Source: Fervidicoccaceae archaeon | Lineage (GTDB): Archaea > Thermoproteota > Thermoprotei_A > Sulfolobales > Fervidicoccaceae | NCBI GenBank assembly: GCA_038734945.1 | Contig: JAVYOA010000002.1 | Coordinates: 248,001-312,000 of the forward strand | Direction of reading: 5' to 3' | DNA: 64,000 nt | Part shown: positions 1 through 64,000 of the stretch, piece after piece | Layout: each line of letters begins with the position of its first letter | How positions within the stretch are numbered: the first letter of the stretch is position 1 | Position numbers and translations under genes: made by a program | Notes under the pieces: model-generated | Told to the model about the DNA's origin: nothing | What the model saw: only the letters and a program-made list of their open reading frames with translations | The model's database searches: none

Positions 1-1
1 T

Positions 2-316
2 GATATTGACCTATCGAATGAAAATGATTTGAGTGTGGAGGGGTTGAAAATGAGAGTCCTGAGAGTTCCAGGCCACTCTCCAGGAAGCGTTTCTTTCCTA
101 ATTAACGATGGAGAGGCCTGCTTGACAGGGGATACGCTCTTCAGAGGTTTTGTGGGCAGGACTGATTTTCCAGGAGGGAGCGAGGATGAGCTTAAGAAGA
201 GCCTAAGAACTTTAGTTGATTTGCTGGGAGATCAGGCGCTCATCTTGCCTGGGCATGGTCCTGAAACATCAATGAAGAATGAGAGAAAATGGCTTCTCGA
301 ATGGATTGGATATTAG
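2..316 (+). CDS. Metallo-beta-lactamase-fold hydrolase (glyoxalase II-like), 5' truncated by window edge
   Basis: PGHSPGS, TGDTLF, GRTDFPGG and PGHG motifs; frame open from base 2. Confidence 0.9.
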   Translation, partial: DIDLSNENDLSVEGLKMRVLRVPGHSPGSVSFLINDGEACLTGDTLFRGFVGRTDFPGGSEDELKKSLRTLVDLLGDQALILPGHGPETSMKNERKWLLEWIGY

Positions 317-328
317 GAGGGGAAACAG

Positions 329-1045
329 ATGTCGAGCATTCCAAGAATTGTTATCATGGAGGCATCTCCAAGAAAATATGGCAACTCTGCAAAGCTAGCA
401 TATGTTGCTGAGAAGGGGGTGATTGATGAGGGTTGCTCAGCTGAAATTGTCTGGATAGCTGATCTGAGCATAAAGCCATGCATAGGATGCGTTTCAGATG
501 ATATAATGGAGTGCAAGTTTCCATGCGTTATAAATGATGACTTCAACTCCTTTGCGCAGAAGCTCATATCTTCAGAGGGAATAATAGTCTCCACTCCAAT
601 ATACTGGTACATGGTTCCTGGACAGCTGAAAATTCTTCTGGACAGGATGACAAGCCTAGAGAACATGCTCCTTCACTCTGGAAGAAGCCTGCTCGATGGA
701 AAGGTTGCTGCCTTCATTGCTACTGGAAACGATGCCGGGACATCCATGGCAATTTCCTATTTGATGGATGTCTTCAATAGCTACGGATGCCACATACCTG
801 CTTGGGCCCTTGCATATCACCACTCCTATGATGATGTTCTTGAAAATGGATTTGCTGTTATCGATGCTTACAATATAGGAAAGAACGTGTGCAGGCTATC
901 AAAGATATTGAGGAGCGTTAAAGATGATCCCTGGTACACCTTCGATGTTGATGTTGAGGAGCTGAGAAAATTTGCTAGGAAGAGAGCAGAGTCTCAGAAA
1001 GGAGAGCTGCTAGAAAACAGGAGGAGGAAAATCAATGGAGAGTAG
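329..1045 (+). CDS. Iron-sulfur flavoprotein / NADPH-dependent FMN reductase (flavodoxin) family
   Basis: ASPRKYGNS FMN loop, CIGC...C...C cysteine cluster, STPIYW. Confidence 0.85.
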   Translation: MSSIPRIVIMEASPRKYGNSAKLAYVAEKGVIDEGCSAEIVWIADLSIKPCIGCVSDDIMECKFPCVINDDFNSFAQKLISSEGIIVSTPIYWYMVPGQLKILLDRMTSLENMLLHSGRSLLDGKVAAFIATGNDAGTSMAISYLMDVFNSYGCHIPAWALAYHHSYDDVLENGFAVIDAYNIGKNVCRLSKILRSVKDDPWYTFDVDVEELRKFARKRAESQKGELLENRRRKINGE

Positions 1046-1499
1046 GGAGAGACCCTACATAGGGGTTGGAGCCGTTGTGTTTGATTCCAGGGGCAGGATT
1101 CTGCTGGTCAGGAGGGGATATCCTCCACAGAAGGGGAAGTGGGCAATCCCAGGCGGGCATCTTGAGCTTGGAGAAACTATTTTCGAGGGAGCGAGGAGGG
1201 AGCTTCTCGAGGAAACAGGATTGGAAGGAGAGCCAAAGTGCATAGTAAATCTTGATGAGCTGATTGTGAGGGATTCCAATGGAAATGTGAAGAAGCATTT
1301 CGTTCTCATAGATGTTCTCTTTGACAGCATCTGGGGATCTCTGAGAGCTGGAAGTGATGCAGTTGAGGCTAGGTTCTTCGATATAGAGGAAATAAAGGAG
1401 AGCGCTGAGGTCTCCTTCTCCACAAGGACCTTTCTGAGAAAGCTTCTGAACAATGAGCTATACTGCATAGAAACCTATGTCAACCAATATGCTGAGTAG
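1035..1499 (+). CDS. NUDIX hydrolase (ADP-ribose pyrophosphatase-like)
   Basis: Nudix box GGHLELGETIFEGARRELLEETGL. Confidence 0.93.
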   Translation: MESRERPYIGVGAVVFDSRGRILLVRRGYPPQKGKWAIPGGHLELGETIFEGARRELLEETGLEGEPKCIVNLDELIVRDSNGNVKKHFVLIDVLFDSIWGSLRAGSDAVEARFFDIEEIKESAEVSFSTRTFLRKLLNNELYCIETYVNQYAE

Positions 1500-2073
1500 T
1501 TCTCACTCCCCCCCCCCCACCAACACTCTCTAATTCTGTGCGCTTTATTGTCACAACTATTATACCATCGCGCTTCTCAACATTCCAATTCCCCTCATTG
1601 CCAAGAGCTGCTGAGCTTATCCCTCTGAAAAGCATGTATAGGAAATCCATGCTTTCCTTGTGATCTATTGAGAGGTTTATTATGAGCCTTTTTTCCTTCT
1701 CGTTTCCCCACTCTGGAAATATGTTCGTTTCTCCTACAAAGAGTGTTGCTAATCTCTCTATCAGTACAGCAGGATCATTCTGCTTGAATCTCGCACGCGC
1801 AACTTCATATATGACCTTGCCCAGCTGCTCCACGTCCTCGAGAGGAATTCTTGGTGGCTGAAGGCGAAAGCCCATGGTCTTAAGCGTGTCAAACAGAATC
1901 AAGTCGAGAGCTATATTTTCTGGCTCGTTTATCTTTGCCTTGTAGAGGAGGAGATAGGTTTCAAGGGCCTTATTTGTCAAATTATACATGCTCATGTTTC
2001 TTTTCTTTGCTAGCTCGAGAAGCTCCTCTGCTATATTTTGATCTGCTGCTATGATTTTCCTGCTAAAGGGCAA
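1480..2073 (-). CDS. Hypothetical protein with N-terminal ribbon-helix-helix-like segment
   Basis: N-terminus RKIIAAD...LLELAKKRNMSMYNL resembles RHH; TTG start with GGTGG RBS. Confidence 0.55.
   Translation of the reverse strand: MPFSRKIIAADQNIAEELLELAKKRNMSMYNLTNKALETYLLLYKAKINEPENIALDLILFDTLKTMGFRLQPPRIPLEDVEQLGKVIYEVARARFKQNDPAVLIERLATLFVGETNIFPEWGNEKEKRLIINLSIDHKESMDFLYMLFRGISSAALGNEGNWNVEKRDGIIVVTIKRTELESVGGGGGVRTTQHIG
1508..1518. repeat. C11/G11 homopolymer tract
   Basis: 11 consecutive C on + strand near the 3' end of the 1480-2073 ORF. Confidence 0.95.
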
Positions 2074-2229
2074 TTCTCTGTGCCACCTATCATAAATATT
2101 ATTCTACATGGATTATATTTAAAACTTATATCAAAATGCTATTAGAAAATGTCTAGTTTTTTACAGGTTTCTTGAAAAAATGCTAAAGTTTTTATATTGA
2201 TATTTTCGGAAAAATAAGAGGGAATTCGC

Positions 2230-2901
2230 TTGATAGATATTGCTAACAGCATGCTACTCTCCGATTTGCTCGTGGCTGTGCTGCTGCTAGTCTACAGCTT
2301 GTTCATCATATTCGTCTTCACAAAAAGAATCTATTCGTACATGATCAAGAGAGGCTTCGGGGAAAAGAGAGCAGCATACTTGAACAGAAAAATTGTTCAT
2401 ATTTCTATCGGGGGATTTGTCTCTGCAGCAATACCTTTCATTTTTCACTACCCCTTTGTCCCAGCGCTAGCTGCCTGGATCCTGGGGTTTTACTTGTTGT
2501 ATAGAAGAGAAAAGGGCTCTCTAATGTACTGGTTTCAGGTTAGGGAAAATGCATACGAAGTTAACTTCGCATTTGCATGGGGAGCAGCTGTCCTAGCTCT
2601 CTGGACTGCTCTGGGGAATCCCTTTGTTGCAATGCTTCCTCCAATGCTTGTTAGCTTTGGAGACGGAGTAACGGGGATAGTTAGGAATCTCATGTTCAAA
2701 AGGAGAACTAAGCACTGGGCTGGAAATCTCGCAATGGCCCTTCTAATGGTACCTATTGGCTTTCTATATGCAGGAGCGGTTGGGGTATTGGCTTCTCTAA
2801 TAGCATCGTACATAGAGAGGTTTGAATTTGGAATAATCGATGACAATGTTCTAATTGTTCTATCCTCGAGCCTGATTATTCTGGGGGCCAGATTAATTTA
2901 G
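2230..2901 (+). CDS. Dolichol/phytol kinase (CTP-dependent) family membrane protein
   Basis: RKIVH, FGDG, KHWAG and DDN motifs; multiple TM helices. Confidence 0.8.
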   Translation: MIDIANSMLLSDLLVAVLLLVYSLFIIFVFTKRIYSYMIKRGFGEKRAAYLNRKIVHISIGGFVSAAIPFIFHYPFVPALAAWILGFYLLYRREKGSLMYWFQVRENAYEVNFAFAWGAAVLALWTALGNPFVAMLPPMLVSFGDGVTGIVRNLMFKRRTKHWAGNLAMALLMVPIGFLYAGAVGVLASLIASYIERFEFGIIDDNVLIVLSSSLIILGARLI

Positions 2902-2909
2902 CATTGCTG

Positions 2910-4418
2910 CTACTCCAGCAGGGGTTCGAGTATTGGCTTAAGTCTCGTGTAGAGGGCAGAGGCCCTTTCCTTTCCAAGAAGTGCCCTTCCTATTTCTCTC
3001 AAATCGCTTAAGGTAATTATCTTCAGCTTTATGTACAGGACATAGGAAAGAGAGAGAAGCAGCATCCCATATATCCAGCTCAATTTAGAGAGATAGAGGA
3101 GGAGGCCAATTGAATATGGCACGCTGAGAACTATTATCAAGCTCCTTCTATCGAAAAACACATTTGCCTTCTTAGCCCTTTCGTAGAAGTACAGGGTTCC
3201 CATGATTGTTCCTATGACGGTTGTTATGGCAACTCCTGTGCCCCCAAGCATTGGTGCAAATATGAAATAGAGGAACACCCTTGGAAGATTCGTGAATGTC
3301 CCGCCCCAGAAAATTGAAGAATAATCTCCATATGCATAGAGAAGGCTCGTCACAAAGCTTGTATATGCAACAAGAGGGGAAGAGAGCAGAAGAATTGTTA
3401 GTGCCGGCCAACCTGCAGAGAGATCCTCTCCGAAAAGAGTCAGGAAAAGCTTTGGATATATCATAACAAATACTCCTATGGGCATCATGAGGGCAAGGCT
3501 GAGTCTGAAAACCCTTGCTCCCGTCCTCTTCCTTCCATCGGACATTCCACTAAGAACGGGAAGGAGGAGGCCGTTCATTGCATTGGATATCATGATAACA
3601 ACATTGGAGAGCTGTGAAGCGATATAGTAGGCACCAGTCTCCAGGCTTCCAATCGAGCCGTAGAGGACAAGGATCCCCATCCACTGGCCAACTGTTGATA
3701 TCAAACCTGGTGCCCAGCTGGGAATCCCTGCCCTGAGGAGCTCCTTAAGCCTATCAATGGAAAAAGTTGGATGGAGCTCGGCAATTCTCAGAGACTGAGC
3801 AGCATTGATCATTCCCTGGAGGAGGGAATTCATCATGTAGCCAACAGCTACCCCCTTCCAACCAAAGCCCAACTCGAAAAGAGATATCCCGAGGATGAAC
3901 TTTATAGCTACTGAGATTATGACGGAGAGAAATATTCTTTTTGTCTGGAGAGCGCTCTGAAGGAATGAGCTAAAGCTCCCAAGAAACGAAAAGAGGTTGA
4001 AAATAGCAGCGAAGAGCATCATGCTTCTTGAGTATCCATATGCACCAGGGAAAAAGTATCCGATGGCTAATATAGTTAAGCTCCCCATTGTATAGACTAA
4101 AAGAGAGAAAATTGAGGCAGTCCAGAGGTATTCGGTTGCGCACTTTCTGGGATTTTCATCGATTCCCAGGCAATATCCAGTGAACCTGCTGAGACCTGTA
4201 TTAATTCCTAGGTTCACCAAACCTCCAACAAGAGAGGAGAGGCCCACAACAACTGAGAGAATGCCAACGATCTCTCCTCCTCCTAGCCTTGATATTATCA
4301 TCCAGAAGAAGAAGCCCTGAAGATTGCTGACTATTGTTGAAAGATAGAGCCAGAGAGCTCCAGAGAAAACCCTTCCAATTTGGCTTTCTCTCTCCAAATC
4401 AATCACTTTCCCCGACAA
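2910..4418 (-). CDS. MOP-superfamily oligosaccharide flippase
   Basis: About 12-14 TM helices, ISRLGGGEIVG and GAYYIASQ patterns typical of Wzx/MATE-like flippases. Confidence 0.8.
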   Translation of the reverse strand: MSGKVIDLERESQIGRVFSGALWLYLSTIVSNLQGFFFWMIISRLGGGEIVGILSVVVGLSSLVGGLVNLGINTGLSRFTGYCLGIDENPRKCATEYLWTASIFSLLVYTMGSLTILAIGYFFPGAYGYSRSMMLFAAIFNLFSFLGSFSSFLQSALQTKRIFLSVIISVAIKFILGISLFELGFGWKGVAVGYMMNSLLQGMINAAQSLRIAELHPTFSIDRLKELLRAGIPSWAPGLISTVGQWMGILVLYGSIGSLETGAYYIASQLSNVVIMISNAMNGLLLPVLSGMSDGRKRTGARVFRLSLALMMPIGVFVMIYPKLFLTLFGEDLSAGWPALTILLLSSPLVAYTSFVTSLLYAYGDYSSIFWGGTFTNLPRVFLYFIFAPMLGGTGVAITTVIGTIMGTLYFYERAKKANVFFDRRSLIIVLSVPYSIGLLLYLSKLSWIYGMLLLSLSYVLYIKLKIITLSDLREIGRALLGKERASALYTRLKPILEPLLE

Positions 4419-4428
4419 GTCTCAGCTC

Positions 4429-5079
4429 TTAGTCCAAGATCCTCTCTCTTTTTCTCAAAATAGATTTATAGAGCTTAATTAGGTGTTTGGACTCAAAGTC
4501 AACAACGTCACTGCAGGCTGCGCCCAAAAATACTCCAACAACTACATCGCTGGTCCAGTGAACTGCTAGGAAAATTCTGGAAAAAGATATTAAAATTACA
4601 TATGACCAGCCCAAAAGTGCCCAGAGCCTTCCCTTCTTCGATAGAAAATAGGATGCAACTGATGCTCTGGAAGAATGACCTGAGGGGAAGGAATAAACAT
4701 CGGAGAGGAGGGAGAAGATAGAAGGTGAAGATACCAGTATTTCTCCTGGCCTTGGCGAAGCAGTGAAATATTTGAGCGCCAAAGTTATTAACGATGTCAA
4801 TACGAGCGCTGATACGAAGTTGAGAAGTTCTATCCTGAATCCTCTAAACTTCATCAGCTGATATATTGCAATCAATACTATGACAATTGCAAATGAATAT
4901 ATGCTGGCCGTTTCTGTAATTATCCTCATGACAATGTTTTCGGATGATGGGAAGAGCGAATAAATGCTTTCGTCTATGCCCCTGAATGCCCCCAGCTCTC
5001 TCGCAGCTATGAGTGCGAGCGTTGCCGCAACCAGCAGAGCAGCTCTGGCTGCCCTCCATCTTTTATTCTTCAAGCTCAA
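4429..5079 (-). CDS. PAP2-family membrane phosphatase
   Basis: K-x6-RP, FPSGH, SR-x5-H-x3-D motifs. Confidence 0.92.
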   Translation of the reverse strand: MSLKNKRWRAARAALLVAATLALIAARELGAFRGIDESIYSLFPSSENIVMRIITETASIYSFAIVIVLIAIYQLMKFRGFRIELLNFVSALVLTSLITLALKYFTASPRPGEILVSSPSIFSLLSDVYSFPSGHSSRASVASYFLSKKGRLWALLGWSYVILISFSRIFLAVHWTSDVVVGVFLGAACSDVVDFESKHLIKLYKSILRKRERILD

Positions 5080-5137
5080 TGCACCGTTGACATGCTCTTA
5101 TTTAATCCAGTTAATCTATTTTTAAATTTGAGCAAAA

Positions 5138-6049
5138 ATGAGGTATCCTGGAGTTAGAATTGGAGAGATTTTTCTCAATGCATTGAAAAATGAGGACCCT
5201 GAAATTGAGGTAGAGGAGAGCGTTGCATCTGTTTCCCTTCCTGGGGCTCTGGGCAAGTATCCAGGAGTGATATTAACCGAGGATCCGCTTTCTCTTCTGC
5301 TAATTTCAGCTGGCACAAGCTGTGCTATATCTCTTTCTCCAACAGTGGGAGAATCGGCTCTTGCATCATCCGCAGCATTCTTGGGAAAAAAACTAGCATT
5401 TCTCAGCTCCTATTCAATTTCAGAAGGAGAAATAGAGCTCAAAGTTCCCGAAACAATGTTCGATAGCTGCCTAGCTTATTTGAGCGATCCCAACTTTCCA
5501 ACGGGAAGGATTCTCAGCGTGGAGGAAGCTGAAGCTCTTATGAAATTTTTCGACTTCCTCCTGATAGACAGCACATATTCCTTCATGCTAAGAGGAAATG
5601 AGGGAGACCTCATAAGGAGAGAGCACGAAGCCCTTCTAAACAAATCCAGAGACAATTTAGCTTTCATTCTCAGGCTGCACAAGACATATGGCTTGAAAAG
5701 GTACCCAGCCTATCTAGTGATATCCAGCTCTCATAGATTTCTGGAGACGCTGCTTATGCTGGTAGGATGGACCAGAAATGGGATCTCCTCAGCATATATG
5801 AAAATTCTTTCTGATCCGATAGTTAGGGAAAGTGTTAGGAAAAGCGCTCAGATGCTGAACGAGGCTGCTTCTTATCTTAAAGAGAGCTTGAGGAAGCTGG
5901 GATGGGAAACTGTTCACTCCGATATGCCATACTTTCTGATAAAGGGCAGCGGCACGCTTCCAAGCAGTATCCGAACAATGAAGTTGAATGAGTTCGTTGG
6001 AATCAGCCGTGAATATATGCTTGCTATGCCCATGGACTCTAGCAATTGA
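5138..6049 (+). CDS. Divergent class I/II PLP-dependent aminotransferase-fold protein
   Basis: Remnant motifs DPNFPTG, IDSTY, LHKTYGL corresponding to NPNNPTG, DEAY, FSKxYGL. Confidence 0.6.
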   Translation: MRYPGVRIGEIFLNALKNEDPEIEVEESVASVSLPGALGKYPGVILTEDPLSLLLISAGTSCAISLSPTVGESALASSAAFLGKKLAFLSSYSISEGEIELKVPETMFDSCLAYLSDPNFPTGRILSVEEAEALMKFFDFLLIDSTYSFMLRGNEGDLIRREHEALLNKSRDNLAFILRLHKTYGLKRYPAYLVISSSHRFLETLLMLVGWTRNGISSAYMKILSDPIVRESVRKSAQMLNEAASYLKESLRKLGWETVHSDMPYFLIKGSGTLPSSIRTMKLNEFVGISREYMLAMPMDSSN

Positions 6050-6105
6050 ATATTTACGAAAAATATTTTAATATTGACATATGGAAAAAATCACGGTTGA
6101 CAACC

Positions 6106-7398
6106 ATGGGACAGAGCGAAAAGGAGCTTCTGAAAGAGGCAATAAAGCTCATACATAGGGGAGAGAGCATAGAGAGCATAAAGGCAAAGTATGGAGATCT
6201 TCTCCAGAAAGTGAACCCAGTTGAGATCCCAGTGATAGAGCAGGAGCTCGTGAGGGAGGGGCTTCCCATTCAGGATATTCTGAAGCTTTGCGATCTCCAT
6301 GTAGAGCTTTTCAGAAGCGCTCTAGAGGCAAAGGAGCTCAGGAATGTTCCCAGAGGTCATCCCCTTTCCAATCTATTGAGGGAGAACGAGCATATCTTGA
6401 GGAATGCGGAGGGCCTAGCTGTTCTATCTCAAGCTCTTTTAAAGGGAAATGAGGAGGAAAGAAGGAGGATTTTGGACTCTTTGAAGAGGTACATTTCAGA
6501 GCTGAAGAAAATAAGGATCCATTATAGGAAGAACCAGATGATCCTATTTCCTTATCTTGAGAGGAGAGGTATAAATGCCATTCCCAGAGTTCTATGGGGG
6601 AGAGAGGATCAGGCTATAGTTAAGATAAGAGAGCTTGAGAAACTTCTGGAGCAGGACAGCGAAAAATCATTGGAAAAAATAGCTTCCCTTTCCTTGGAAA
6701 TTTCGAGAGAGATAGCTGATTTGGTCTTCAGAGAGAACAAGATTCTTTATCCAACTCTCTGGTCTCTGCTCAGTGATGGAGAGTGGGCAGCAATAGCTCA
6801 GCTGAGTCAGGAGCTAGGATATGTTGTTGCTCCAGAGGTTGATGTGTGGAGAACAGAGGAGGAGCCAATTTTTCCCTATCAGTTAAGCGAGGATGGAGGA
6901 AAAGTTGTTCTGGAAAAACTTCCTCCAGAAGTTAGAGGCCTTGTTGAATCAGCTGTATTTGAAAGCTTTGATGTCAAGAGAGAGGGAGATATTGAGCTGA
7001 GGACTGGATTTCTCTCCAGGGATCAGCTCGAGGGAATCTTCGATTCTATTCCCCTAGAGCTAACATTTGCAGACAGCAATGACCGCATAAAGTTCTTCTC
7101 CAAGTCAAGATATATGGGGGGCTTTCCAAGGAGCAAGAGCATAATTGGAAGAAGGCTGGAGTTCTGCCACCCGCCGAGGCTTGAGAACTATGTCCGTCTT
7201 AACGTGAATTTGCTGAAGGAAGGTAAGCTGCCATACAGAGAGTTCTGGACTAGGTCTGGAGACAGAATATTGAGGGTTATCGTTGCAGGGATAAGGGGAA
7301 GGGACAACGAATATCTGGGAACGCTCGAGATTGTTGAGGACTTCACAGAAGTGCTGAAGAATCCAGAGGAGATAGTGAAAAAGATAGTGGTGCTCTGA
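6106..7398 (+). CDS. DUF438 / hemerythrin-like / PAS domain protein
   Basis: EQEL...LCDLH (DUF438), GHP...REN and HYRK..LFPYLE (hemerythrin-like), CHPP in C-terminal PAS; start probably ATG 6106. Confidence 0.85.
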   Translation: MGQSEKELLKEAIKLIHRGESIESIKAKYGDLLQKVNPVEIPVIEQELVREGLPIQDILKLCDLHVELFRSALEAKELRNVPRGHPLSNLLRENEHILRNAEGLAVLSQALLKGNEEERRRILDSLKRYISELKKIRIHYRKNQMILFPYLERRGINAIPRVLWGREDQAIVKIRELEKLLEQDSEKSLEKIASLSLEISREIADLVFRENKILYPTLWSLLSDGEWAAIAQLSQELGYVVAPEVDVWRTEEEPIFPYQLSEDGGKVVLEKLPPEVRGLVESAVFESFDVKREGDIELRTGFLSRDQLEGIFDSIPLELTFADSNDRIKFFSKSRYMGGFPRSKSIIGRRLEFCHPPRLENYVRLNVNLLKEGKLPYREFWTRSGDRILRVIVAGIRGRDNEYLGTLEIVEDFTEVLKNPEEIVKKIVVL

Positions 7399-7399
7399 G

Positions 7400-7780
7400 A
7401 TGATGAGCCCCTTTCTCATAGCATACCGCTATGTGCTGCCAAGCATAAGGAGATATCTTGTAATTGAGCTTGCAAGGAGGGGAAGGAGCGAATATGATAT
7501 TGCAAAGATGCTAGGAATATCAGTGAGCGCTGCTTCGAGATATATAAATGGGAGGAGGGGTGCTCTGCTTAATTTAGAGAGCGATGATATGACAAGGAAG
7601 GAGATAGAGAGGCTAGCTTCCGAGCTGGAGAAAGGAAAAGATGTGGATGTTGAGGAAAAGCTTCACATTATAGCAGCATCACTGCTCTCGAGAAAAGTTC
7701 TCTGTCCATTCCACTATGAAATGGATCCCTCTCCTCCTCCAGCCAATTGCTCGGTCTGCTCCACATTGTTTGCAAAGTAA
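7400..7780 (+). CDS. HTH transcriptional regulator with Cys/His metal-binding C-terminus
   Basis: IAKMLGISVSAASRY helix-turn-helix; CPFH...CSVC. Confidence 0.85.
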   Translation: MMSPFLIAYRYVLPSIRRYLVIELARRGRSEYDIAKMLGISVSAASRYINGRRGALLNLESDDMTRKEIERLASELEKGKDVDVEEKLHIIAASLLSRKVLCPFHYEMDPSPPPANCSVCSTLFAK

Positions 7781-7782
7781 TG

Positions 7783-8349
7783 CTATTTTGCATAGATCTT
7801 CTTCAAGGCTTTTTTTGGATCGTGCTTCTTTCTGCTTGTTTGCTTGTGCTTGACTTTTCCCCTCTCTCTACTCTTCCTCAAAGTGTTGTGCTTCTCAATG
7901 CTATGAGCATCTTTTTTCTCCGGTGTTCCTAAATTCTCATCACTGCCTTCAGTCCTAGGAAGTTGCTCAATTTTTCCTCCTTGTTCGTTCAGCTGCGATG
8001 AATTGGAGATTGTGGAACTAGGATCACTTTTATTAAATTCCGGATTTTCCAAGCTAAAGGCTTCTCTCTTTATAGAAGCTGATTCAATACTAGCTGCTTC
8101 ACCTGAATTTTCCTCAGCAGTCCTGTCTTGTTCATCTGATAAGGAAGAAATCTGGGATCCTTCATTGCTATATGTCGTTCCGCTAACATTTATCCAGTTG
8201 ATTGCTGCGAGAGCTATCAGGCCGAGTATTAAAGCCAATCCGAGATAGCCCGGACTGATGCTCAGCTCCACCAGAAGAAGTATGGATAATGCTGCCAATG
8301 CTATGAAAGAACTTGCCAATATCTTATCTCTTCTCCATACTTTTGCCAT
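7783..8349 (-). CDS. Hypothetical membrane protein (2 TM, acidic linker, basic tail)
   Basis: Two N-terminal hydrophobic helices followed by low-complexity charged tail. Confidence 0.55.
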   Translation of the reverse strand: MAKVWRRDKILASSFIALAALSILLLVELSISPGYLGLALILGLIALAAINWINVSGTTYSNEGSQISSLSDEQDRTAEENSGEAASIESASIKREAFSLENPEFNKSDPSSTISNSSQLNEQGGKIEQLPRTEGSDENLGTPEKKDAHSIEKHNTLRKSRERGKVKHKQTSRKKHDPKKALKKIYAK

Positions 8350-8443
8350 TCCTGCTCAGCTCTTCAATTTTAAATATGCATAGTTTTAACATTCCTGGAT
8401 GCAATTAGAGATTGTTTAGAGTATAAAAGAGGGAGGACTAATC

Positions 8444-9430
8444 ATGGATGAAAGATCTTTCAGAGAGCATATTGATAGATGGGAGTCCCTTGCTCTGAAC
8501 GGAATAAATGAGGGAGGAAAAGTCGAATGCGAAATGGATGGAAGGATAAAGAGGATCATATTTGCCGGCATGGGAGGATCTGGGATAGTTGGGGACTTTT
8601 TCCTAGATCTGGCCCATCACTATAGTTTTCCATTCGATATATATTCTGTAAAGGGCGATTACATCCCTTTTCCAGTCAGCTCTGAGGACCTGGTTGTTCT
8701 CCTCAGCTACTCTGGCGACACAATGGAGACTCTCTCTATATTCAACCAAGTCAGAGAGACAGCTAGGGTTTTAGCAGTTACTAGTGGAGGAATGCTCCTC
8801 TCTCTTTCCATGGCCTCCCCACCTGCTTGCGCAATAAAGCTATCAAAGGGGCTTTTTCCAAGGCTGGATCTTCCTGAAATGCTATATGCAGTTTCCTCAT
8901 TCCTCTCAAAGAACTTTGGAATAAGATTTCTCTCGAGAGAGAGGCTGCTTAGCTCTCTCTCAGCATTTAGATTGGACTTGAGGGAAGAAGTATTGAATGC
9001 AGCGAGATCGATTTTCGGATATTTTCCAATCTTCTTTGCTTCAAGACCATATGCATCTGTTGCTCTTAGACTCAAGAACGACCTTTCTGAGAACTCAAAG
9101 ATTTATTCCTCTATTGAAATTATCCCAGAAGCAATGCACAATACAATAGAATCGCTATGGAAGCTCAGAAACAATCACAAGATATTTTTCGTAGCAGGAA
9201 GACATGCCTTTGGCGACATCTTTGTAAGGGCTTTTTCCGAAGTCCTCGGAGATAGGATAGACAAGGTGCTTCTTAGGGGAGATGACTTAATCTCAGAGCT
9301 AATTTATGGCTATAGGCTATCAGCATATATTAGCCTTGAGCTCTCTTCACTCTCTAAAGTTAATCCTGTTAAAACTGAAGCGATAGACAGATACAAGATG
9401 TCGCTCAAGAAAATCCTTGAAGAAAATTGA
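8444..9430 (+). CDS. Bifunctional phosphoglucose/phosphomannose isomerase (SIS domains)
   Basis: GMGGSG, SYSGDTMET, TSGG, ENSK, PEAMHN motifs. Confidence 0.88.
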   Translation: MDERSFREHIDRWESLALNGINEGGKVECEMDGRIKRIIFAGMGGSGIVGDFFLDLAHHYSFPFDIYSVKGDYIPFPVSSEDLVVLLSYSGDTMETLSIFNQVRETARVLAVTSGGMLLSLSMASPPACAIKLSKGLFPRLDLPEMLYAVSSFLSKNFGIRFLSRERLLSSLSAFRLDLREEVLNAARSIFGYFPIFFASRPYASVALRLKNDLSENSKIYSSIEIIPEAMHNTIESLWKLRNNHKIFFVAGRHAFGDIFVRAFSEVLGDRIDKVLLRGDDLISELIYGYRLSAYISLELSSLSKVNPVKTEAIDRYKMSLKKILEEN

Positions 9431-9432
9431 TC

Positions 9433-10473
9433 TCACCATGTTCTTGGATAGAGAGACCTTTCGATTATAACCTCCTTCATCTTAGCAATAGGCTTCTCTT
9501 CAATTGCTGCCTTCTCCATATCTGTCCTGAAAATCTTGGCTGTTCCAACTAGCTCTCCTCTAGCCGTTAGTACAGCAGCTGCTCCTCCCTGTTTCAGATC
9601 CTCTGTATAGGCAATAATCCCCCCAACACCCAAGGGTGCTCCATGTGCAACAGCTGAAACAGCTGTGTCCTTAACAACAATTATGGGAAGTCCGCAGGAT
9701 AGCACCTCAGCAGGATATATTATTCGATTCAGCTCATCTTCTTTTCCCTCACTTCTCCATAAATAAACAGCCTCACTGAGCCTCTGCATCGATACGCTCA
9801 TGTTCTCGGTGAACGGTCCAGATCTAGTTCTTCTCAGCTCTCTCATGTGTGCTCCTGCTCCAAGAAGAAGGCCCATATCATGGCATAGCTTCCTCATATA
9901 CGTACCTGCATCGCACAGAACTCTCATTAGAACGTGCCTTCCCTTCACTTCCAGCACATTGAGCTCATGTATCCTTCTCTTTCTTACCCTTCTCCTCACG
10001 TTCGATCTGACAGGTGGCCTCTGGTAAATCTCTCCCCTGAACTCATCTGCAACTTTCCTTATTTCCTCCTCACTCACCTCAGAGTGCAGCTCCATGACGC
10101 ACACATACTCCTTCATGCTATGCACAACATCAGGCATTACCTTTGTTGCTTTTCCCAGAGCTATGGGTAGTACACCAGTCACCTGCGGGTTTCCCCGGGA
10201 TAGCTATCCCTCTAGGGTCCCGCCGTGACCTGCCTTATTCACGTTGAGCATTCTCTTAACATATGCCACAATCTCATGGCTAGTTGGTCCAGGGGGCTTG
10301 TCCACGACGATTATGCCATTCACTAGCTTTTTCTCTACAGTCTCTTCATTAGAGCTCAGCGGCTTAAGCGCTTTGATTTTCTCTGAGAGAACTTTCCATT
10401 CTCTTCTCTCACTGCAGAACTGGGAAAGCTTCCTGTCTATAAATTCCAGGACTTCAGCAGATTCCATTTCCAT
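9433..10473 (-). CDS. cbf5: H/ACA RNA-guided pseudouridine synthase Cbf5, two exons (10473-10212 and 10190-9433), 339 aa after splicing
   Basis: [16 protein letters not shown][D]PQVTGVL restored by removing 21 nt, GTYMRKLC, C-terminal PUA domain. Confidence 0.95.
10191..10211 (-). other. Archaeal bulge-helix-bulge intron (21 nt) in cbf5 pre-mRNA
   Basis: Minus-strand GCGGGA-CCCU-AG/A-GGGAU-AGCU-AUCCC-GGGG-AA/A-CCCGC; splicing gives G+AC = catalytic Asp; junction ambiguous by 1 nt. Confidence 0.9.
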
Positions 10474-10566
10474 TCAACTTTCACCTTTTTTCACTTCAAC
10501 ATTTCCAGAATAAATCTGTTTTAGAAGAAATAATTTCTGTTGATGATGGAGGAAAGAAGTAGGCTT

Positions 10567-10866
10567 TTAGGCTCTCAGAGGAGAAAGCGAAGGCAGTTTA
10601 ATCTTCTCTCTCATGAACGACGTCAGTCCAGCAGATTCCAATGCCCTTTCAACGTCCTCATCGCTTGCCCCTTTTTCTATATTTATTTTCTGCTCCAAGG
10701 GCTCCACATGGTTAACGTTGGTTCTCCTCCTCCTCACACCGGTGAGCTTCTTTGGTCCAGTAACTACTACAAAATTCTCATCGATTATATCCACAATAAC
10801 GCACTTCCTTCCAGCTTCCCTTCCATAGGTCTTAACACATATCCTTCCTATTTCTATTGCTGGCAT
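10567..10866 (-). CDS. rpl14e: 50S ribosomal protein L14e
   Basis: [33 protein letters not shown]. Confidence 0.97.
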
Positions 10867-10937
10867 GGGAATTCAGCACCTCTCTCGCAGAAACTGTTAT
10901 TGTTCTAAGGCTATTAAATTTGTTCGCTCTCCTAAAC

Positions 10938-11492
10938 TTAAGTTCTTTTTCTCCTCCTGAATATATCAACAATTCTGTCAATGATTGCATTGACTTCCTC
11001 TATGCTCATGATCTCTGTGCTGAGAGTGAGATCATATATAGAGAGATCAGTTATGTCAATGCCATATAGCCTTCTGAATCTGAGAGCATGGCTGTATTCT
11101 CTCTGGGCTGTTTCAATGAAAACCTCTTTTTCATCCCTTCCCTCTCTCGACGCTATTCTCTTGACTCGGGTTCTGATGCTGGCATAAAAGTAGATTTTGA
11201 AATCTGCGATATTCTTAACAACCCATGGTACTAAGTGTCCCTCTATAACAACGTTGCCCTTCAGAGCTTCCTCCAAGCTCCTTTTGTCAACATAGTAGTC
11301 AATCCATTTTTCCTTCTCTGCAAGCTTGTTGAGGTCAACTAGGCTAATCCCAAGCTCTGAGCTCATCTCTCTGAATATGGCTCCTGCGCTTTTGTACTCC
11401 AAGCCCAAAAGATCAGCAATCCTCTTTGCATAAGTAGTTTTTCCGCTTCCTGGAGGACCTCCAATGGCAATAACGGTCCCGCTTTTTTTCAA
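10938..11492 (-). CDS. cmk: Cytidylate kinase
   Basis: P-loop GPPGSGKTT, SAGAIFR, conserved position after L34e. Confidence 0.92.
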   Translation of the reverse strand: MKKSGTVIAIGGPPGSGKTTYAKRIADLLGLEYKSAGAIFREMSSELGISLVDLNKLAEKEKWIDYYVDKRSLEEALKGNVVIEGHLVPWVVKNIADFKIYFYASIRTRVKRIASREGRDEKEVFIETAQREYSHALRFRRLYGIDITDLSIYDLTLSTEIMSIEEVNAIIDRIVDIFRRRKRT

Positions 11493-11566
11493 GCTAAAAT
11501 CACACCTCAGATTTCATGAGGATCATTGAAAAAGCAAGTAATAAAAAAATAGCATGAGAAGGAGGG

Positions 11567-11851
11567 CTAAGATGCAGCCATAGCCTCTCTTCTCACTTCC
11601 AATTTGATGAAGGATGAAAGGCACCTGTGGCAGAGAACTCCTCCGAAAAATCTGTTGGGCCTCTTCTCTGAAAGAGAAAACGCTCTCATTCTATATGATG
11701 AGAAAACTGGGACTCCTCTCAGCTCCCCACCGCAGACAGCACACCTTGCCCTTCCCTTTCTTCTCAATCTGACGTGAATTACAGTTTTTCCTCCAGGAGT
11801 TCTAACTCTTATTCTTGCTCTTGTCCTGCTTCTCATGGATGGCCTAACCAT
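11567..11851 (-). CDS. rpl34e: 50S ribosomal protein L34e
   Basis: RTPGG, CAVC...CHRC zinc motif, KRPNR. Confidence 0.95.
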   Translation of the reverse strand: MVRPSMRSRTRARIRVRTPGGKTVIHVRLRRKGRARCAVCGGELRGVPVFSSYRMRAFSLSEKRPNRFFGGVLCHRCLSSFIKLEVRREAMAAS

Positions 11852-11875
11852 GATGAGCCACCATGAGACCTCCTC

Positions 11876-12493
11876 TTAGATTGTATCAATTACCCTTAAT
11901 ATTGACTCTGCTGCATCCTTGGCCTTTCCTCTCTCGTTCTCAACATACAGCACACTGGCTCCCACGAGAACAGCACTTGATATAGCAGCAGTCCTAGCAA
12001 AAGCCATCAGATCTCTTATCTCTTCTATTCCCCTCTCCTGAATATCTTTCCTATTCCTCGTACTATCTTCCAGCTGCCTCCTCAGGATTTCCTCTGGAGG
12101 CGCCTCGATGACTACAATTACATCTGGGAGTAGCTCAGAAACAACATGGCCTGGAAGGCCTGGCCATAAACCGCTTGATGTCTTTACTATCGCATGGGTA
12201 TCAACCAAAAGGATGCCTCCATTTCTCAGAACCTCTTTTGCCCTTTCGGAGATATCCCTCGCAGCCATTTGCTGCAGCTTGATTTGAACTCTGTGGGATA
12301 GCCTTCTTATCTGATCCCTCGATAGAACTAGGCCGTCTGAAATTGCCCTTTTCAGCATATAGTCCCCGAAATTAGCTATCAGAAATTCAGTTCCTCTTTG
12401 TTTCAGCAGGGAGGAGAGCTCATTTATGACTGTAGTCTTTCCAACTCCCGGAACTCCTGTAACTATTATGGTTTTCACTGTCCTATCTGACAT
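11876..12493 (-). CDS. adkA: Archaeal adenylate kinase
   Basis: TGVPGVGKTT, NFGDYM, DTH, PGLP. Confidence 0.95.
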   Translation of the reverse strand: MSDRTVKTIIVTGVPGVGKTTVINELSSLLKQRGTEFLIANFGDYMLKRAISDGLVLSRDQIRRLSHRVQIKLQQMAARDISERAKEVLRNGGILLVDTHAIVKTSSGLWPGLPGHVVSELLPDVIVVIEAPPEEILRRQLEDSTRNRKDIQERGIEEIRDLMAFARTAAISSAVLVGASVLYVENERGKAKDAAESILRVIDTI

Positions 12494-12531
12494 TTCAACT
12501 CACTCCTCAGACTTTTTGAAAAATGTGATAG

Positions 12532-13917
12532 CTACTCTCCCATTATCCTGCTCAGAATGGGATATGCTTCAAGGGCTCTCTCTCTAGCTATCATAGCGTA
12601 GTACTGATTGATTATTCCAACAGCAAGAAGAATCCCTGTCCCTGAGCCGTATGCTCCAAAGATGTCTGCCAGTATTGCTATGAGAGCCACTATTATGCTG
12701 CTCAGAACAGTCAGCGGATATATATACTTAGCAAGCATTCTCTCGAATACCTTCGGATTCCTCCTGACTCCCGGTATGTCTAGCTCTCCCTTAATTAGCC
12801 TGTCAGCCTGCTCAGCCGGTCCAAGGCCAGCTATCTCGACCCACATGTAGCCAAATAGTATTGAAAGAGCCATCCAAGATAGAGTGAAGATGAAGAGCTT
12901 TCCAAGATCAGCAACAGCAGTGCTAAATCCTCTTGGAGGACTCAAGTAATATGTAAGCGTTGTGAGTATTTCATAGCCAATATTGCTCGTCCCAGAGATC
13001 GAAGCAAGTGCATTGGAGAATAGCTGAAAATCTGAAACTATTATTCCAATGAGAAGAATTGGTATATTGGTCACATATAGGAACTGGAGGGGTATTTTGC
13101 TCCTTATTCCTCCATACTTTTGGGCTGTAACTGGAACCTCTACTCTCATTCCTTGAAGGTAAACCAGAACGATTATTGTTATGAATGTGGCTATAAGACC
13201 TATGAGGTCGGGAAATCCGTTTCTAGCCACTATGCTTGTCAAATTGCCCTGAGAACTAGCCTGTATTATGTAGGGAACAAGGCCTATCTGCTGCGTGTAC
13301 TGAGGAGTGTATCCAAAGAGATCCCAGAACATGGTCTTGGCCACTCCAGCCAATATAAAGAGAGATATGGCGCTTCCAATTCCCCATCCTTTTTGGAGCA
13401 TCTCATCGAATACCATGACGAGGTAAGTGGCAAATGTTAGCTGGAGAACAACAGCTATCCTAATAGCCCAAGACGCCTGGGATCCTGTTATTGGGTTTCC
13501 TACATATGGCCAATATCTACTTGCTAGGACATATGCGAGGGCCTCAAAGATTCCAAAAAGAAGTGAAAGTGTTTTCTGGGCTTGGGTAAAGGTTCTCCTG
13601 TCATCTGGATCGCTCAAATCAAGGTCTATTAGCTTAGCTCCCACTAGAATCTGCAGTATAAGTCCACCTGTGACAATTGGTCCTATTCCAAGCTCCATAA
13701 GGGTTCCTATGTTGGCTGCAAAAAGTATTTGAAACAGCGATATCTGTGATTGCTGTGTGGTTGTCACCCCGTAGAGAGGGGTGTCTGCCATTATAAGATA
13801 GAGGATCAGAACAATCCCTGTCAGCAAAAATCTTCTGTATAAACTCTGCTTTCTAGAGGGCTTGTGGACCGTGGGAAGATAGCTGGCAATTGAAGCTAGA
13901 GTCTGAAGGACCCCCAT
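12532..13917 (-). CDS. secY: Preprotein translocase subunit SecY
   Basis: GTLMELGIGPIVT, GIGSAISLFI, GSGTGILLAV; start approximate. Confidence 0.97.
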   Translation of the reverse strand: MGVLQTLASIASYLPTVHKPSRKQSLYRRFLLTGIVLILYLIMADTPLYGVTTTQQSQISLFQILFAANIGTLMELGIGPIVTGGLILQILVGAKLIDLDLSDPDDRRTFTQAQKTLSLLFGIFEALAYVLASRYWPYVGNPITGSQASWAIRIAVVLQLTFATYLVMVFDEMLQKGWGIGSAISLFILAGVAKTMFWDLFGYTPQYTQQIGLVPYIIQASSQGNLTSIVARNGFPDLIGLIATFITIIVLVYLQGMRVEVPVTAQKYGGIRSKIPLQFLYVTNIPILLIGIIVSDFQLFSNALASISGTSNIGYEILTTLTYYLSPPRGFSTAVADLGKLFIFTLSWMALSILFGYMWVEIAGLGPAEQADRLIKGELDIPGVRRNPKVFERMLAKYIYPLTVLSSIIVALIAILADIFGAYGSGTGILLAVGIINQYYAMIARERALEAYPILSRIMGE

Positions 13918-13928
13918 CAAGCACACTC

Positions 13929-14384
13929 TCATTCTGAGGCTTCTTCTAATAGCTTCACTTCTCCACCAGCAGCTCTTATCTTCTCAACAGCATTCTTTGA
14001 AGCCTTTTCAACGATAACTTCAACTGGCACTCCTATCTTTCCAGTACCAAGGAGCTTCTTTATTCCGAGCTTCTCCAAATTAACCACATATTTTCCGCTT
14101 TCAATTGAAACCCCTTCTCTGTTACCTCCAAGGAGAAGTTCTTCCAGCTGCAGTAAGTTTATGCTCTTTTCTTCCCCTAGCTTCTCCTGCGGACTGGTAA
14201 ATCCATGCTTCCCTATCCACCCTGGAGCATACTTTCTCATCCAGCTTTCCTTGTGCTTAAGCATACCAGCAGCTCCTCTTCCTCCCTTGGAGCCCTTTTT
14301 CCTATGCTGTCCTATTCTTCCCCAGCCCATTGTCCTTGTTCTTCCCCTCAGCTTTCTGCTCTTCTTCCTGAATCTAACTGCCAT
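13929..14384 (-). CDS. rpl15: 50S ribosomal protein uL15
   Basis: RKLRGRTRTMGWGRIGQHRK, KLLGTG. Confidence 0.96.
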   Translation of the reverse strand: MAVRFRKKSRKLRGRTRTMGWGRIGQHRKKGSKGGRGAAGMLKHKESWMRKYAPGWIGKHGFTSPQEKLGEEKSINLLQLEELLLGGNREGVSIESGKYVVNLEKLGIKKLLGTGKIGVPVEVIVEKASKNAVEKIRAAGGEVKLLEEASE

Positions 14385-14395
14385 TTGAATCACCG

Positions 14396-14905
14396 TCAGG
14401 CCATTCTGAGGATGAGCTCATTTATCGAGCTCCCTCTATATCCGAGCTCGCCACCAACTTTATACTCTCTCCTCGTGCTTTTTTTAAAGCCTCCCTTTGG
14501 GGGATGGAGCCTAAATACTGGCTTTATCTTATCCTGCTCGTGAAGCTTTATTTCTCCTCTAGTTATTTTTTCTGCAAGCTCACTAATGGAGTTCAAACCA
14601 AATAGTCTTTTTACAGCCTCATCGCTGATTCTCCTGTTGCCCAAGAGCCTCCCTCTCTTCCTGAGAACTATCTCCAGAGTTCCCTGATCGATTTCCCCCC
14701 ATGTAACAAGATGCCTGACCTTGTTCAGCATGCCCTCCAGTCCTGGAAGATCGCTAGGATATAGCGCCATGCTGTACTTTCTTGTAAGCCTAAGGAGCTG
14801 AAGAGTTCTCTCTTCCTCTTTCTTAACGTTCACCCTTCCCTTTATTCTAATTACAGCCAGCAATCTCTTGCCCTCCTGTCCTACAATAGTGCCTTCAGCC
14901 TCCAA
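14396..14905 (-). CDS. rpl30: 50S ribosomal protein uL30
   Basis: AVIRIKG, VTWGEI, FRLHPPKGG, GELGYRG. Confidence 0.96.
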   Translation of the reverse strand: MEAEGTIVGQEGKRLLAVIRIKGRVNVKKEEERTLQLLRLTRKYSMALYPSDLPGLEGMLNKVRHLVTWGEIDQGTLEIVLRKRGRLLGNRRISDEAVKRLFGLNSISELAEKITRGEIKLHEQDKIKPVFRLHPPKGGFKKSTRREYKVGGELGYRGSSINELILRMA

Positions 14906-14916
14906 TTTTTCTCCCC

Positions 14917-15555
14917 CTACTTTCTCCAGTCCTCAACTGTAACGAACTTATATGTGTTCTTAAGAGCATTGTAGGTTGCCTTTGCGAAGTTATAAGTAGT
15001 TCTGGTCTCCCCATAAGTCCTGGACCATACGTCCTTTATCCCAGCAAGTCTCAGCACTGTTTTTGCTATATCTCCTGCTACAAGGCCTGTTCCCTTTGGG
15101 GCTGGATATAGAACTACTTCAACGCTGCCACTCCTACCAACAGTTCTGAAGGGTACGCTATGCGAGGTACCACATAGGCACTCCCAGCTTCCGCATCCCC
15201 TTCTGACCGGTACTATGTTCAATTTCGCATTTATTATTGCCTTATCAATTGAGAACCTCAGCTGCTTGGCCTTTCCTGTACCTATTCCAACGAATCCATC
15301 CCCATTTCCTATTACGACTACGGTCTTGAATCTGGACAGCTCTCCAGCATCAGTCTGCTTTTGGACAATTCCAACATCTATTACTTCATGCTGCAGGTTG
15401 GGAAGCAGATAATCGACTATTTCTGGCTCTAGAATAGGGAGGTTCTGCTCGAAGAGCTCCTTCAGATTTGTTATCTTGCCTTCCTTAACCATTTTTCCGA
15501 CTTTTGTCTTTGGAACCCACTCCTCAATGGATGCTCTCTCTTCCTCAATTGACAT
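14917..15555 (-). CDS. rps5: 30S ribosomal protein uS5
   Basis: [25 protein letters not shown]. Confidence 0.97.
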
Positions 15556-16156
15556 TGCTACCACTCCCCTCCTTCTCATCAATATTTCTTAGAACTTGTT
15601 CAAAGTGTTTTGGATAATCGGAAGGGTCCAGTCCCCTCTTCAAGAGAAGGGAAAATATCCTGCTAAACTTTTCAGGCGAGGATTCCTTGAGTTCCCTCGC
15701 ATATGATGCAACATGCTCTCCTTTTATTCTCTCAGTGCTTGGTAGAACTTCCTCTGAAACCGGTACTTTTAGCCCTGCATCAATTGCCCCCTTTATGACT
15801 GCGAATACTCTGCTCTCCTTCACCGGTGACCTGAGGCCAATATCTGGAATAGCTGCGGAAATTCCCCTTTTCATTGCCCGTTTTCCAAGCAGATAGCCTG
15901 TCAAATATGCTGCCATTGTTGATGCTCCAGAACCAAGCCATCCATAGGACTTGAATAGCTCTATGCTGTGCGCAGAGACCCTAACTATATCTCCTCTTGG
16001 ATCGAAGTCTACTATTTTTGCCTCGATGTACTTGTTCGTTCTTCTTATAACGAGCCTACTCCTCCTTGAAAGTACCTGTATGTATCTCTTCCTGTAGTTT
16101 GTCTTTCCTTCCCTTCTTCTCCTTCTGGCTACCTTGTATCTTGCTCCTCCAACCAT
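15545..16156 (-). CDS. rpl18: 50S ribosomal protein uL18
   Basis: [26 protein letters not shown]. Confidence 0.97.
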
Positions 16157-16162
16157 TTCAGC

Positions 16163-16618
16163 TTACCTCCTCACAGCCATTTCTTTCTCGAGGTGCATTC
16201 TGAGATCGGAGAGAGAGTTGAAGGCCCCTCCTTTTGCCAGGTTGTAATATTTTCTATACGTCTTTGCGTCAATCGCTTTCTTGTCTCTCAGATACTTCAG
16301 ATATGCCCTCATTTTTCTTATCCTATTTATCCATGCCCTCTTAGGATCCTGTCTTGCCGTTTTTTTGCCCTTTCTAGAGCCGTATCCTCTCCTCTCGCTC
16401 TTGGACTTCTCTCTGAGCCTTCTCCACCTTCCTCTGCTGTTGGATTTGGGAGGAACAGCAGTTATGATCCCCCTCTTTATCAGCCTTCTAATGTCTTCAG
16501 CAGTAATTGCCGATTCGACCTCCTCCAGCTCTTCCTTCCCTGCATTAATTCTTATCCTGGATATACCAACGTTCAGAATTTCTGCAGCCATTCTCTTCTG
16601 CAGCGTGAAGTCGGTCAA
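16163..16618 (-). CDS. rpl19e: 50S ribosomal protein L19e
   Basis: QKRMAAEIL, GSRKGKKTAR, WINRIR; TTG start inferred. Confidence 0.95.
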   Translation of the reverse strand: MTDFTLQKRMAAEILNVGISRIRINAGKEELEEVESAITAEDIRRLIKRGIITAVPPKSNSRGRWRRLREKSKSERRGYGSRKGKKTARQDPKRAWINRIRKMRAYLKYLRDKKAIDAKTYRKYYNLAKGGAFNSLSDLRMHLEKEMAVRR

Positions 16619-16619
16619 G

Positions 16620-17009
16620 CTACTCAACCTCCTTTTCATTTGCTATTTTGAAGCCCTTCTCCCTCAGAAGTCTGGTCAGCTCCATCCTCTTCTTCTTTCC
16701 AAGCTTTCCGCTCAGATAGATGATGTGCTTCTTTGGATCCAGAGAGCTCAGCTGGGAGACATTTTCAACAACTGCAGGAAACAGCCCAGATGGATGGACA
16801 CCTCTTATTATTTCTGGATTTTTATATCCTATTTCAACCGATGGAGGAAAGCCCTTGTACTTAAGTCGCATTTTGTTGTCGATTCCCTTCGGCTTTCTCC
16901 ACCTATCTCTGTTCTTGAACTTTATGAGCTCGTGGAAGAGCCTCCTGTGGAATTCTGGCTTATCTTTCTTTAATCTAAGTCTAAGCACCTTGAGCTCGCT
17001 CATTCTCAA
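16620..17009 (-). CDS. rpl32e: 50S ribosomal protein L32e
   Basis: WRKPKGIDNKMR, RGVHPSG. Confidence 0.96.
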   Translation of the reverse strand: MRMSELKVLRLRLKKDKPEFHRRLFHELIKFKNRDRWRKPKGIDNKMRLKYKGFPPSVEIGYKNPEIIRGVHPSGLFPAVVENVSQLSSLDPKKHIIYLSGKLGKKKRMELTRLLREKGFKIANEKEVE

Positions 17010-17548
17010 CCACCTTTCTCATATATGTAAATTCCATCCATGAAGACCCTGCGATCGAATTCGCTTATTTTTGTAGCTCTCTCAATGTTGGCTGCTGTTT
17101 GACCAACCGCTTCTATGTCAATTCCCTCTACGATTACATCCTCCTTTGTGGCCTTCACTGTGACTCCAGGAAGTATCTCAGCTATTCTTGGAGACTTTTC
17201 TCCGAGAAAGTTCTTTATCAGAACTTTGTTCCCCTTCACTTCAACTGAAATTGGGAAGTGAGAGAATACAATTTTTAATTTATATACATAACCCTTTCTT
17301 ACTCCCTCTATCATGTTCTTAATATGGGAGGAGACTGTTCCAACGAGCGCCTTCTTCTTTCTGTTAGCGAAATTAGCTTCAACTATGACTTTCCTGTCCT
17401 GTTGATATATCGATATTCCCAGAGCATGAGAGAAGTCTCTCTCAATCTTACCCTTCGGTCCGCTGACAATCACTTTCTTTCCCTCTATTGATACAGAGAC
17501 ATCCTCAGGAATATCAACAGATCTCAAAGCCCTCACTGCCTTGACCAT
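17006..17548 (-). CDS. rpl6: 50S ribosomal protein uL6
   Basis: GPKG, HFPISV, NFLGEK, DRRVFMDGIYI. Confidence 0.97.
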   Translation of the reverse strand: MVKAVRALRSVDIPEDVSVSIEGKKVIVSGPKGKIERDFSHALGISIYQQDRKVIVEANFANRKKKALVGTVSSHIKNMIEGVRKGYVYKLKIVFSHFPISVEVKGNKVLIKNFLGEKSPRIAEILPGVTVKATKEDVIVEGIDIEAVGQTAANIERATKISEFDRRVFMDGIYIYEKGG

Positions 17549-17563
17549 TTTATTTTTCCCCTC

Positions 17564-17965
17564 CTAGTATACGTAACCTAGAATCACTCCACCAGTTCCC
17601 TTTTCCAATGCTTCTCTTGAGGACATTATGCCCATAGGAGTTGAGAGAATTAGGACCCCTATTTCTCTGGATGGAAGCTTCTTTTTTATCCATGTTGGTA
17701 AGTTGGTGAGCTCATATTTCTTTATGCTGTACCTCGGCTTGATAGCTGCAGCCCTGTTTATCCTTCCAAGCAGCTGCACTTTTACCTTGCCCTGCCTTCC
17801 ATCATCTATATATTCTATCTCACCCAAATATCCCTCTCTCTGAAGGAGCCTGAGAACTTCTATGATCATTCTGGAGGCCGGGGCTATAATTGCCTCTTTC
17901 TTTGCCCTTTTTTCACTGTTAGTTATTGAATTGAGAGCATTAGCGAGTGGATCCACTACTACCAT
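17564..17965 (-). CDS. rps8: 30S ribosomal protein uS8
   Basis: DPLANAL, DDGRQG, ILSTPMGIMS. Confidence 0.97.
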   Translation of the reverse strand: MVVVDPLANALNSITNSEKRAKKEAIIAPASRMIIEVLRLLQREGYLGEIEYIDDGRQGKVKVQLLGRINRAAAIKPRYSIKKYELTNLPTWIKKKLPSREIGVLILSTPMGIMSSREALEKGTGGVILGYVY

Positions 17966-17980
17966 TTCTGATATCACCTC

Positions 17981-18145
17981 TCAACTGAACTTTCTGAAGC
18001 CCATCTCATATGCTACCTCACGGAAGCACTGCCTACATAGGTAAATATTATATCTCCTAATAACTCCTCTTCTGGAACCGCATCTCTGACATTTGATCAC
18101 AGCCTTTCCGTACTTTCTTTCCCTTGGAGATACGTATTTTGTCAA
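17981..18145 (-). CDS. rps14: 30S ribosomal protein uS14
   Basis: CQRC...[11 protein letters not shown] start after GAGGTG RBS. Confidence 0.95.
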
Positions 18146-18155
18146 AGCAAACACC

Positions 18156-18728
18156 TCAGACAATTCTCACACTGAATTGGGAGACCAATAGAGCTGCTGC
18201 CTCATCCTTCGTAACTCTATGTCTTCTGGGGATCCTCTTAGCCCTTTTTATCTTTCTCCTTGAAACCCTATAACCAGGCCTCTCTATTGTTATGCACACA
18301 TCCATTCCAAAAACCCCTATTTCTGGATCATATCTCACTCCTGGAATGCTTATGTGCTCCTTAATTCCAAAGGATACGTTCCCGAAATCATCAAAGCTTG
18401 AATATTTTATTTTGTTCCCCACAGCGTCAAATGCTTTCTTCAGGAATGATATAGCCTTTTCGCCCTTGAGTGTAACTGCAACTCCTATATTCTCTCCTCT
18501 CCTGATTCCAAAGTCTCTAATTGTCTTCTTTGCCTTTCTGAAGCTGGGCTCCTGTCCTGTTATCTCCTTTAGAACCTGGGCAATTCTGGCAAGCCTCTCG
18601 CCTCCCTGACCAAGCCCCACGTTCACTGTTACCTTGACAATTTTTGGCTTTCGCATTGGGTTTCTCTCCCAGCTCCTGAAGATCTCCTGGAACCTCTCTT
18701 CCAATGCTTTCGAAACTGTACTGCTCAT
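18156..18728 (-). CDS. rpl5: 50S ribosomal protein uL5
   Basis: [30 protein letters not shown]. Confidence 0.97.
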
Positions 18729-18738
18729 GTCAAATCAC

Positions 18739-19479
18739 CTATTCCAGCTTAACAGCTGGAGATTCCCTCCCAACTACGTATATGTAATTAAGGCTTGTTT
18801 GAACGAGCGAGGAATCCTCTCCCCTGATTGTGACAAGGCTCATTTTCTTTCTTGCTCCCCTCTTTATCTCTACTATTTTTCCCCTTGCTCCTATGTTCTT
18901 TCCTCCTATGACGACAGCATAAGAGCCTTCAGCCAGAGGGAAGTAGTCCACCGGGCTCATCTCAGGAATTCTCACTAGCACTGTGGACAAAACTGTTGGC
19001 TGTCCATTGATTGAGAGCTCTCCTTCTCTAAAGATAATATTGCTTCCATCGAACAGATTCAGCTGGGTCAACCCTCCTCTTACAGTTGTCTTGTTCTCTA
19101 TTCTCAGCGGCTTTAGCCTGGATTCTTCCTCATTTATTTCCACGGGTTTCAGGAAAATTCTCTCATCTGGAACTAGACGGTAGAACTTCTTCACCGGAAC
19201 TACTTCGATGACATCCATAACTCCCACGGGAAAGCTGAAGTCCCTTCTCACTCTCCCATCAACCTTTATGAGCCCTCTGGAAAGTGCTTTTCTGACCTCT
19301 TTTCCGGTTAGAGCTAGCTTCAAAACATCCCTTATTAAAACTCCCAGTGGAATTGCCCTCTCAATTGGATGGGGTCCAGGGCTTGGCTTAGCTACCCAGT
19401 GCCTTCCTTTTACACTTATTGGCCAGAAAGTTGGAGCCTCGTAGCTCCTCAGATGCTTACTTCCACCCATTCTGGTCAC
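18739..19479 (-). CDS. rps4e: 30S ribosomal protein S4e
   Basis: PSPGPH, VDGRVRRD..FPVGVMDV. Confidence 0.97.
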   Translation of the reverse strand: MTRMGGSKHLRSYEAPTFWPISVKGRHWVAKPSPGPHPIERAIPLGVLIRDVLKLALTGKEVRKALSRGLIKVDGRVRRDFSFPVGVMDVIEVVPVKKFYRLVPDERIFLKPVEINEEESRLKPLRIENKTTVRGGLTQLNLFDGSNIIFREGELSINGQPTVLSTVLVRIPEMSPVDYFPLAEGSYAVVIGGKNIGARGKIVEIKRGARKKMSLVTIRGEDSSLVQTSLNYIYVVGRESPAVKLE

Positions 19480-19901
19480 TGCTTCTCCCCCTCCTCCTTT
19501 GTCTCTTCTGCCTCAACGGCCTTTCCGCTCCTCTTCTCAATTATCTTCCTTCTCTCCTTGTCTTTCAGATCAAGCTTCGTTATGATTACCTTGCTGGCAT
19601 GGATTGGTATGAATGAGGGTGTTCCACTTGCCTTCTCTCTTGTAAGTCCCTCAATAAAGATCCATCCCCTCTCTCTATTGACCCTGGTAACTTTTCCTTC
19701 CTTGCCTCTGTTGTCCCCCCTCACAACCTTGACTGTATCTCCAACTTTAACAGGCATATTTCTGACACCATACTTCTCTCTGAGCTCCTTCGAGAGAGGA
19801 GCGGTTACTAGTCTATTCCTCAAGTGAAGGGGCATGTTAAACAGCGCTTTTCTTTGCTTTTTCGGTTGAATGCTTTTAGTGATCGACATTTCCACGTTCA
19901 C
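19476..19901 (-). CDS. rpl24: 50S ribosomal protein uL24
   Basis: QPKKQRK, LSKELREKYG, IHASKVII. Confidence 0.96.
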   Translation of the reverse strand: MNVEMSITKSIQPKKQRKALFNMPLHLRNRLVTAPLSKELREKYGVRNMPVKVGDTVKVVRGDNRGKEGKVTRVNRERGWIFIEGLTREKASGTPSFIPIHASKVIITKLDLKDKERRKIIEKRSGKAVEAEETKEEGEKQ

Positions 19902-19902
19902 C

Positions 19903-20319
19903 TCACACTATTATGGATGCCATGTTAGCTATCCTAGGCCATCTCTCAACAGCTTCTCTAGCAACTGGACCTCTAATTTCGCTTCCCTTCAGTGTTCCTT
20001 CTGGGGTTATTATTACAACTGCATTGTCCTCAAAGCTAACCCATGTGCCATCGCTTCTCCTATAGGGTCTCCTCTGTCGTATAACTACAGCAGGAAGGAC
20101 CTGCTTTCTCATCTCTGGTATTCCTTTCTTAACTGAGACGATCACCTTATCTCCTACTCCAGCCTGAGGGACTCTTCTCAATCTCCCCCTGTAGCCGGGA
20201 ACTCCTATTATCATTGCCACTCTTGCTCCGCTGTTATCTGATACATTTACATATGAGCCTACCTGCAGGCCTTGTGCTACTTTTATTCCAGAGAGGGCAA
20301 CTGCTCCTCTTTTGACCAT
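19903..20319 (-). CDS. rpl14: 50S ribosomal protein uL14
   Basis: [24 protein letters not shown]. Confidence 0.97.
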
Positions 20320-20325
20320 GTATTT

Positions 20326-20676
20326 TCACCTCACCTTTCCAAGCACAACGAAGGATACAGTTTTGCTGATGGGCCTTGTTTCTCCGATTAGAACCTTGTC
20401 TCCTACCTTGACTTCCACGCATGGAGGCAAATGAGCGTGAATCTTGCTCCTTCTCCTCTCGTATCTTCTGTACTTTCTATCGAAAATCATGTAGTTGTGC
20501 TCTATCACAACTGTTCCATCCATCTTGTCCGAACTTATCACTCCCTCTATAACGAGTCCCCTGACCTTTATAGTTCCATGAAATGGGCAATTGGGATCCT
20601 CGCATTTCTTCGAGGGGATCTGAATGCCCTCAATGCCAGGATTCTTCTCCTCCTTTTTTCTAGGCATCAAAGCCAC
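20326..20676 (-). CDS. rps17: 30S ribosomal protein uS17
   Basis: [18 protein letters not shown]. Confidence 0.97.
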
Positions 20677-20948
20677 CTCTTTCCCGTTCTTAAGATTTCC
20701 TTTGTTCTCTCCTCGGGTCTGCCGAGGATATCAATACCGGATATTACTCTCTCGTCTTTTCTTCCTGGATTGATTCTCAAAACTATGTTCCACTTCAACA
20801 GCTTCAACTCCTTTCCTTTTTCAATTAGTATGATTGTGTTCTTGGTCTCTCCAGCAATTATTCCTCTTCTCTTGTTCAGAGATGGATCTGCTGAGCTCAT
20901 GACCTCTGCCTCTGCTCCCAAAATTTCCGAATATGTGGGAAGTCTCAC
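20667..20948 (-). CDS. rnp1: RNase P protein subunit Rpp29
   Basis: [16 protein letters not shown]; conserved position between L29 and S17. Confidence 0.88.
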
Positions 20949-21157
20949 TTGCCTTCACCCTGCTTTTTTCTTTCCTCAGACTCTATGGTCAGTATTCTGG
21001 CTAGGGTCTTTCTAAGTGGTCTTATCTTTCCAGGATTATCGATAGTCCCTATGTGTGCTTGCATAACCAGCTTCATCAGCTCAACCCTAATTTCGTTGAG
21101 CTTCTCCTTTCTCTGCTCCGGGGTCATCTTCCTTATCTCATCCGGACTGAGGCTCAC
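20945..21157 (-). CDS. rpl29: 50S ribosomal protein uL29
   Basis: EIRKMT, NPGKIR..RKTLARILT. Confidence 0.95.
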   Translation of the reverse strand: MSLSPDEIRKMTPEQRKEKLNEIRVELMKLVMQAHIGTIDNPGKIRPLRKTLARILTIESEERKKQGEGK

Positions 21158-21866
21158 TGCTGTTCACCTCCTGCTGCTCTTCAGCTGGCTCTTCCTTCTT
21201 CTCTTCCTTAGGCTTGGCCTCAACTTCCTCCTTCTTCTGAATGAATTCCTGCAAATTTATACCAGCTTCCTCTGGAGTGCGTATAAGCAAGGTATCCTTC
21301 GTTCTCTGCGGCTTCACTATTATGACCTTCACACCATAAATTCCAGGCTTGAGAAGGGCATGAGCAACTGCTTTGTCAACGATATAAGTTACCTGTTCAC
21401 CAGTCTTGTAAATTTTCCCCGCCCTGAACTTCTCGTATCTGGCTCTCTCGCTTGTTATTTTTCCGCTTATTATTATTTCCGCTCCTATTGCTCCAGCACT
21501 CATTATTCTCTTCAATGCCGCGAAGGCAAGCCTTCTAAAATGAAAGCCCCTCTCCAGCGATACGGCCAATCTAAAGGCAACAACTCTCGCATCCAGGTCA
21601 GGATTTTCGACTGGCATTACAGTTATTTGAGGATTCTCCAAGCCAAAATAATTTTCAAAAATTGTGGAGAGATTCTTTATTGTTTGGCCCCTTCTCCCAA
21701 TTATGAGAGCGGGTCTTTCTACCTTTATTACTACTCTGGTACCCAGAGGAGTCCTGTACACATCGACTCCCGAATATCCTGCTCTATAGAATTGTCTTGC
21801 CAGGTATTCGTCAACTTTAACAAGAGACATTGACTTCTCGATGAAATATCTCTTCACGTTTACCAT
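21138..21866 (-). CDS. rps3: 30S ribosomal protein uS3
   Basis: KH domain RPALIIGRRG, GAIGAEIIISGK. Confidence 0.97.
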   Translation of the reverse strand: MVNVKRYFIEKSMSLVKVDEYLARQFYRAGYSGVDVYRTPLGTRVVIKVERPALIIGRRGQTIKNLSTIFENYFGLENPQITVMPVENPDLDARVVAFRLAVSLERGFHFRRLAFAALKRIMSAGAIGAEIIISGKITSERARYEKFRAGKIYKTGEQVTYIVDKAVAHALLKPGIYGVKVIIVKPQRTKDTLLIRTPEEAGINLQEFIQKKEEVEAKPKEEKKEEPAEEQQEVNSSEPQSG

Positions 21867-21879
21867 AACCTTCTCACCT

Positions 21880-22350
21880 TCATGCCTCCTTAACTACTAT
21901 TTCTATATTGGAGTGTCTTCTGTACTTTGGGGTTGATCTCCCAAAAGCTCTTGGCATGTACCTCTTCAGAACGAAGCCCTTCTTGACAGAGATGTGAATT
22001 ATTCTGAGCTTCTCGACATCTAGATCCTTTCCCTCTGCATTCGCCTCAGCGTTCCTTATGAGCTTCAACAGTATCTTGGCTGCCTTCACTGGGTATTTTC
22101 CCATTGGGATCCCCCATCTATCACTCAAACCGCTCTTGTGGGGTATCTTTTTGTTATGAGTCCAGTTTGGAACAGGCTCCTCCAACCTGATTACCTTCTC
22201 CAGGAACTTCTTCGCATCTTCTGTCCTCATTCCCTTTATAGCATTAGCTAGGTTGATTACCTTCTTGGGGCTTATCGGCGCATCCCTTGCCACAGCCTTA
22301 GCAATAGAGCGCTCATCCTCAAACTTAACACTGTATCTCCATGCTCCCAT
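21880..22350 (-). CDS. rpl22: 50S ribosomal protein uL22
   Basis: GKYPVKAA, NAEANAE, PRAFGRS. Confidence 0.97.
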   Translation of the reverse strand: MGAWRYSVKFEDERSIAKAVARDAPISPKKVINLANAIKGMRTEDAKKFLEKVIRLEEPVPNWTHNKKIPHKSGLSDRWGIPMGKYPVKAAKILLKLIRNAEANAEGKDLDVEKLRIIHISVKKGFVLKRYMPRAFGRSTPKYRRHSNIEIVVKEA

Positions 22351-22361
22351 TGATATCTACC

Positions 22362-22778
22362 TCACTTGAGAGCAGTGAACATGGAGCTCCTTGTTGCCTT
22401 AAGGCCAGGCTCTCCATGCTTTACTGATTTGGTTGTTGGAGAGAACTCTCCAAGCCTTTTTCCTATCATTTCTGGAGTGATCCTGACTGGAACAAATTCC
22501 TTTCCATTGTAGATAGCTATGGTTAGACCAAGCATTTCAGGTAAGATTATCATGCTCCTCTGATGAGTTCGGATTATCTTCTTTGAGGTCCTTCGAGCTT
22601 TTCTTATTTTCTGAAGGAGCTTGATCTGCTGGGGGGTGAATCCCCTTATAATGCTCCTCCTTTCTCTCGATGGAAATAGCTTCACTAAATCATCCATTGG
22701 AACATCGATGAGCTTATCTATAGTATACCCTCTATACCTTATTCCTTTCCACTCGCTATCTATCTCTATGTTGCTCAT
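22362..22778 (-). CDS. rps19: 30S ribosomal protein uS19
   Basis: [29 protein letters not shown]; start ATG 22778 or TTG 22823. Confidence 0.96.
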
Positions 22779-22928
22779 ACCATACTTCCCTTCTGAATTT
22801 TTTGGATTAAGCTTGAGGTCCAATAGGACCAGTGCAAGTTTAAACTCGCGTAAAAACGTTATTGATTCCCGGTTTATAAGTCTGACCTTGAAGCTATATA
22901 TGGTTGATAGTATAGGATTCCTGCAGCA

Positions 22929-24257
22929 TTAAAGATAAGCTTGAACCTCAGCATCAAGAACTTCCTTGAGCTCATTAACGTGTTTTTCCGTTGTATAAAC
23001 AAATATCTTAATGTTCTTTCTCCTTAACCTATTTATCACATGCACATAGGATTCGTCTGCAACGGTTTGCTCCATGTCGCTCACAATTATCAGATTGTCT
23101 CCAGGCTTCAGCGCAGCCTCAACCTTTCTCAGGGCCCTTGAAATATTAGTGTATCCAGATGTGCCGGCAGCGATTATCTCCTCTATTAAATGCAGCTTGG
23201 AATGCCATTTTTTCATTGATATTTGCTTTACATCCTCATCGAAGAGATAGATTCTCTTCAATGTATCGTATAGAGAAGCTACGAGGGCCACAGCCTTACC
23301 ATAATGTTTTCTCATGCTATCGCTCTTGTCAATCAGAAGAACTGCCTCCTTCTTTCTTATCCTGCCAATGTATACGGGCACTGGATAATTATTTCTCATT
23401 GTCAAGTAGACTGTCCTTCTGACATCGAACCTGGACTTTCTCTGAACGCTTCTTATTTTTCTTCCTCTCTCGCTTTTTTGTCTAGCACTATTCATCATGC
23501 TGTACGCTATTTGCTCTGCCAGCGATCTTTTGCCCTTCATAATCAGGTACTTTATGACATCTGCTGTGAACTCCTCTCCCATTTCTCTTGAAAGCACTGA
23601 GAGAGCCCAAGGAAGCTCTGGATTATATGCTAATTTCCCAATAGTTCTCTCAATAAACGAATACCTGTTCCCCAGGGATCTACCCTCCTCGCTCTCATAG
23701 GATCCCTTTCTCTTCTGGGATGCTCTTGCTATATGATCTTTCAGAAGTTCAAGATAAGCCTCGTTTCCAGTTCTATAGTAATTTCTGAGCATTTCTATCT
23801 TTCTGTATATATTCAACTTCTCGAAGTTCTCTATGGTATCCAGCTTCATTCTCTTCAACTTCTTGAAACTCATCTTTTCCATATCTTTCCAGGTAAGCTC
23901 ATACCCTTCAGTTCTTCTCCTTTCTGTTGTTTTCCTCCTTTCCTTCCTCTCCCTTTTTTCATGTGGCGCTTCCTTTTTTTGCTCTTCAATTTTCCTCTTG
24001 TATGGAGAGCCTCTGAGGACTTTCTCCAGCTTCTCGACGTCCTCCTGCCTTTTAGCAAAGACGCTGAGCAGAACCTTTGAGAGGGGAAAATAGTTGTAGT
24101 GAGTTAGCATCCTCGCTGTTCTATATAATCTTATAGCTTTCTCAATCTCCCCCGAGCTAATTTTTGCTCCCATCTCTCTCATAGCATGTGCTATTCTGAC
24201 TATCTTCTCTATTTCCTCATCATCATTGAATGAAAGATCCTCTCTTGCTGAGGTCAT
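22929..24257 (-). CDS. vWA (CoxE-like) domain protein
   Basis: C-terminal MIDAS DKSDSM...GYTNI...VSD; FDVRRT motif; adjacent to MoxR. Confidence 0.82.
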   Translation of the reverse strand: MTSAREDLSFNDDEEIEKIVRIAHAMREMGAKISSGEIEKAIRLYRTARMLTHYNYFPLSKVLLSVFAKRQEDVEKLEKVLRGSPYKRKIEEQKKEAPHEKRERKERRKTTERRRTEGYELTWKDMEKMSFKKLKRMKLDTIENFEKLNIYRKIEMLRNYYRTGNEAYLELLKDHIARASQKRKGSYESEEGRSLGNRYSFIERTIGKLAYNPELPWALSVLSREMGEEFTADVIKYLIMKGKRSLAEQIAYSMMNSARQKSERGRKIRSVQRKSRFDVRRTVYLTMRNNYPVPVYIGRIRKKEAVLLIDKSDSMRKHYGKAVALVASLYDTLKRIYLFDEDVKQISMKKWHSKLHLIEEIIAAGTSGYTNISRALRKVEAALKPGDNLIIVSDMEQTVADESYVHVINRLRRKNIKIFVYTTEKHVNELKEVLDAEVQAYL

Positions 24258-24264
24258 AGCTCAG

Positions 24265-25284
24265 CTATACCCTCCTTTCCAAATGCATTTTCACTATCTC
24301 CATTATGATGCTCTCTTCTTCTGGTCTCTTCACAAGGGTAGCCTTAGCTCCATCTATTAGATCCTCGCTCCTAACCTTCTCGTGGTTTCTCAGTTGAGCT
24401 ATCCTGGCACTTATTCCCATCCATCTGACGCTATCGGCTACTCCAGGTCTGTAGAGAAGGTCGGTTTTCCTTATTTCCTCTATAGCTCTGAGCGCTGCTA
24501 ACACTGTATCCTCATCATACAGATCAACAGCTCTTCCAAGCCTCAGTTTCAATATCTCTAGCTCTTTGTTCAAGGTAGGATATCCGAAGGTTATCCTGAC
24601 TACCCTGCGCATAAATGCATCGCTGAGCTCATTTTGAGCAAGATCCTCTGGATTGCTTGTAAATATTATTTGAAATCCCTCTCCAGTAGCTCTGTAGACT
24701 TTCTTCAACTCAGGGATGATTATTCGCCTTTTGTCTATGATGTCTAGAAGCAAATTTTGGAACTCCTCGCTGCTTCTCCTAATTTCATCAATCAGTATGC
24801 CGCTGTCCAAGATTAGAGAAGCTAGAAGAGGTCTGGGGACAAAGGAGTTCTCGTTGAAACCTTCTTTGTATGCTCTGAGTGGATGGAAATCGCCAATAAC
24901 TCTATATTCATCGTAGTTCTCACTGCATGGCAGCACGAAAGCCCTTCTGCCTGCCCATAGCGTTAGCAGTGCCTCTCCTATTTCCGTCTTTCCGGTACCC
25001 GGAGGACCTTCAAACAGAACTGGAAAACCCTCAATGAAAGAGGAAAAGACGAGCGTTATTACATCCTCATCCACCAGCAATTTGTACTTCTCTCTCAGAA
25101 CCCTGGCTGCTTCTCTGGGATTTCGTACGCTGGGCATCCTCTCATATGCCTTGTCATAAATTTCATAAACTTTTTCCACTATGGAGTCCTGAGTCTCTAT
25201 GGACTCTTCCTCCATTTTTTCGGTCATTTTTTCCACTTTCTCAACGATCTGGAGAACTGCTTCAAGATAAAAAATTGAGTTCAA
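24265..25284 (-). CDS. MoxR-family AAA+ ATPase (CoxD-like)
   Basis: Walker A GPPGTGKT, Walker B LIDEIRR, TSNP, LSDAFMRR. Confidence 0.9.
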   Translation of the reverse strand: MNSIFYLEAVLQIVEKVEKMTEKMEEESIETQDSIVEKVYEIYDKAYERMPSVRNPREAARVLREKYKLLVDEDVITLVFSSFIEGFPVLFEGPPGTGKTEIGEALLTLWAGRRAFVLPCSENYDEYRVIGDFHPLRAYKEGFNENSFVPRPLLASLILDSGILIDEIRRSSEEFQNLLLDIIDKRRIIIPELKKVYRATGEGFQIIFTSNPEDLAQNELSDAFMRRVVRITFGYPTLNKELEILKLRLGRAVDLYDEDTVLAALRAIEEIRKTDLLYRPGVADSVRWMGISARIAQLRNHEKVRSEDLIDGAKATLVKRPEEESIIMEIVKMHLERRV

Positions 25285-25526
25285 ACGTTAATATAATCTA
25301 CTTTGATACCTCTCTCCTTTCCGATAATTGAGCTAACAATTTCCACTATTTTTTTCTCCAGGCCTGGTTCCAATGACTCTCCTTTAAATTCTATGTATCT
25401 GAATTCCTTCACGAAAGATCTGTGCTCAATAGGCTCCATCCCCATCAGATTGGATAGAATTTCCTTTATTTTGTTGTGCTCGTCATCATAGAATGTCGTA
25501 TAGAAAATTCTGTAAGCCTTCGTCAA
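25281..25526 (-). CDS. Hypothetical 81-aa protein
   Basis: GGTGA RBS, TTG start, stop overlaps the MoxR TTG (TTGA). Confidence 0.7.
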   Translation of the reverse strand: MTKAYRIFYTTFYDDEHNKIKEILSNLMGMEPIEHRSFVKEFRYIEFKGESLEPGLEKKIVEIVSSIIGKERGIKVDYINV

Positions 25527-25536
25527 AGATAATCAC

Positions 25537-25601
25537 CTGCGGTCTCAGTTTGCACCCCTCATCAATGGGACCTCAGCAAATGTAGTGCGATCATTCCGCA
25601 G
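25537..25601 (-). ncRNA. Box C/D methylation-guide sRNA
   Basis: Minus strand CUGCGG-A-AUGAUC-GCACUACAUUUG-CUGA-GGUCCCAU-UGAUGA-GGGGUGCAAA-CUGA-GA-CCGCAG: C-like, D', C', D boxes with 6-bp terminal stem. Confidence 0.82.
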
Positions 25602-25606
25602 AGGGG

Positions 25607-26344
25607 CTATTGAGTTCTCTGGACTTTTCCTTTTCTTCTTCCCGTTCTTCTAGCAGCTATATGCCCTACTTTTCTTCCTGGCGGCGCTCTTCTTGAGACT
25701 GTTGTAGGTTTGCTCTCAGATTGGTGGCTTCCTCCTCCAAAAGGATGAGAAACCACGTTCATAGCAACTCCTCTGACCTTAGGCCACGGTCTGGATTTTG
25801 CCTTCCATTTGTAATAGGCATTTCCAGCCTTCATGAGAGGCTTCTCTATTCTTCCTCCTCCTGCTGCTACTCCAATCGTTGCCCTCGAACGAATGTCTAT
25901 CTCCTTGATTTTTCCGCTGGGAAGTACCACTGTTGCCGTAGCTAGGCTCTTTCCCGTAATCTGAGCATATCCCCCTCCAACTCTCACCAGCTTTCCACCA
26001 TCTCCAGGCTTGAGCTCAATATTGAAGATCTGCGTACCCTCCGGAATCGACGAGAGAGGAAGTATGTTTCCGTTAGCGACCTTCGCCTGTGGACCTATTT
26101 CAATGATCTGCCCTACATAGCTACCTTCCGATGCTGGAGAGTAGAAGACCTCCCCGTTCTCCAACTTTATTTCTGCTAGAGGCGTCCAGCGTCCAGGGTC
26201 ATGAACTATATTTGTTATGATGCCCCGAAATGTCCTATCCAACGGAAGCTCGGGATACCTAGCTGGAGCAACTCTAAGATGAGTTGGAGCTCTGAATGTG
26301 GGGGATCCCCTTCCTTCCCTCTGTGATAGAATCTTTTTTCCCAC
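25607..26344 (-). CDS. rpl2: 50S ribosomal protein uL2
   Basis: HDPGR, WPKVRGVAMN..HPFGGG, PPGRKVG. Confidence 0.97.
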   Translation of the reverse strand: MGKKILSQREGRGSPTFRAPTHLRVAPARYPELPLDRTFRGIITNIVHDPGRWTPLAEIKLENGEVFYSPASEGSYVGQIIEIGPQAKVANGNILPLSSIPEGTQIFNIELKPGDGGKLVRVGGGYAQITGKSLATATVVLPSGKIKEIDIRSRATIGVAAGGGRIEKPLMKAGNAYYKWKAKSRPWPKVRGVAMNVVSHPFGGGSHQSESKPTTVSRRAPPGRKVGHIAARRTGRRKGKVQRTQ

Positions 26345-26355
26345 TCTTTCTCACC

Positions 26356-26616
26356 TCACAGGAGACCAAGCCTTGTTGCTATTTCCTCTGCATTGAATTC
26401 GGGATGTAGCTTTATGAATGCCCTCTTCTCTCCCCTCATTGTTATCAGTGTCCTAACTTTTTCCACTCTCACTCCGAATCTCCTCTCGAACTCTTCCTTT
26501 ATTTGGAGCTTCGTAGCATTTCTCTGCACAACGAAAAGCAGAGTATTGTATTTCTCTATATAGTTAATTGCCTTTTCAGTATGCACCGGATAAAGCAGAA
26601 CCTGCTCACTACTCAC
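26356..26616 (-). CDS. rpl23: 50S ribosomal protein uL23
   Basis: TEKA...NTL, ATK, GEKRAFIKL. Confidence 0.96.
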   Translation of the reverse strand: MSSEQVLLYPVHTEKAINYIEKYNTLLFVVQRNATKLQIKEEFERRFGVRVEKVRTLITMRGEKRAFIKLHPEFNAEEIATRLGLL

Positions 26617-27427
26617 TCTTTATCACCACCAAGCCTGAGAATCTTTTGTTCAGCTCCTCCAAAGCTCCATTGCTTATGACTGTAAGTCTTCCTGGAACTC
26701 CTCCAGGAGCTAGCATGGCTACAGAAACATCTCTCGCATTAGAGACATCCACACCGGGGAAGTTCCTGACGGCTCTAGCAAATGGGCTATTTGCTGACTT
26801 TAAAATGAACAGAACGCTTCTGGGCTCGACGTATCTTCTTCCTCTCATCTTCCCCTTTCCTGCCCTTATCCTCGTCCTTTCATATGATCTCTCTATATCT
26901 TCCCATACTCCAATTTTCCTCAGAAATTCCCTTGCAAGCAGAGCCCTGTTGATATTCGATTCTACATCGTCCTCAACTATGATTGGTAGGCTGTCTCCGT
27001 GATAAATGTGTCCTCTTTTGAGAACAAGCTCCTTGTAAGATGTAGCAGCCAGAGCTGAAGCTGTAGCCAATCTTTTTTCCTTCTTGTTTATTTCCTCATG
27101 TATCTTCTCTTCCACCCTGGGAGGATGCGCTAGCCTCCCTCCAACGGTCATATTGGCCAATGCTCCAATGGAGGTATCTGGAATTCTAGGAACTCTTGCT
27201 AGTCCCCTCCCTACCCCAAGACTTACTGCTGGCGTTCTCTTTCCAGCCATTGGATCCCTACCCTTTGGCTGAAGTCCTGCTGTGAACTCTGATAGAAATG
27301 CTCTTTTCACCAGATCCTTCCTCACCGGGATGCTGAAGATTGAGGGCAATGTAATGTTCCCCTTGGCTTCTCCTGAAGAAGAGAAGAGAATGGTTTGTTT
27401 GGGCAGTGGTTTAATTATTAGTACCAT
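26609..27427 (-). CDS. rpl4: 50S ribosomal protein uL4
   Basis: QPKGRDPMAG, RAGKGKMRGRRY, LAPGG.PGRL. Confidence 0.97.
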   Translation of the reverse strand: MVLIIKPLPKQTILFSSSGEAKGNITLPSIFSIPVRKDLVKRAFLSEFTAGLQPKGRDPMAGKRTPAVSLGVGRGLARVPRIPDTSIGALANMTVGGRLAHPPRVEEKIHEEINKKEKRLATASALAATSYKELVLKRGHIYHGDSLPIIVEDDVESNINRALLAREFLRKIGVWEDIERSYERTRIRAGKGKMRGRRYVEPRSVLFILKSANSPFARAVRNFPGVDVSNARDVSVAMLAPGGVPGRLTVISNGALEELNKRFSGLVVIKSE

Positions 27428-27437
27428 TCGGCATCAC

Positions 27438-28487
27438 CTATATCTCTCCAATTCCATGTATGTATGTTATCCTTGGAGCACCTTCCGGAACAAATGGAGC
27501 AGGCCTAATAGGATATCTCAAAATAATAGGTCTCTTTCTTGGTCCTGGGACGCTTCCTGCAAGAATGACGAAGTCGCTCTTTATTAAGCCATATTTGTGC
27601 CATCCGCCAGGAACATTGAACTTCTTCAGCAGTTCCTCTCCATGCTTTGAAACATCTCCTATATAGATTATCCTCTTATTGTAGTCAACTCTTTGATGGA
27701 ATCCCATCTGCCCTGCCTGAGGAGCTGTTGAGACAGAACCGAATCCTGGTCCTCTTGCTCCTATCTTCCTTGCAGCCTTTCTGTGCTTGTGCCATCTTGG
27801 AAGCACTTTTATGCCAAACCTCTTCACTGGTCCCTGGAATCCCTTGCCTTTTGTTATCCCAATGACGTCGACAAAGCTACCATTACTGAATATCTCCGAT
27901 ACGGTAAATTTCCTGCCAAGAGATGATGTGGCGAACTCGAGCTGTTTCTTTATATCTGTTCCTGAGAGGGCAACCTCAATTAGCTCAGGTTTCTTCTTTG
28001 ATATCCCTCCAGCAAGCATGGGTTGAGAGAGCATTAGGGCTCTCAGCTCAACTATTCTCTCAAGCGATGACTCTATTTCCTCGAGCTTCTTTGAGGAGCT
28101 TTCCTTGCCTGGGTTGAATCTCTTTATTAGCCTTTCTATGTTTGCAGAGGAAAGGACTGAGCTATCAGCCCACACATCTGTGAATGGTTGCTTTCCATGG
28201 TTAGTGTCAAATTCATATGCTCTAAATCCTGCAAGAATCATTGGAGGAGTTTCCAGTATTGTTACTGGCATGAATATTTGCTTCCCATATGTCAGAGATG
28301 TTCTTCTATCATCTATTATCATGGAGTGAGTCATTCCCACTTTATATCCAAGGAACCCTACAGGGAATATTTTTTCATGTGATACTGTTGGCCAGCTTCT
28401 CACCCTGCCTAGGATTCCCTCAGCTCTCTTTCTCGGCCTTACTGCCAGGCTACCCCTTCGTGGGGCACTCTTCTTTCTATGTCCCAT
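27438..28487 (-). CDS. rpl3: 50S ribosomal protein uL3
   Basis: PRRGSL..RPRKR, GYKVGMTH, TKGKGFQGPVKRFG, GQMGFHQR. Confidence 0.97.
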   Translation of the reverse strand: MGHRKKSAPRRGSLAVRPRKRAEGILGRVRSWPTVSHEKIFPVGFLGYKVGMTHSMIIDDRRTSLTYGKQIFMPVTILETPPMILAGFRAYEFDTNHGKQPFTDVWADSSVLSSANIERLIKRFNPGKESSSKKLEEIESSLERIVELRALMLSQPMLAGGISKKKPELIEVALSGTDIKKQLEFATSSLGRKFTVSEIFSNGSFVDVIGITKGKGFQGPVKRFGIKVLPRWHKHRKAARKIGARGPGFGSVSTAPQAGQMGFHQRVDYNKRIIYIGDVSKHGEELLKKFNVPGGWHKYGLIKSDFVILAGSVPGPRKRPIILRYPIRPAPFVPEGAPRITYIHGIGEI

Positions 28488-28502
28488 GGTTCACCATCTG
28501 CC

Positions 28503-28574
28503 GAGAGTAGCCCGGATCCCATTTCTTTTTCCCGGGTCTCTCTCCAAGCTGTTTCTAAAGAGAAGTTTATAAAA
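28503..28574 (-). promoter_or_regulatory. rpl3 operon promoter (TATA TTTTATAAA, 28574-28566) and hairpin-forming 5' leader
   Basis: Leader GAGAG-A-CCCGG...CCGGG-CUA-CUCUC upstream of the GGTGA RBS. Confidence 0.6.
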
Positions 28575-28698
28575 GCTTCGATGGTTGTGTTGCTTCGAGA
28601 CAAGAATGACAAAACCATTATTATAAAACATCAACGAAATAAACACATCACTTAACTTTATTAATGATCCTTCTCTCTTTTTAGCATTCAGTTCATTT

Positions 28699-29109
28699 CT
28701 ATTTCTTGATGAGCGCTACAGCTTCTATTTCCACCTCGAAGTTCTTCGGTGGTTTCGCACTTACAACCGATCTAGCTGGCTTGTGCTCTCCCATTATCTC
28801 TGAATAGGCTTTGTTGAAAGCATCAAAATTTGAAATGTCGCTGAGAAATACAGTGACTTTCACTATGTCCTCGAGTCTGCCTCCAGCCGCCTCAACTACT
28901 GCTTTCACGTTAAGTAGGCACCTCCTTGTCTGCTCTTCTATATTTCCACTAATTGGCTGCCCAGTTTGGGGATCGATGGGAACCATTCCGGAAATAAATA
29001 GCAGACTGCATGCCTTACCATCATTGCAACTCAAATTATCAATTAGAATGCCCTGCGAATAGGGGCCTATTGGTTTTGGGGCATCCTTTGTATATACTAC
29101 TTTAATCAT
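28699..29109 (-). CDS. ridA: RidA/YjgF family enamine/imine deaminase
   Basis: APKPIGPYSQG, KVTVFL, PARS (catalytic Arg), VEIEAVA. Confidence 0.93.
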   Translation of the reverse strand: MIKVVYTKDAPKPIGPYSQGILIDNLSCNDGKACSLLFISGMVPIDPQTGQPISGNIEEQTRRCLLNVKAVVEAAGGRLEDIVKVTVFLSDISNFDAFNKAYSEIMGEHKPARSVVSAKPPKNFEVEIEAVALIKK

Positions 29110-29159
29110 GGTCTCACCAATACTATCTTCAAGTTTCTAAATATAAATTACCCTATTTA

Positions 29160-30011
29160 TCATTGAGAAAACTTCAAGATGGAAACAACTGATAGAACTA
29201 TTGGAATCGCTTCCTCTGTCCTCACAGTTCTTGTACCTTGATTCATCACGAAATTATATATTCCATTGAAGTATTCGTTTACATCTATAGAAAGCTCCTT
29301 TGCTATATCATACAGCCCCCTGTATGGCTCTCCGAAAACCAGTGTAATTTTCCATCCGCTTGTTCTCATGATCTCGCTAACTCTGCGGAGATTCTCCCAT
29401 ATCGGTTCGCCCAACCGTGAAGTTCCAATGACCGCCCTGGTTCCAGCTACTCGCTTCAAATATGAGTGAAGATAGCCAACGTTTTTGACTTCATAACCAA
29501 TCCATTCATCAGAAGACTCTATTCTTTCGACCTTGAGAGGATGAGCTGAGGTCACCCTAAAAAGGAAAACATCCCCCACCTTAATTCTGTTAGTTTCACT
29601 GGCTTCCACCCAAGTTGGAGCTCTGAGGCCAATATCAACCAGGATCCTCCCCCTTTCAACTTTTTCAACTAAACCTTCCCTAAGCTCTCCTTCTCTAGGG
29701 CTTGGCTTGACGGTGTGGGTTGGTGACTGCAAGGGATAAGCGAGACCAAGGTATTTCAGTTCCTTTCTTTTTCCATAAATTTTCCTCCTCAGATAGGGAG
29801 GAGTCCTAAAAACATTCAAGAGAAGGGCGAATCTTTTACTGGGTTCAAAGCACTCTTTCTTCCTCCTGCTCCTATAGAGAAGGATGCGTGATACCCTGAA
29901 TATCGAGGCATATCTGGCTATGATATTTGCTTTTATTGTTTCCCTAAGAATATCAGGCTCATTCTCCAATGTGCAGTATGGGAGAAGAAGCTCAATATCT
30001 ATGGGAAACAC
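29160..30011 (-). CDS. SPOUT RNA methyltransferase (SPOUT1/MTH1-like)
   Basis: IARYASIFRV, TPPYLR, REG, GTSRLG, FGEP..GL, NQGTRTVRTEEA. Confidence 0.88.
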   Translation of the reverse strand: MFPIDIELLLPYCTLENEPDILRETIKANIIARYASIFRVSRILLYRSRRKKECFEPSKRFALLLNVFRTPPYLRRKIYGKRKELKYLGLAYPLQSPTHTVKPSPREGELREGLVEKVERGRILVDIGLRAPTWVEASETNRIKVGDVFLFRVTSAHPLKVERIESSDEWIGYEVKNVGYLHSYLKRVAGTRAVIGTSRLGEPIWENLRRVSEIMRTSGWKITLVFGEPYRGLYDIAKELSIDVNEYFNGIYNFVMNQGTRTVRTEEAIPIVLSVVSILKFSQ

Positions 30012-30039
30012 ACCACCTAAGAAAAGGTATCATGAAATG

Positions 30040-30180
30040 TCATGAGGATTTCTTGGTCTGACCTCCTCCTTTCTTCGCACCTTTCTTTGCCTTTTCCTCT
30101 GCACTGGTCTCGGACTTTTGTGCCCTCTCTCCTGCGCTGGAAACTCCCATGAACAGAGTTGTTCTCTGCCTTCCTCCCAT
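30040..30180 (-). CDS. Small basic protein (46 aa), function unknown
   Basis: MGGRQRTTLFMG...KAKKGAKKGGGQTKKSS; GAGGT RBS and TATA-like TTTAAAT upstream. Confidence 0.55.
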   Translation of the reverse strand: MGGRQRTTLFMGVSSAGERAQKSETSAEEKAKKGAKKGGGQTKKSS

Positions 30181-30229
30181 CTCAAACAACCTCAATACTG
30201 TTTTTAACTTCAGAGTTAATTTAAATTTT

Positions 30230-30305
30230 GGGGGCGATGAGCTATTTGCCGAGTGCCAACAGAGGGATGACGAGAGAAGCTGAGCGATGCCCCCTTTACT
30301 GAACC
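30230..30305 (+). ncRNA. Atypical box C/D / K-turn-containing small RNA
   Basis: GCGAUGA, AUGACGA and two CUGA boxes; GGGGGC/GCCCCC stem; TATA TTTTTAA about 25 nt upstream. Confidence 0.6.
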
Positions 30306-30360
30306 AAATCATGCAGTTTTATATAACAATGAGATAATTGAAAATAAGCGGTGCATATTC

Positions 30361-31086
30361 ATGAGCTCAGAGCATCATAGAAGAATTTCTCCACTAGCTA
30401 AAATTGGAGCTGGAGCTATCATAAAGGAAAATGCAGTAATAATTGGAAAATCAACAATTGGGGCGAGAAGCTATGTAGATTCCGATGTGATTGTAGGATA
30501 CCCAGTAAGAAGGAGAATAAAGGACATGCAGGCAGGCAATATTTTCGATTTTGAGACGGATGGAAGCTATGTAGGAGAAGAATGCTTAATCAGAAGCTTC
30601 TCTGTTATCTATGAAAGAGTTAAGATTGGCAACAGAGTTGAGACAGGACACAGAGTTTTGATAAGAGAAGACACAGAGATAGGTGATAATAGCATAGTAG
30701 GAACTGACACGGTCATCGATGGTAGAGTTAAAATTGGAGAAAGGGCAAGAATTGAAACAGGCGTTTATATTCCTCCTCTGACAATCATAGGAAGAAACGT
30801 CTTTCTTGGGCCAAGAGTTGTATTTACGAATGACAAATATCCTGTAAGTACAAAATGGATAGGGGTTGTGGTTGAAGACGATGTTGCTATAGGAGCTAAC
30901 TCCACAATCATAGCAGGTGTTAGGATAGGAAGAGGATCTGTTGTTGCATCAGGAGCAGTTGTGACCAAGGATGTTCCTCCCAACGTCGTTGTTGCCGGTA
31001 TTCCAGCAAGGATTATTTCCAGTAGAGATGAGTACGAGAGGAAGAAGAAGGAATATGAGAGCTCACCAATCGGGATGAAAATATAG
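30361..31086 (+). CDS. Hexapeptide-repeat acyltransferase
   Basis: Repeated IGxxxx hexapeptides, GPRVVFTND, GAVVTKDVP..VVAGIPAR. Confidence 0.9.
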   Translation: MSSEHHRRISPLAKIGAGAIIKENAVIIGKSTIGARSYVDSDVIVGYPVRRRIKDMQAGNIFDFETDGSYVGEECLIRSFSVIYERVKIGNRVETGHRVLIREDTEIGDNSIVGTDTVIDGRVKIGERARIETGVYIPPLTIIGRNVFLGPRVVFTNDKYPVSTKWIGVVVEDDVAIGANSTIIAGVRIGRGSVVASGAVVTKDVPPNVVVAGIPARIISSRDEYERKKKEYESSPIGMKI

Positions 31087-31101
31087 GAAAATCATGCTAG
31101 T

Positions 31102-33906
31102 CTATTGGTCCCAATACTTCCTGTTTTTAATATAGTTCTTTTCCTCATCATAGAGGGCTTCAATGAAATTCTTCCATCCGAGCTTGAGTTTTGAGAGGGC
31201 TCTCGATGCTGACCTAGGGCCAACTCCGTATGGAGCAAGTGCAATCACCGCATTTTTCCCATAATTTATTACAAGCTTTGCTCTCTTTACAGCTTCATCG
31301 AAATATTCCTTTTTCTTTCCATCGAGTTTTTTCTTGTTCAATCCTTCCCTCACTGCAGTCAGAAATTCCAAGTTTCCTGGAGGAATTGGTACTACTGCCC
31401 TGGAGCGGCACTTTCCACACTCTATTATCATGGGTAGATCCTTTATCTTGGACCTCCATTCATATCCGCAGCTGAGGCACTTCATTATTACCTCCTTCTC
31501 CATTATCCTCATCTCCAGAGTCTTCAAAGCAAGCTCTCTCGGTATCCCTTCTGCTGCATAGGAAATTGGATTTTCTCCTCTTATACTATGAAGCGTATAG
31601 GGGCTAAGTCCTCTTACAGGCTGCTTGATTATCTTTATCCATCCCTCTCTTATCCCTCTGAGAAGCTTGAGAACGACTTCCATATCTGTTTTTTCGAACA
31701 TTATCTCTCTCAGAGCCTCCTCTCCCACAACAGTATCTTTGTAATATCTCAGAATCTTCTTTGAGTCCTTAATGCTATAGTTTTCCCCAAGCGCACCCAT
31801 TTTTCTAGCAACGAGAATCATCCTATATCGGAATGCATTGGATTCCTTTATGGCACTCCTCAGCATCTCATCAAGCTCATATTCTTTCTGGGAAGCAAGG
31901 CCATATATGCTATCCTCGAGATTCTCGGTCCTCAATAATGAAGATTTCTCTATGAATAGCTTATAAGGATCGCTCTTTATAGATACCCCTCCTCCCATTC
32001 GTGATAAAATATACTTTCCGAGAATTAGTGCTAGTGTGAAGTTTCCCTTAGTGCCCAGAGGAACATGGATTACTGTCAAAGATTCATCTTCCCCTTTTTC
32101 CACAACGAGATGATCAGGATGAGGTAGGATAAAGCCTCTTTTTTGCTGCTCTCCACAAACGCGCATGATGTTTTCGTATACCGTAGAGGTTAGAGATCTG
32201 TACTCTGCTCTAATTTTTTCGAAAGGTTCCCCATAGCATATCCTTCTTAGAAGGGAAATAGCTTCACGTGCCACATTCCTTGATACAGGAATTAGATCTC
32301 CCGTCCATGAGGGGGGCAATCCCTTATGCTCTTCCACTTCCTCCACAATAATTCTATCATCTTCGATGCTGAGAACCTTCCATTCTCTTCCTCTGAGTAT
32401 GAAAGTTCTATCGTTCTCGAGCTCAGAGAAAACAAACTCAGCATCGAGAGAACCAACAAGCTCGTTATTTACTGTCATTACAGGTACCTTTCTCGTATCT
32501 GCTATCATGTTAGTTGAGTAGTAATACTCCCTTGACCTATAGCCTGGAAGGATTTCTCCATTCTCACTTATTTTCAACAAACCTATGTTCGAGGCAAAAT
32601 TCAAAATTTCATTGAGCTTTTCTCCAGAAAGATCTTTGAAAGGATATGCCTTTCTCAGCACTTCCAGAATCTCCTCCTCTCTCCTAGCATCACCAGCCAG
32701 GACCATACCAACTGCCTGATGAAGTGCAACATCTAGGGGCTCCCATACTATATTCAGATCCTCGTACTTTCCTTCAAATGCCCTTCTAGCTATAACAACG
32801 GATTCAAGCATATCTGTTATATCATGAATAGAGAATATAGTTCCTCTAGATATCGATCCCAGTCTGTGCCCGCTCCTTCCAATTCTCTGTATCAAGCGAA
32901 GAACCTGGCGAGGTGAATTAAATTGAATTATTTGGTCAACTGCCCCTATATCAATTCCCAGCTCTAGGCTGGATGTAGCTATTATGCCCTTCAGCGATCC
33001 TTCCTTCAGCTTCTTTTCAGCTTCAGTACGAACGCTAGCTGATAGGCTTCCATGATGAACTTCCACATCCTTGTAGCCCAGCTCCCTGAATTTGTAGGAT
33101 AGAAATTCGGCTGTATCCCTAGTGTTTGTGAATAATATTGTGCTTTTTTTCTGCTCCATTATTTTTCTAAGCTCCTTAATCACTTTGTAGTTGATGTCTT
33201 CACTCTCATTTTCTTCAAAGGGGATGGAGCGTACATCGATTATCATTTTCTTCATTTCGTTCTCCTTTATCTCTGCACATTCTGAACAAGAAAGGAGCTT
33301 TTTCACTGTATTGAACTTTGATATAGTTGCAGAAATAGCAACGAGCTGAAAAGAGCCAATTTTTTTCCTCAGTCTCTCGAGAACTACCGAAAGCATTGCT
33401 CCCCTTTCATTCTCAATCAGTTCATGGACCTCGTCTATGACTACCCATCTTATATCGGAAATGATGTTTTTGAAGGCTCTGTGAGTTACTATAATGGAAA
33501 AGCTCTCTGGAGTTGTTATGAACCAGTGATGCTTCCCTTCAGTGAATTCCCTCCTCTCCTTCCTCGATGAATCCCCGTGCCTGACAATGCTTCTCAGACC
33601 CATTTCATTTGATATCTCCCTCATTCTAACATAGATATCTCTATTCAGGGCCCTCATTGGCGTTATATAGACCATCAATGGATTCCCTTTCCAGCTGTTC
33701 TGTTCAACCATCATAGAGAATATTGGGAAAAGCGCTGCTTCGGTTTTTCCGCTACCAGTTGGAGCTGATATTATTACGCTCTTTCCCATGAGTATCAGTG
33801 GTATTGACTTCTCCTGAATCGGAGTTGGTTTAATGTATCCGTATTTTTCGAGAACTGCCTGTAGTTTTGGATGCAGGTCTCTGAAGACTTCCGAGCTCTT
33901 AAGCAC
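31102..33906 (-). CDS. Lhr-family DEAD/DEAH helicase
   Basis: APTGSGKT, DEVH, SAT, HHGSLS, SSLELGIDIG, QRIGRSGH, C-terminal CxxC...CxxC; GTG start inferred. Confidence 0.93.
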   Translation of the reverse strand: MLKSSEVFRDLHPKLQAVLEKYGYIKPTPIQEKSIPLILMGKSVIISAPTGSGKTEAALFPIFSMMVEQNSWKGNPLMVYITPMRALNRDIYVRMREISNEMGLRSIVRHGDSSRKERREFTEGKHHWFITTPESFSIIVTHRAFKNIISDIRWVVIDEVHELIENERGAMLSVVLERLRKKIGSFQLVAISATISKFNTVKKLLSCSECAEIKENEMKKMIIDVRSIPFEENESEDINYKVIKELRKIMEQKKSTILFTNTRDTAEFLSYKFRELGYKDVEVHHGSLSASVRTEAEKKLKEGSLKGIIATSSLELGIDIGAVDQIIQFNSPRQVLRLIQRIGRSGHRLGSISRGTIFSIHDITDMLESVVIARRAFEGKYEDLNIVWEPLDVALHQAVGMVLAGDARREEEILEVLRKAYPFKDLSGEKLNEILNFASNIGLLKISENGEILPGYRSREYYYSTNMIADTRKVPVMTVNNELVGSLDAEFVFSELENDRTFILRGREWKVLSIEDDRIIVEEVEEHKGLPPSWTGDLIPVSRNVAREAISLLRRICYGEPFEKIRAEYRSLTSTVYENIMRVCGEQQKRGFILPHPDHLVVEKGEDESLTVIHVPLGTKGNFTLALILGKYILSRMGGGVSIKSDPYKLFIEKSSLLRTENLEDSIYGLASQKEYELDEMLRSAIKESNAFRYRMILVARKMGALGENYSIKDSKKILRYYKDTVVGEEALREIMFEKTDMEVVLKLLRGIREGWIKIIKQPVRGLSPYTLHSIRGENPISYAAEGIPRELALKTLEMRIMEKEVIMKCLSCGYEWRSKIKDLPMIIECGKCRSRAVVPIPPGNLEFLTAVREGLNKKKLDGKKKEYFDEAVKRAKLVINYGKNAVIALAPYGVGPRSASRALSKLKLGWKNFIEALYDEEKNYIKNRKYWDQ

Positions 33907-34021
33907 CTTTCCGAACCTCTGAATTTTTGGAATTTTTTCGAAGCAATAGCAGCATCGAATTTTTATTTTCATTTTTCAGAATATTAATCTGAGTCCATTG
34001 TAAAAACAAGCACATTTTCAG

Positions 34022-34945
34022 GTGAGAAAAATGAAAGTTCTAATAGCTGGAGGTGCTGGCTTTCTTGGATATGAAGCAGCAAAGCACTTCGCGAAAAAGG
34101 GGCATAAAGTAATATTGTTAGATCCAGCAGCAAATCAGAATCAAATTTTGAGCGAAAATGTTGAGATAATTTCCGATTCTATAAAAAACATAGAGAATTT
34201 TGGAAATTCTATTGGAAAGACTGACCTAATAATTCACTCAGCCTGGGATTTTACCGAAGATGTTAAAAGAAGCATCAACGAGAATCTTCTAGGAACTCTG
34301 TCACTAGCGGAGTTCGCTCTGAGCTCTGGCTCCCGAAGGTTTGTTTTCTACAGCAGCTCAGTTATCTATGGAAAGCCTGTTTCCATTCCTATTGCTGAGG
34401 AGCATCCTTTGAATGTGGAGGAATCAAGGGCCCCTCTCCATGCACTATTGAAGCTATATACGGAGAAGCTTCTCTTGCATTACCACGCTTATAAGCATCT
34501 TCCTTTGACCATCTTCAGGATTTGGTGGAGCTTCAATGATGAGAGAGCTCCTGGAAAAACATACAGAGAAATTTTGGCAAAAATCAAGAAAGGAGAAAGG
34601 ATCGAGGTCCCTGCCGGAGCAGGGGGAAGCATAGTCTATGCTCCCGATCTTTCTCTGGCAGCAGAAAAGGCACTAGAAACAGAAGAAGCGAATGGAAAGA
34701 TATTCAATGCTGTGAGCTTCTTTTTTGAATGGAGTGAAGTGCTAAGGAAAATAGCAGAGAGAGTGGGCTCTAGGTCAGAAATTGTTGAAACTAGAGGCGA
34801 ATGGAATGGACCAGGATTTCTAGAAGGAAGATGGCAGCTCGATGACTCAAAGATGAGAAGAATTCTTAACATAAATGTAGATGCAAATGAGAGGGAAAAG
34901 AAGTTCATCGAAGTCTCCCTAAAGATGCTGGAAAAGCTTCCATAG
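34022..34945 (+). CDS. Extended SDR, NAD-dependent epimerase/dehydratase family (HxxxK variant)
   Basis: GGAGFLG, SSSVIYG, PLHALLK. Confidence 0.85.
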   Translation: MRKMKVLIAGGAGFLGYEAAKHFAKKGHKVILLDPAANQNQILSENVEIISDSIKNIENFGNSIGKTDLIIHSAWDFTEDVKRSINENLLGTLSLAEFALSSGSRRFVFYSSSVIYGKPVSIPIAEEHPLNVEESRAPLHALLKLYTEKLLLHYHAYKHLPLTIFRIWWSFNDERAPGKTYREILAKIKKGERIEVPAGAGGSIVYAPDLSLAAEKALETEEANGKIFNAVSFFFEWSEVLRKIAERVGSRSEIVETRGEWNGPGFLEGRWQLDDSKMRRILNINVDANEREKKFIEVSLKMLEKLP

Positions 34946-35044
34946 TCCTGACTTTACTCATCTGAAAGCTCATTTCTAAGAACTATGTTTTTTTTCCCTG
35001 TCCTAAAAAAGTGAAAATCCTTCAGAAGAGGGAGTTAAAAAAAA

Positions 35045-36334
35045 TTATTTTTGTGCGGGCTGTGTTGGCTGGGCAGGAGGAGTAGGAATAGCTGCTGCTT
35101 TTTTCTTCGGCTTCTTTAGAATCCATGGATTAACGAGTACTGCTGCTATCAAAGCTCCAATGCCAAGGCCAATTATAGAGTATGTGTATGTTCCAAAGGT
35201 AACAAGCAGCCATGCTGTTATGTATCCTGAAATAAGCCCTCCCCAGCTCTTTGCTGTGTAAGTTATACCATAGTTGGTGGTAGCATATCTTGGACCGTAG
35301 AAGTCCCCTATAAATGCTGGATTGAAAGCGAAGACTGCCCCTGCAAATAGCATTGCGAGAACTACGAAGGCAGCAAACCCGGTTGGATTGGTGGCCGTTA
35401 GACCAAGAGCTATCATGAAAACTCCAGCTAGAGCATAGAATAGAGTTGCAGTGAGTTGCCTCCCAATATAATCGGAGATCCATCCTCCAAGTATTCTGCT
35501 AAATCCATTTGCCAGAGGATATGCTACCAAGACAAAGTTCAATATTGTTGCGGGAATCTTGTTCTCCTTAGCCATAGGTTTCACTTGCGCACCAAACAGT
35601 AGAGCGATTGCTGCTACTATTGTGAAAGAAATGTAGATCAGCCACCACTGTGGGGTCTTTAGCATTTCATACCATTTCCAGTTCACTGTATCCTCCTTCT
35701 TCTCCTCTTTCTTTTCTTCCTTCTTTTCCTCCGTCTTTTGCTGCTTCTGCTGTTGCTGCTGTACGAACTCAGGGTACTTGTAGAAGAATGTAAAAGGCAA
35801 TATGAATATCAACATCAGAATTCCAACATATAGAAAGGCGGTTTTTGTTCCATAGTTAGTAATCCATGCCTGGAAGGGTAAGTTGAATATTGCTGTTCCA
35901 GCACCGAAGCCGAAGGTTACAATTCCAGTTGCCAGTCCTCTTCTGTCAGGGAACCACTTCACTGCTGTTGCTGCTGACATCCCATAGAGCATGCCTACCC
36001 CAATTGAGCCAATTGTGTAGTAAATATACAGCTGAATGGGAGAGGTTATTGTAGAGCATAGGAGAAAGCCCAGGGAAACAAGCAGTCCAGCCAATATTGC
36101 TATATTTCTTGGGCCAATCTTATCAGCAAAATAACCAGAGAAGGGCTGGACAAATGTAGCAGCATAAGTATAAAGTGTGAAGGCAACTTGAATTGTGGTC
36201 ATCGACCACTTCAGATCCGTGTTCAGACCGGAGGCAAAGAGCGACCAGGAATATTGATATATGCTAATGAACATCATCACTATTACTGCTCCAACCAACA
36301 CAACCCATCTTTGCTTATACTTGGTTACATCCAA
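35045..36334 (-). CDS. OFA-family MFS transporter (OxlT-like oxalate transporter)
   Basis: QYSW, KWFPDRRGLATG, NGFSR, TAK motifs; 12 TM. Confidence 0.88.
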   Translation of the reverse strand: MDVTKYKQRWVVLVGAVIVMMFISIYQYSWSLFASGLNTDLKWSMTTIQVAFTLYTYAATFVQPFSGYFADKIGPRNIAILAGLLVSLGFLLCSTITSPIQLYIYYTIGSIGVGMLYGMSAATAVKWFPDRRGLATGIVTFGFGAGTAIFNLPFQAWITNYGTKTAFLYVGILMLIFILPFTFFYKYPEFVQQQQQKQQKTEEKKEEKKEEKKEDTVNWKWYEMLKTPQWWLIYISFTIVAAIALLFGAQVKPMAKENKIPATILNFVLVAYPLANGFSRILGGWISDYIGRQLTATLFYALAGVFMIALGLTATNPTGFAAFVVLAMLFAGAVFAFNPAFIGDFYGPRYATTNYGITYTAKSWGGLISGYITAWLLVTFGTYTYSIIGLGIGALIAAVLVNPWILKKPKKKAAAIPTPPAQPTQPAQK

Positions 36335-36412
36335 AGAAAATCACCCATGAAATTTTTGTTAGTTATATTCTCTATTAAAAAATTTCTATTATAATGGAGT
36401 GGGAAAAAAATA

Positions 36413-37372
36413 TTAATATGGTACAACTAATCGTCCCACCTTAGCGGATTCTTCCCAGAATACCCATTCCTCCTCTATCATCTTGTCCAGCTTATCCATA
36501 TCCTCTTCCTTCAGATGGCTGAATCTTCCCTGCAGAGTGAGATATTCCCTCACGTGCTTCCTCGGCTTTGGTCTATAGTTCAGCTTGAAGTGACCCTCGA
36601 TCTGCTCCCACAGAGCCCACATTCCCGTCTCAATTGCCAGCCTCGATAGATTCACGGTATCAGCAGGGGATGAGAACCATCCCTTGGGGCATGGCAACAA
36701 CACATGTATCAACGAGGGACCTCCTGAGTTCAATGCCCTTTGAACTTTGTTCATTAGATCAAGGGGGGGCCACAGCGTTGCCGTAGCTACATACTTCACC
36801 TTTGGATGTGCTGCTGCTACGAGAGCCATGTTCTTCTTAAGCCTTGTATTGCCGATAGGCTTGACTTTTCCTGCTGGTGTGAATGTTGTTGTTGCTCCCC
36901 ATGGAGTTGTGCTCGATGCCTGTACTCCTGTGTTCATATATGCCTCATTGTCATATACTACATATAGCAGTCTCTGATAGTCGTATGACAGACCCATTGA
37001 TAGACCAGAGAAGCCTATGTCTGCCATAGCACCGTCTCCACCCATTACAACAACGTTTATGTCCTCAAGCTTTCTCTTTCCCTTCAGCATCAGAGTTCTG
37101 AGAGCTGATGCTACTCCTATTGCTGCTGCTCCTCCTCCTCCAAGCTGCGTGTGATGCCATGGAACCGAGTATGGTGAAGTAAGGAATTGGTGGGCATTGG
37201 CTACATACATGCATCCTGTTGGTCCAATAAATATGGTATTAGGTCCTGCTGCTTTCGATATCAATCTGTATCCTAGAGCTGGCCCACACCCTGCACAGGT
37301 TCTTCTCCCTGCTGTGTAATAGTCCACTCCAGGAATTTCCTTCACACTTCTGAATGCGACCTGGCTGCTCAT
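36413..37372 (-). CDS. Oxalate-oxidoreductase-type 2-oxoacid:ferredoxin oxidoreductase, beta (TPP/[4Fe-4S]) subunit
   Basis: TCAGCGPAL, GPTGCMYVAN, GDG...DNEAYMNTG, PCPKGW. Confidence 0.9.
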   Translation of the reverse strand: MSSQVAFRSVKEIPGVDYYTAGRRTCAGCGPALGYRLISKAAGPNTIFIGPTGCMYVANAHQFLTSPYSVPWHHTQLGGGGAAAIGVASALRTLMLKGKRKLEDINVVVMGGDGAMADIGFSGLSMGLSYDYQRLLYVVYDNEAYMNTGVQASSTTPWGATTTFTPAGKVKPIGNTRLKKNMALVAAAHPKVKYVATATLWPPLDLMNKVQRALNSGGPSLIHVLLPCPKGWFSSPADTVNLSRLAIETGMWALWEQIEGHFKLNYRPKPRKHVREYLTLQGRFSHLKEEDMDKLDKMIEEEWVFWEESAKVGRLVVPY

Positions 37373-38604
37373 ATATCTTCACCCCTTAGAGTGAGCCAAT
37401 ATGCTTTCTTCTGAGGTTTCTTGTGAGCAGATTCCATCACCTTCTCAGCTACTTGAGTGAAGTGCTCCACAGTTGGTTCCCTCCCTCCGAGGAATAGGAA
37501 GTCAAGGAGCTCAGGTTTTGATCCTGCTTCGTACAATGTAGTTGCAACTTCATGATAGAGGGATCCTGTACCGAATGGTGAGCCAAACGAGTAGCCGAAC
37601 TCGATCACTCCTGCAGCTTTCACACCATCGAGGACCTTCAGCAGCTCCTCAGCTGGGAATGGTCTTACATATCTTAGCCTGACAGTTCCAATCTTCATTC
37701 CCTTCTTTCTCAGCCTATCAGCAACTAGCTCTATGTCCTTCATATACGCTCCCATGCTTACCAAAGCGAATTCAGCATCCTCCATTCCAGTCGTCTCAAT
37801 GAATGGTGGATATTCTCTACCAGTGTATTTAGCGAAGTCCTTCCAGGCCTCCACGATTACCTGCTTTGCTCTCTTAGTAGCAACATCCACTGCTTTTCTC
37901 TGCTCTGGTCCAATTAGAGATGGTGCTATATGCTGAGCCTTGGTTATTGGTCCCTCTGCTGGATCTAGCTTGTACGGAGGTCTGTAAGGTGGCAAGAAGT
38001 TCGTGGCCTGCTCCTTTGTAACTGGAACTACTGGTGTAGCAACATGAGTTATAGCTGCTCCATCTAGGGCAATGAAGTGAGGCAGCAGCACTCTTCTGTC
38101 CTCAGCAACCCTGTATGCGACCAAGGTCATATCCGAGGCTTCCTGCACAGTCTTTGCCCAGGATATTAGCCATCCGAAGTCTCTGAACATCAGAGCATCA
38201 GACCACTCCATTCCGAAGTTACCTGGATCGTCAAGTGCTCTTGTTCCTATAGCAGCCACCACAGGAAGTTGACTGAGTGCCGTGACAATTATAGCTTCAG
38301 CAGCAAATGCCAGTCCTACTCCGCTACTTCCAGCGAAGACCCTGGCACCAACTGCTGATGCATGCTTCACTATCTCGAACTGGCTGTGCTCTGAATCAGC
38401 AACTATGATATCAGCAGTGAACTCTCCGTTTGCAATCATAGATGCTAGTGCATTCATTATTCCCGTATAAGGCCTGATCGGATAGGCTGCTATTACATCG
38501 ACATCAGCAATTTTCACTGCCTCTGCTATTGCTCTGGCTCCATTCCATACCTTTGCTTTCGGTTTTTCAATTGTAATTGGGGGCATAGGTTTAATTGCGG
38601 ACAT
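37369..38604 (-). CDS. Oxalate-oxidoreductase-type 2-oxoacid:ferredoxin oxidoreductase, alpha subunit
   Basis: YPIRPYTGIM (Arg in place of the YPITP Thr), SEH, GSSGVG, RALDDPGNF. Confidence 0.88.
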   Translation of the reverse strand: MSAIKPMPPITIEKPKAKVWNGARAIAEAVKIADVDVIAAYPIRPYTGIMNALASMIANGEFTADIIVADSEHSQFEIVKHASAVGARVFAGSSGVGLAFAAEAIIVTALSQLPVVAAIGTRALDDPGNFGMEWSDALMFRDFGWLISWAKTVQEASDMTLVAYRVAEDRRVLLPHFIALDGAAITHVATPVVPVTKEQATNFLPPYRPPYKLDPAEGPITKAQHIAPSLIGPEQRKAVDVATKRAKQVIVEAWKDFAKYTGREYPPFIETTGMEDAEFALVSMGAYMKDIELVADRLRKKGMKIGTVRLRYVRPFPAEELLKVLDGVKAAGVIEFGYSFGSPFGTGSLYHEVATTLYEAGSKPELLDFLFLGGREPTVEHFTQVAEKVMESAHKKPQKKAYWLTLRGEDI

Positions 38605-38614
38605 TCATATCACC

Positions 38615-39754
38615 TCAGAATCCATACTCCCTCTGTTCGAATCTTCTGAGGACCTCCTCATCCTTGAGGCCCTCGAGGTATTCTAGTTCGGACACCATCG
38701 TTATTGCTTTGACCGGGCACACTGTTGCGCAGGTTCCACATCCCTTGCAGTACTCATAGTCGACCTTGATGGGGGCAAAGTCTATTGCACCATCTGGGCA
38801 GTAGTAGTGGCATAGCTTGCAGTCAGTGCACTTGTTCATATCTATGATTGGCCTCTGCCATCTCCATGGTGTTGTGAAGCCTAAGTTCCTCTTTCCAGGT
38901 TGGGGACCAAACTCTATCAGTCCAGGAGCGAGAACTTCCCATCTCGGCATAGCAGCAAGCCTTGAAGGATATGTTTGAGCCTCAGCGGCAGCCTTCTGAT
39001 AAGCATAGTATACTTCTGGATTCCAGAACTCACCAGTGAACTCTGGGAGCTCGATTTCCCTCTTTATCTTCCTGGCCATCTCTGTTTCTTCAGCAAGAAC
39101 ATGAACCTCCTTGACAGAAGCAGCTTCATATCCCTTCCTTACCGATTCCTTCTTTTTCTCCTTTCCTAGAACATCAAGTGCGCTGAGCAAGGAATCGAGG
39201 TCCACCCTATCCCAGGCTCTTGCCAAGGCTCCAAGCATCGGATAGGCAATTGCTGAATCTATCTTGGCTGCGCTTATTGTTACAACTTTTCCGAACCAGT
39301 CCTGCGCCAAGTTGTACTTCTTCACCAATCTCACTACATCATCTGGAGATATTGATGTGTTCACAAGGAGAACTGCATCCTTCTTGGCTCCATCAAAAAG
39401 AAGGGCTCTCTGCGAAGTCTTTTGCAATAGCAGGCTGGAGCTGAATACTGCTATCACGTTAAAGAGCTCTCCAACTGGCTCAACCTCCTCGTGCAGAAGA
39501 ACAGGGACCTTTGGCTTTCCGAAAACTGTGTAGAATATCATTGGAATGTAGTTTCGCTCGGGGCTGTCGTCATACCTCATGTAGTAATACGTTTCTATTC
39601 CTTTCACCGATCCTGCTTGCGCTAGAGTCTGCGAGAAGGATGTCATGTCTGCTGTATGGTCCACGCCCAGTCCATGTGCTATTACCCAATCAAGCTCTTC
39701 GTATTCTGGATATCTTTCCACTTTTGGTGTAACCCTCACTAATTTTACTGGCAA
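38615..39754 (-). CDS. 2-oxoacid:ferredoxin oxidoreductase fused gamma/delta subunit (2x[4Fe-4S])
   Basis: YDDSPER gamma motif; WRWQRP, CTDCKLCHYYCP and CKGCGTCATVCP. Confidence 0.9.
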   Translation of the reverse strand: MPVKLVRVTPKVERYPEYEELDWVIAHGLGVDHTADMTSFSQTLAQAGSVKGIETYYYMRYDDSPERNYIPMIFYTVFGKPKVPVLLHEEVEPVGELFNVIAVFSSSLLLQKTSQRALLFDGAKKDAVLLVNTSISPDDVVRLVKKYNLAQDWFGKVVTISAAKIDSAIAYPMLGALARAWDRVDLDSLLSALDVLGKEKKKESVRKGYEAASVKEVHVLAEETEMARKIKREIELPEFTGEFWNPEVYYAYQKAAAEAQTYPSRLAAMPRWEVLAPGLIEFGPQPGKRNLGFTTPWRWQRPIIDMNKCTDCKLCHYYCPDGAIDFAPIKVDYEYCKGCGTCATVCPVKAITMVSELEYLEGLKDEEVLRRFEQREYGF

Positions 39755-39787
39755 ATTTTCACCTCGCTTTATTAGTGTAAATAATTT

Positions 39788-39814
39788 ATTATAAATGAAA
39801 ATCGCATGATTTTC
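39788..39814 (-). promoter_or_regulatory. Operon promoter (TATA TTTATAAT) with adjacent palindrome GAAAATC-N4-GATTTTC
   Basis: Perfect 7-bp inverted repeat at 39797-39814 immediately upstream of the TATA box. Confidence 0.65.
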
Positions 39815-39990
39815 CGCTGTTGATTCAATAATAATAAAAATTTATAATATTTTATAATTTTTAAAAAAATAAAACTAAAAAGAAAAATTAATTTTTTAGA
39901 AATAAAAATAAAACTTCTCATTCCTCAAACTTTTTATTCCCCTATAAAATAAAGAAACATTGTCACGGCTTCTTGGAAGGAGTGATAGCT

Positions 39991-40248
39991 TTGAGTGAGG
40001 AGGAGGAAGTGGAGGAGGAAAGCACACAGGAAATTGTGGAGGAGACGGAGCGCGCAGCAGAAAGCGAGGCAGAAGAAGAACTGGAAGTTACTCCTGAAGA
40101 TATGAAGGTAATGGTAGATATAATAGAGAAGATAGAAGAAGCGTATGAGGGAAAGCTATCTTCAAAGGAGCTAGAGAACATATACAAGACAAAGGCCGAA
40201 AAAAAGGTGAAGGAAAAGGAGAGGAAAGAAAGAAAGAAGAAAAAATGA
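39991..40248 (+). CDS. rpo13: Probable RNA polymerase subunit Rpo13
   Basis: Acidic N-terminus, helical core ending EGKLSSKEL, Lys-rich tail; GGAGTGA RBS before TTG. Confidence 0.7.
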   Translation: MSEEEEVEEESTQEIVEETERAAESEAEEELEVTPEDMKVMVDIIEKIEEAYEGKLSSKELENIYKTKAEKKVKEKERKERKKKK

Positions 40249-40256
40249 CTTTTTAT

Positions 40257-41768
40257 TTATATTAGATACTCAAAGACTCTTCTTCCTCTATAGCTGTATA
40301 TGATTGTCTTGACTGCCATAACTTCCTCAATGCTGTAGGCTATACTCTCTCTTCCAATGCCACTCTCCTTTCTCCCGCCATACGGATAATACCCTATTCC
40401 ATGCCTTGGTATATCATTGACATAAATTGCTCCATATTCAAGATATCTTATCAGCTTTCTAATTCTGTTTATATCCTTTCCAAAAATTGATGCATCTAAT
40501 CCAAAGCGTCTGTTGTTAGCTAGCCTTATTGCCTCATCATCGTTTTCATATTCAAATATGATTGCTACTGGCGCAAAAATTTCCTCCTTGTAGAGGAGAA
40601 TATCATTTAGCTTGCTTTTATCGCTTATTTCTATTAATGTGGGTTCCACATAGTTTCCGCCCAGCCTTTTTCCCCCATAGAGGATCCTCCCTCCCTTTTG
40701 AACTGCATCCTCAATCCCTCTCATCATATCCTCAACTGCTTCAGCAGAAATTAGAGGCCCCATTGTTACGCTGGGATCCCTGGGATCTCCTATCTTCACC
40801 TTTGAAAGGTTCTCCACTATCTTATTTTTCAGCTGTTCAAATATGGAGGTGTGAGAGATTATCATTTTAATAGCATCGCATCTCTGTCCAGCATAGCTGT
40901 ATATGCCGGCTGCTATTAGCCTCGCAGCATCATCTATCTCTGCATCTGGAAGAACTATAGCTGGATCCCCTCCGCCTAGCTCCATCAAGTACTGCTTAAT
41001 TCCTCCAACCTTCAGAACTCTTTTCCCAGTCTCACTGCTTCCAGTTAAGCTTATTACTCCAATTCTACTATCAGCTACAATTCCATCCATCTCACTTCCT
41101 GGAACGGTTATTACCATTAAAGATTCTCTTGGAAAGCCTGAAGCCTCAGCCACCCTCGCAAAGAGAATGGAGGGAACTGGAACCTGTGTTGGAGGCTTTA
41201 TTATTACAGCATTTCCTGCTATTGCGCTGTACGTGAATTTAGCTACTGTATCGAACAAAGGATAGTTGAACGGAGAAATTGCAAGGACAATCCCATAGGG
41301 CTCTTTCCTTACAATGCTCTCAGTTTCCAATGTGGACTGGTCCCAATCGCCTGGTATATAGTCACCATACATCTTTCTGAGATCCAGCTCTGACCTCCTC
41401 AGCCTCTCAATGCTCGCATTTACCTCCCCGCTAGCCTGCTCCCTAGTTTTTCCTGCTCCTATTATGAGAGAATCTATGAATATGTTTTTGTGCTCCTCGA
41501 TGAGCTCAGCCATTTTCTCGAGATATTTCATCCTCTTATATCCTGGAGTATTTCTTATCTTCCACCTACCGCTCTCATGCAGTTCCTTTATGTAGGGCTC
41601 GACTTCCTCATATGTGAGCCTTGGAACAGTTCCTACTACACTTCCATCTATTGGAGAATATATTTTCTGCTCATTCTTTCCAAAGATCCATCTTCCAGCA
41701 AGATATGCTCTGTATCTCCTCATCCCTTCTCTTTCTTCGAATGCTGGCGAGAAGAATTCTTCGCTCAT
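40257..41768 (-). CDS. gapN: Non-phosphorylating NAD(P)-dependent glyceraldehyde-3-phosphate dehydrogenase
   Basis: GDYIPGDW, PFNYPL, TGS, MELGGGDP, GQRCDA, EEIFAP. Confidence 0.9.
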   Translation of the reverse strand: MSEEFFSPAFEEREGMRRYRAYLAGRWIFGKNEQKIYSPIDGSVVGTVPRLTYEEVEPYIKELHESGRWKIRNTPGYKRMKYLEKMAELIEEHKNIFIDSLIIGAGKTREQASGEVNASIERLRRSELDLRKMYGDYIPGDWDQSTLETESIVRKEPYGIVLAISPFNYPLFDTVAKFTYSAIAGNAVIIKPPTQVPVPSILFARVAEASGFPRESLMVITVPGSEMDGIVADSRIGVISLTGSSETGKRVLKVGGIKQYLMELGGGDPAIVLPDAEIDDAARLIAAGIYSYAGQRCDAIKMIISHTSIFEQLKNKIVENLSKVKIGDPRDPSVTMGPLISAEAVEDMMRGIEDAVQKGGRILYGGKRLGGNYVEPTLIEISDKSKLNDILLYKEEIFAPVAIIFEYENDDEAIRLANNRRFGLDASIFGKDINRIRKLIRYLEYGAIYVNDIPRHGIGYYPYGGRKESGIGRESIAYSIEEVMAVKTIIYSYRGRRVFEYLI

Positions 41769-41851
41769 CTTGGCTTCCCTTTTTTAATTTTAAATTGTGT
41801 AAGAATATAAAAATTTAATAAAATTTTTGCTAAAAATTTTGCTTTTTTAGG

Positions 41852-41949
41852 CGCCGGGGGCGGGATTTGAACCCGCGCTCCCCCAATGGGGAACTGGCTC
41901 ACCAGCTCTGTCTCCAGGCCAGCCCCTTAGTCCGCTCGGGCACCCCGGC
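41852..41949 (-). tRNA. tRNA-Ser(GGA) with 12-nt intron at 37/38 (41900-41911)
   Basis: Acceptor GCCGGGG/CCCCGGC, G73, long variable arm, GGTTCAAATCC T-arm, BHB CUGG/CUGG helix; CCA not encoded. Confidence 0.92.
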
Positions 41950-42654
41950 TCAATATTTTACTTCACCCTTCCTCAAAGCTTCGTCTGCTTCCTCCAAGTC
42001 CTTATGGCTATCAATGCTTTTCCAATAGATACTATTGTATTTTTTGCCCTTTAATTTCTTCTCTTCTGCCAATCTAGGCAGAACTTCTGTTTCGTAGTTA
42101 CCCAGTTCTGGAAAATATTTCAGAGCGCTTCTGCTGAAATATATAACTCCTGCATTGATCCAGATTCCCTCTATAATAGGTTTCTCTCTGAAATTAACTA
42201 TGAATCCTCTTTCATTGACTTCAACAATTCCAAAGGGGCTCTTGAGGGGAGATAGGGAGATAACCCCCAGAATATTTTCATCCATTTCCTCTTTAAGCTC
42301 CAGAGGATTCAAGTTTGTTATAATGTCGCCATTTACGAGCAGAAACTCCTCTTCTGCTATCAGCTTTTCTGCCCTCTTCACAGCCCCAGCTGTCCCCAAC
42401 GGACGATCTTCTGCTGAATATTTTATTGATACACCCCACTCTCTGCCATCTCCAAAGTACTCCTGTATTTTGCTTCCTAAATGTCCTATGAGTAAAATGA
42501 AATTTCTAAATCCGTGGCTCTTTAACCACTCAATCTGCCACTCTAGTATGGGCTTTCCTCCCACTTCTATCATTGGCTTAGGAAGCGTGTCTGTATACGG
42601 TCTAAGCCGCTTTCCATATCCACCAGCAAGTATAAGGGCAATCAATTTCTCCAC
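41950..42654 (-). CDS. Sugar-phosphate nucleotidyltransferase family protein
   Basis: LAGGYGKRLRP...PKPM, PLGTAGA, NGDI, EKP, INAG. Confidence 0.92.
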   Translation of the reverse strand: MEKLIALILAGGYGKRLRPYTDTLPKPMIEVGGKPILEWQIEWLKSHGFRNFILLIGHLGSKIQEYFGDGREWGVSIKYSAEDRPLGTAGAVKRAEKLIAEEEFLLVNGDIITNLNPLELKEEMDENILGVISLSPLKSPFGIVEVNERGFIVNFREKPIIEGIWINAGVIYFSRSALKYFPELGNYETEVLPRLAEEKKLKGKKYNSIYWKSIDSHKDLEEADEALRKGEVKY

Positions 42655-42703
42655 CTTTTCCTAATAAAAGGTTTTTATTTCTAAAAAAATGTTTTTTTAA
42701 AAA

Positions 42704-44032
42704 TCAGATATGGGCTCCTGTTCCCCACTTCTCCAGTGCTCTTCTAAGCTCCTTCTTCTCTCTCGCATATTCCTGAAGCGGGATTCCGCTCATTGCAGCT
42801 TCCATTGCTTGTCTCACTGCTCTTGCTCCTGCTGCTGGACCATCTGGATGACCTATTGTACCTCCGCCTATTTGTATTACAATATCGTTCCCAAGCCTTC
42901 TCATAACTTCAGGAAGTGTCCCGGGATGGAGACCTCCCGAGGATACTGGGAAAGCCGGTTTTATGCTGTAGAAGTTCTGCTCTAAGTGCTCATACTCTCC
43001 ATTTTCCGGGACGTATTTCTCCTCTCTTAGGAGTTTTGCCATTCTGATAACATCGATTGCCTTAGCATCCAGCTTCCCAACACCGGGAGTCCCTATGTGA
43101 AGCTGGTCCATCCCTATGAGCCTATAAAGCTTAGCAAGGGTAAACATCGAGATTCCATGATCTGGATTTCTCGTGAAAGCGGCATGCATAGCTCTATGTG
43201 CATGAATTGCAAGGTTAAGTTCCTCAGCCAAATCTCTCACATATGTAAGAGAGGACCATCCAGAAACTACAACATCTACCATTATATGGGGATTTCCCAA
43301 GTCAGCTACAAGCTTCATTCTTTTTTCCATCTCCCTTATATCTGATGTGATATTGGCAAGCCAAGTCTTGCGCTCTCCTGTTTCACTCTCAGCTCTTTCT
43401 ATGGCTCTCATTATAGCCTCAGCTCTTCTCTGAAAAGAGCAGAAGCTTGGACTAGCAAGGTTCTCATCATCCTTCACAAAATCCATGCCTCCGACTAATA
43501 GCTCATATGCTAGTTTGCCTACTTCCTCTGGCGAATATCCAACCTTTGGTTTGGGGACTGTTCCCACGATCGGCCTATCCTTTATACCGAGAGCTTCTCT
43601 AACTCCCAGAATTCCTTTTCCTGGTCCCTTGAACCAAGAAATAAATTGCTGGGGGAGGTATAGATCCTCAAGTCTCAGTGAACTTATCCTCTTCATGCCA
43701 AATATGTTCCCAGCAACAGATGCCAGAAATGCAGGTAGGTTGCCTTGTTCAAATAGTTCAAGAGGATATGCCACTTTAACATAATAGTATCCGCCATCAA
43801 TTTTCTTGAAAGAAAAGGCCCTTCCTTTGAGTCTGTCAACTCTTGATTCATCGTACCAGACATACAGGGTGGTCCATGTTCCCACACTGCTCTCTGCTGC
43901 TAATCCCCCAGCAGCCTCTTCAGGAGTGAATCCTTCTGCTGGCTTTACCTTGAACACAGCTATTACGTCGTTCTTTGGGTCTGGAACATAGCTGGTGTCC
44001 ACAAAAGGAGCATACGGCTCCTCGTCACTCAA
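42704..44032 (-). CDS. rbcL: Form III ribulose-1,5-bisphosphate carboxylase
   Basis: AAESSVGTWT, PKPKVG, KDDENL, HAHRAMH, HIGT..VGKL, SSGGLH, GGG all present; TTG start inferred. Confidence 0.95.
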   Translation of the reverse strand: MSDEEPYAPFVDTSYVPDPKNDVIAVFKVKPAEGFTPEEAAGGLAAESSVGTWTTLYVWYDESRVDRLKGRAFSFKKIDGGYYYVKVAYPLELFEQGNLPAFLASVAGNIFGMKRISSLRLEDLYLPQQFISWFKGPGKGILGVREALGIKDRPIVGTVPKPKVGYSPEEVGKLAYELLVGGMDFVKDDENLASPSFCSFQRRAEAIMRAIERAESETGERKTWLANITSDIREMEKRMKLVADLGNPHIMVDVVVSGWSSLTYVRDLAEELNLAIHAHRAMHAAFTRNPDHGISMFTLAKLYRLIGMDQLHIGTPGVGKLDAKAIDVIRMAKLLREEKYVPENGEYEHLEQNFYSIKPAFPVSSGGLHPGTLPEVMRRLGNDIVIQIGGGTIGHPDGPAAGARAVRQAMEAAMSGIPLQEYAREKKELRRALEKWGTGAHI

Positions 44033-44119
44033 TTCTATCACCTTTATTTAAATTAATAATGAAAATTTTTAAACTTCTTTACAATTTAAAAAGGTTTTGT
44101 ATGGAAAAAGGCGAGCTCC

Positions 44120-45448
44120 ATGGTGAAAATAATCGATACTACCTTGAGAGATGCTCACCAGTCTCTGATGGCAACGAGGCTGAGAATCGATGATGCCAGG
44201 AAGCTGGCTGAAAAGCTAGATTCAGCAGGATTTTTCAGCCTTGAAATCTGGGGAGGGGCAACTTTTGATGCAGATCTTAGATACCTGAATGAAGATCCCT
44301 GGCTCAGATTGAGGGCAATTAGTGACGTTATGAAGAAGACAAAGAAGCAGATGCTCCTGAGGGGAATGTCCCTCGTTGGCTATGAGCCCTATCCCGAAGA
44401 TGTTGTCAAGGAGTTCGTGGATGCAAGCTATAGAAATGGAATAGACATTTTCAGGATATTTGATGCCTTGAACGATATTGACAACATGAAATTGCCCATA
44501 AAGGAAGCAAAAAAGATTGGAGCCATTGTTCAAGGAACACTTACTTACTCAATTAGTCCAATTCATACTGTGGATTACTATGTGAACTTGGCAGAAAAGG
44601 TTGCTTCCCTCGAAGTAGATATAATTACAATAAAGGACATGGCAGGACTGCTGGATCCCATCACTGCTCAGGAGCTAATTAGGAGAATAAGAAAAGAGCT
44701 GAGAATACCTATAAATGTCCACACACACGATTCTATGGGTCTATCAACTGCTACATACTTCGCTGCTGTTCAAGCGGGAGCGGATTACATAGATACAAGC
44801 GTGTATCCTCTCGCCTATGGTGCTGCTCAGCCAGCAATCCAGAGCGTGTACTTCATACTGCCTAGGGAAATGAGGGAGGAAATAAACCTCTCGGCAATAA
44901 ACGATGCTTTCTCCATGCTGAGAGATATCATACAATCGAAATACTCGAAGGAATTCGATCAGCGGCTCCAGGTTCCCAATCCTCAGGCCCTCGTGCACCA
45001 AATTCCGGGAGGTATGATCTCTAACTTGATATATCAATTGAGGGAAATGGGACAGCTGGATAAGCTCGATGAGGTCTTGGAGGAGGTGCCGAGGATAAGA
45101 AAAGAGCTCGGATGGCCTCCATTAGTTACGCCAATATCTCAGATGGTAGCAGCACAGGCTGTTCTGAACGTGATATCTGGGGAAAGGTACAATCTCGTAG
45201 TAGAGGAGCTGAAAGCCTATGTTCATGGAAAATACGGCAAGCCACCAGGAACAATAGAACCTGAAATAAAGAAAATCATTGCCCCCCAGGAGGAATCCAT
45301 TGATAAAAAGATGAATTTGCGGGATTGTGAAGAAAAGGTAAGGAGGATCTTGGGCACATACACAAAAGAGGATGTTCTCTCCTACTGCCTTTTCCCCAAT
45401 GAGGCTGAGAGCTTCTTCAGATCCAGGATAAAACTCCGAACCCCTTAG
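44120..45448 (+). CDS. Pyruvate carboxylase subunit B / oxaloacetate decarboxylase alpha-type carboxyltransferase without biotinyl domain
   Basis: DTTLRDAHQSL, WGGATFD, IKDMAG, HTH, HQIPGGMISN, PLVTP.SQ; no AMKM. Confidence 0.9.
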   Translation: MVKIIDTTLRDAHQSLMATRLRIDDARKLAEKLDSAGFFSLEIWGGATFDADLRYLNEDPWLRLRAISDVMKKTKKQMLLRGMSLVGYEPYPEDVVKEFVDASYRNGIDIFRIFDALNDIDNMKLPIKEAKKIGAIVQGTLTYSISPIHTVDYYVNLAEKVASLEVDIITIKDMAGLLDPITAQELIRRIRKELRIPINVHTHDSMGLSTATYFAAVQAGADYIDTSVYPLAYGAAQPAIQSVYFILPREMREEINLSAINDAFSMLRDIIQSKYSKEFDQRLQVPNPQALVHQIPGGMISNLIYQLREMGQLDKLDEVLEEVPRIRKELGWPPLVTPISQMVAAQAVLNVISGERYNLVVEELKAYVHGKYGKPPGTIEPEIKKIIAPQEESIDKKMNLRDCEEKVRRILGTYTKEDVLSYCLFPNEAESFFRSRIKLRTP

Positions 45449-45472
45449 CATTTCCCTTCCACATGGATAAGC

Positions 45473-45480
45473 TTTATAAT
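45473..45480 (+). promoter_or_regulatory. TATA box of tRNA-Phe
   Basis: TTTATAAT 25 nt upstream of the tRNA 5' end. Confidence 0.7.
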
Positions 45481-45505
45481 TTTGAAAAACACTCTGTTTC
45501 TTGAT

Positions 45506-45608
45506 GCCGCCGTAGCTCAGCTGGGAGAGCGCCCGAGGATGTTGGCCTTCCCAGCATCCGGCGAAGCTGAAGACCGGGCTGTCGGGGGTTCAAGTCCCCC
45601 CGGCGGCA
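45506..45608 (+). tRNA. tRNA-Phe(GAA) with 30-nt non-canonical intron at 30/31 (45536-45565)
   Basis: Acceptor GCCGCCG/CGGCGGC; removing the intron restores CCCGG-CUGAAGA-CCGGG; BHB CGCC/GGCG with 3-nt bulges and 9-bp intron stem. Confidence 0.93.
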
Positions 45609-45835
45609 TTTCTTACAGCTGAAAACTTATCTCTCTAGGATAAATGGGGGCAGTGCTTATTTGGCTAGAAAAATTTCCATGACTTTCATGCAGAGTGGTA
45701 ATGGGTACTGCTAGGCTGTGGAGAAGAAATAAAACATGCCAGCAAGCCCTACAGAGACCTAGAGAAGAAACTGGAGAAATCGAATCCAATTCTCATAAAA
45801 ATTGCTGACTTGCAGCAACTAAAGTTTTCAAAAAA

Positions 45836-46453
45836 TCATTTCTTTGAAAAGGTAACATCTCTTCCAGCTAGGCTTCTGTTGAGAAGTGATGTGTGTTCGA
45901 AGCTAAGCGAAGAATAGAGCATTGGAATTAAATTCAGCTTCTCTCCATCCACATTTATTTTATTCATCAGCATTATCCCTCTATCAAGATCAGCTGTATA
46001 TACATAGAGCTCGTTCTCCTCGAGATATCTCCTCACAACTTCATCTTTTAAAGAATGCTCGACAGCTCCAGCCAAGAATGCTCTTACATGGAAGAACAGC
46101 TTGGCTTTGAGATTTGTTTCCGCAAGGGCTCTCAAAAAGCTCTTCAGAGATCTTTTCAGATCTTCAACTGGCAGCTCTCCCCCATATAGCAATAGGATTG
46201 CATCTGGATTGAACTTCGCAACTCTCTCTGCTATTTCTCTATCATTTTTATCTGGCTCAACTATGAAATTGTATGCTACTCCCCCCCTCTCAGTAAAAGC
46301 AGCTATAGCAGATGAGGAGAGAACGTTGCAAATCAAGTTGCTTACGCTTACTGCTGCAAGCTTGCTTATCCCCATTCTTCCTATTAGCTTTCCCACTTCT
46401 CTTCCTGTGAGAATTCTCAGCTGAACCTCTTCTTCATATGTAGTTATAGCCAT
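45836..46453 (-). CDS. Hypothetical protein (alpha/beta)
   Basis: 205-aa ORF with typical codon usage and an upstream TATA-like TTTATA; no recognised motif. Confidence 0.7.
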   Translation of the reverse strand: MAITTYEEEVQLRILTGREVGKLIGRMGISKLAAVSVSNLICNVLSSSAIAAFTERGGVAYNFIVEPDKNDREIAERVAKFNPDAILLLYGGELPVEDLKRSLKSFLRALAETNLKAKLFFHVRAFLAGAVEHSLKDEVVRRYLEENELYVYTADLDRGIMLMNKINVDGEKLNLIPMLYSSLSFEHTSLLNRSLAGRDVTFSKK

Positions 46454-46576
46454 ATGGCATCACTATGATATGTTATATTGTTAGTCAAATATAAATCATC
46501 TATACATATTTTTTGAAAATAGTTAAATCTTTCAGGAAAATAAAGGAAGACGAGCAATATTTAGAAGGTGTTTATT

Positions 46577-46936
46577 TTGAAAAAGATCAGCATAATAGTT
46601 GCAAGAATGCCTGAGCTGGGAATTTCAAAGCTCATTTCTGCTGTGGAGAGAATATATGACCTTGGAAGCGTTCCTATCCCCCTAATATATCCTCTTCACT
46701 ATGATCTTCAGTTGATGGACTGGGATAGGGGAAAGTATTTCGCTGAAAACCTCATAAAACAGCTCAGAGAGAGTGTTGGTTTTGAGAATCTACCACTTCT
46801 GATAGTTGGAGAAAGAGGACTCTATGCTCCTTATCCTTACATTTGCTTTGAGGAGCAGAAGGTTTGTCTTCTGACTGAGGAGAAAAAAATCGATGAGGTT
46901 GTGAGGATCATTGAGGAATGGGAGAAAAATATGTGA
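46577..46936 (+). CDS. Hypothetical protein resembling the N-terminal half of archaemetzincin, no zinc motif
   Basis: DWDRGKYFAENLIKQL and GLYAPY patterns; no HExxH. Confidence 0.55.
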   Translation: MKKISIIVARMPELGISKLISAVERIYDLGSVPIPLIYPLHYDLQLMDWDRGKYFAENLIKQLRESVGFENLPLLIVGERGLYAPYPYICFEEQKVCLLTEEKKIDEVVRIIEEWEKNM

Positions 46937-46957
46937 GCTAAGGTAAAAAGAGCTGCT

Positions 46958-47266
46958 CTAAATAAGCTCAATTTCTATATATACGTCCTCTGGAACTCTC
47001 ACTCTCATTATTTGCCTCATTATTCTCTCGTCACTCGCTATGTCTATGAGTCTCTTGTGTATTCTCATTTCCCAGTGCTCATAATGCTTTGATCCTTCAC
47101 CGTGAGGAAGCCTAAGGACAGGAACTACTAGCCTCTTTGTTGGTAGAGGCACAGGTCCCCTAAGCCTAACTCCACCTTTCTCTGCTATTGCCTTTATCTG
47201 CTGGGTTACCTTCTCTAGGCTCTCCACGTTATTGCTCCACAGCCTTATTCTGGCAATTGTTGGCAC
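46958..47266 (-). CDS. rps10: 30S ribosomal protein uS10
   Basis: [27 protein letters not shown]. Confidence 0.97.
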
Positions 47267-47316
47267 TTTCTATCTCCTCAATCATTAACTTTTTCAAAAA
47301 ATCCCTCTTATGAACT

Positions 47317-48627
47317 TCATCCCTTTATCTGGACTTGCTCGGGCACTACATCGATCACAATTCCAATTCCAATTGTCTTCCCCATATCTCTCATTGCGAA
47401 TCTTCCCAGCTGTGGGAATTCGCTGAACTTCTCTATTACCATTTGCTTTATCGGCGCGAACTTCACTATAGCTGAATCACCTGTCTTTATCATCTGTGGA
47501 TTCTTCTCTGCCTCTTTTCCAGTCCTCGGATCCAGCTTGCTCACAATCTCAACAATCTTTGCTGAGATGCTCGCTGTATGTGCATGTATTACCGGGGTAT
47601 ATCCCTTAGTTATAGCGCTGGGATGCTGATAAATGAACACTCTTGCAGTGAATTCCTTTGCAACGGTAGGAGGATTCGTGATGTGTCCTGCAACATCTCC
47701 TCTCTTTATATCCGTCTTCGTCACTCCCCTAACGTTGAATCCTATGTTGTCTCCAGGCTCAGCCTTCTCTATTTGTGTGTGGTGCATTTCTATGCTTCTG
47801 ACCTCTCCAACTATGGCTGGAGGCATGAAGACCACTCTGTCTCCTTTCTTGAGCACTCCAGTCTCCACTCTTCCTACAGGAACTGTTCCAATTCCGCTTA
47901 TGGCATATACAGCCTGTATGGGTATTCTGAGCGGCTTGTCAACAGGCTTTGGAGGGATCTGGAGGTTGTCGAGAGCCTCAACCAATGTAGGTCCGTTGTA
48001 CCATGGGAGATTAGGGCTCCTCTCTATCAGGTTATCTCCTATCCATCCTGATATTGGTATGAATGGAATCTTTGAGGTGTCGTAGCCGAGTCCCTTCATG
48101 AACTTGGTCATCACATCAACGACTTGCTTGAACCTCTCCTGGCTGTATGGCGGCTCAGTGGCGTCCATCTTGTTAACTGCCACTATTATCTGATCAATCC
48201 CCATCGTCTTAGCTAGCAAGAGGTGCTCCCTTGTTTGCCCTTCTGGGCTCATTCCAGCCTCAAATTCTCCCTTTCTCGCAGAAACTACCAATATAGCAGC
48301 ATCAGCTTGGCTTGCTCCGGTTATCATGTTCTTCACGAAGTCCCTGTGTCCCGGAGCATCAATTATCGTGAAGTAATACTTCTTGGTCTCGAACTTCATG
48401 AAGGACAGATCTATTGTTACTCCTCTATCTCTCTCCTCCTTCAAGTTATCGAGCAACCAAGCATACTTGAATGACTCCTTTCCCCTCTTCTGAGCCTCTG
48501 CCTCGAGCTCTGCCATCTTCTTTGGATCGATGAATCCGAGCCTATATAGAATGTGCCCTACTGTTGTGCTCTTTCCGTGATCGATGTGCCCTATTACTAC
48601 CAAATTCAGGTGCGGTTTTTCGCTCAT
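47317..48627 (-). CDS. tuf: Translation elongation factor EF-1alpha
   Basis: [42 protein letters not shown]. Confidence 0.98.
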
Positions 48628-48830
48628 TTGACATCATCCTCATTATATCTTTTTTATGCAACCGCTTAACTCAATGTTTTGGGAGAATTATAAGCTTTTT
48701 TAAGATTTATATTTATTTTCGCTCTTGGTTAGAGGAAAGAACAACATCAAGACTTTTAATCTCCAAACATTTAAAACCCTCTATGCATTCAGAATACTTA
48801 CATGCTTTGAGAGCTGCTGGTGAATTAAGG

Positions 48831-49418
48831 GTGGAGGAACAACGAATCTACTCTAGAGAGATAAAGCTCTTTGGCAAGTGGACATATGAGAATATTGATG
48901 TGAGGGATCCAAGCCTGAAGAAGTATATTTGCCTGAGGCCTGTATTCCTCCCTCACACAGGAGGAAGACATGAGCATGACAGATTCGGAAAGTCAAGGGT
49001 TCCAATAACAGAGAGACTCATAAACAATCTAATGAAGCATGGAAGAAATATGGGGAAAAAGCACTTAGCATATAACATCGTGAAGAATGCATTCGATATA
49101 ATATATCTGAGAACAAAGCAGAATCCTCTTTCTGTCCTGGTGAGAGCTATAGAAAACGCTGCTCCCCGAGAGGAAACAACTAGAATCATGTATGGAGGAA
49201 TAATATATCATGTTGCTGTCGATGTTGCACCCCAGAGAAGAGTGGATCTGGCTCTCAGGCACATAACTGATGGAGCAAGGAACTGCGCCTTCAACAATCC
49301 AAAGCCTATAGAGGAGTGCCTGGCAGATGAAATAATTGCTGTTGCCAATAACGATCCGAAAAGCTATGCTATCTCAAAGAAGGAAGAAATAGAGAGAATA
49401 GCTCTGAGCTCCAGGTAA
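48831..49418 (+). CDS. rps7: 30S ribosomal protein uS7
   Basis: [34 protein letters not shown] start after GGTGA RBS. Confidence 0.97.
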
Positions 49419-49546
49419 TAGAGCTCAAACAATTTTTAGCATCATCTGAAAACCTTATTCTTTTGGGCAGGGAAGGTCAGATTATTTAACCCCTGAATAT
49501 ATTCAAGAGTAATTTGGGAACTTCTCAGAAGAAAGAGGGCTTAGTG

Positions 49547-49999
49547 ATGGGTGAGCTTAAAGAAAAGAGGGGGGATGTACTTTACAAAACGAAGTACATT
49601 GAAACATACATCGCTTCCGAGGAACCCCTCGTTCCCGTTATTGTTCTGTTTCTCGATAATGGAGAGGAGCTTGAGCTCTTCAATGTCCCCCTCGAGATTG
49701 CCAAATACATAGCAGAGGGAGGGCCTGCCGGAGACATAAGAGTTTCGGAAAGGGCCACCCTGTTTGACCTGATCTGGTCCCATGAGGATATAATAAATCT
49801 CCTGAAGGAAGACATAGACTCAATAATAATAGATGAGTATGATGAGAAGACAATGCTTTACAGCGCAAAGGTGATATTCAAGAACGGAGGGGTAGCTCTG
49901 GAAAGGAGGTTTGTTCCAAGTCACGCAATATTCCTTGCAATTATAACTGGAAAGGATATTCTTGTCTCAGAAAAGGTGCTCAAGAAAAGACCAAAATAA
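49547..49999 (+). CDS. Bifunctional nuclease (DUF151/BFN)-like protein
   Basis: NVPLEIA, R.TLFDL, YSAKV, VPSHAIFLA. Confidence 0.75.
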   Translation: MGELKEKRGDVLYKTKYIETYIASEEPLVPVIVLFLDNGEELELFNVPLEIAKYIAEGGPAGDIRVSERATLFDLIWSHEDIINLLKEDIDSIIIDEYDEKTMLYSAKVIFKNGGVALERRFVPSHAIFLAIITGKDILVSEKVLKKRPK

Positions 50000-50076
50000 T
50001 CAATAGGTATTGGAAAAGCTTCTTTCTAAACAACAATAGGCTCTTTTTTAAAAGCTGGAAATAAAATATAAGGAGA

Positions 50077-50520
50077 TCATCTTACAGGTTTCTGCTTCTT
50101 TCCCTTCATTAGTGCGTCAAGGGAGACGCCATTTACCATGACTACCTTGAATCTTACTCCTGGAATATCTCCCATGGACTTTCCCTTTGGACCACCTATG
50201 CCCTCAATGATCACTTCGTCGTGCTCATCTATGAAGTTCAGACCACCGTCTCCTGGAACGAATGCTGTTACCACTTTCCCATTCTTCACAAGCTGAACTC
50301 TGACGCACTTTCTCACCGCTGAGTTGGGCTGTCTTGACTCTACTCCTACCTTCTCAAGAACAATACCTCTAGCCCTTGGAGCTCCCTCAAGCGGATCGGT
50401 CTTTCTCTTGAGATCCAGCATCCTTCTCTTGAACTCTCTCTGGCTCCATTTGAATCTAAGTCTCTTTCTCCTGAGAGTTCTCGCGGCATATAGGCCGAGA
50501 GGAGATTTCTTACCGGGCAA
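50077..50520 (-). CDS. rps12: 30S ribosomal protein uS12
   Basis: [26 protein letters not shown]. Confidence 0.97.
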
Positions 50521-50583
50521 CAACAGCACCTCTTCTTTTTCCCTATTTACATCAAATTTAGCGGTTTTTATAATTTCTCGAGA

Positions 50584-51027
50584 CTAGACTATCACCACGT
50601 TCGTTATGTCGAAATATCGCTTCAGAATTATCCTTGCCCTTGTCACGTTCTTTCCATTCTTTCCTATGGCAATGCCTTTATCGCTTGGCTCCACAGATAT
50701 GTAGACTACTTTCTTGTTTGGTCCCTCTATGACTTTGACTCCTTTCACCCGCGCTGGGGCTACAGCATTTTTTGCCAATTCTTCAACGGATGAGCCGTCC
50801 TCAATTATCTCTATGTCCTTGCCAAAAATTTTCTTCAGTTTCTTTATGTTGCTGCCACCTTTTCCAATGGCAGCTCCAACATCGCCCTTTCTCACTACGA
50901 AAATTATCATATTGTTTTCATTGTCTATTACGCAGTCCTTTACCACTGCTCCTGTAATATCCTGGAACAGCGCTATATATCTGAGCTCCTCTGGCGTTAG
51001 TCTGATTTCCGGCATAAAAGCTTTCAC
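50584..51027 (-). CDS. nusA: Archaeal NusA (two KH domains)
   Basis: AAIGKGG and AIGKNG KH motifs. Confidence 0.95.
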   Translation of the reverse strand: MKAFMPEIRLTPEELRYIALFQDITGAVVKDCVIDNENNMIIFVVRKGDVGAAIGKGGSNIKKLKKIFGKDIEIIEDGSSVEELAKNAVAPARVKGVKVIEGPNKKVVYISVEPSDKGIAIGKNGKNVTRARIILKRYFDITNVVIV

Positions 51028-51029
51028 CG

Positions 51030-51332
51030 CTAGCTCTCAATGAACTCCAGGATCTTTGAGTCACCAGGGTCGACTACTGCTGCTACTTGTACTGGAAACG
51101 GCTTTCCGAGCATTCCTCCCATTTCTACGGATGTTCCCTCGTATACATATATGGGTATGTTGGAAAGTCTAGCATAGTACTCCACATCCTTTCTCACCGA
51201 GGGATCTGTATTGGAGGCAACTATGATCATTTTAGCTTTCCCATGTCTGATGGCCAAGATCGATTCCCTTGATCCAAGAATTACCTTTCCGGTTCTGAGA
51301 GCGTTTTTAAGCTCACTTTCCAAGCTGCTCAT
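51030..51332 (-). CDS. rpl30e: 50S ribosomal protein L30e
   Basis: [25 protein letters not shown]. Confidence 0.97.
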
Positions 51333-52537
51333 TTCCCGCTCACCTTTTCATTCTCATTTTTTGTGGAGGAGGTTCCTCCCACATTGATATAGAGCTCAAC
51401 CATCCCCGTTCCTACAGGAATTATCTGTCCGACTATAACGTTTTCCGTTACTCCCTTCAATTCATCGGTCTTCCCCTGTGTAGATGCCTCAAATAAATGT
51501 TTCGTTGTCATCTCAAATGCTGCCTTGGAAAGGAAGCTTGTTTTCTCTCCAGATACTCCATGCCTACCTATCTGTCTTACTTTTCCTGTCAGGGTCATTA
51601 TGTCTGCCACCAATAAGACATGCCTAACATCGACATCCAATCCCTGCTCCCTGAGGACGTTCATGATCTCGCTTATTATGACCCTTCTTGCTGCCTCTAT
51701 TCCAAGAACTTCCTCTGTCTCATAAACGCTGTTTGTCCTCGTTCTCCTTGGATCAACTCCCGGAACCTTGAGAACCTGTGCTAGGTTTGAGCCATCTGTT
51801 ATTATGACAAACTCCTCTCTTCCGTCTGGACCCTTCCTCGACTGTATTATCGCTCTCCTTATTCCAGCTATTCCCTTCAGCTTAGTGTTGAGAACTCTTT
51901 CTCTCTTTTTTGAGATATAGGAGAGGTCACCAGTTTCCTTCAGAGATATCTCTATTCTGTAATCCCCAGTTATCTCCACATCACCTATGTTGATCTTCTT
52001 CAGAGCATTATGAACGTCCTCAACGCTCAGGCCCTTGTCAGCCAGCATCTCAGGGTCAAGCTCTATAATTATTGTTCCCGAATAGAGGTCCGCCTCAACT
52101 AGGCTTGCAACGTTTTCAACCCTCGTATATTCTATCCTCCTCGCAACCTCCTTCGCCTTTTCTCTGTCATATCTGTGAGCCTCATCTAGGTATACTTCCA
52201 TCATTGGAGTGGATGGCGTCTTTCTCGCATCAACAATTTCTATCAATCTGGGAAGACCGAGGGTGACGTTCAATTCCCTGACTCCAGCATAGTGGAATGT
52301 TCTCAGCGTCATCTGGGTTCCCGGCTCTCCTATGCTCTGCGCTGTTACTGTTCCTATAGGCTCTCCTGGCTCCACGAGGCTGCTCAAATAAGTCTCCACA
52401 GTCAAATCAATTATCTTGTCAAGCTCCTCACTGCTCAGGCTTTTTCTCTTGAGCTTCTCTGCAAGCTCATTAACAATCCTCTCTGGAAGAGCGTTGTTAG
52501 CTCTCTTTCTTATATAAGCTGCAATGTCATCGCTCAT
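51329..52537 (-). CDS. rpoA2: RNA polymerase subunit A'' (Rpo1C)
   Basis: [31 protein letters not shown]. Confidence 0.98.
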
Positions 52538-52539
52538 GT

Positions 52540-55188
52540 CTACTCCCTCCATCCAACGACTCTTTCAATGATTCTGTCAATGTTGACAGCTCTACCGTGA
52601 TCGCTCTTTGCTGGATCAACTTTATCGTTTCCGTAGGCAAACTCAACCACAGTTCCATCTGGAAGCCTTGCTGAGCCATCATATTCGATTCTGACATCGA
52701 GAAGTGCATTTATCAGCCTTCTCTGCATATATCCGCTTTGGCTTGTTCTCACTGCAGTATCAACCAATCCCTCTCTCCCTCCTGCAGCATGATAGAATAG
52801 CTCGATTGGGCTGAGTCCTGATCTGAAACTATTGTAGACGAATCCTCTCGCGTATGGGGAGAGATCGTTCTGCTTGAAATGCGGCAGAGGCCTCCCTCTA
52901 TATCCTCTATTTATCCTCTCTCCTCTAATAGATTGCTGACCTAAAGCGGCGCTCATCTGCGTTAAGTTGAGAATGTTGCCTCTTGCTCCAGTTCTCGCCA
53001 TTATGAATGCATTGTTGAAAATGTCCAAATAGCTTGCCGCTATTTCACCAGCATCATCTCTGGCCTTGCTCAGCCTCTCCATGATCTTTGTTTCAACCGT
53101 TTCCTCTATAGTCCTTCCCGGAAGCGGCTCCAGCTCGCCCCTCTCTGCCTGCTCTATTATTTTCTGAACATCCTCTTCCGCCTTCCTCAGGATTTCCCTT
53201 ATCTCCTTCTGGGCCTCTGGTGGAATGTCAACATCGTCCAGGCTCATTGTGAAGCCGAATTTCTCAATGTACCTTATGAACATCTTGAACATCTTGTCTG
53301 CAATTTCCCTCGCGAAGTCAGCACCATACTCCTTGACCAGCCAGTGATATAGGCTCTCAGGTTGCTGTGCTCCAATGCTCTTCTTATCTATCACACCTGT
53401 CAGCATTTTCCCATTCTTTATCACTATGTATGAATCGTGGAGGCAATCTTCATCCTCGCACTTCAGCTTTCCTGCATTCACGGAGGACTTCATTTTAAGG
53501 GTGAAATCCTCTGGAAGGAACATTGAGATAAGCTGCTTCCCTGTCCAGAGCTCCCTCGGGCTATATATGGTTGGCTCTGGAAGCTCTCCGGTGTATCCTG
53601 CAACGCTCAAAAGCTCAATCACGTCCTCCTTAGTAAGAACTGTTGCTTTACTGGTAAGCAGGTATCCTCCGCTTATGTAGTCCTGTAGCCCTCCTATTAT
53701 GGGGCCTCCATATCTTGGGGAGAGAATGTGCTTCTGAACAAGCATGAGCTCTCTAGCTTCGGCTCTTGCTTCCTCTGTCTGAGGGATGTGGAGGTTCATT
53801 TCATCTCCATCAAAATCGGCGTTGTATGGAGGACATACGAGGAGGTTAAGACGGAAGGTTCTTCCGGGAAGAACTTTAACAATGTGTGCCATTATGCTCA
53901 TTCTATGAAGGCTCGGTTGTCTGTTGAAAAGCGCTATATCACCATCTATCAAGTGCCTTTCAACTATGTATCCCGGAGCTAGGGAGCTGGCAAGGGCCTT
54001 TCTATCTTTATAGTACCTTAAATCGATCCTCTTCCCGTCCGGCCTTATAATGTAGTTGGCACCGGGCCACTTATATGGACCATTTATCACGTAGTTCCTC
54101 AGCTCATCTATGTTCCAAGGCGTGACTCTAACAGGTATCGTGAGTATTTTTGCAGCTTCCTCCGGAACGCCAACCTCGTTTATGCTAAGATTGGGATCAG
54201 GAGATATAACTGTTCTAGCGGAAAAATCAACCCTCTTGCCTGAAAGATAGCCTCTGAACCTTCCCTCCTTTCCCTTGAGTCTCTGAGCAAGCGTTTTCAG
54301 CGATCTCCCTGTTCTGTGCTTAGCTGGAGGGATTCCGGGAACTTCATTGTCTATGTATGTTGTGACGTGGTACTGGAGAAGTTCCCATAGATCATCTATC
54401 ACTATTGGCGGGGCAGCAGCATCCATGCTTTCCTTCAATCTCTGATTTGCCCTAATGATATCAACGAGCTTGTGGGTTAAATCATCTTCAGCCCTAATTC
54501 CTGTCTCAAGCATGATGCTTGGTCTAACCTGCACCGGTGGAACAGGAAGGACTGTTAGAACGAACCACTCCGGCCTCGATTCCTGCGGATCTATTCCAAG
54601 AAGCCTCACATCATCATCTGGAATGTTGGATAGCCTGTTCCTTATTTCATCGGGAGTTAGCTTCCTATAGCTCCCCCTCTCCTCCTCATAGAACGTTGTC
54701 GGCCTCTCCAGCTTTATCTTCTTCTGCGGAGCTCCGCAATGTGGACATATTGCTGTTTTTGAGGCCTTGCTCTTCAAATGCTCGTGGAATGCTGGGAGAA
54801 GGAAAGGAAGATGCTTCTCCAGTCTTCTCTGAAGATCCAGGTACTCCTTTGCTTCTTCGTCTTTGAGCAGTATTCTTCCGCACTTCCAACATGTGGACTT
54901 GAGCAAATCGTGGATGTACTTAACATATCCAACATGAATGACAGGCTTTGCCAGCTCTATGTGTCCAAAATGTCCAGGACATGTTTGCATAGTTCCTCCA
55001 CAAACGGGGCACTTCTGCCCAGGCTCTATTACTCCAAGCCTGGGATCCATGACTCCGCCCTGTATTGGAAGACCATCGTCATCGTAAGTATCTGCAGTTA
55101 TTATCTGAACTTTGCTCATTCTCCTTATCTCATCTGGTGAAAGGACACTTAGCTTTATTCCAGATATCCTTTTTATTGGATCTGACAT
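52540..55188 (-). CDS. rpoA1: RNA polymerase subunit A' (Rpo1N)
   Basis: [26 protein letters not shown]. Confidence 0.98.
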
Positions 55189-55197
55189 CCTTCTCAC

Positions 55198-58100
55198 CTA
55201 CTCCCCCATCAAATCACTTATCTTGAGCCTGGGCATTATCCCCATGCTCATCATTTCTTGAAGAAGGAGCTTGAAGCCGTAGGCCATCTCTACCATGTGA
55301 AGATCTCCCTTGTCTCCGTGAATTGGGCAAACATATGCCTTCCTTGTCCTATCGTACCATCCTATGTGTCCGCACTTGCTGCAAACATAAACTGTTGTCT
55401 TATCGCTGCTCTCCAGAAGTCTCTCCCTCAACAGCATTGCCGTTCCATGACCAATTAGAACATCTCTCTCCATCTCGCCGAACCTAAGTCCTCCTTCTCT
55501 CGCCCTTCCCTCTGTGGGCTGTCTCGTGAGAAGCTGGACGGGACCTCTTGCCCTTGCATGGAACTTATCAGCAACGATGTGGTGAAGCCTCTGATAATAT
55601 ACAATGCCAATCATTATAGGTTTTCCTATTACTTCTCCAGTCCTTCCATCATACATTACTTCCCTTCCATCTGGTGAGTAGCCTTTCTTCAGAAGGCTTA
55701 GCTTTATTTCCTCAATTGGTTCCTTGCTGAAGGGAGTTGCATCTATGAACTTACCTGTAAGGGCAGCTGTCTTTCCAGCGAGAGTCTCGAGAAGTTGTCC
55801 CAAGGTCATTCTTGATGGGAAAGCGTGCGGATTTATTATTATGTCTGGGACTATTCCATCCTCTGTATATGGCATGTCGTATTGGGGAATCAGAAGCCCT
55901 ATTACTCCCTTCTGTCCATGCCTGGAAGCAAACTTGTCACCTATTTCGGGAATTCTATAATCCCTCACCCTGACCTTAACGAGCTTATCTCCTTCCTGTG
56001 TTTCTGAGACGAATACTGCATCGACAACTCCCTTTTCTCCATACCTGATGGTAATGCTGGTATCCTTCCTCACATTTGCGCCGAAGCCATACTCTCTGAA
56101 CTCCTCGAGGAATCTAGGCGGACTTGTCTTTCCGATCAGAGCCTCTCCATCCTTGACCTCAACCTCTGGAGAGACAATACCATCGGAGTCCAGCTTTTTG
56201 TAGATTTCAATCCCTCTGAAGCCCTTCACTCCTGACTCTGGTATCTCTATTTTGTCCTCCTGTCCACCAGGATACTTCTTCTCCTCTGTCACATATAGTC
56301 TGTAGAAAGTCGATCTCATGAATCCTCTTTCTGTGCTGGACTTGTTGAATATGAGAGCATCCTCGATGTTATAGCCTGTAAAGGACATTATCGCCACAAT
56401 TGCGTTCTGCCCTGCTGGCCTATCATTGTATCCTATAACGCCTAGGGGCTTTGTTTGAACGAGGGGCTTCTCAGGATGGTGGAGAAGATGAGCTCTGGAG
56501 TCAGTTCTCACTGTGAAGTTTGCCGAATACAAACCAAGAGCCTGCTTTACCATGGCTGATTGGTAGGTATTTCTCGGAGATTGGTTGTGATCTGCATATG
56601 GAATTGTGGAGGCGGAAGTCCCAAAGATCCCTGGAACCCATACCTCCAGATGAGTGAATTCCTCAGCTCCTTCTCTAAGCAGATCGGCCGGGTTAAGTGC
56701 TATATATGCATTGTCCTCCTCATCAGCATCCAGGTACTCTATTTTCCCTTCCTTAACAAGATCGGAGAACTTCTTCTCTCCTCGCTTCAACTGCTCTATG
56801 TCTTTCCTAGTTATCAGGGGCTTCCCGTTTTTTAGAAGAATGAGCGGCCTCCTTATTCTTCCTGCATCTGTGTTTACGTAGACCTCCTTCACATTTCCAT
56901 TTTCAAAATAAGCGATGTTGACTTCATGATGAAGTTCATTTCTCCTCCTCAGCTGCCTAACAGCTTTGGCTAGCTTCTCCCCGTCCTGAACGAATCCTAT
57001 GAGCTTTCCGTTCAGAATCACCTTGGACCAGCTGAGATATTTGCTCTCCCCCTTCTCTGAGGTCTCCTTGACTGCATCGCTGAGGGGAACAACTCCAAGC
57101 TTCATCAGAGTTTGCTTAACCTTCCTCTCATCTATTCCCACAGTTATGTATGTGAGGAGAGAGAGGCTCTTCACTAAGCCACAGTTGGGTCCCTCAGGCG
57201 TCTCAAATGGACACATCCTTCCCCACTGCGTTCCGTGGAGGTCTCTGGCCTTGAAGAGTGGCTGACTCCTGCTCAGAGGCGATACAACCCTTCTCAGGTG
57301 GCTCAGCATGCTCATCCAGTTTGTTCTGTCAAGAAGCTGGCTAACTCCCGTCTTTCCTCCAACCCATGTACCAGTTGCGAGGGCATGCCTTATCTTCTCA
57401 GTTAGAACATCTGGCCTGACGATTCCGGATAGCTTGAACCTTCTATTCCTTGCAAGGGACTTTTCTGCCTGATATTTAAGATCCTTTGTGAAGCTCTTCA
57501 GAGCAGATCTGAATAGAGTTGCGAGAAGATCACCAGCAAGCTTTAGCCTCTTGTTAGCATAGTGATCTCTATCATCGGGCTGTCTCCAGCCCAAATACAG
57601 CTCCAGGACCATGGATGCCATCTGGGCAAGGAAATATCCCTTTTCCTTTCTGCTGCTCGGAGATGAGCCCAAATGCGGAAGGAAGTACTTGTCGATTATC
57701 TGTTTTGCTCTTTCAATTCTGTTCTCTCTTGGTTGACCTATAGCAACTCTTCCTCCTAGATAGTCCAGAGCATCATCGGAGGTCATTATCTCCTTTGCTA
57801 CTTCCAAGCTGGGGAGAAGATGGTTCTGAATCTCGGGGTGGAGGCTCACTGCATATGCTATATCCTTGTCTGATTCAAAGCCAAGAGCCCTCATTAGGAT
57901 TGCGAAGGGAATTCTTCCTGGTATTCCTCCAAAGCTCACACTCATTGTTCCATCTCTATGCAGATCGAGAACTATGGAGATCCTGTAGGATCCTGTGCTT
58001 GAAATTACCTTGGCGCTATAGAGAATGTTGGTGTTTGGCTTCCCCTCATCCACAAGGATCCTGTTAGTTACCATGTCCTCCTGGGCAACAAGAACCTTCT

Positions 58101-58632
58101 CCGTTCCGTTTATTATGAAATATCCTCCAGGATCGTAGGGATCCTCGTTTATGCTTATGAGCTTCTCTGGAGGCAAAGAGCTTATGGGATCCAGGCTGGA
58201 TTTGACCATTACGGGAAGATCCCCTATATACACTTTCTCCTTCACATTCTCAATTCCGTTCTCAATGAGAGATATTTCCAAGTACATGGGGGAAGCATAG
58301 GTGATGTTTCTCACTCTAGCCTCAAATGGTGTGATCTCAACCTCAGAACCGTCTGCCTCTCTGGAAATTGGCTTGAGAACCTCCAGCTTACCTAGCTTGA
58401 ACTTGAGATCCTTCACTGAGAGCTCTATCTCACCCTGTTCATTGACAATTTCCTGCAGCATTTCGCTGACAAAACGGTTATAGGAATCAAGGTGCTGTCT
58501 GGAGAGACCTTGTTCCTCTATGAATTTTTTAGCAAGAAGCCACCTGTTATCCTCGTTCAAAAATGAAATATCTATAGTCTTCTTACCCTGCTCGATCGAT
58601 CCAGAAGAGCTTTCTTCTGCTTCCGAGGACAT
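55198..58632 (-). CDS. rpoB: RNA polymerase subunit B (Rpo2, unsplit)
   Basis: ETPEGPNCGL, GDKFASRHGQKG, GGLRFGEMERD. Confidence 0.98.
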   Translation of the reverse strand: MSSEAEESSSGSIEQGKKTIDISFLNEDNRWLLAKKFIEEQGLSRQHLDSYNRFVSEMLQEIVNEQGEIELSVKDLKFKLGKLEVLKPISREADGSEVEITPFEARVRNITYASPMYLEISLIENGIENVKEKVYIGDLPVMVKSSLDPISSLPPEKLISINEDPYDPGGYFIINGTEKVLVAQEDMVTNRILVDEGKPNTNILYSAKVISSTGSYRISIVLDLHRDGTMSVSFGGIPGRIPFAILMRALGFESDKDIAYAVSLHPEIQNHLLPSLEVAKEIMTSDDALDYLGGRVAIGQPRENRIERAKQIIDKYFLPHLGSSPSSRKEKGYFLAQMASMVLELYLGWRQPDDRDHYANKRLKLAGDLLATLFRSALKSFTKDLKYQAEKSLARNRRFKLSGIVRPDVLTEKIRHALATGTWVGGKTGVSQLLDRTNWMSMLSHLRRVVSPLSRSQPLFKARDLHGTQWGRMCPFETPEGPNCGLVKSLSLLTYITVGIDERKVKQTLMKLGVVPLSDAVKETSEKGESKYLSWSKVILNGKLIGFVQDGEKLAKAVRQLRRRNELHHEVNIAYFENGNVKEVYVNTDAGRIRRPLILLKNGKPLITRKDIEQLKRGEKKFSDLVKEGKIEYLDADEEDNAYIALNPADLLREGAEEFTHLEVWVPGIFGTSASTIPYADHNQSPRNTYQSAMVKQALGLYSANFTVRTDSRAHLLHHPEKPLVQTKPLGVIGYNDRPAGQNAIVAIMSFTGYNIEDALIFNKSSTERGFMRSTFYRLYVTEEKKYPGGQEDKIEIPESGVKGFRGIEIYKKLDSDGIVSPEVEVKDGEALIGKTSPPRFLEEFREYGFGANVRKDTSITIRYGEKGVVDAVFVSETQEGDKLVKVRVRDYRIPEIGDKFASRHGQKGVIGLLIPQYDMPYTEDGIVPDIIINPHAFPSRMTLGQLLETLAGKTAALTGKFIDATPFSKEPIEEIKLSLLKKGYSPDGREVMYDGRTGEVIGKPIMIGIVYYQRLHHIVADKFHARARGPVQLLTRQPTEGRAREGGLRFGEMERDVLIGHGTAMLLRERLLESSDKTTVYVCSKCGHIGWYDRTRKAYVCPIHGDKGDLHMVEMAYGFKLLLQEMMSMGIMPRLKISDLMGE

Positions 58633-58877
58633 CAACCAATCACCACCAATCTATAGACAACAGCCTTTCCCGTCAGCTCATCCTCCCTCTCTATTCTTAT
58701 GAGCTCCCCCGGCTGTGCCCCAAGCTCTCGGGCAACCGGATCGCTCGTCCTAATGAGAGGCAACTGATTAATTGAAATATTCAGCTCCTTCAATATTCTT
58801 GGAACCTCGGATATTGGTATTCTCTCATGCTTTGGTACGAGAACGTGGTCTAACACGCTAAATTTCTTTGGGGACAT
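58632..58877 (-). CDS. rpoH: RNA polymerase subunit H (Rpo5)
   Basis: HVLVPKH, QLPLI..SDPV, YRLV. Confidence 0.97.
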   Translation of the reverse strand: MSPKKFSVLDHVLVPKHERIPISEVPRILKELNISINQLPLIRTSDPVARELGAQPGELIRIEREDELTGKAVVYRLVVIG

Positions 58878-59103
58878 AACCTATGATACCTCCAATATTT
58901 TTCATAAAGGAAGACTTTCTCTTCCATTCAAAGATCACTAAAACATTTTGGGCTATTCTATTGCTCCATAATTGGGTTTTTAAAGATTATCCTCATTTCA
59001 GTTTTTTCTAAATGCTTCCTTTAAATATGAGAAAGGGCTCTTTATGTCTTTTCTAATTGCTTCCTGTCGTTCAATTCTTCGATCTTCTTTTTAAACTTTT
59101 TGC

Positions 59104-59122
59104 TCAATTTTCGGAAAATTGA
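59104..59122. repeat. Perfect 9-bp inverted repeat TCAATTTTC-G-GAAAATTGA
   Basis: Read directly in the long intergenic region upstream of rpoH. Confidence 0.8.
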
Positions 59123-59959
59123 ATTGCACGCTCAGGAGCCGGAAATCTGTGAAAACTGTGTTGTAGCAGAATCAACATTGAAAAACCAAACACTTAAATC
59201 AAATTGACTGCCTTTTCAAAATCTGAACAAGCATTGTAGGTCTCAGCTCTTTTGGTGCTCTTCTTAGATATTTTTAGGCAGGTCTTTTTTTGCTCCTTTC
59301 TTTTTCACCTTCTTTGAAGGAGTTTTTCCTTTATGTTTTAATTGAACTCTAAGGATGGTTTATATTGTAGCAAAATTCCCCCAAATTGTAACTTTTTGTT
59401 TTAAACCCGAAACAACCTGATTTTTGAACTAAGTGTCTGAAACTTGTTTTGAAACTTTTCTTTCAATCGCAACACACATGGCGGGTAGCACAGTTTCTGA
59501 TCCCATCTTCCCCTTCTTAAAGAAAGAAGGTTCTGGAGAGGTTTAGGGCTACATTCCTATAGAAGCTGAATTTAAGCCTTGAGCCTTGTCTTGAGAGCAA
59601 TTACCTCTATAAAGGTGAGGACTAAGAGGATATGCTAAATTTTCATAAAATTTGCCACACTATCCCTACACAAAATGAGGAAATTATTTGTAAAAGTGGT
59701 TCTGTGCCACCTATGTTATTTATTATGGTTCTTATATGATGTTTTATGTGTTGGTTTTGTTTGTGTACGTGTTATTAATGAAATCAGTGTCGGCATAAGT
59801 TGCTTAGTGGGCGGTGGAGCTAATTTTTGTTATAATTATTTAAAAAAGCAATCTGATGGAAGTCTCACTTAGATGCTTAGCATATTGATATAGTCTCCGA
59901 TATGAGAACAAAATTAAATAATAAAAATAAAATATCATAATTCGCCCAAATTCTTCTCG

Positions 59960-60739
59960 GTGGCTATATTGAGGCTTAAGACTTCATGCCGCTTTCATGC
60001 TTATAAACTTCTCAACGCTATAACCGGCGTAGTAGCTGAGAAAAAATGCGACTGCATCTCCTTAAGCGGTGGCATTGACACCTCTGTAGTAGCGGTCGCA
60101 GCTGCAACTGCCGGTCTTAAACCAAGAGCCTATGTTGTTGCCTATGAGAGCGGGTTGCCTAAGGATCTATACTATGCTGAACACGTCTCTAGATTTCTCG
60201 GGCTAGAGCTCAAGTACGTCATAGTAGACAGAGACAAAGCTATGAACTTAGCTAGAAAGGTCACTGATTGCTTTGGCAAAGAGAACCTAGACTCACATGG
60301 CGATGGAGGATGCATTGAGATGAGAAATGATGTAGTGTTCTATGCTGTACTCGAAGAAACACTCAAGGACGGCTGTTCGTGTGTCTTCCTTGGCTCTGGG
60401 GGTGACGAGCTATTTGCTGGGTACAGCTTCATGCTTGAGCTCACTAGCTCAGAGTTGGAAGAAGCTATATGCAAAATGATAAGAGGGAGATTCCCCGAAC
60501 TCCAAATAGCTGATTGTATTGGTGCGAAGGCTGTAGCCCCATTGCTTGACGAAAGGGTTGTAAATGTCGCCACCACTATACCGATGGAGTGCTTGAGGGG
60601 CATACCTCCTCGGGGTAAGGAAGTCCTTAGGTATATATTAGAGGAGAAGGGACTCTGGGAGATAGCAGAGAGGCATAAGGCTCCAGCAGAAGAGGGCTCT
60701 GGGACTAAATCCTTGTGTGTTTCTATATATGATAGATAG
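59960..60739 (+). CDS. Stand-alone asparagine synthetase C-terminal (PP-loop) domain protein
   Basis: SLSGGIDTS, GSGGDELFAGY, K..LR; no N-terminal glutaminase domain. Confidence 0.85.
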   Translation: MAILRLKTSCRFHAYKLLNAITGVVAEKKCDCISLSGGIDTSVVAVAAATAGLKPRAYVVAYESGLPKDLYYAEHVSRFLGLELKYVIVDRDKAMNLARKVTDCFGKENLDSHGDGGCIEMRNDVVFYAVLEETLKDGCSCVFLGSGGDELFAGYSFMLELTSSELEEAICKMIRGRFPELQIADCIGAKAVAPLLDERVVNVATTIPMECLRGIPPRGKEVLRYILEEKGLWEIAERHKAPAEEGSGTKSLCVSIYDR

Positions 60740-60777
60740 CTGATGATCCTCGTTGAACCTCATCGGGGGATCTGGAT

Positions 60778-61398
60778 ATGAGGGTAGCGTTCGTTTCTGG
60801 CGGCAAGGACTCCTACTATGCTGTCTACAAGTATGGCGGAGTAGACCTTGGAGTAATGTTGGTGTATGACTTTCCGAGACCTAGTCCACACACAGTGAAC
60901 ATCGGTAAGAGTCTAGAGTCTCTACTAGCATGCAGTATTCCAGTGTTGGTTGCTAAGCTGAGCAAGGGCCGAGAGTTTGAGGAGACAGCAGATCTCCTGA
61001 AGAGGATCTCCCCGACCATAATAGTGGCTGGTGATGTGTACGTAGAGGATCACTTGAAGTATATGGAGAGGTTGGCTAAGGCTATAGGTTCAGATCTTGC
61101 TGAACCCCTGTGGAGCTACGATCCAGTGGAGCTACTCTATAGAGAGATAAGGGATGGTATTAGACCTGTGATCATAGGAGCCGTAGATAGCCTGAAAGGA
61201 TATTTAGGGAAAACTCTTACACCAGATATGTTGGAGGAGTTCGTCCGCTACTCGAGGACTGTGAATGTTGACCCCTTAGGGGAGCATGGGGAATATCACA
61301 CACTGGTATCTGATGGACCGCTCCACAAGCAAGGAATTTCTTTTAGGCCAGTAGGAGTAGAAGATTTTGACTCATACAGCATCTTGAGGCTCATCTAA
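60778..61398 (+). CDS. DUF71/Dph6-like PP-loop ATPase
   Basis: SGGKDS, AGDV, EPLW, DPLGEHGEYHTLV.DGP. Confidence 0.88.
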   Translation: MRVAFVSGGKDSYYAVYKYGGVDLGVMLVYDFPRPSPHTVNIGKSLESLLACSIPVLVAKLSKGREFEETADLLKRISPTIIVAGDVYVEDHLKYMERLAKAIGSDLAEPLWSYDPVELLYREIRDGIRPVIIGAVDSLKGYLGKTLTPDMLEEFVRYSRTVNVDPLGEHGEYHTLVSDGPLHKQGISFRPVGVEDFDSYSILRLI

Positions 61399-61772
61399 GT
61401 TACATTGATAAAGAAAAGAATAATAATTATCTTAAATGCTATTGTGCGTGGAAATAGTTCTACAATGGTTGAGAACCTTTTAGATCAGCTCCCTCCAATT
61501 TACTCGAGACTTAGAGATCTAGGCGGTGCTCTCGAGCGTCCTTAAGGACATTGCAGTTCCAAAAATAATGCTGGGGATGAAGCAGATAAAGTCAACTAAA
61601 TATGGAACATATATGGAAAGTCGAAACAGTTTTCAAAGCATGCTCATACCAATGCTCTCTACATTCTCATTCTTGAAAGCCGGCCTTAGCTGAACCTTTA
61701 TATGAGCCAAGTCCAAATATTTTTCGTTTTTTATATAATTTGATATTCTATCATTATCTTTGGGTCTTAAGT

Positions 61773-62882
61773 ATGGCAGAGCAAAGCATAGTCAAGGTAT
61801 TAAATGGTAGAGAGGTGTGGGATGAAATCACCTCCCGAGGATTCAGTAATGTGCTTTCCGTTTACTTCATCGCTTCAACTAAGATTTCCACGATTCCTGG
61901 AATAAGCCTAGCTGGAGTCAACTCGGAGCTTACTCTCTACACTCCAGCCCTTGATGTTGAGTACTTGACCCTAGGAAAGCCGAAGTCACTGCCCATTGTC
62001 CCGACGACACCAGATGGAGTGCCTACTCCAGCTCTATTAACAAGAGTTGCCATACAGCTTTCAGGGATCCCTTACCTAGTTGTAAACTGTGGAAGCTATA
62101 TAGATCCCCAGATACCGCATGTGGACATACCAGGCAAAGCTGTTGGAGGAAGGATCGATGTTGAGGACTCTCTCACTCCAGAGGCTGTATCTAAACTTTT
62201 CGATGGTTCGAGAACTCTGGGAAAGATGCTTGGGTCGGAGAGCTCTCTTCTGGTTGTAGGTGAATCTATGCCTGGAGGGACAACTTCGGCTATGGCCATT
62301 ATGGAGGCGCTAGGCTATAGAGCCGTTGGAAGGGTGAGCAGTGCGAGTCCATCAAACCCACATGACCTGAAGAGAGAAGTCTTTGAGAGCGCTGTTAAAA
62401 GAGTTGGAAAAAGGCTTCCGCTAGTTGAACCACTAGAGGTAGTTAGCCACTTCGGAGACCCCCTCCATATATCGATTACAGGTTTTCTCGCTGGAGCGCT
62501 TGAGAGAGGCGCCAGAGTTATATTGGCAGGTGGCACCCAGATGTCTGCTGTACTCGCCCTGGCTAGAGCTCTCGGTATTCGCTTTGGCGGTAGAGTAGCC
62601 ATAGGCACCACCCGCTGGATTGTCGAGGACAGGAGCTCAAACCTTTTGGGGCTTGTTAAAGATATATATCCAGATGTTCCTGTAGCCTATGCTGATGTGA
62701 ACTTCTTGAGCGTTAGGCATCGGGGTCTCAGAGCTTACGAGGAGGGGTATGTTAAGGAGGGGGTTGGAGCTGGTGGCACTCTGATAGTTAGTGCTCTCCT
62801 CAGGAATATTAACATGGAAGAGTTGTTGAAAGCGGTGCAGGAAGAGTATGAGAGGGTCGTTAGTCTTGCCCAAGAGAGCTAG
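61773..62882 (+). CDS. cobT: Archaeal CobT-type NaMN:base phosphoribosyltransferase
   Basis: IPGISLAG, GVPTPALLTR, GESMPGGTTSA, LAGGTQM, VKEGVGAGG. Confidence 0.88.
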   Translation: MAEQSIVKVLNGREVWDEITSRGFSNVLSVYFIASTKISTIPGISLAGVNSELTLYTPALDVEYLTLGKPKSLPIVPTTPDGVPTPALLTRVAIQLSGIPYLVVNCGSYIDPQIPHVDIPGKAVGGRIDVEDSLTPEAVSKLFDGSRTLGKMLGSESSLLVVGESMPGGTTSAMAIMEALGYRAVGRVSSASPSNPHDLKREVFESAVKRVGKRLPLVEPLEVVSHFGDPLHISITGFLAGALERGARVILAGGTQMSAVLALARALGIRFGGRVAIGTTRWIVEDRSSNLLGLVKDIYPDVPVAYADVNFLSVRHRGLRAYEEGYVKEGVGAGGTLIVSALLRNINMEELLKAVQEEYERVVSLAQES

Positions 62883-63873
62883 ACGCTTAGATGCAGACAC
62901 TATACTGAGAGGTTTCGACAGCCCTATGGAGGTAGTCTCAACACCCCCACTAATCACCCCAGACAGGCCTATAAGAGGGGAAGTGGAGGTCCTAGTATTT
63001 AAGAGGGTAAGGACCGAGGAAGTGGAGAACCCCATAAAATACTATACGCGAGTTGCTAGAACGCTAGGCCTGAAAAGAGCCCTGATGGTCACAACCTCGG
63101 TGTCTTTAGACGATAAATTCAGTTACATAAGGGTTGAGAAAGCTGTTGCCTTTCTTTACATGACTGCGAGCCCAAAGCCCCCGGTATGCTCAGATTCTGT
63201 TACATGCCTTCCCCTTCTCTTTGGCACAATCAATGCAGTTGCTGTAGATTACCAGCCGCTGAGCTATAATGCTCTAGTAGATCTATTGAGAACCTCAGCT
63301 GAAGCGAAGGTTTTAGCTTCAATCGACCCTCTGCTGCGATGTAGAACCTGGTCGCCAGAGACGGTGTCTGATTCTATATTGATCCTCGAGCCGTCGGAAG
63401 TGAATGAGAGAATCGCTTTTGCAGGTATATCCACTAACATTGGGAGGCTGCTAGACGTGTTCTCTGAAGTTTCTTCCGGCTGCCTCATACCCGAGGTAAA
63501 CATATCCAAAGCTAAATCTCTTGCCTTGAAGCCGCTAAAGAGAGCTCAGCAAGATCCTAATGTTTGGGCCCTTTTAGTTGCAGCCAGAGAGCTAGACCTT
63601 CTTGGACTAGCCGGAAGCATACCAGAGATAGCCAAGGAAGAGCTCGAGGAGGACGGCAAAAAATTAGTTGCTGATGAGGTCATCGACACAGCTTTACTCA
63701 CATACCCAGCTGGACTCAGTGGCTTGTTCATAATATACCGGGTCGATAGGCAGAAAGACTACGGCATTGTTGACCATGAAGAGCTCGGCGTTTTCATGGA
63801 CTATGTGCTTTCAGCATTACTAGTATGCATGATAGTAGATCTCCTTGCTAGGGTAGATAGAGATGAGGAATAG
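62848..63873 (+). CDS. CbiZ-like amidohydrolase fused to CobZ-like phosphatase (CbiS-like), divergent
   Basis: GTIN...AEAK (CbiZ-like); DPNV, LVADE (CobZ-like). Confidence 0.7.
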   Translation: MRGSLVLPKRARRLDADTILRGFDSPMEVVSTPPLITPDRPIRGEVEVLVFKRVRTEEVENPIKYYTRVARTLGLKRALMVTTSVSLDDKFSYIRVEKAVAFLYMTASPKPPVCSDSVTCLPLLFGTINAVAVDYQPLSYNALVDLLRTSAEAKVLASIDPLLRCRTWSPETVSDSILILEPSEVNERIAFAGISTNIGRLLDVFSEVSSGCLIPEVNISKAKSLALKPLKRAQQDPNVWALLVAARELDLLGLAGSIPEIAKEELEEDGKKLVADEVIDTALLTYPAGLSGLFIIYRVDRQKDYGIVDHEELGVFMDYVLSALLVCMIVDLLARVDRDEE

Positions 63874-64000
63874 GGTCATTTGTGTAGTGATGGCTGGTGG
63901 TGAGGGAAGAAGATTTGGCAACCCAGAGAAGTTCATGGAGAAGGTATGTGGGGAGCCGATACTTTCCAGACTCGTGAAGCAGCTAGAGAGGCTCTGCGTG
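63863..64000 (+). CDS. CobY-like NTP transferase, 3' truncated by window edge
   Basis: MRNRVICVVMAGGEGRRFGNPEK; absent from the ORF track because it runs off the window; cobalamin context. Confidence 0.75.
   Translation, partial: MRNRVICVVMAGGEGRRFGNPEKFMEKVCGEPILSRLVKQLERLCV

Follow-up and report, generated by a model that had tools for sequence, protein, structure and literature searches.

An OOR-like oxidoreductase and an OFA-family carrier encoded together in a Fervidicoccaceae archaeon: a candidate module for oxalate use

Four neighbouring genes in the window (the whole stretch of 64,000 nucleotides analysed here, from a hot-spring archaeon of the Fervidicoccaceae, Thermoproteota) encode the three subunits of a YPIRP-type 2-oxoacid:ferredoxin oxidoreductase and an MFS carrier of the oxalate:formate antiporter (OFA) family. 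With moderate confidence, and judging from the sequences, we read the pair as a module that probably imports oxalate and oxidizes it without CoA. It would serve as an accessory catabolism of a C2 dicarboxylate, most likely oxalate, in an enzyme clade that departs from the oxalate oxidoreductase (OOR) of Moorella thermoacetica at one of the residues of its proposed mechanism.

The ORF list places all four genes on the minus strand, in the single orientation described in the earlier note and in the order fused gamma/delta, alpha, beta and transporter (Table 1). A gap of 10 nt separates gamma/delta from alpha, alpha and beta overlap by 4 nt, and the transporter gene follows beta after 78 nt; the most upstream start of gamma/delta is a TTG at 39754. 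The span first assigned to the system (35045..39814) has the gene content right, but its upstream end reaches some 60 nt into the non-coding leader. The two motifs quoted at that time occur in the translations exactly as given, with AAYPIRPYTGIM around the motif in the alpha subunit and TCAGCGPAL...GPNTIFIGPTGCMYVAN in the beta subunit. Contigs of one RNA library match positions 36144–39134 at about 95–97% identity, a span that runs from the 5′ part of the MFS gene through beta and alpha into gamma/delta, with almost nothing else matched across 13.1 kb; they are weak evidence, revealing neither strand nor transcription.

Table 1. Features of the oxidoreductase–carrier locus (positions in the window)
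Feature	Position	Strand	Description or basis
Operon leader	39755..39830	-	TATA-like TTTATAATAAA; GAGGTGA ribosome-binding site 5′ of TTG start; consensus reading only
Fused gamma/delta subunit, 379 aa	38615..39754	-	Divergent domain III + 2x[4Fe-4S] ferredoxin domain (domain V)
Alpha subunit, 411 aa, domains I-II	37369..38604	-	YPIRP-type 2-oxoacid:ferredoxin oxidoreductase
YPIRP motif, alpha residues 41-45	38470..38484	-	Translation + alignment to Moorella OOR
Switch/plug-loop equivalent RALDDPGNFGMEW, alpha residues 122-134	38203..38241	-	Alignment to Moorella OOR
Beta subunit, 319 aa, domain VI	36413..37372	-	TPP-binding GDG...NTG motif + proximal [4Fe-4S] cysteines
Beta/MFS intergenic region	36335..36412	-	T-run 3′ of beta stop; TATA-like ATTATAATAG; GGGTGA 5′ of TTG start
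OFA-family (oxalate:formate antiporter family) MFS transporter, 429 aa	35045..36334	-	Best PDB match OxlT

Against the PDB, the alpha subunit scores 310.6 bits with OOR alpha (5c4i_A), compared with 212.7 bits for PFOR alpha (9bt4_B), and it is 42% identical to the Moorella-type protein. The replacement by arginine of the threonine of YPITP, on which the earlier note relied, is borne out: Arg44 of the YPIRP motif aligns with Arg31 of Moorella OOR. The available text of the work on that enzyme (PMC5020499) states that Arg31, within its unique YPIRP motif, binds oxalate, that the YPITP threonine is essential in conventional oxidoreductases of this family (OFORs), and that Asp116 and Arg31 are important to the bait-and-switch mechanism. 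YPIRP occurs in all 120 of the nearest 90%-identity clusters and marks off the representatives that score high from those with YPITP, which score lower; it is no chance match. Arg122 and Phe130, the equivalents of Arg109 and Phe117, are invariant in the homologue alignment. The position of the switch aspartate, Asp116, is occupied by Asn129, and likewise by Asn in 117 of the 120 nearest clusters (with the whole switch loop identical in 112); the same loop contains an extra Asp three residues earlier, at the Pro113 equivalent. Finally, the window protein has 13 of the 13 superclade-specific alpha positions, which all YPIRP subgroups conserve and few of 91 YPITP rows share; the Arg31, Asp112, Gly115, Phe117 and Glu120 equivalents are among them.

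The beta subunit shows the same affinity, with 326.4 bits for OOR beta (5c4i_C) against 213.1 bits for PFOR beta and 52% identity to the Moorella-type protein. Its cluster cysteines sit in TCAGC, TGC and PCP; the canonical Glu after TGC is replaced by Tyr56, as it is throughout the YPIRP superclade, and the Asn143 equivalent is kept in the alignment to OOR beta. Eight of nine superclade-specific beta positions are present. The exception is Met146, which adjoins the Asn143 equivalent and is a PFOR-type residue: the clade has Ala there (Ala142 in Moorella), and Met is confined to two of 14 aligned Asn-type rows, those of the window protein and one close relative. In addition, loop 173–181 differs systematically from the Moorella type, Glu and Asp being lost and Arg and Lys gained, and the beta alignment revealed no new conserved Asp in the Asn-type clade.

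The fused gamma/delta subunit is far more divergent (25% identity to the Moorella-type protein). By sequence it is closest in the PDB to the OOR delta chain (5c4i_B), at 72.9 bits; the score is 59 bits over its C-terminal ferredoxin and only 16.7 bits over its N-terminal part. Fer4 domains are all that Pfam finds in it, the domain III part drawing no POR match. An AlphaFold model (pLDDT 80.2, pTM 0.84) used as a Foldseek query gave OOR delta chains as the best matches (E 7.5e-19, target-normalized TM 0.76–0.82), with PorC gamma subunits ranking behind them. Eight cysteines (309, 312, 315, 319, 336, 339, 342 and 346) are invariant in 14 homologues. Sequence match and Foldseek together confirm the three-subunit layout claimed earlier, in which, as in Moorella OOR, domain III and the ferredoxin form one chain.

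The NCBIfam OOR models are the top hits of all three subunits, each below its equivalog cut-off: 357.8 bits against 500 for alpha (NF045791), 375.6 against 590 for beta (NF045792) and 102.4 against 230 for gamma/delta (NF045790). The ordinary PorA-like genes of the genome likewise fall below their own NCBIfam cut-offs. On the alpha model a Moorella naiadis protein scores 818, and the archaeal PorA model gives the window alpha 303 bits, compared with 358 for the OOR model. The phylogeny against OOR, PFOR and VOR that the earlier note had called for was built from 154 alpha sequences with SH-aLRT branch support. A branch with support of 99 splits the YPIRP rows from the 91 YPITP rows and sets the window protein on the YPIRP side. 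There it belongs to a 19-row archaeal clade (support 100). This clade, along with an Ala-type group (support 98), is sister to a 22-row, Asp-type clade (support 100) in which the Moorellaceae fall; the window protein is outside this last clade, that of the characterized enzyme. The Ala-type loop, RALDDPGAF, has an extra Asp, as does the Asn-type loop, and many archaeal homologues appear in databases as PFOR. The designation OOR-type thus holds insofar as PDB match, NCBIfam and tree put the enzyme nearer to Moorella OOR than to the PFORs and VORs; it does not extend to membership of the characterized OOR clade, to the Asp at position 116 or to scores above any of the three cut-offs. Membership of the conventional PFOR/VOR group was rejected on Arg44, beta Tyr56 and the split from the YPITP rows.

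The transporter is matched best in the PDB by OxlT (8hpj, 166.8 bits), followed by the lactate transporter SfMCT (140.8 bits). Its Gln27, Tyr28, Tyr117, Arg280 and Lys362 correspond to OxlT Gln34, Tyr35, Tyr124, Arg272 and Lys355. In its available text, PMC10070484 names the first-shell oxalate-binding residues of OxlT and describes Arg272 (TM8) and Lys355 (TM11) as the basic residues that pair with both carboxylates of oxalate. Among the enzyme-linked carriers, the equivalents of Tyr35, Tyr124, Asn268, Arg272 and Lys355 are present in 44 of 44 and that of Gln34 in 42 of 44, whereas in SfMCT the Gln34 position is Leu and the Lys355 position Cys. In the second shell, Tyr150, Trp324, Tyr328 and Trp352 become Phe, Ala, Phe and Tyr (three of four aromatic, none identical), Gln63 becomes Thr, and the central loop is rich in Gln, Lys and Glu. 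Both NCBIfam oxalate models score below cut-off (TIGR04259, 281 against 335; TIGR00890, 286.6 against 374.85), as does the nominal top hit, the lactate model SfMCT (293.3 against 320).

Linkage of such carriers to YPIRP enzymes recurs across genomes. An OFA MFS gene of at least 150 bits lies near the enzyme in 40 of 86 other YPIRP loci (not counting the window and its two congeners, all three of which have one) and near none of 24 ordinary por/vor alpha genes. By loop type, the carrier accompanies 34 of 51 Asp-type, three of 12 Ala-type and three of 23 Asn-type loci, only ten of these 23 having at least 3 kb on both sides. The adjacency was seen in Thermoproteota, Thermoplasmatota, Bathyarchaeia, Bacillota, Acidobacteriota and Pseudomonadota; the locus of Moorella naiadis, whose alpha scores 843 bits against the crystallized OOR, shares the order gamma/delta, alpha, beta, OFA MFS. 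The neighbourhoods of the other archaeal loci contained no conserved partner gene, and in one Bathyarchaeia locus a formamidase/acetamidase-family gene lies directly 3′ of beta, with the OFA carrier upstream. No OFA carrier was found in two enzyme-bearing genomes of the same family (98–99% complete). The earlier view that the transporter points independently to oxalate is therefore only partly upheld: it is an OFA-family MFS protein with the first-shell residues of OxlT, but such carriers are linked in a minority of Asn-type loci and were not found in those two relatives.

The window genome (99.95% complete) has five other POR_N genes, two of them PorA-like, and two Complex1_49kDa loci, and the window transporter is its only OFA-family gene. 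A search of it found no CoA_transf_3 (frc) gene, and no oxc gene above 19.8 bits. The comparisons establish homology, placement in the clade, the make-up of the subunits, conserved residues and repeated linkage to the carrier; from these we infer the substrate, the independence from CoA, which way the reaction runs, the mode of transport and the coupling to energy conservation. The OFA-family carrier would take up oxalate, and the oxidoreductase, with TPP and [4Fe-4S] clusters, would hold it between Arg44 and Arg122 and convert it to two CO2 without CoA. Two low-potential electrons would pass through three clusters to ferredoxin, which may then be re-oxidized by the membrane-bound Complex1_49kDa-type complexes. 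If the Asn-type enzyme decarboxylates oxalate twice, the electrostatic ‘switch’ is probably achieved differently from Moorella OOR.

Several observations count against oxalate as the substrate: the Asp116-to-Asn exchange, the recharged beta loop, Met146, the sub-cut-off scores and low identities, the nearly equal lactate and oxalate model scores of the carrier, its second-shell exchanges, the lack of a conserved partner gene around other archaeal loci and the two relatives in which the enzyme was found and the carrier was not. Moreover, OOR makes no formate, which leaves the counter-substrate of an OxlT-like antiporter unaccounted for. We may wonder whether the same chemistry acts on some other small 2-oxo or dicarbonyl compound of polar or acidic character (glyoxylate, oxamate, mesoxalate or hydroxypyruvate) imported by the OFA carrier. 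The asparagine, the beta loop and the scores below the OOR equivalog cut-offs fit such a substrate, as does the Bathyarchaeia locus with its amidase-family gene, and the two relatives would suit an internal metabolite. Moorella OOR itself has weak side activities on other 2-oxoacids. We nevertheless consider a different substrate rather unlikely: the retention of all 13 superclade-specific alpha positions, including both arginines and the pocket-forming Phe117 equivalent, favours a substrate that matches oxalate in size and charge, the carrier retains both basic residues that pair with the oxalate carboxylates, and carriers of one kind adjoin Asp-, Ala- and Asn-type enzymes alike.

It appears improbable that the enzyme is a conventional pyruvate or 2-oxoacid:ferredoxin oxidoreductase that depends on CoA and differs in an unusual motif, beside a lactate- or pyruvate-type monocarboxylate MFS carrier. 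The homologues do carry the name ‘pyruvate ferredoxin oxidoreductase’, the archaeal PorA model gives 303 bits beside 358 for the OOR model, SfMCT is the nominal top model of the carrier and Met146 is PFOR-type; yet this reading has to accommodate an arginine in place of a threonine reported, in the available text of PMC5020499, to be essential in conventional OFORs, a superclade-wide Tyr for the canonical beta Glu, the tree split with support of 99, Lys and Gln in the carrier in place of the Cys and Leu of SfMCT, and a domain III part in which Pfam sees no POR domain. The genome, besides, already encodes two PorA-like and three other POR_N enzymes. Least probable, to our minds, is that the adjacency is incidental in this genus, with an enzyme that detoxifies or recycles internal oxalate or glyoxylate and a carrier that serves otherwise. 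The T-run and TATA-like element between beta and the carrier gene, the two relatives in which no carrier was found and the low count among other Asn-type loci (three of 23, ten with at least 3 kb on both sides) lean that way, against which the single OFA gene of the genome lies on the same strand, 78 nt from the operon, and the same pairing recurs in loci of six taxa and in none of the 24 control loci.

Returning to oxalate import and CoA-free oxidation, a broader proposal is plausible and is advanced tentatively: the Asn-type clade as a whole could be a true CoA-independent OOR with a relocated switch, transferred among archaea (Thermoproteota, Bathyarchaeia, Thermoplasmatota, Methanomethylicia and others), and oxalate could be a low-potential electron donor of anaerobic hot-spring and sediment archaea overlooked under PFOR annotation. 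In our literature searches no archaeal case came to light, in agreement with the earlier note, the only characterized oxalate oxidoreductase found being that of a bacterial acetogen; in its available text, a 2024 review on oxalotrophy makes a single mention of archaea, for oxalate formation only (PMC13409138). If the archaeal clade does oxidize oxalate, anaerobic archaea would have a CoA-free route yielding two very low-potential electrons per molecule, and several hundred database genes labelled PFOR would need new names. The natural Asp116-to-Asn and Asp116-to-Ala variants also offer a test of the proposed bait-and-switch mechanism. A bench test is feasible, since Fervidicoccus fontis, a cultured species of the same family, has a homologue that is 85% identical.

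Among known systems, the closest is OOR of Moorella thermoacetica (EC 1.2.7.10; PDB entries 5c4i, 5exd and 5exe), which shares with the window enzyme the three subunits with a fused domain III and ferredoxin chain, the equivalents of Arg31, Arg109, Phe117 and beta Asn143, and the cysteines for three [4Fe-4S] clusters. The window enzyme differs in belonging to a separate archaeal subclade, in the Asp116-to-Asn, Pro113-to-Asp and beta Ala142-to-Met exchanges, in its recharged beta loop and in its very divergent domain III (16.7 bits). The Ala-type clade is likewise in the YPIRP superclade, with both arginines, no switch Asp and the database label PFOR; it is, however, bacterial and has Ala at that position, whereas the window protein has Asn and is in a separate archaeal clade (support 100). 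The carrier keeps the Gln34, Tyr35, Tyr124, Asn268, Arg272 and Lys355 equivalents of OxlT from Oxalobacter formigenes (PDB entries 8hpj and 8hpk), but lacks identical second-shell aromatics, has Thr for Gln63 and has the additional Gln/Lys/Glu-rich central loop. Exchange with formate is unlikely for it, because no formate is expected from the OOR reaction. PorABDG and VorABDG (PDB entry 9bt4) belong to the same superfamily, with the same cofactors and domain set, and rank next by score (213 bits for alpha and for beta alike); they have the YPITP threonine, the Glu of beta TGC-x-Glu, and gamma and delta as separate chains, all of which the window enzyme lacks, and two enzymes of this type are encoded elsewhere in the window genome.

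The four genes are co-oriented, as the earlier note had described, and are separated in gene order by a 10-nt gap, a 4-nt overlap and a 78-nt gap. The motifs quoted there are also present: YPIRPYTGIM in alpha and TCAGCGPAL...GPNTIFIGPTGCMYVAN in beta. The proposed span (35045..39814) encloses the right gene set but ends too far upstream: the most upstream start of the gamma/delta gene is a TTG at 39754 with GAGGTGA and a TATA-like element ahead of it, and 39814 therefore extends into the leader. The stretch between the beta and MFS genes has a T-run as well as a TATA-like element and a GGGTGA.

Features of the operon and its upstream region (window coordinates)
Feature	Position	Strand	Remark
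MFS transporter gene	36334..35045	-	429 aa ORF
Repeat in MFS gene	35691-35715		QQQQQKQQKTEEKKEEKKEEKKE
beta gene	37372..36413	-	319 aa ORF
alpha gene	38604..37369	-	411 aa ORF
gamma/delta gene	39754..38615	-	379 aa ORF
Small ORF	39973-40248	+	91 aa
GAPN gene	40257-41768	-	NF040869, 810.5 bits (cut-off 780)
tRNA gene	41852-41949	-	intron-containing, 98 nt
Sugar-1-phosphate nucleotidyltransferase gene			between GAPN and RuBisCO genes
Type III RuBisCO gene	42704-44041	-	TIGR03326, 633 bits (cut-off 497)

Upstream of the operon is a 500-nt gap that holds the small ORF, whose product is rich in Glu in its first half and in Lys in its tail. Pfam gives no match for it, nothing in the related loci matches it beyond the window's own copy, and it is doubtful as a real gene and possibly not one. 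Further upstream, on the operon's strand, are the genes for GAPN (non-phosphorylating NADP-dependent glyceraldehyde-3-phosphate dehydrogenase) and RuBisCO. The tRNA gene, between the GAPN and nucleotidyltransferase genes, matches Rfam RF00005 (45.4 bits, 71-position model), and ARAGORN finds no tRNA near 41.9 kb. Metagenome contig depth over it reaches thousands, compared with 6-9 in the flanks, a pile-up that fits conserved sequence common to many organisms.

Among PDB sequences, Moorella thermoacetica oxalate oxidoreductase (OOR) is the best match of all three subunits, followed by Methanosarcina-type PFOR: 310.6 and 212.7 bits, respectively, for alpha, 326.4 and 213.1 for beta, and 72.9 and 51.2 (PFOR delta) for gamma/delta. 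The gamma/delta match to OOR is carried by the ferredoxin part, with 16.7 bits only for the N-terminal part, and Pfam leaves the N-terminal 280 residues unrecognised. The OOR models of NCBIfam are also top for all three subunits, each under its cut-off (357.8/500, 375.6/590 and 102.4/230). An AlphaFold model of gamma/delta built on 14 homologues (pLDDT 80.2, pTM 0.84) was compared with known structures using Foldseek; the fused OOR delta chain is its best match (E 7.5e-19, target-normalised TM 0.76-0.82), with PorC gamma subunits behind. As judged from this best match of the predicted structure, the enzyme, with three subunits and a fusion of domains III and V, has the OOR layout, as previously claimed.

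Alpha is 92% identical to a Fervidicoccaceae archaeon protein and 85% identical to one named Fervidicoccus fontis by NCBI; the organism belongs to the Fervidicoccaceae (Thermoproteota). Its nearest 120 clusters at 90% identity (63-93% identical) belong, where named, to Thermoprotei, Bathyarchaeia, Thermoplasmata or Sulfolobales MAGs under the database label pyruvate ferredoxin oxidoreductase, and YPIRP occurs in all 120. Against 50%-identity representatives the scores are 508, 339, 314 and 310 bits and then drop to 257 or less, where the full-length rows carry YPITP. In an alpha tree (154 sequences, 407 columns, LG+G4, quick search, SH-aLRT support), which took 18 of the 51 loci with Asp at the OOR Asp116 (switch) position and left out loci L014, L015 and L023 and representatives outside 360-440 aa, the YPIRP and YPITP rows are separated with a support of 99. 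The YPIRP side holds a 22-row clade (100) with Moorellaceae, other Bacillota, Acidobacteriota and Chloroflexota, tied to the characterised enzyme by the Moorella naiadis locus (L094), the alpha subunit of which scores 843 bits against 5c4i_A. The window sequence falls within a 19-row archaeal clade (100), which is part of the sister group (98) together with a mixed set of Pseudomonadota, Acidobacteriota, Methanomethylicota and others. The phylogeny thus upholds the OOR-type assignment at the level of the YPIRP superclade but not of the characterised OOR clade: judged by its sequence, the enzyme is a member of the former outside the latter, and it is devoid of the switch Asp. In a second Asn-type subclade (L040, L046, L048, Methanomethylicota), L046 and L048 encode gamma and delta separately; ahead of the enzyme, L040 and L046 have a pair of Pup-ligase-family genes plus a small ORF, which in L046 has a molybdopterin-binding-like domain.

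In the accessible text of PMC5020499, Arg31 of the YPIRP motif binds oxalate in OOR, Arg109 is the sole residue conserved with other OFORs, and Arg31 and Asp116 have important roles in a bait-and-switch mechanism. Arg31, Arg109 and Phe117 align with Arg44, Arg122 and Phe130 of the window alpha, and Asp116 with Asn129. Switch-loop types follow the clades in the alignments: RTLDPPGDF in the Moorella clade, RALDDPGAF in the mixed bacterial group and, in the archaeal clade, RALDDPGNF. The complete archaeal loop, RALDDPGNFGMEW, recurs unchanged in 112 of the 120 nearest clusters, and 117 have Asn as the switch residue. The Ala- and Asn-type loops both have an Asp at the Moorella-type Pro113 position, which might take over the switch role. 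Thirteen alpha positions, including the equivalents of Arg31, Asp112, Gly115, Phe117 and Glu120, show conservation across the four YPIRP subgroups and are seldom seen among 91 YPITP rows; the window enzyme has all 13. By the same comparison beta has nine superclade-specific positions, one being a Tyr where conventional enzymes have Glu after TGC, and the window has eight. The exception is Met146, adjoining the Asn143 equivalent, a position with Ala in the clade and Met in PFOR/VOR; among the 14 archaeal rows shown, Met occurs only in the window and its close relative. Beta loop 173-181 differs systematically between the Moorella type (Glu, Lys, Leu, Pro, Asp) and the archaeal type (Ile, Asn, Arg, Lys, Asn), with Glu and Asp lost and Arg and Lys gained; a search for a new conserved Asp in the Asn-type beta subunit revealed none.

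The carrier is the sole OFA-type (oxalate:formate antiporter family) gene in the genome, with the oxalate:formate antiporter OxlT (166.8 bits) and then the lactate carrier SfMCT (140.8) as its best PDB matches. The gene order of the Moorella naiadis locus is that of the window: gamma/delta, alpha, beta, OFA carrier. Counting OFA carriers that score 150 bits or more within the collected loci, we found one in 34/51 Asp-type, 3/12 Ala-type and 3/23 Asn-type loci and in 0/24 controls built around alpha genes of ordinary por/vor type; many loci are short (flanks of 3 kb or longer on either side are available for only 41 Asp-type, 5 Ala-type and 10 Asn-type ones), those from Acidobacteriota are non-independent close kin, and the search pattern required the switch residue to be Asn or Asp, so that the totals are no measure of relative Asp, Asn and Ala frequency. 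A carrier is also present in the window and its two congeners; the three further carrier-bearing Asn-type loci come from MAGs of Desulfurococcales, Thermoplasmata and Bathyarchaeia, one each. The 44 linked carriers all have Tyr35, Tyr124, Asn268, Arg272 and Lys355 (OxlT numbering), and 42 have Gln34. In L032, a locus of a Bathyarchaeia MAG, a formamidase/acetamidase-family gene (7629-8528, +) directly follows beta and an OFA-type MFS gene (2216-3613, -) lies upstream; the pathway there could be fed by an amide, for example oxamate or formamide.

Our best reading, which we hold with slightly better than even confidence, is that the OOR-superclade enzyme and the OxlT-like carrier would serve oxalate uptake and CoA-free oxidation. 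The oxalate import and oxidation first proposed is thereby retained in part, favoured by the superclade and the carrier but weakened by the position outside the characterised clade and the missing switch Asp. A related small acidic substrate instead of oxalate is a less likely alternative. The two basic residues of OxlT are conserved across the OFA family (accessible text of PMC10070484), and for this reason the pair supports family membership more than oxalate specificity. An ordinary CoA-dependent OFOR beside a monocarboxylate carrier is improbable. The NCBIfam scores of the carrier, all under cut-off, do not discriminate (SfMCT 293/320, OFA family 287/375, OxlT 281/335); on the enzyme side, two of the six POR_N genes in this 1.34 Mb genome (99.95% complete) are PorA-like, four-subunit types placed among the YPITP rows, so the OOR-like enzyme is an addition and not the PFOR of the cell. 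Incidental adjacency of enzyme and carrier appears very improbable beside the linkage counts. There is evidence against a universal pairing: the query used found no OFA carrier in two same-family, enzyme-bearing genomes (alpha 85% and 61% identical), and around 14 other archaeal loci (Pfam, 48 neighbouring ORFs) no partner gene recurs except MFS in some, the single-lineage neighbours being a citrate-type carrier, aldehyde:ferredoxin oxidoreductase, acyl-CoA dehydrogenases and Pup-ligase-like genes.

The oxalyl-CoA route is absent from the genome, since it has no CoA_transf_3 (frc) gene and its best oxc match is 19.8 bits. Two Complex1_49kDa loci could be part of ferredoxin-oxidising membrane complexes. 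Of 41 genomes sampled from the order, 6 (one being the window's own) carry a high-scoring orthologue, and several phyla are intermixed in the archaeal Asn-type clade of the alpha tree, which fits an accessory, transferred module. Contigs from one metatranscriptome library, about 3-4% divergent, cover 36144-39134 and little else in 13.1 kb; a related strain that transcribes the genes would fit this, but the evidence is weak, since contigs reveal neither the strand nor whether they stem from RNA. In the hot-spring metatranscriptome X15, no raw read fell on the 13.1 kb in the roughly 3% of the run that was read.

The accessible portions of the literature on OOR, oxalotrophy and archaea (including PMC13409138, PMC12188714, PMC13768988 and 10.1101/235028) describe no archaeal OOR, and a structural phylogeny review may already show archaeal members of an OOR clade; the new elements are an Asn-type clade in archaea and the carrier paired with it. 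The window proteins share 42% (alpha), 52% (beta) and 25% (gamma/delta) identity with those of the Moorella naiadis locus. In the carrier, the central loop (residues about 200-215) contains the run QQQQQKQQKTEEKKEEKKEEKKE, absent from OxlT, and sequencing reads appear cut at this repeat. According to the accessible text of PMC10070484, the oxalate first shell of OxlT comprises Gln34, Tyr35, Tyr124, Arg272 and Lys355, and the second shell Tyr150, Trp324, Tyr328 and Trp352. In the PDB-match alignment the window carrier keeps all five first-shell residues and Asn268, whereas in SfMCT Leu replaces Gln34 and Cys replaces Lys355; in the second shell, the window carrier differs from OxlT in having Phe, Ala, Phe and Tyr.
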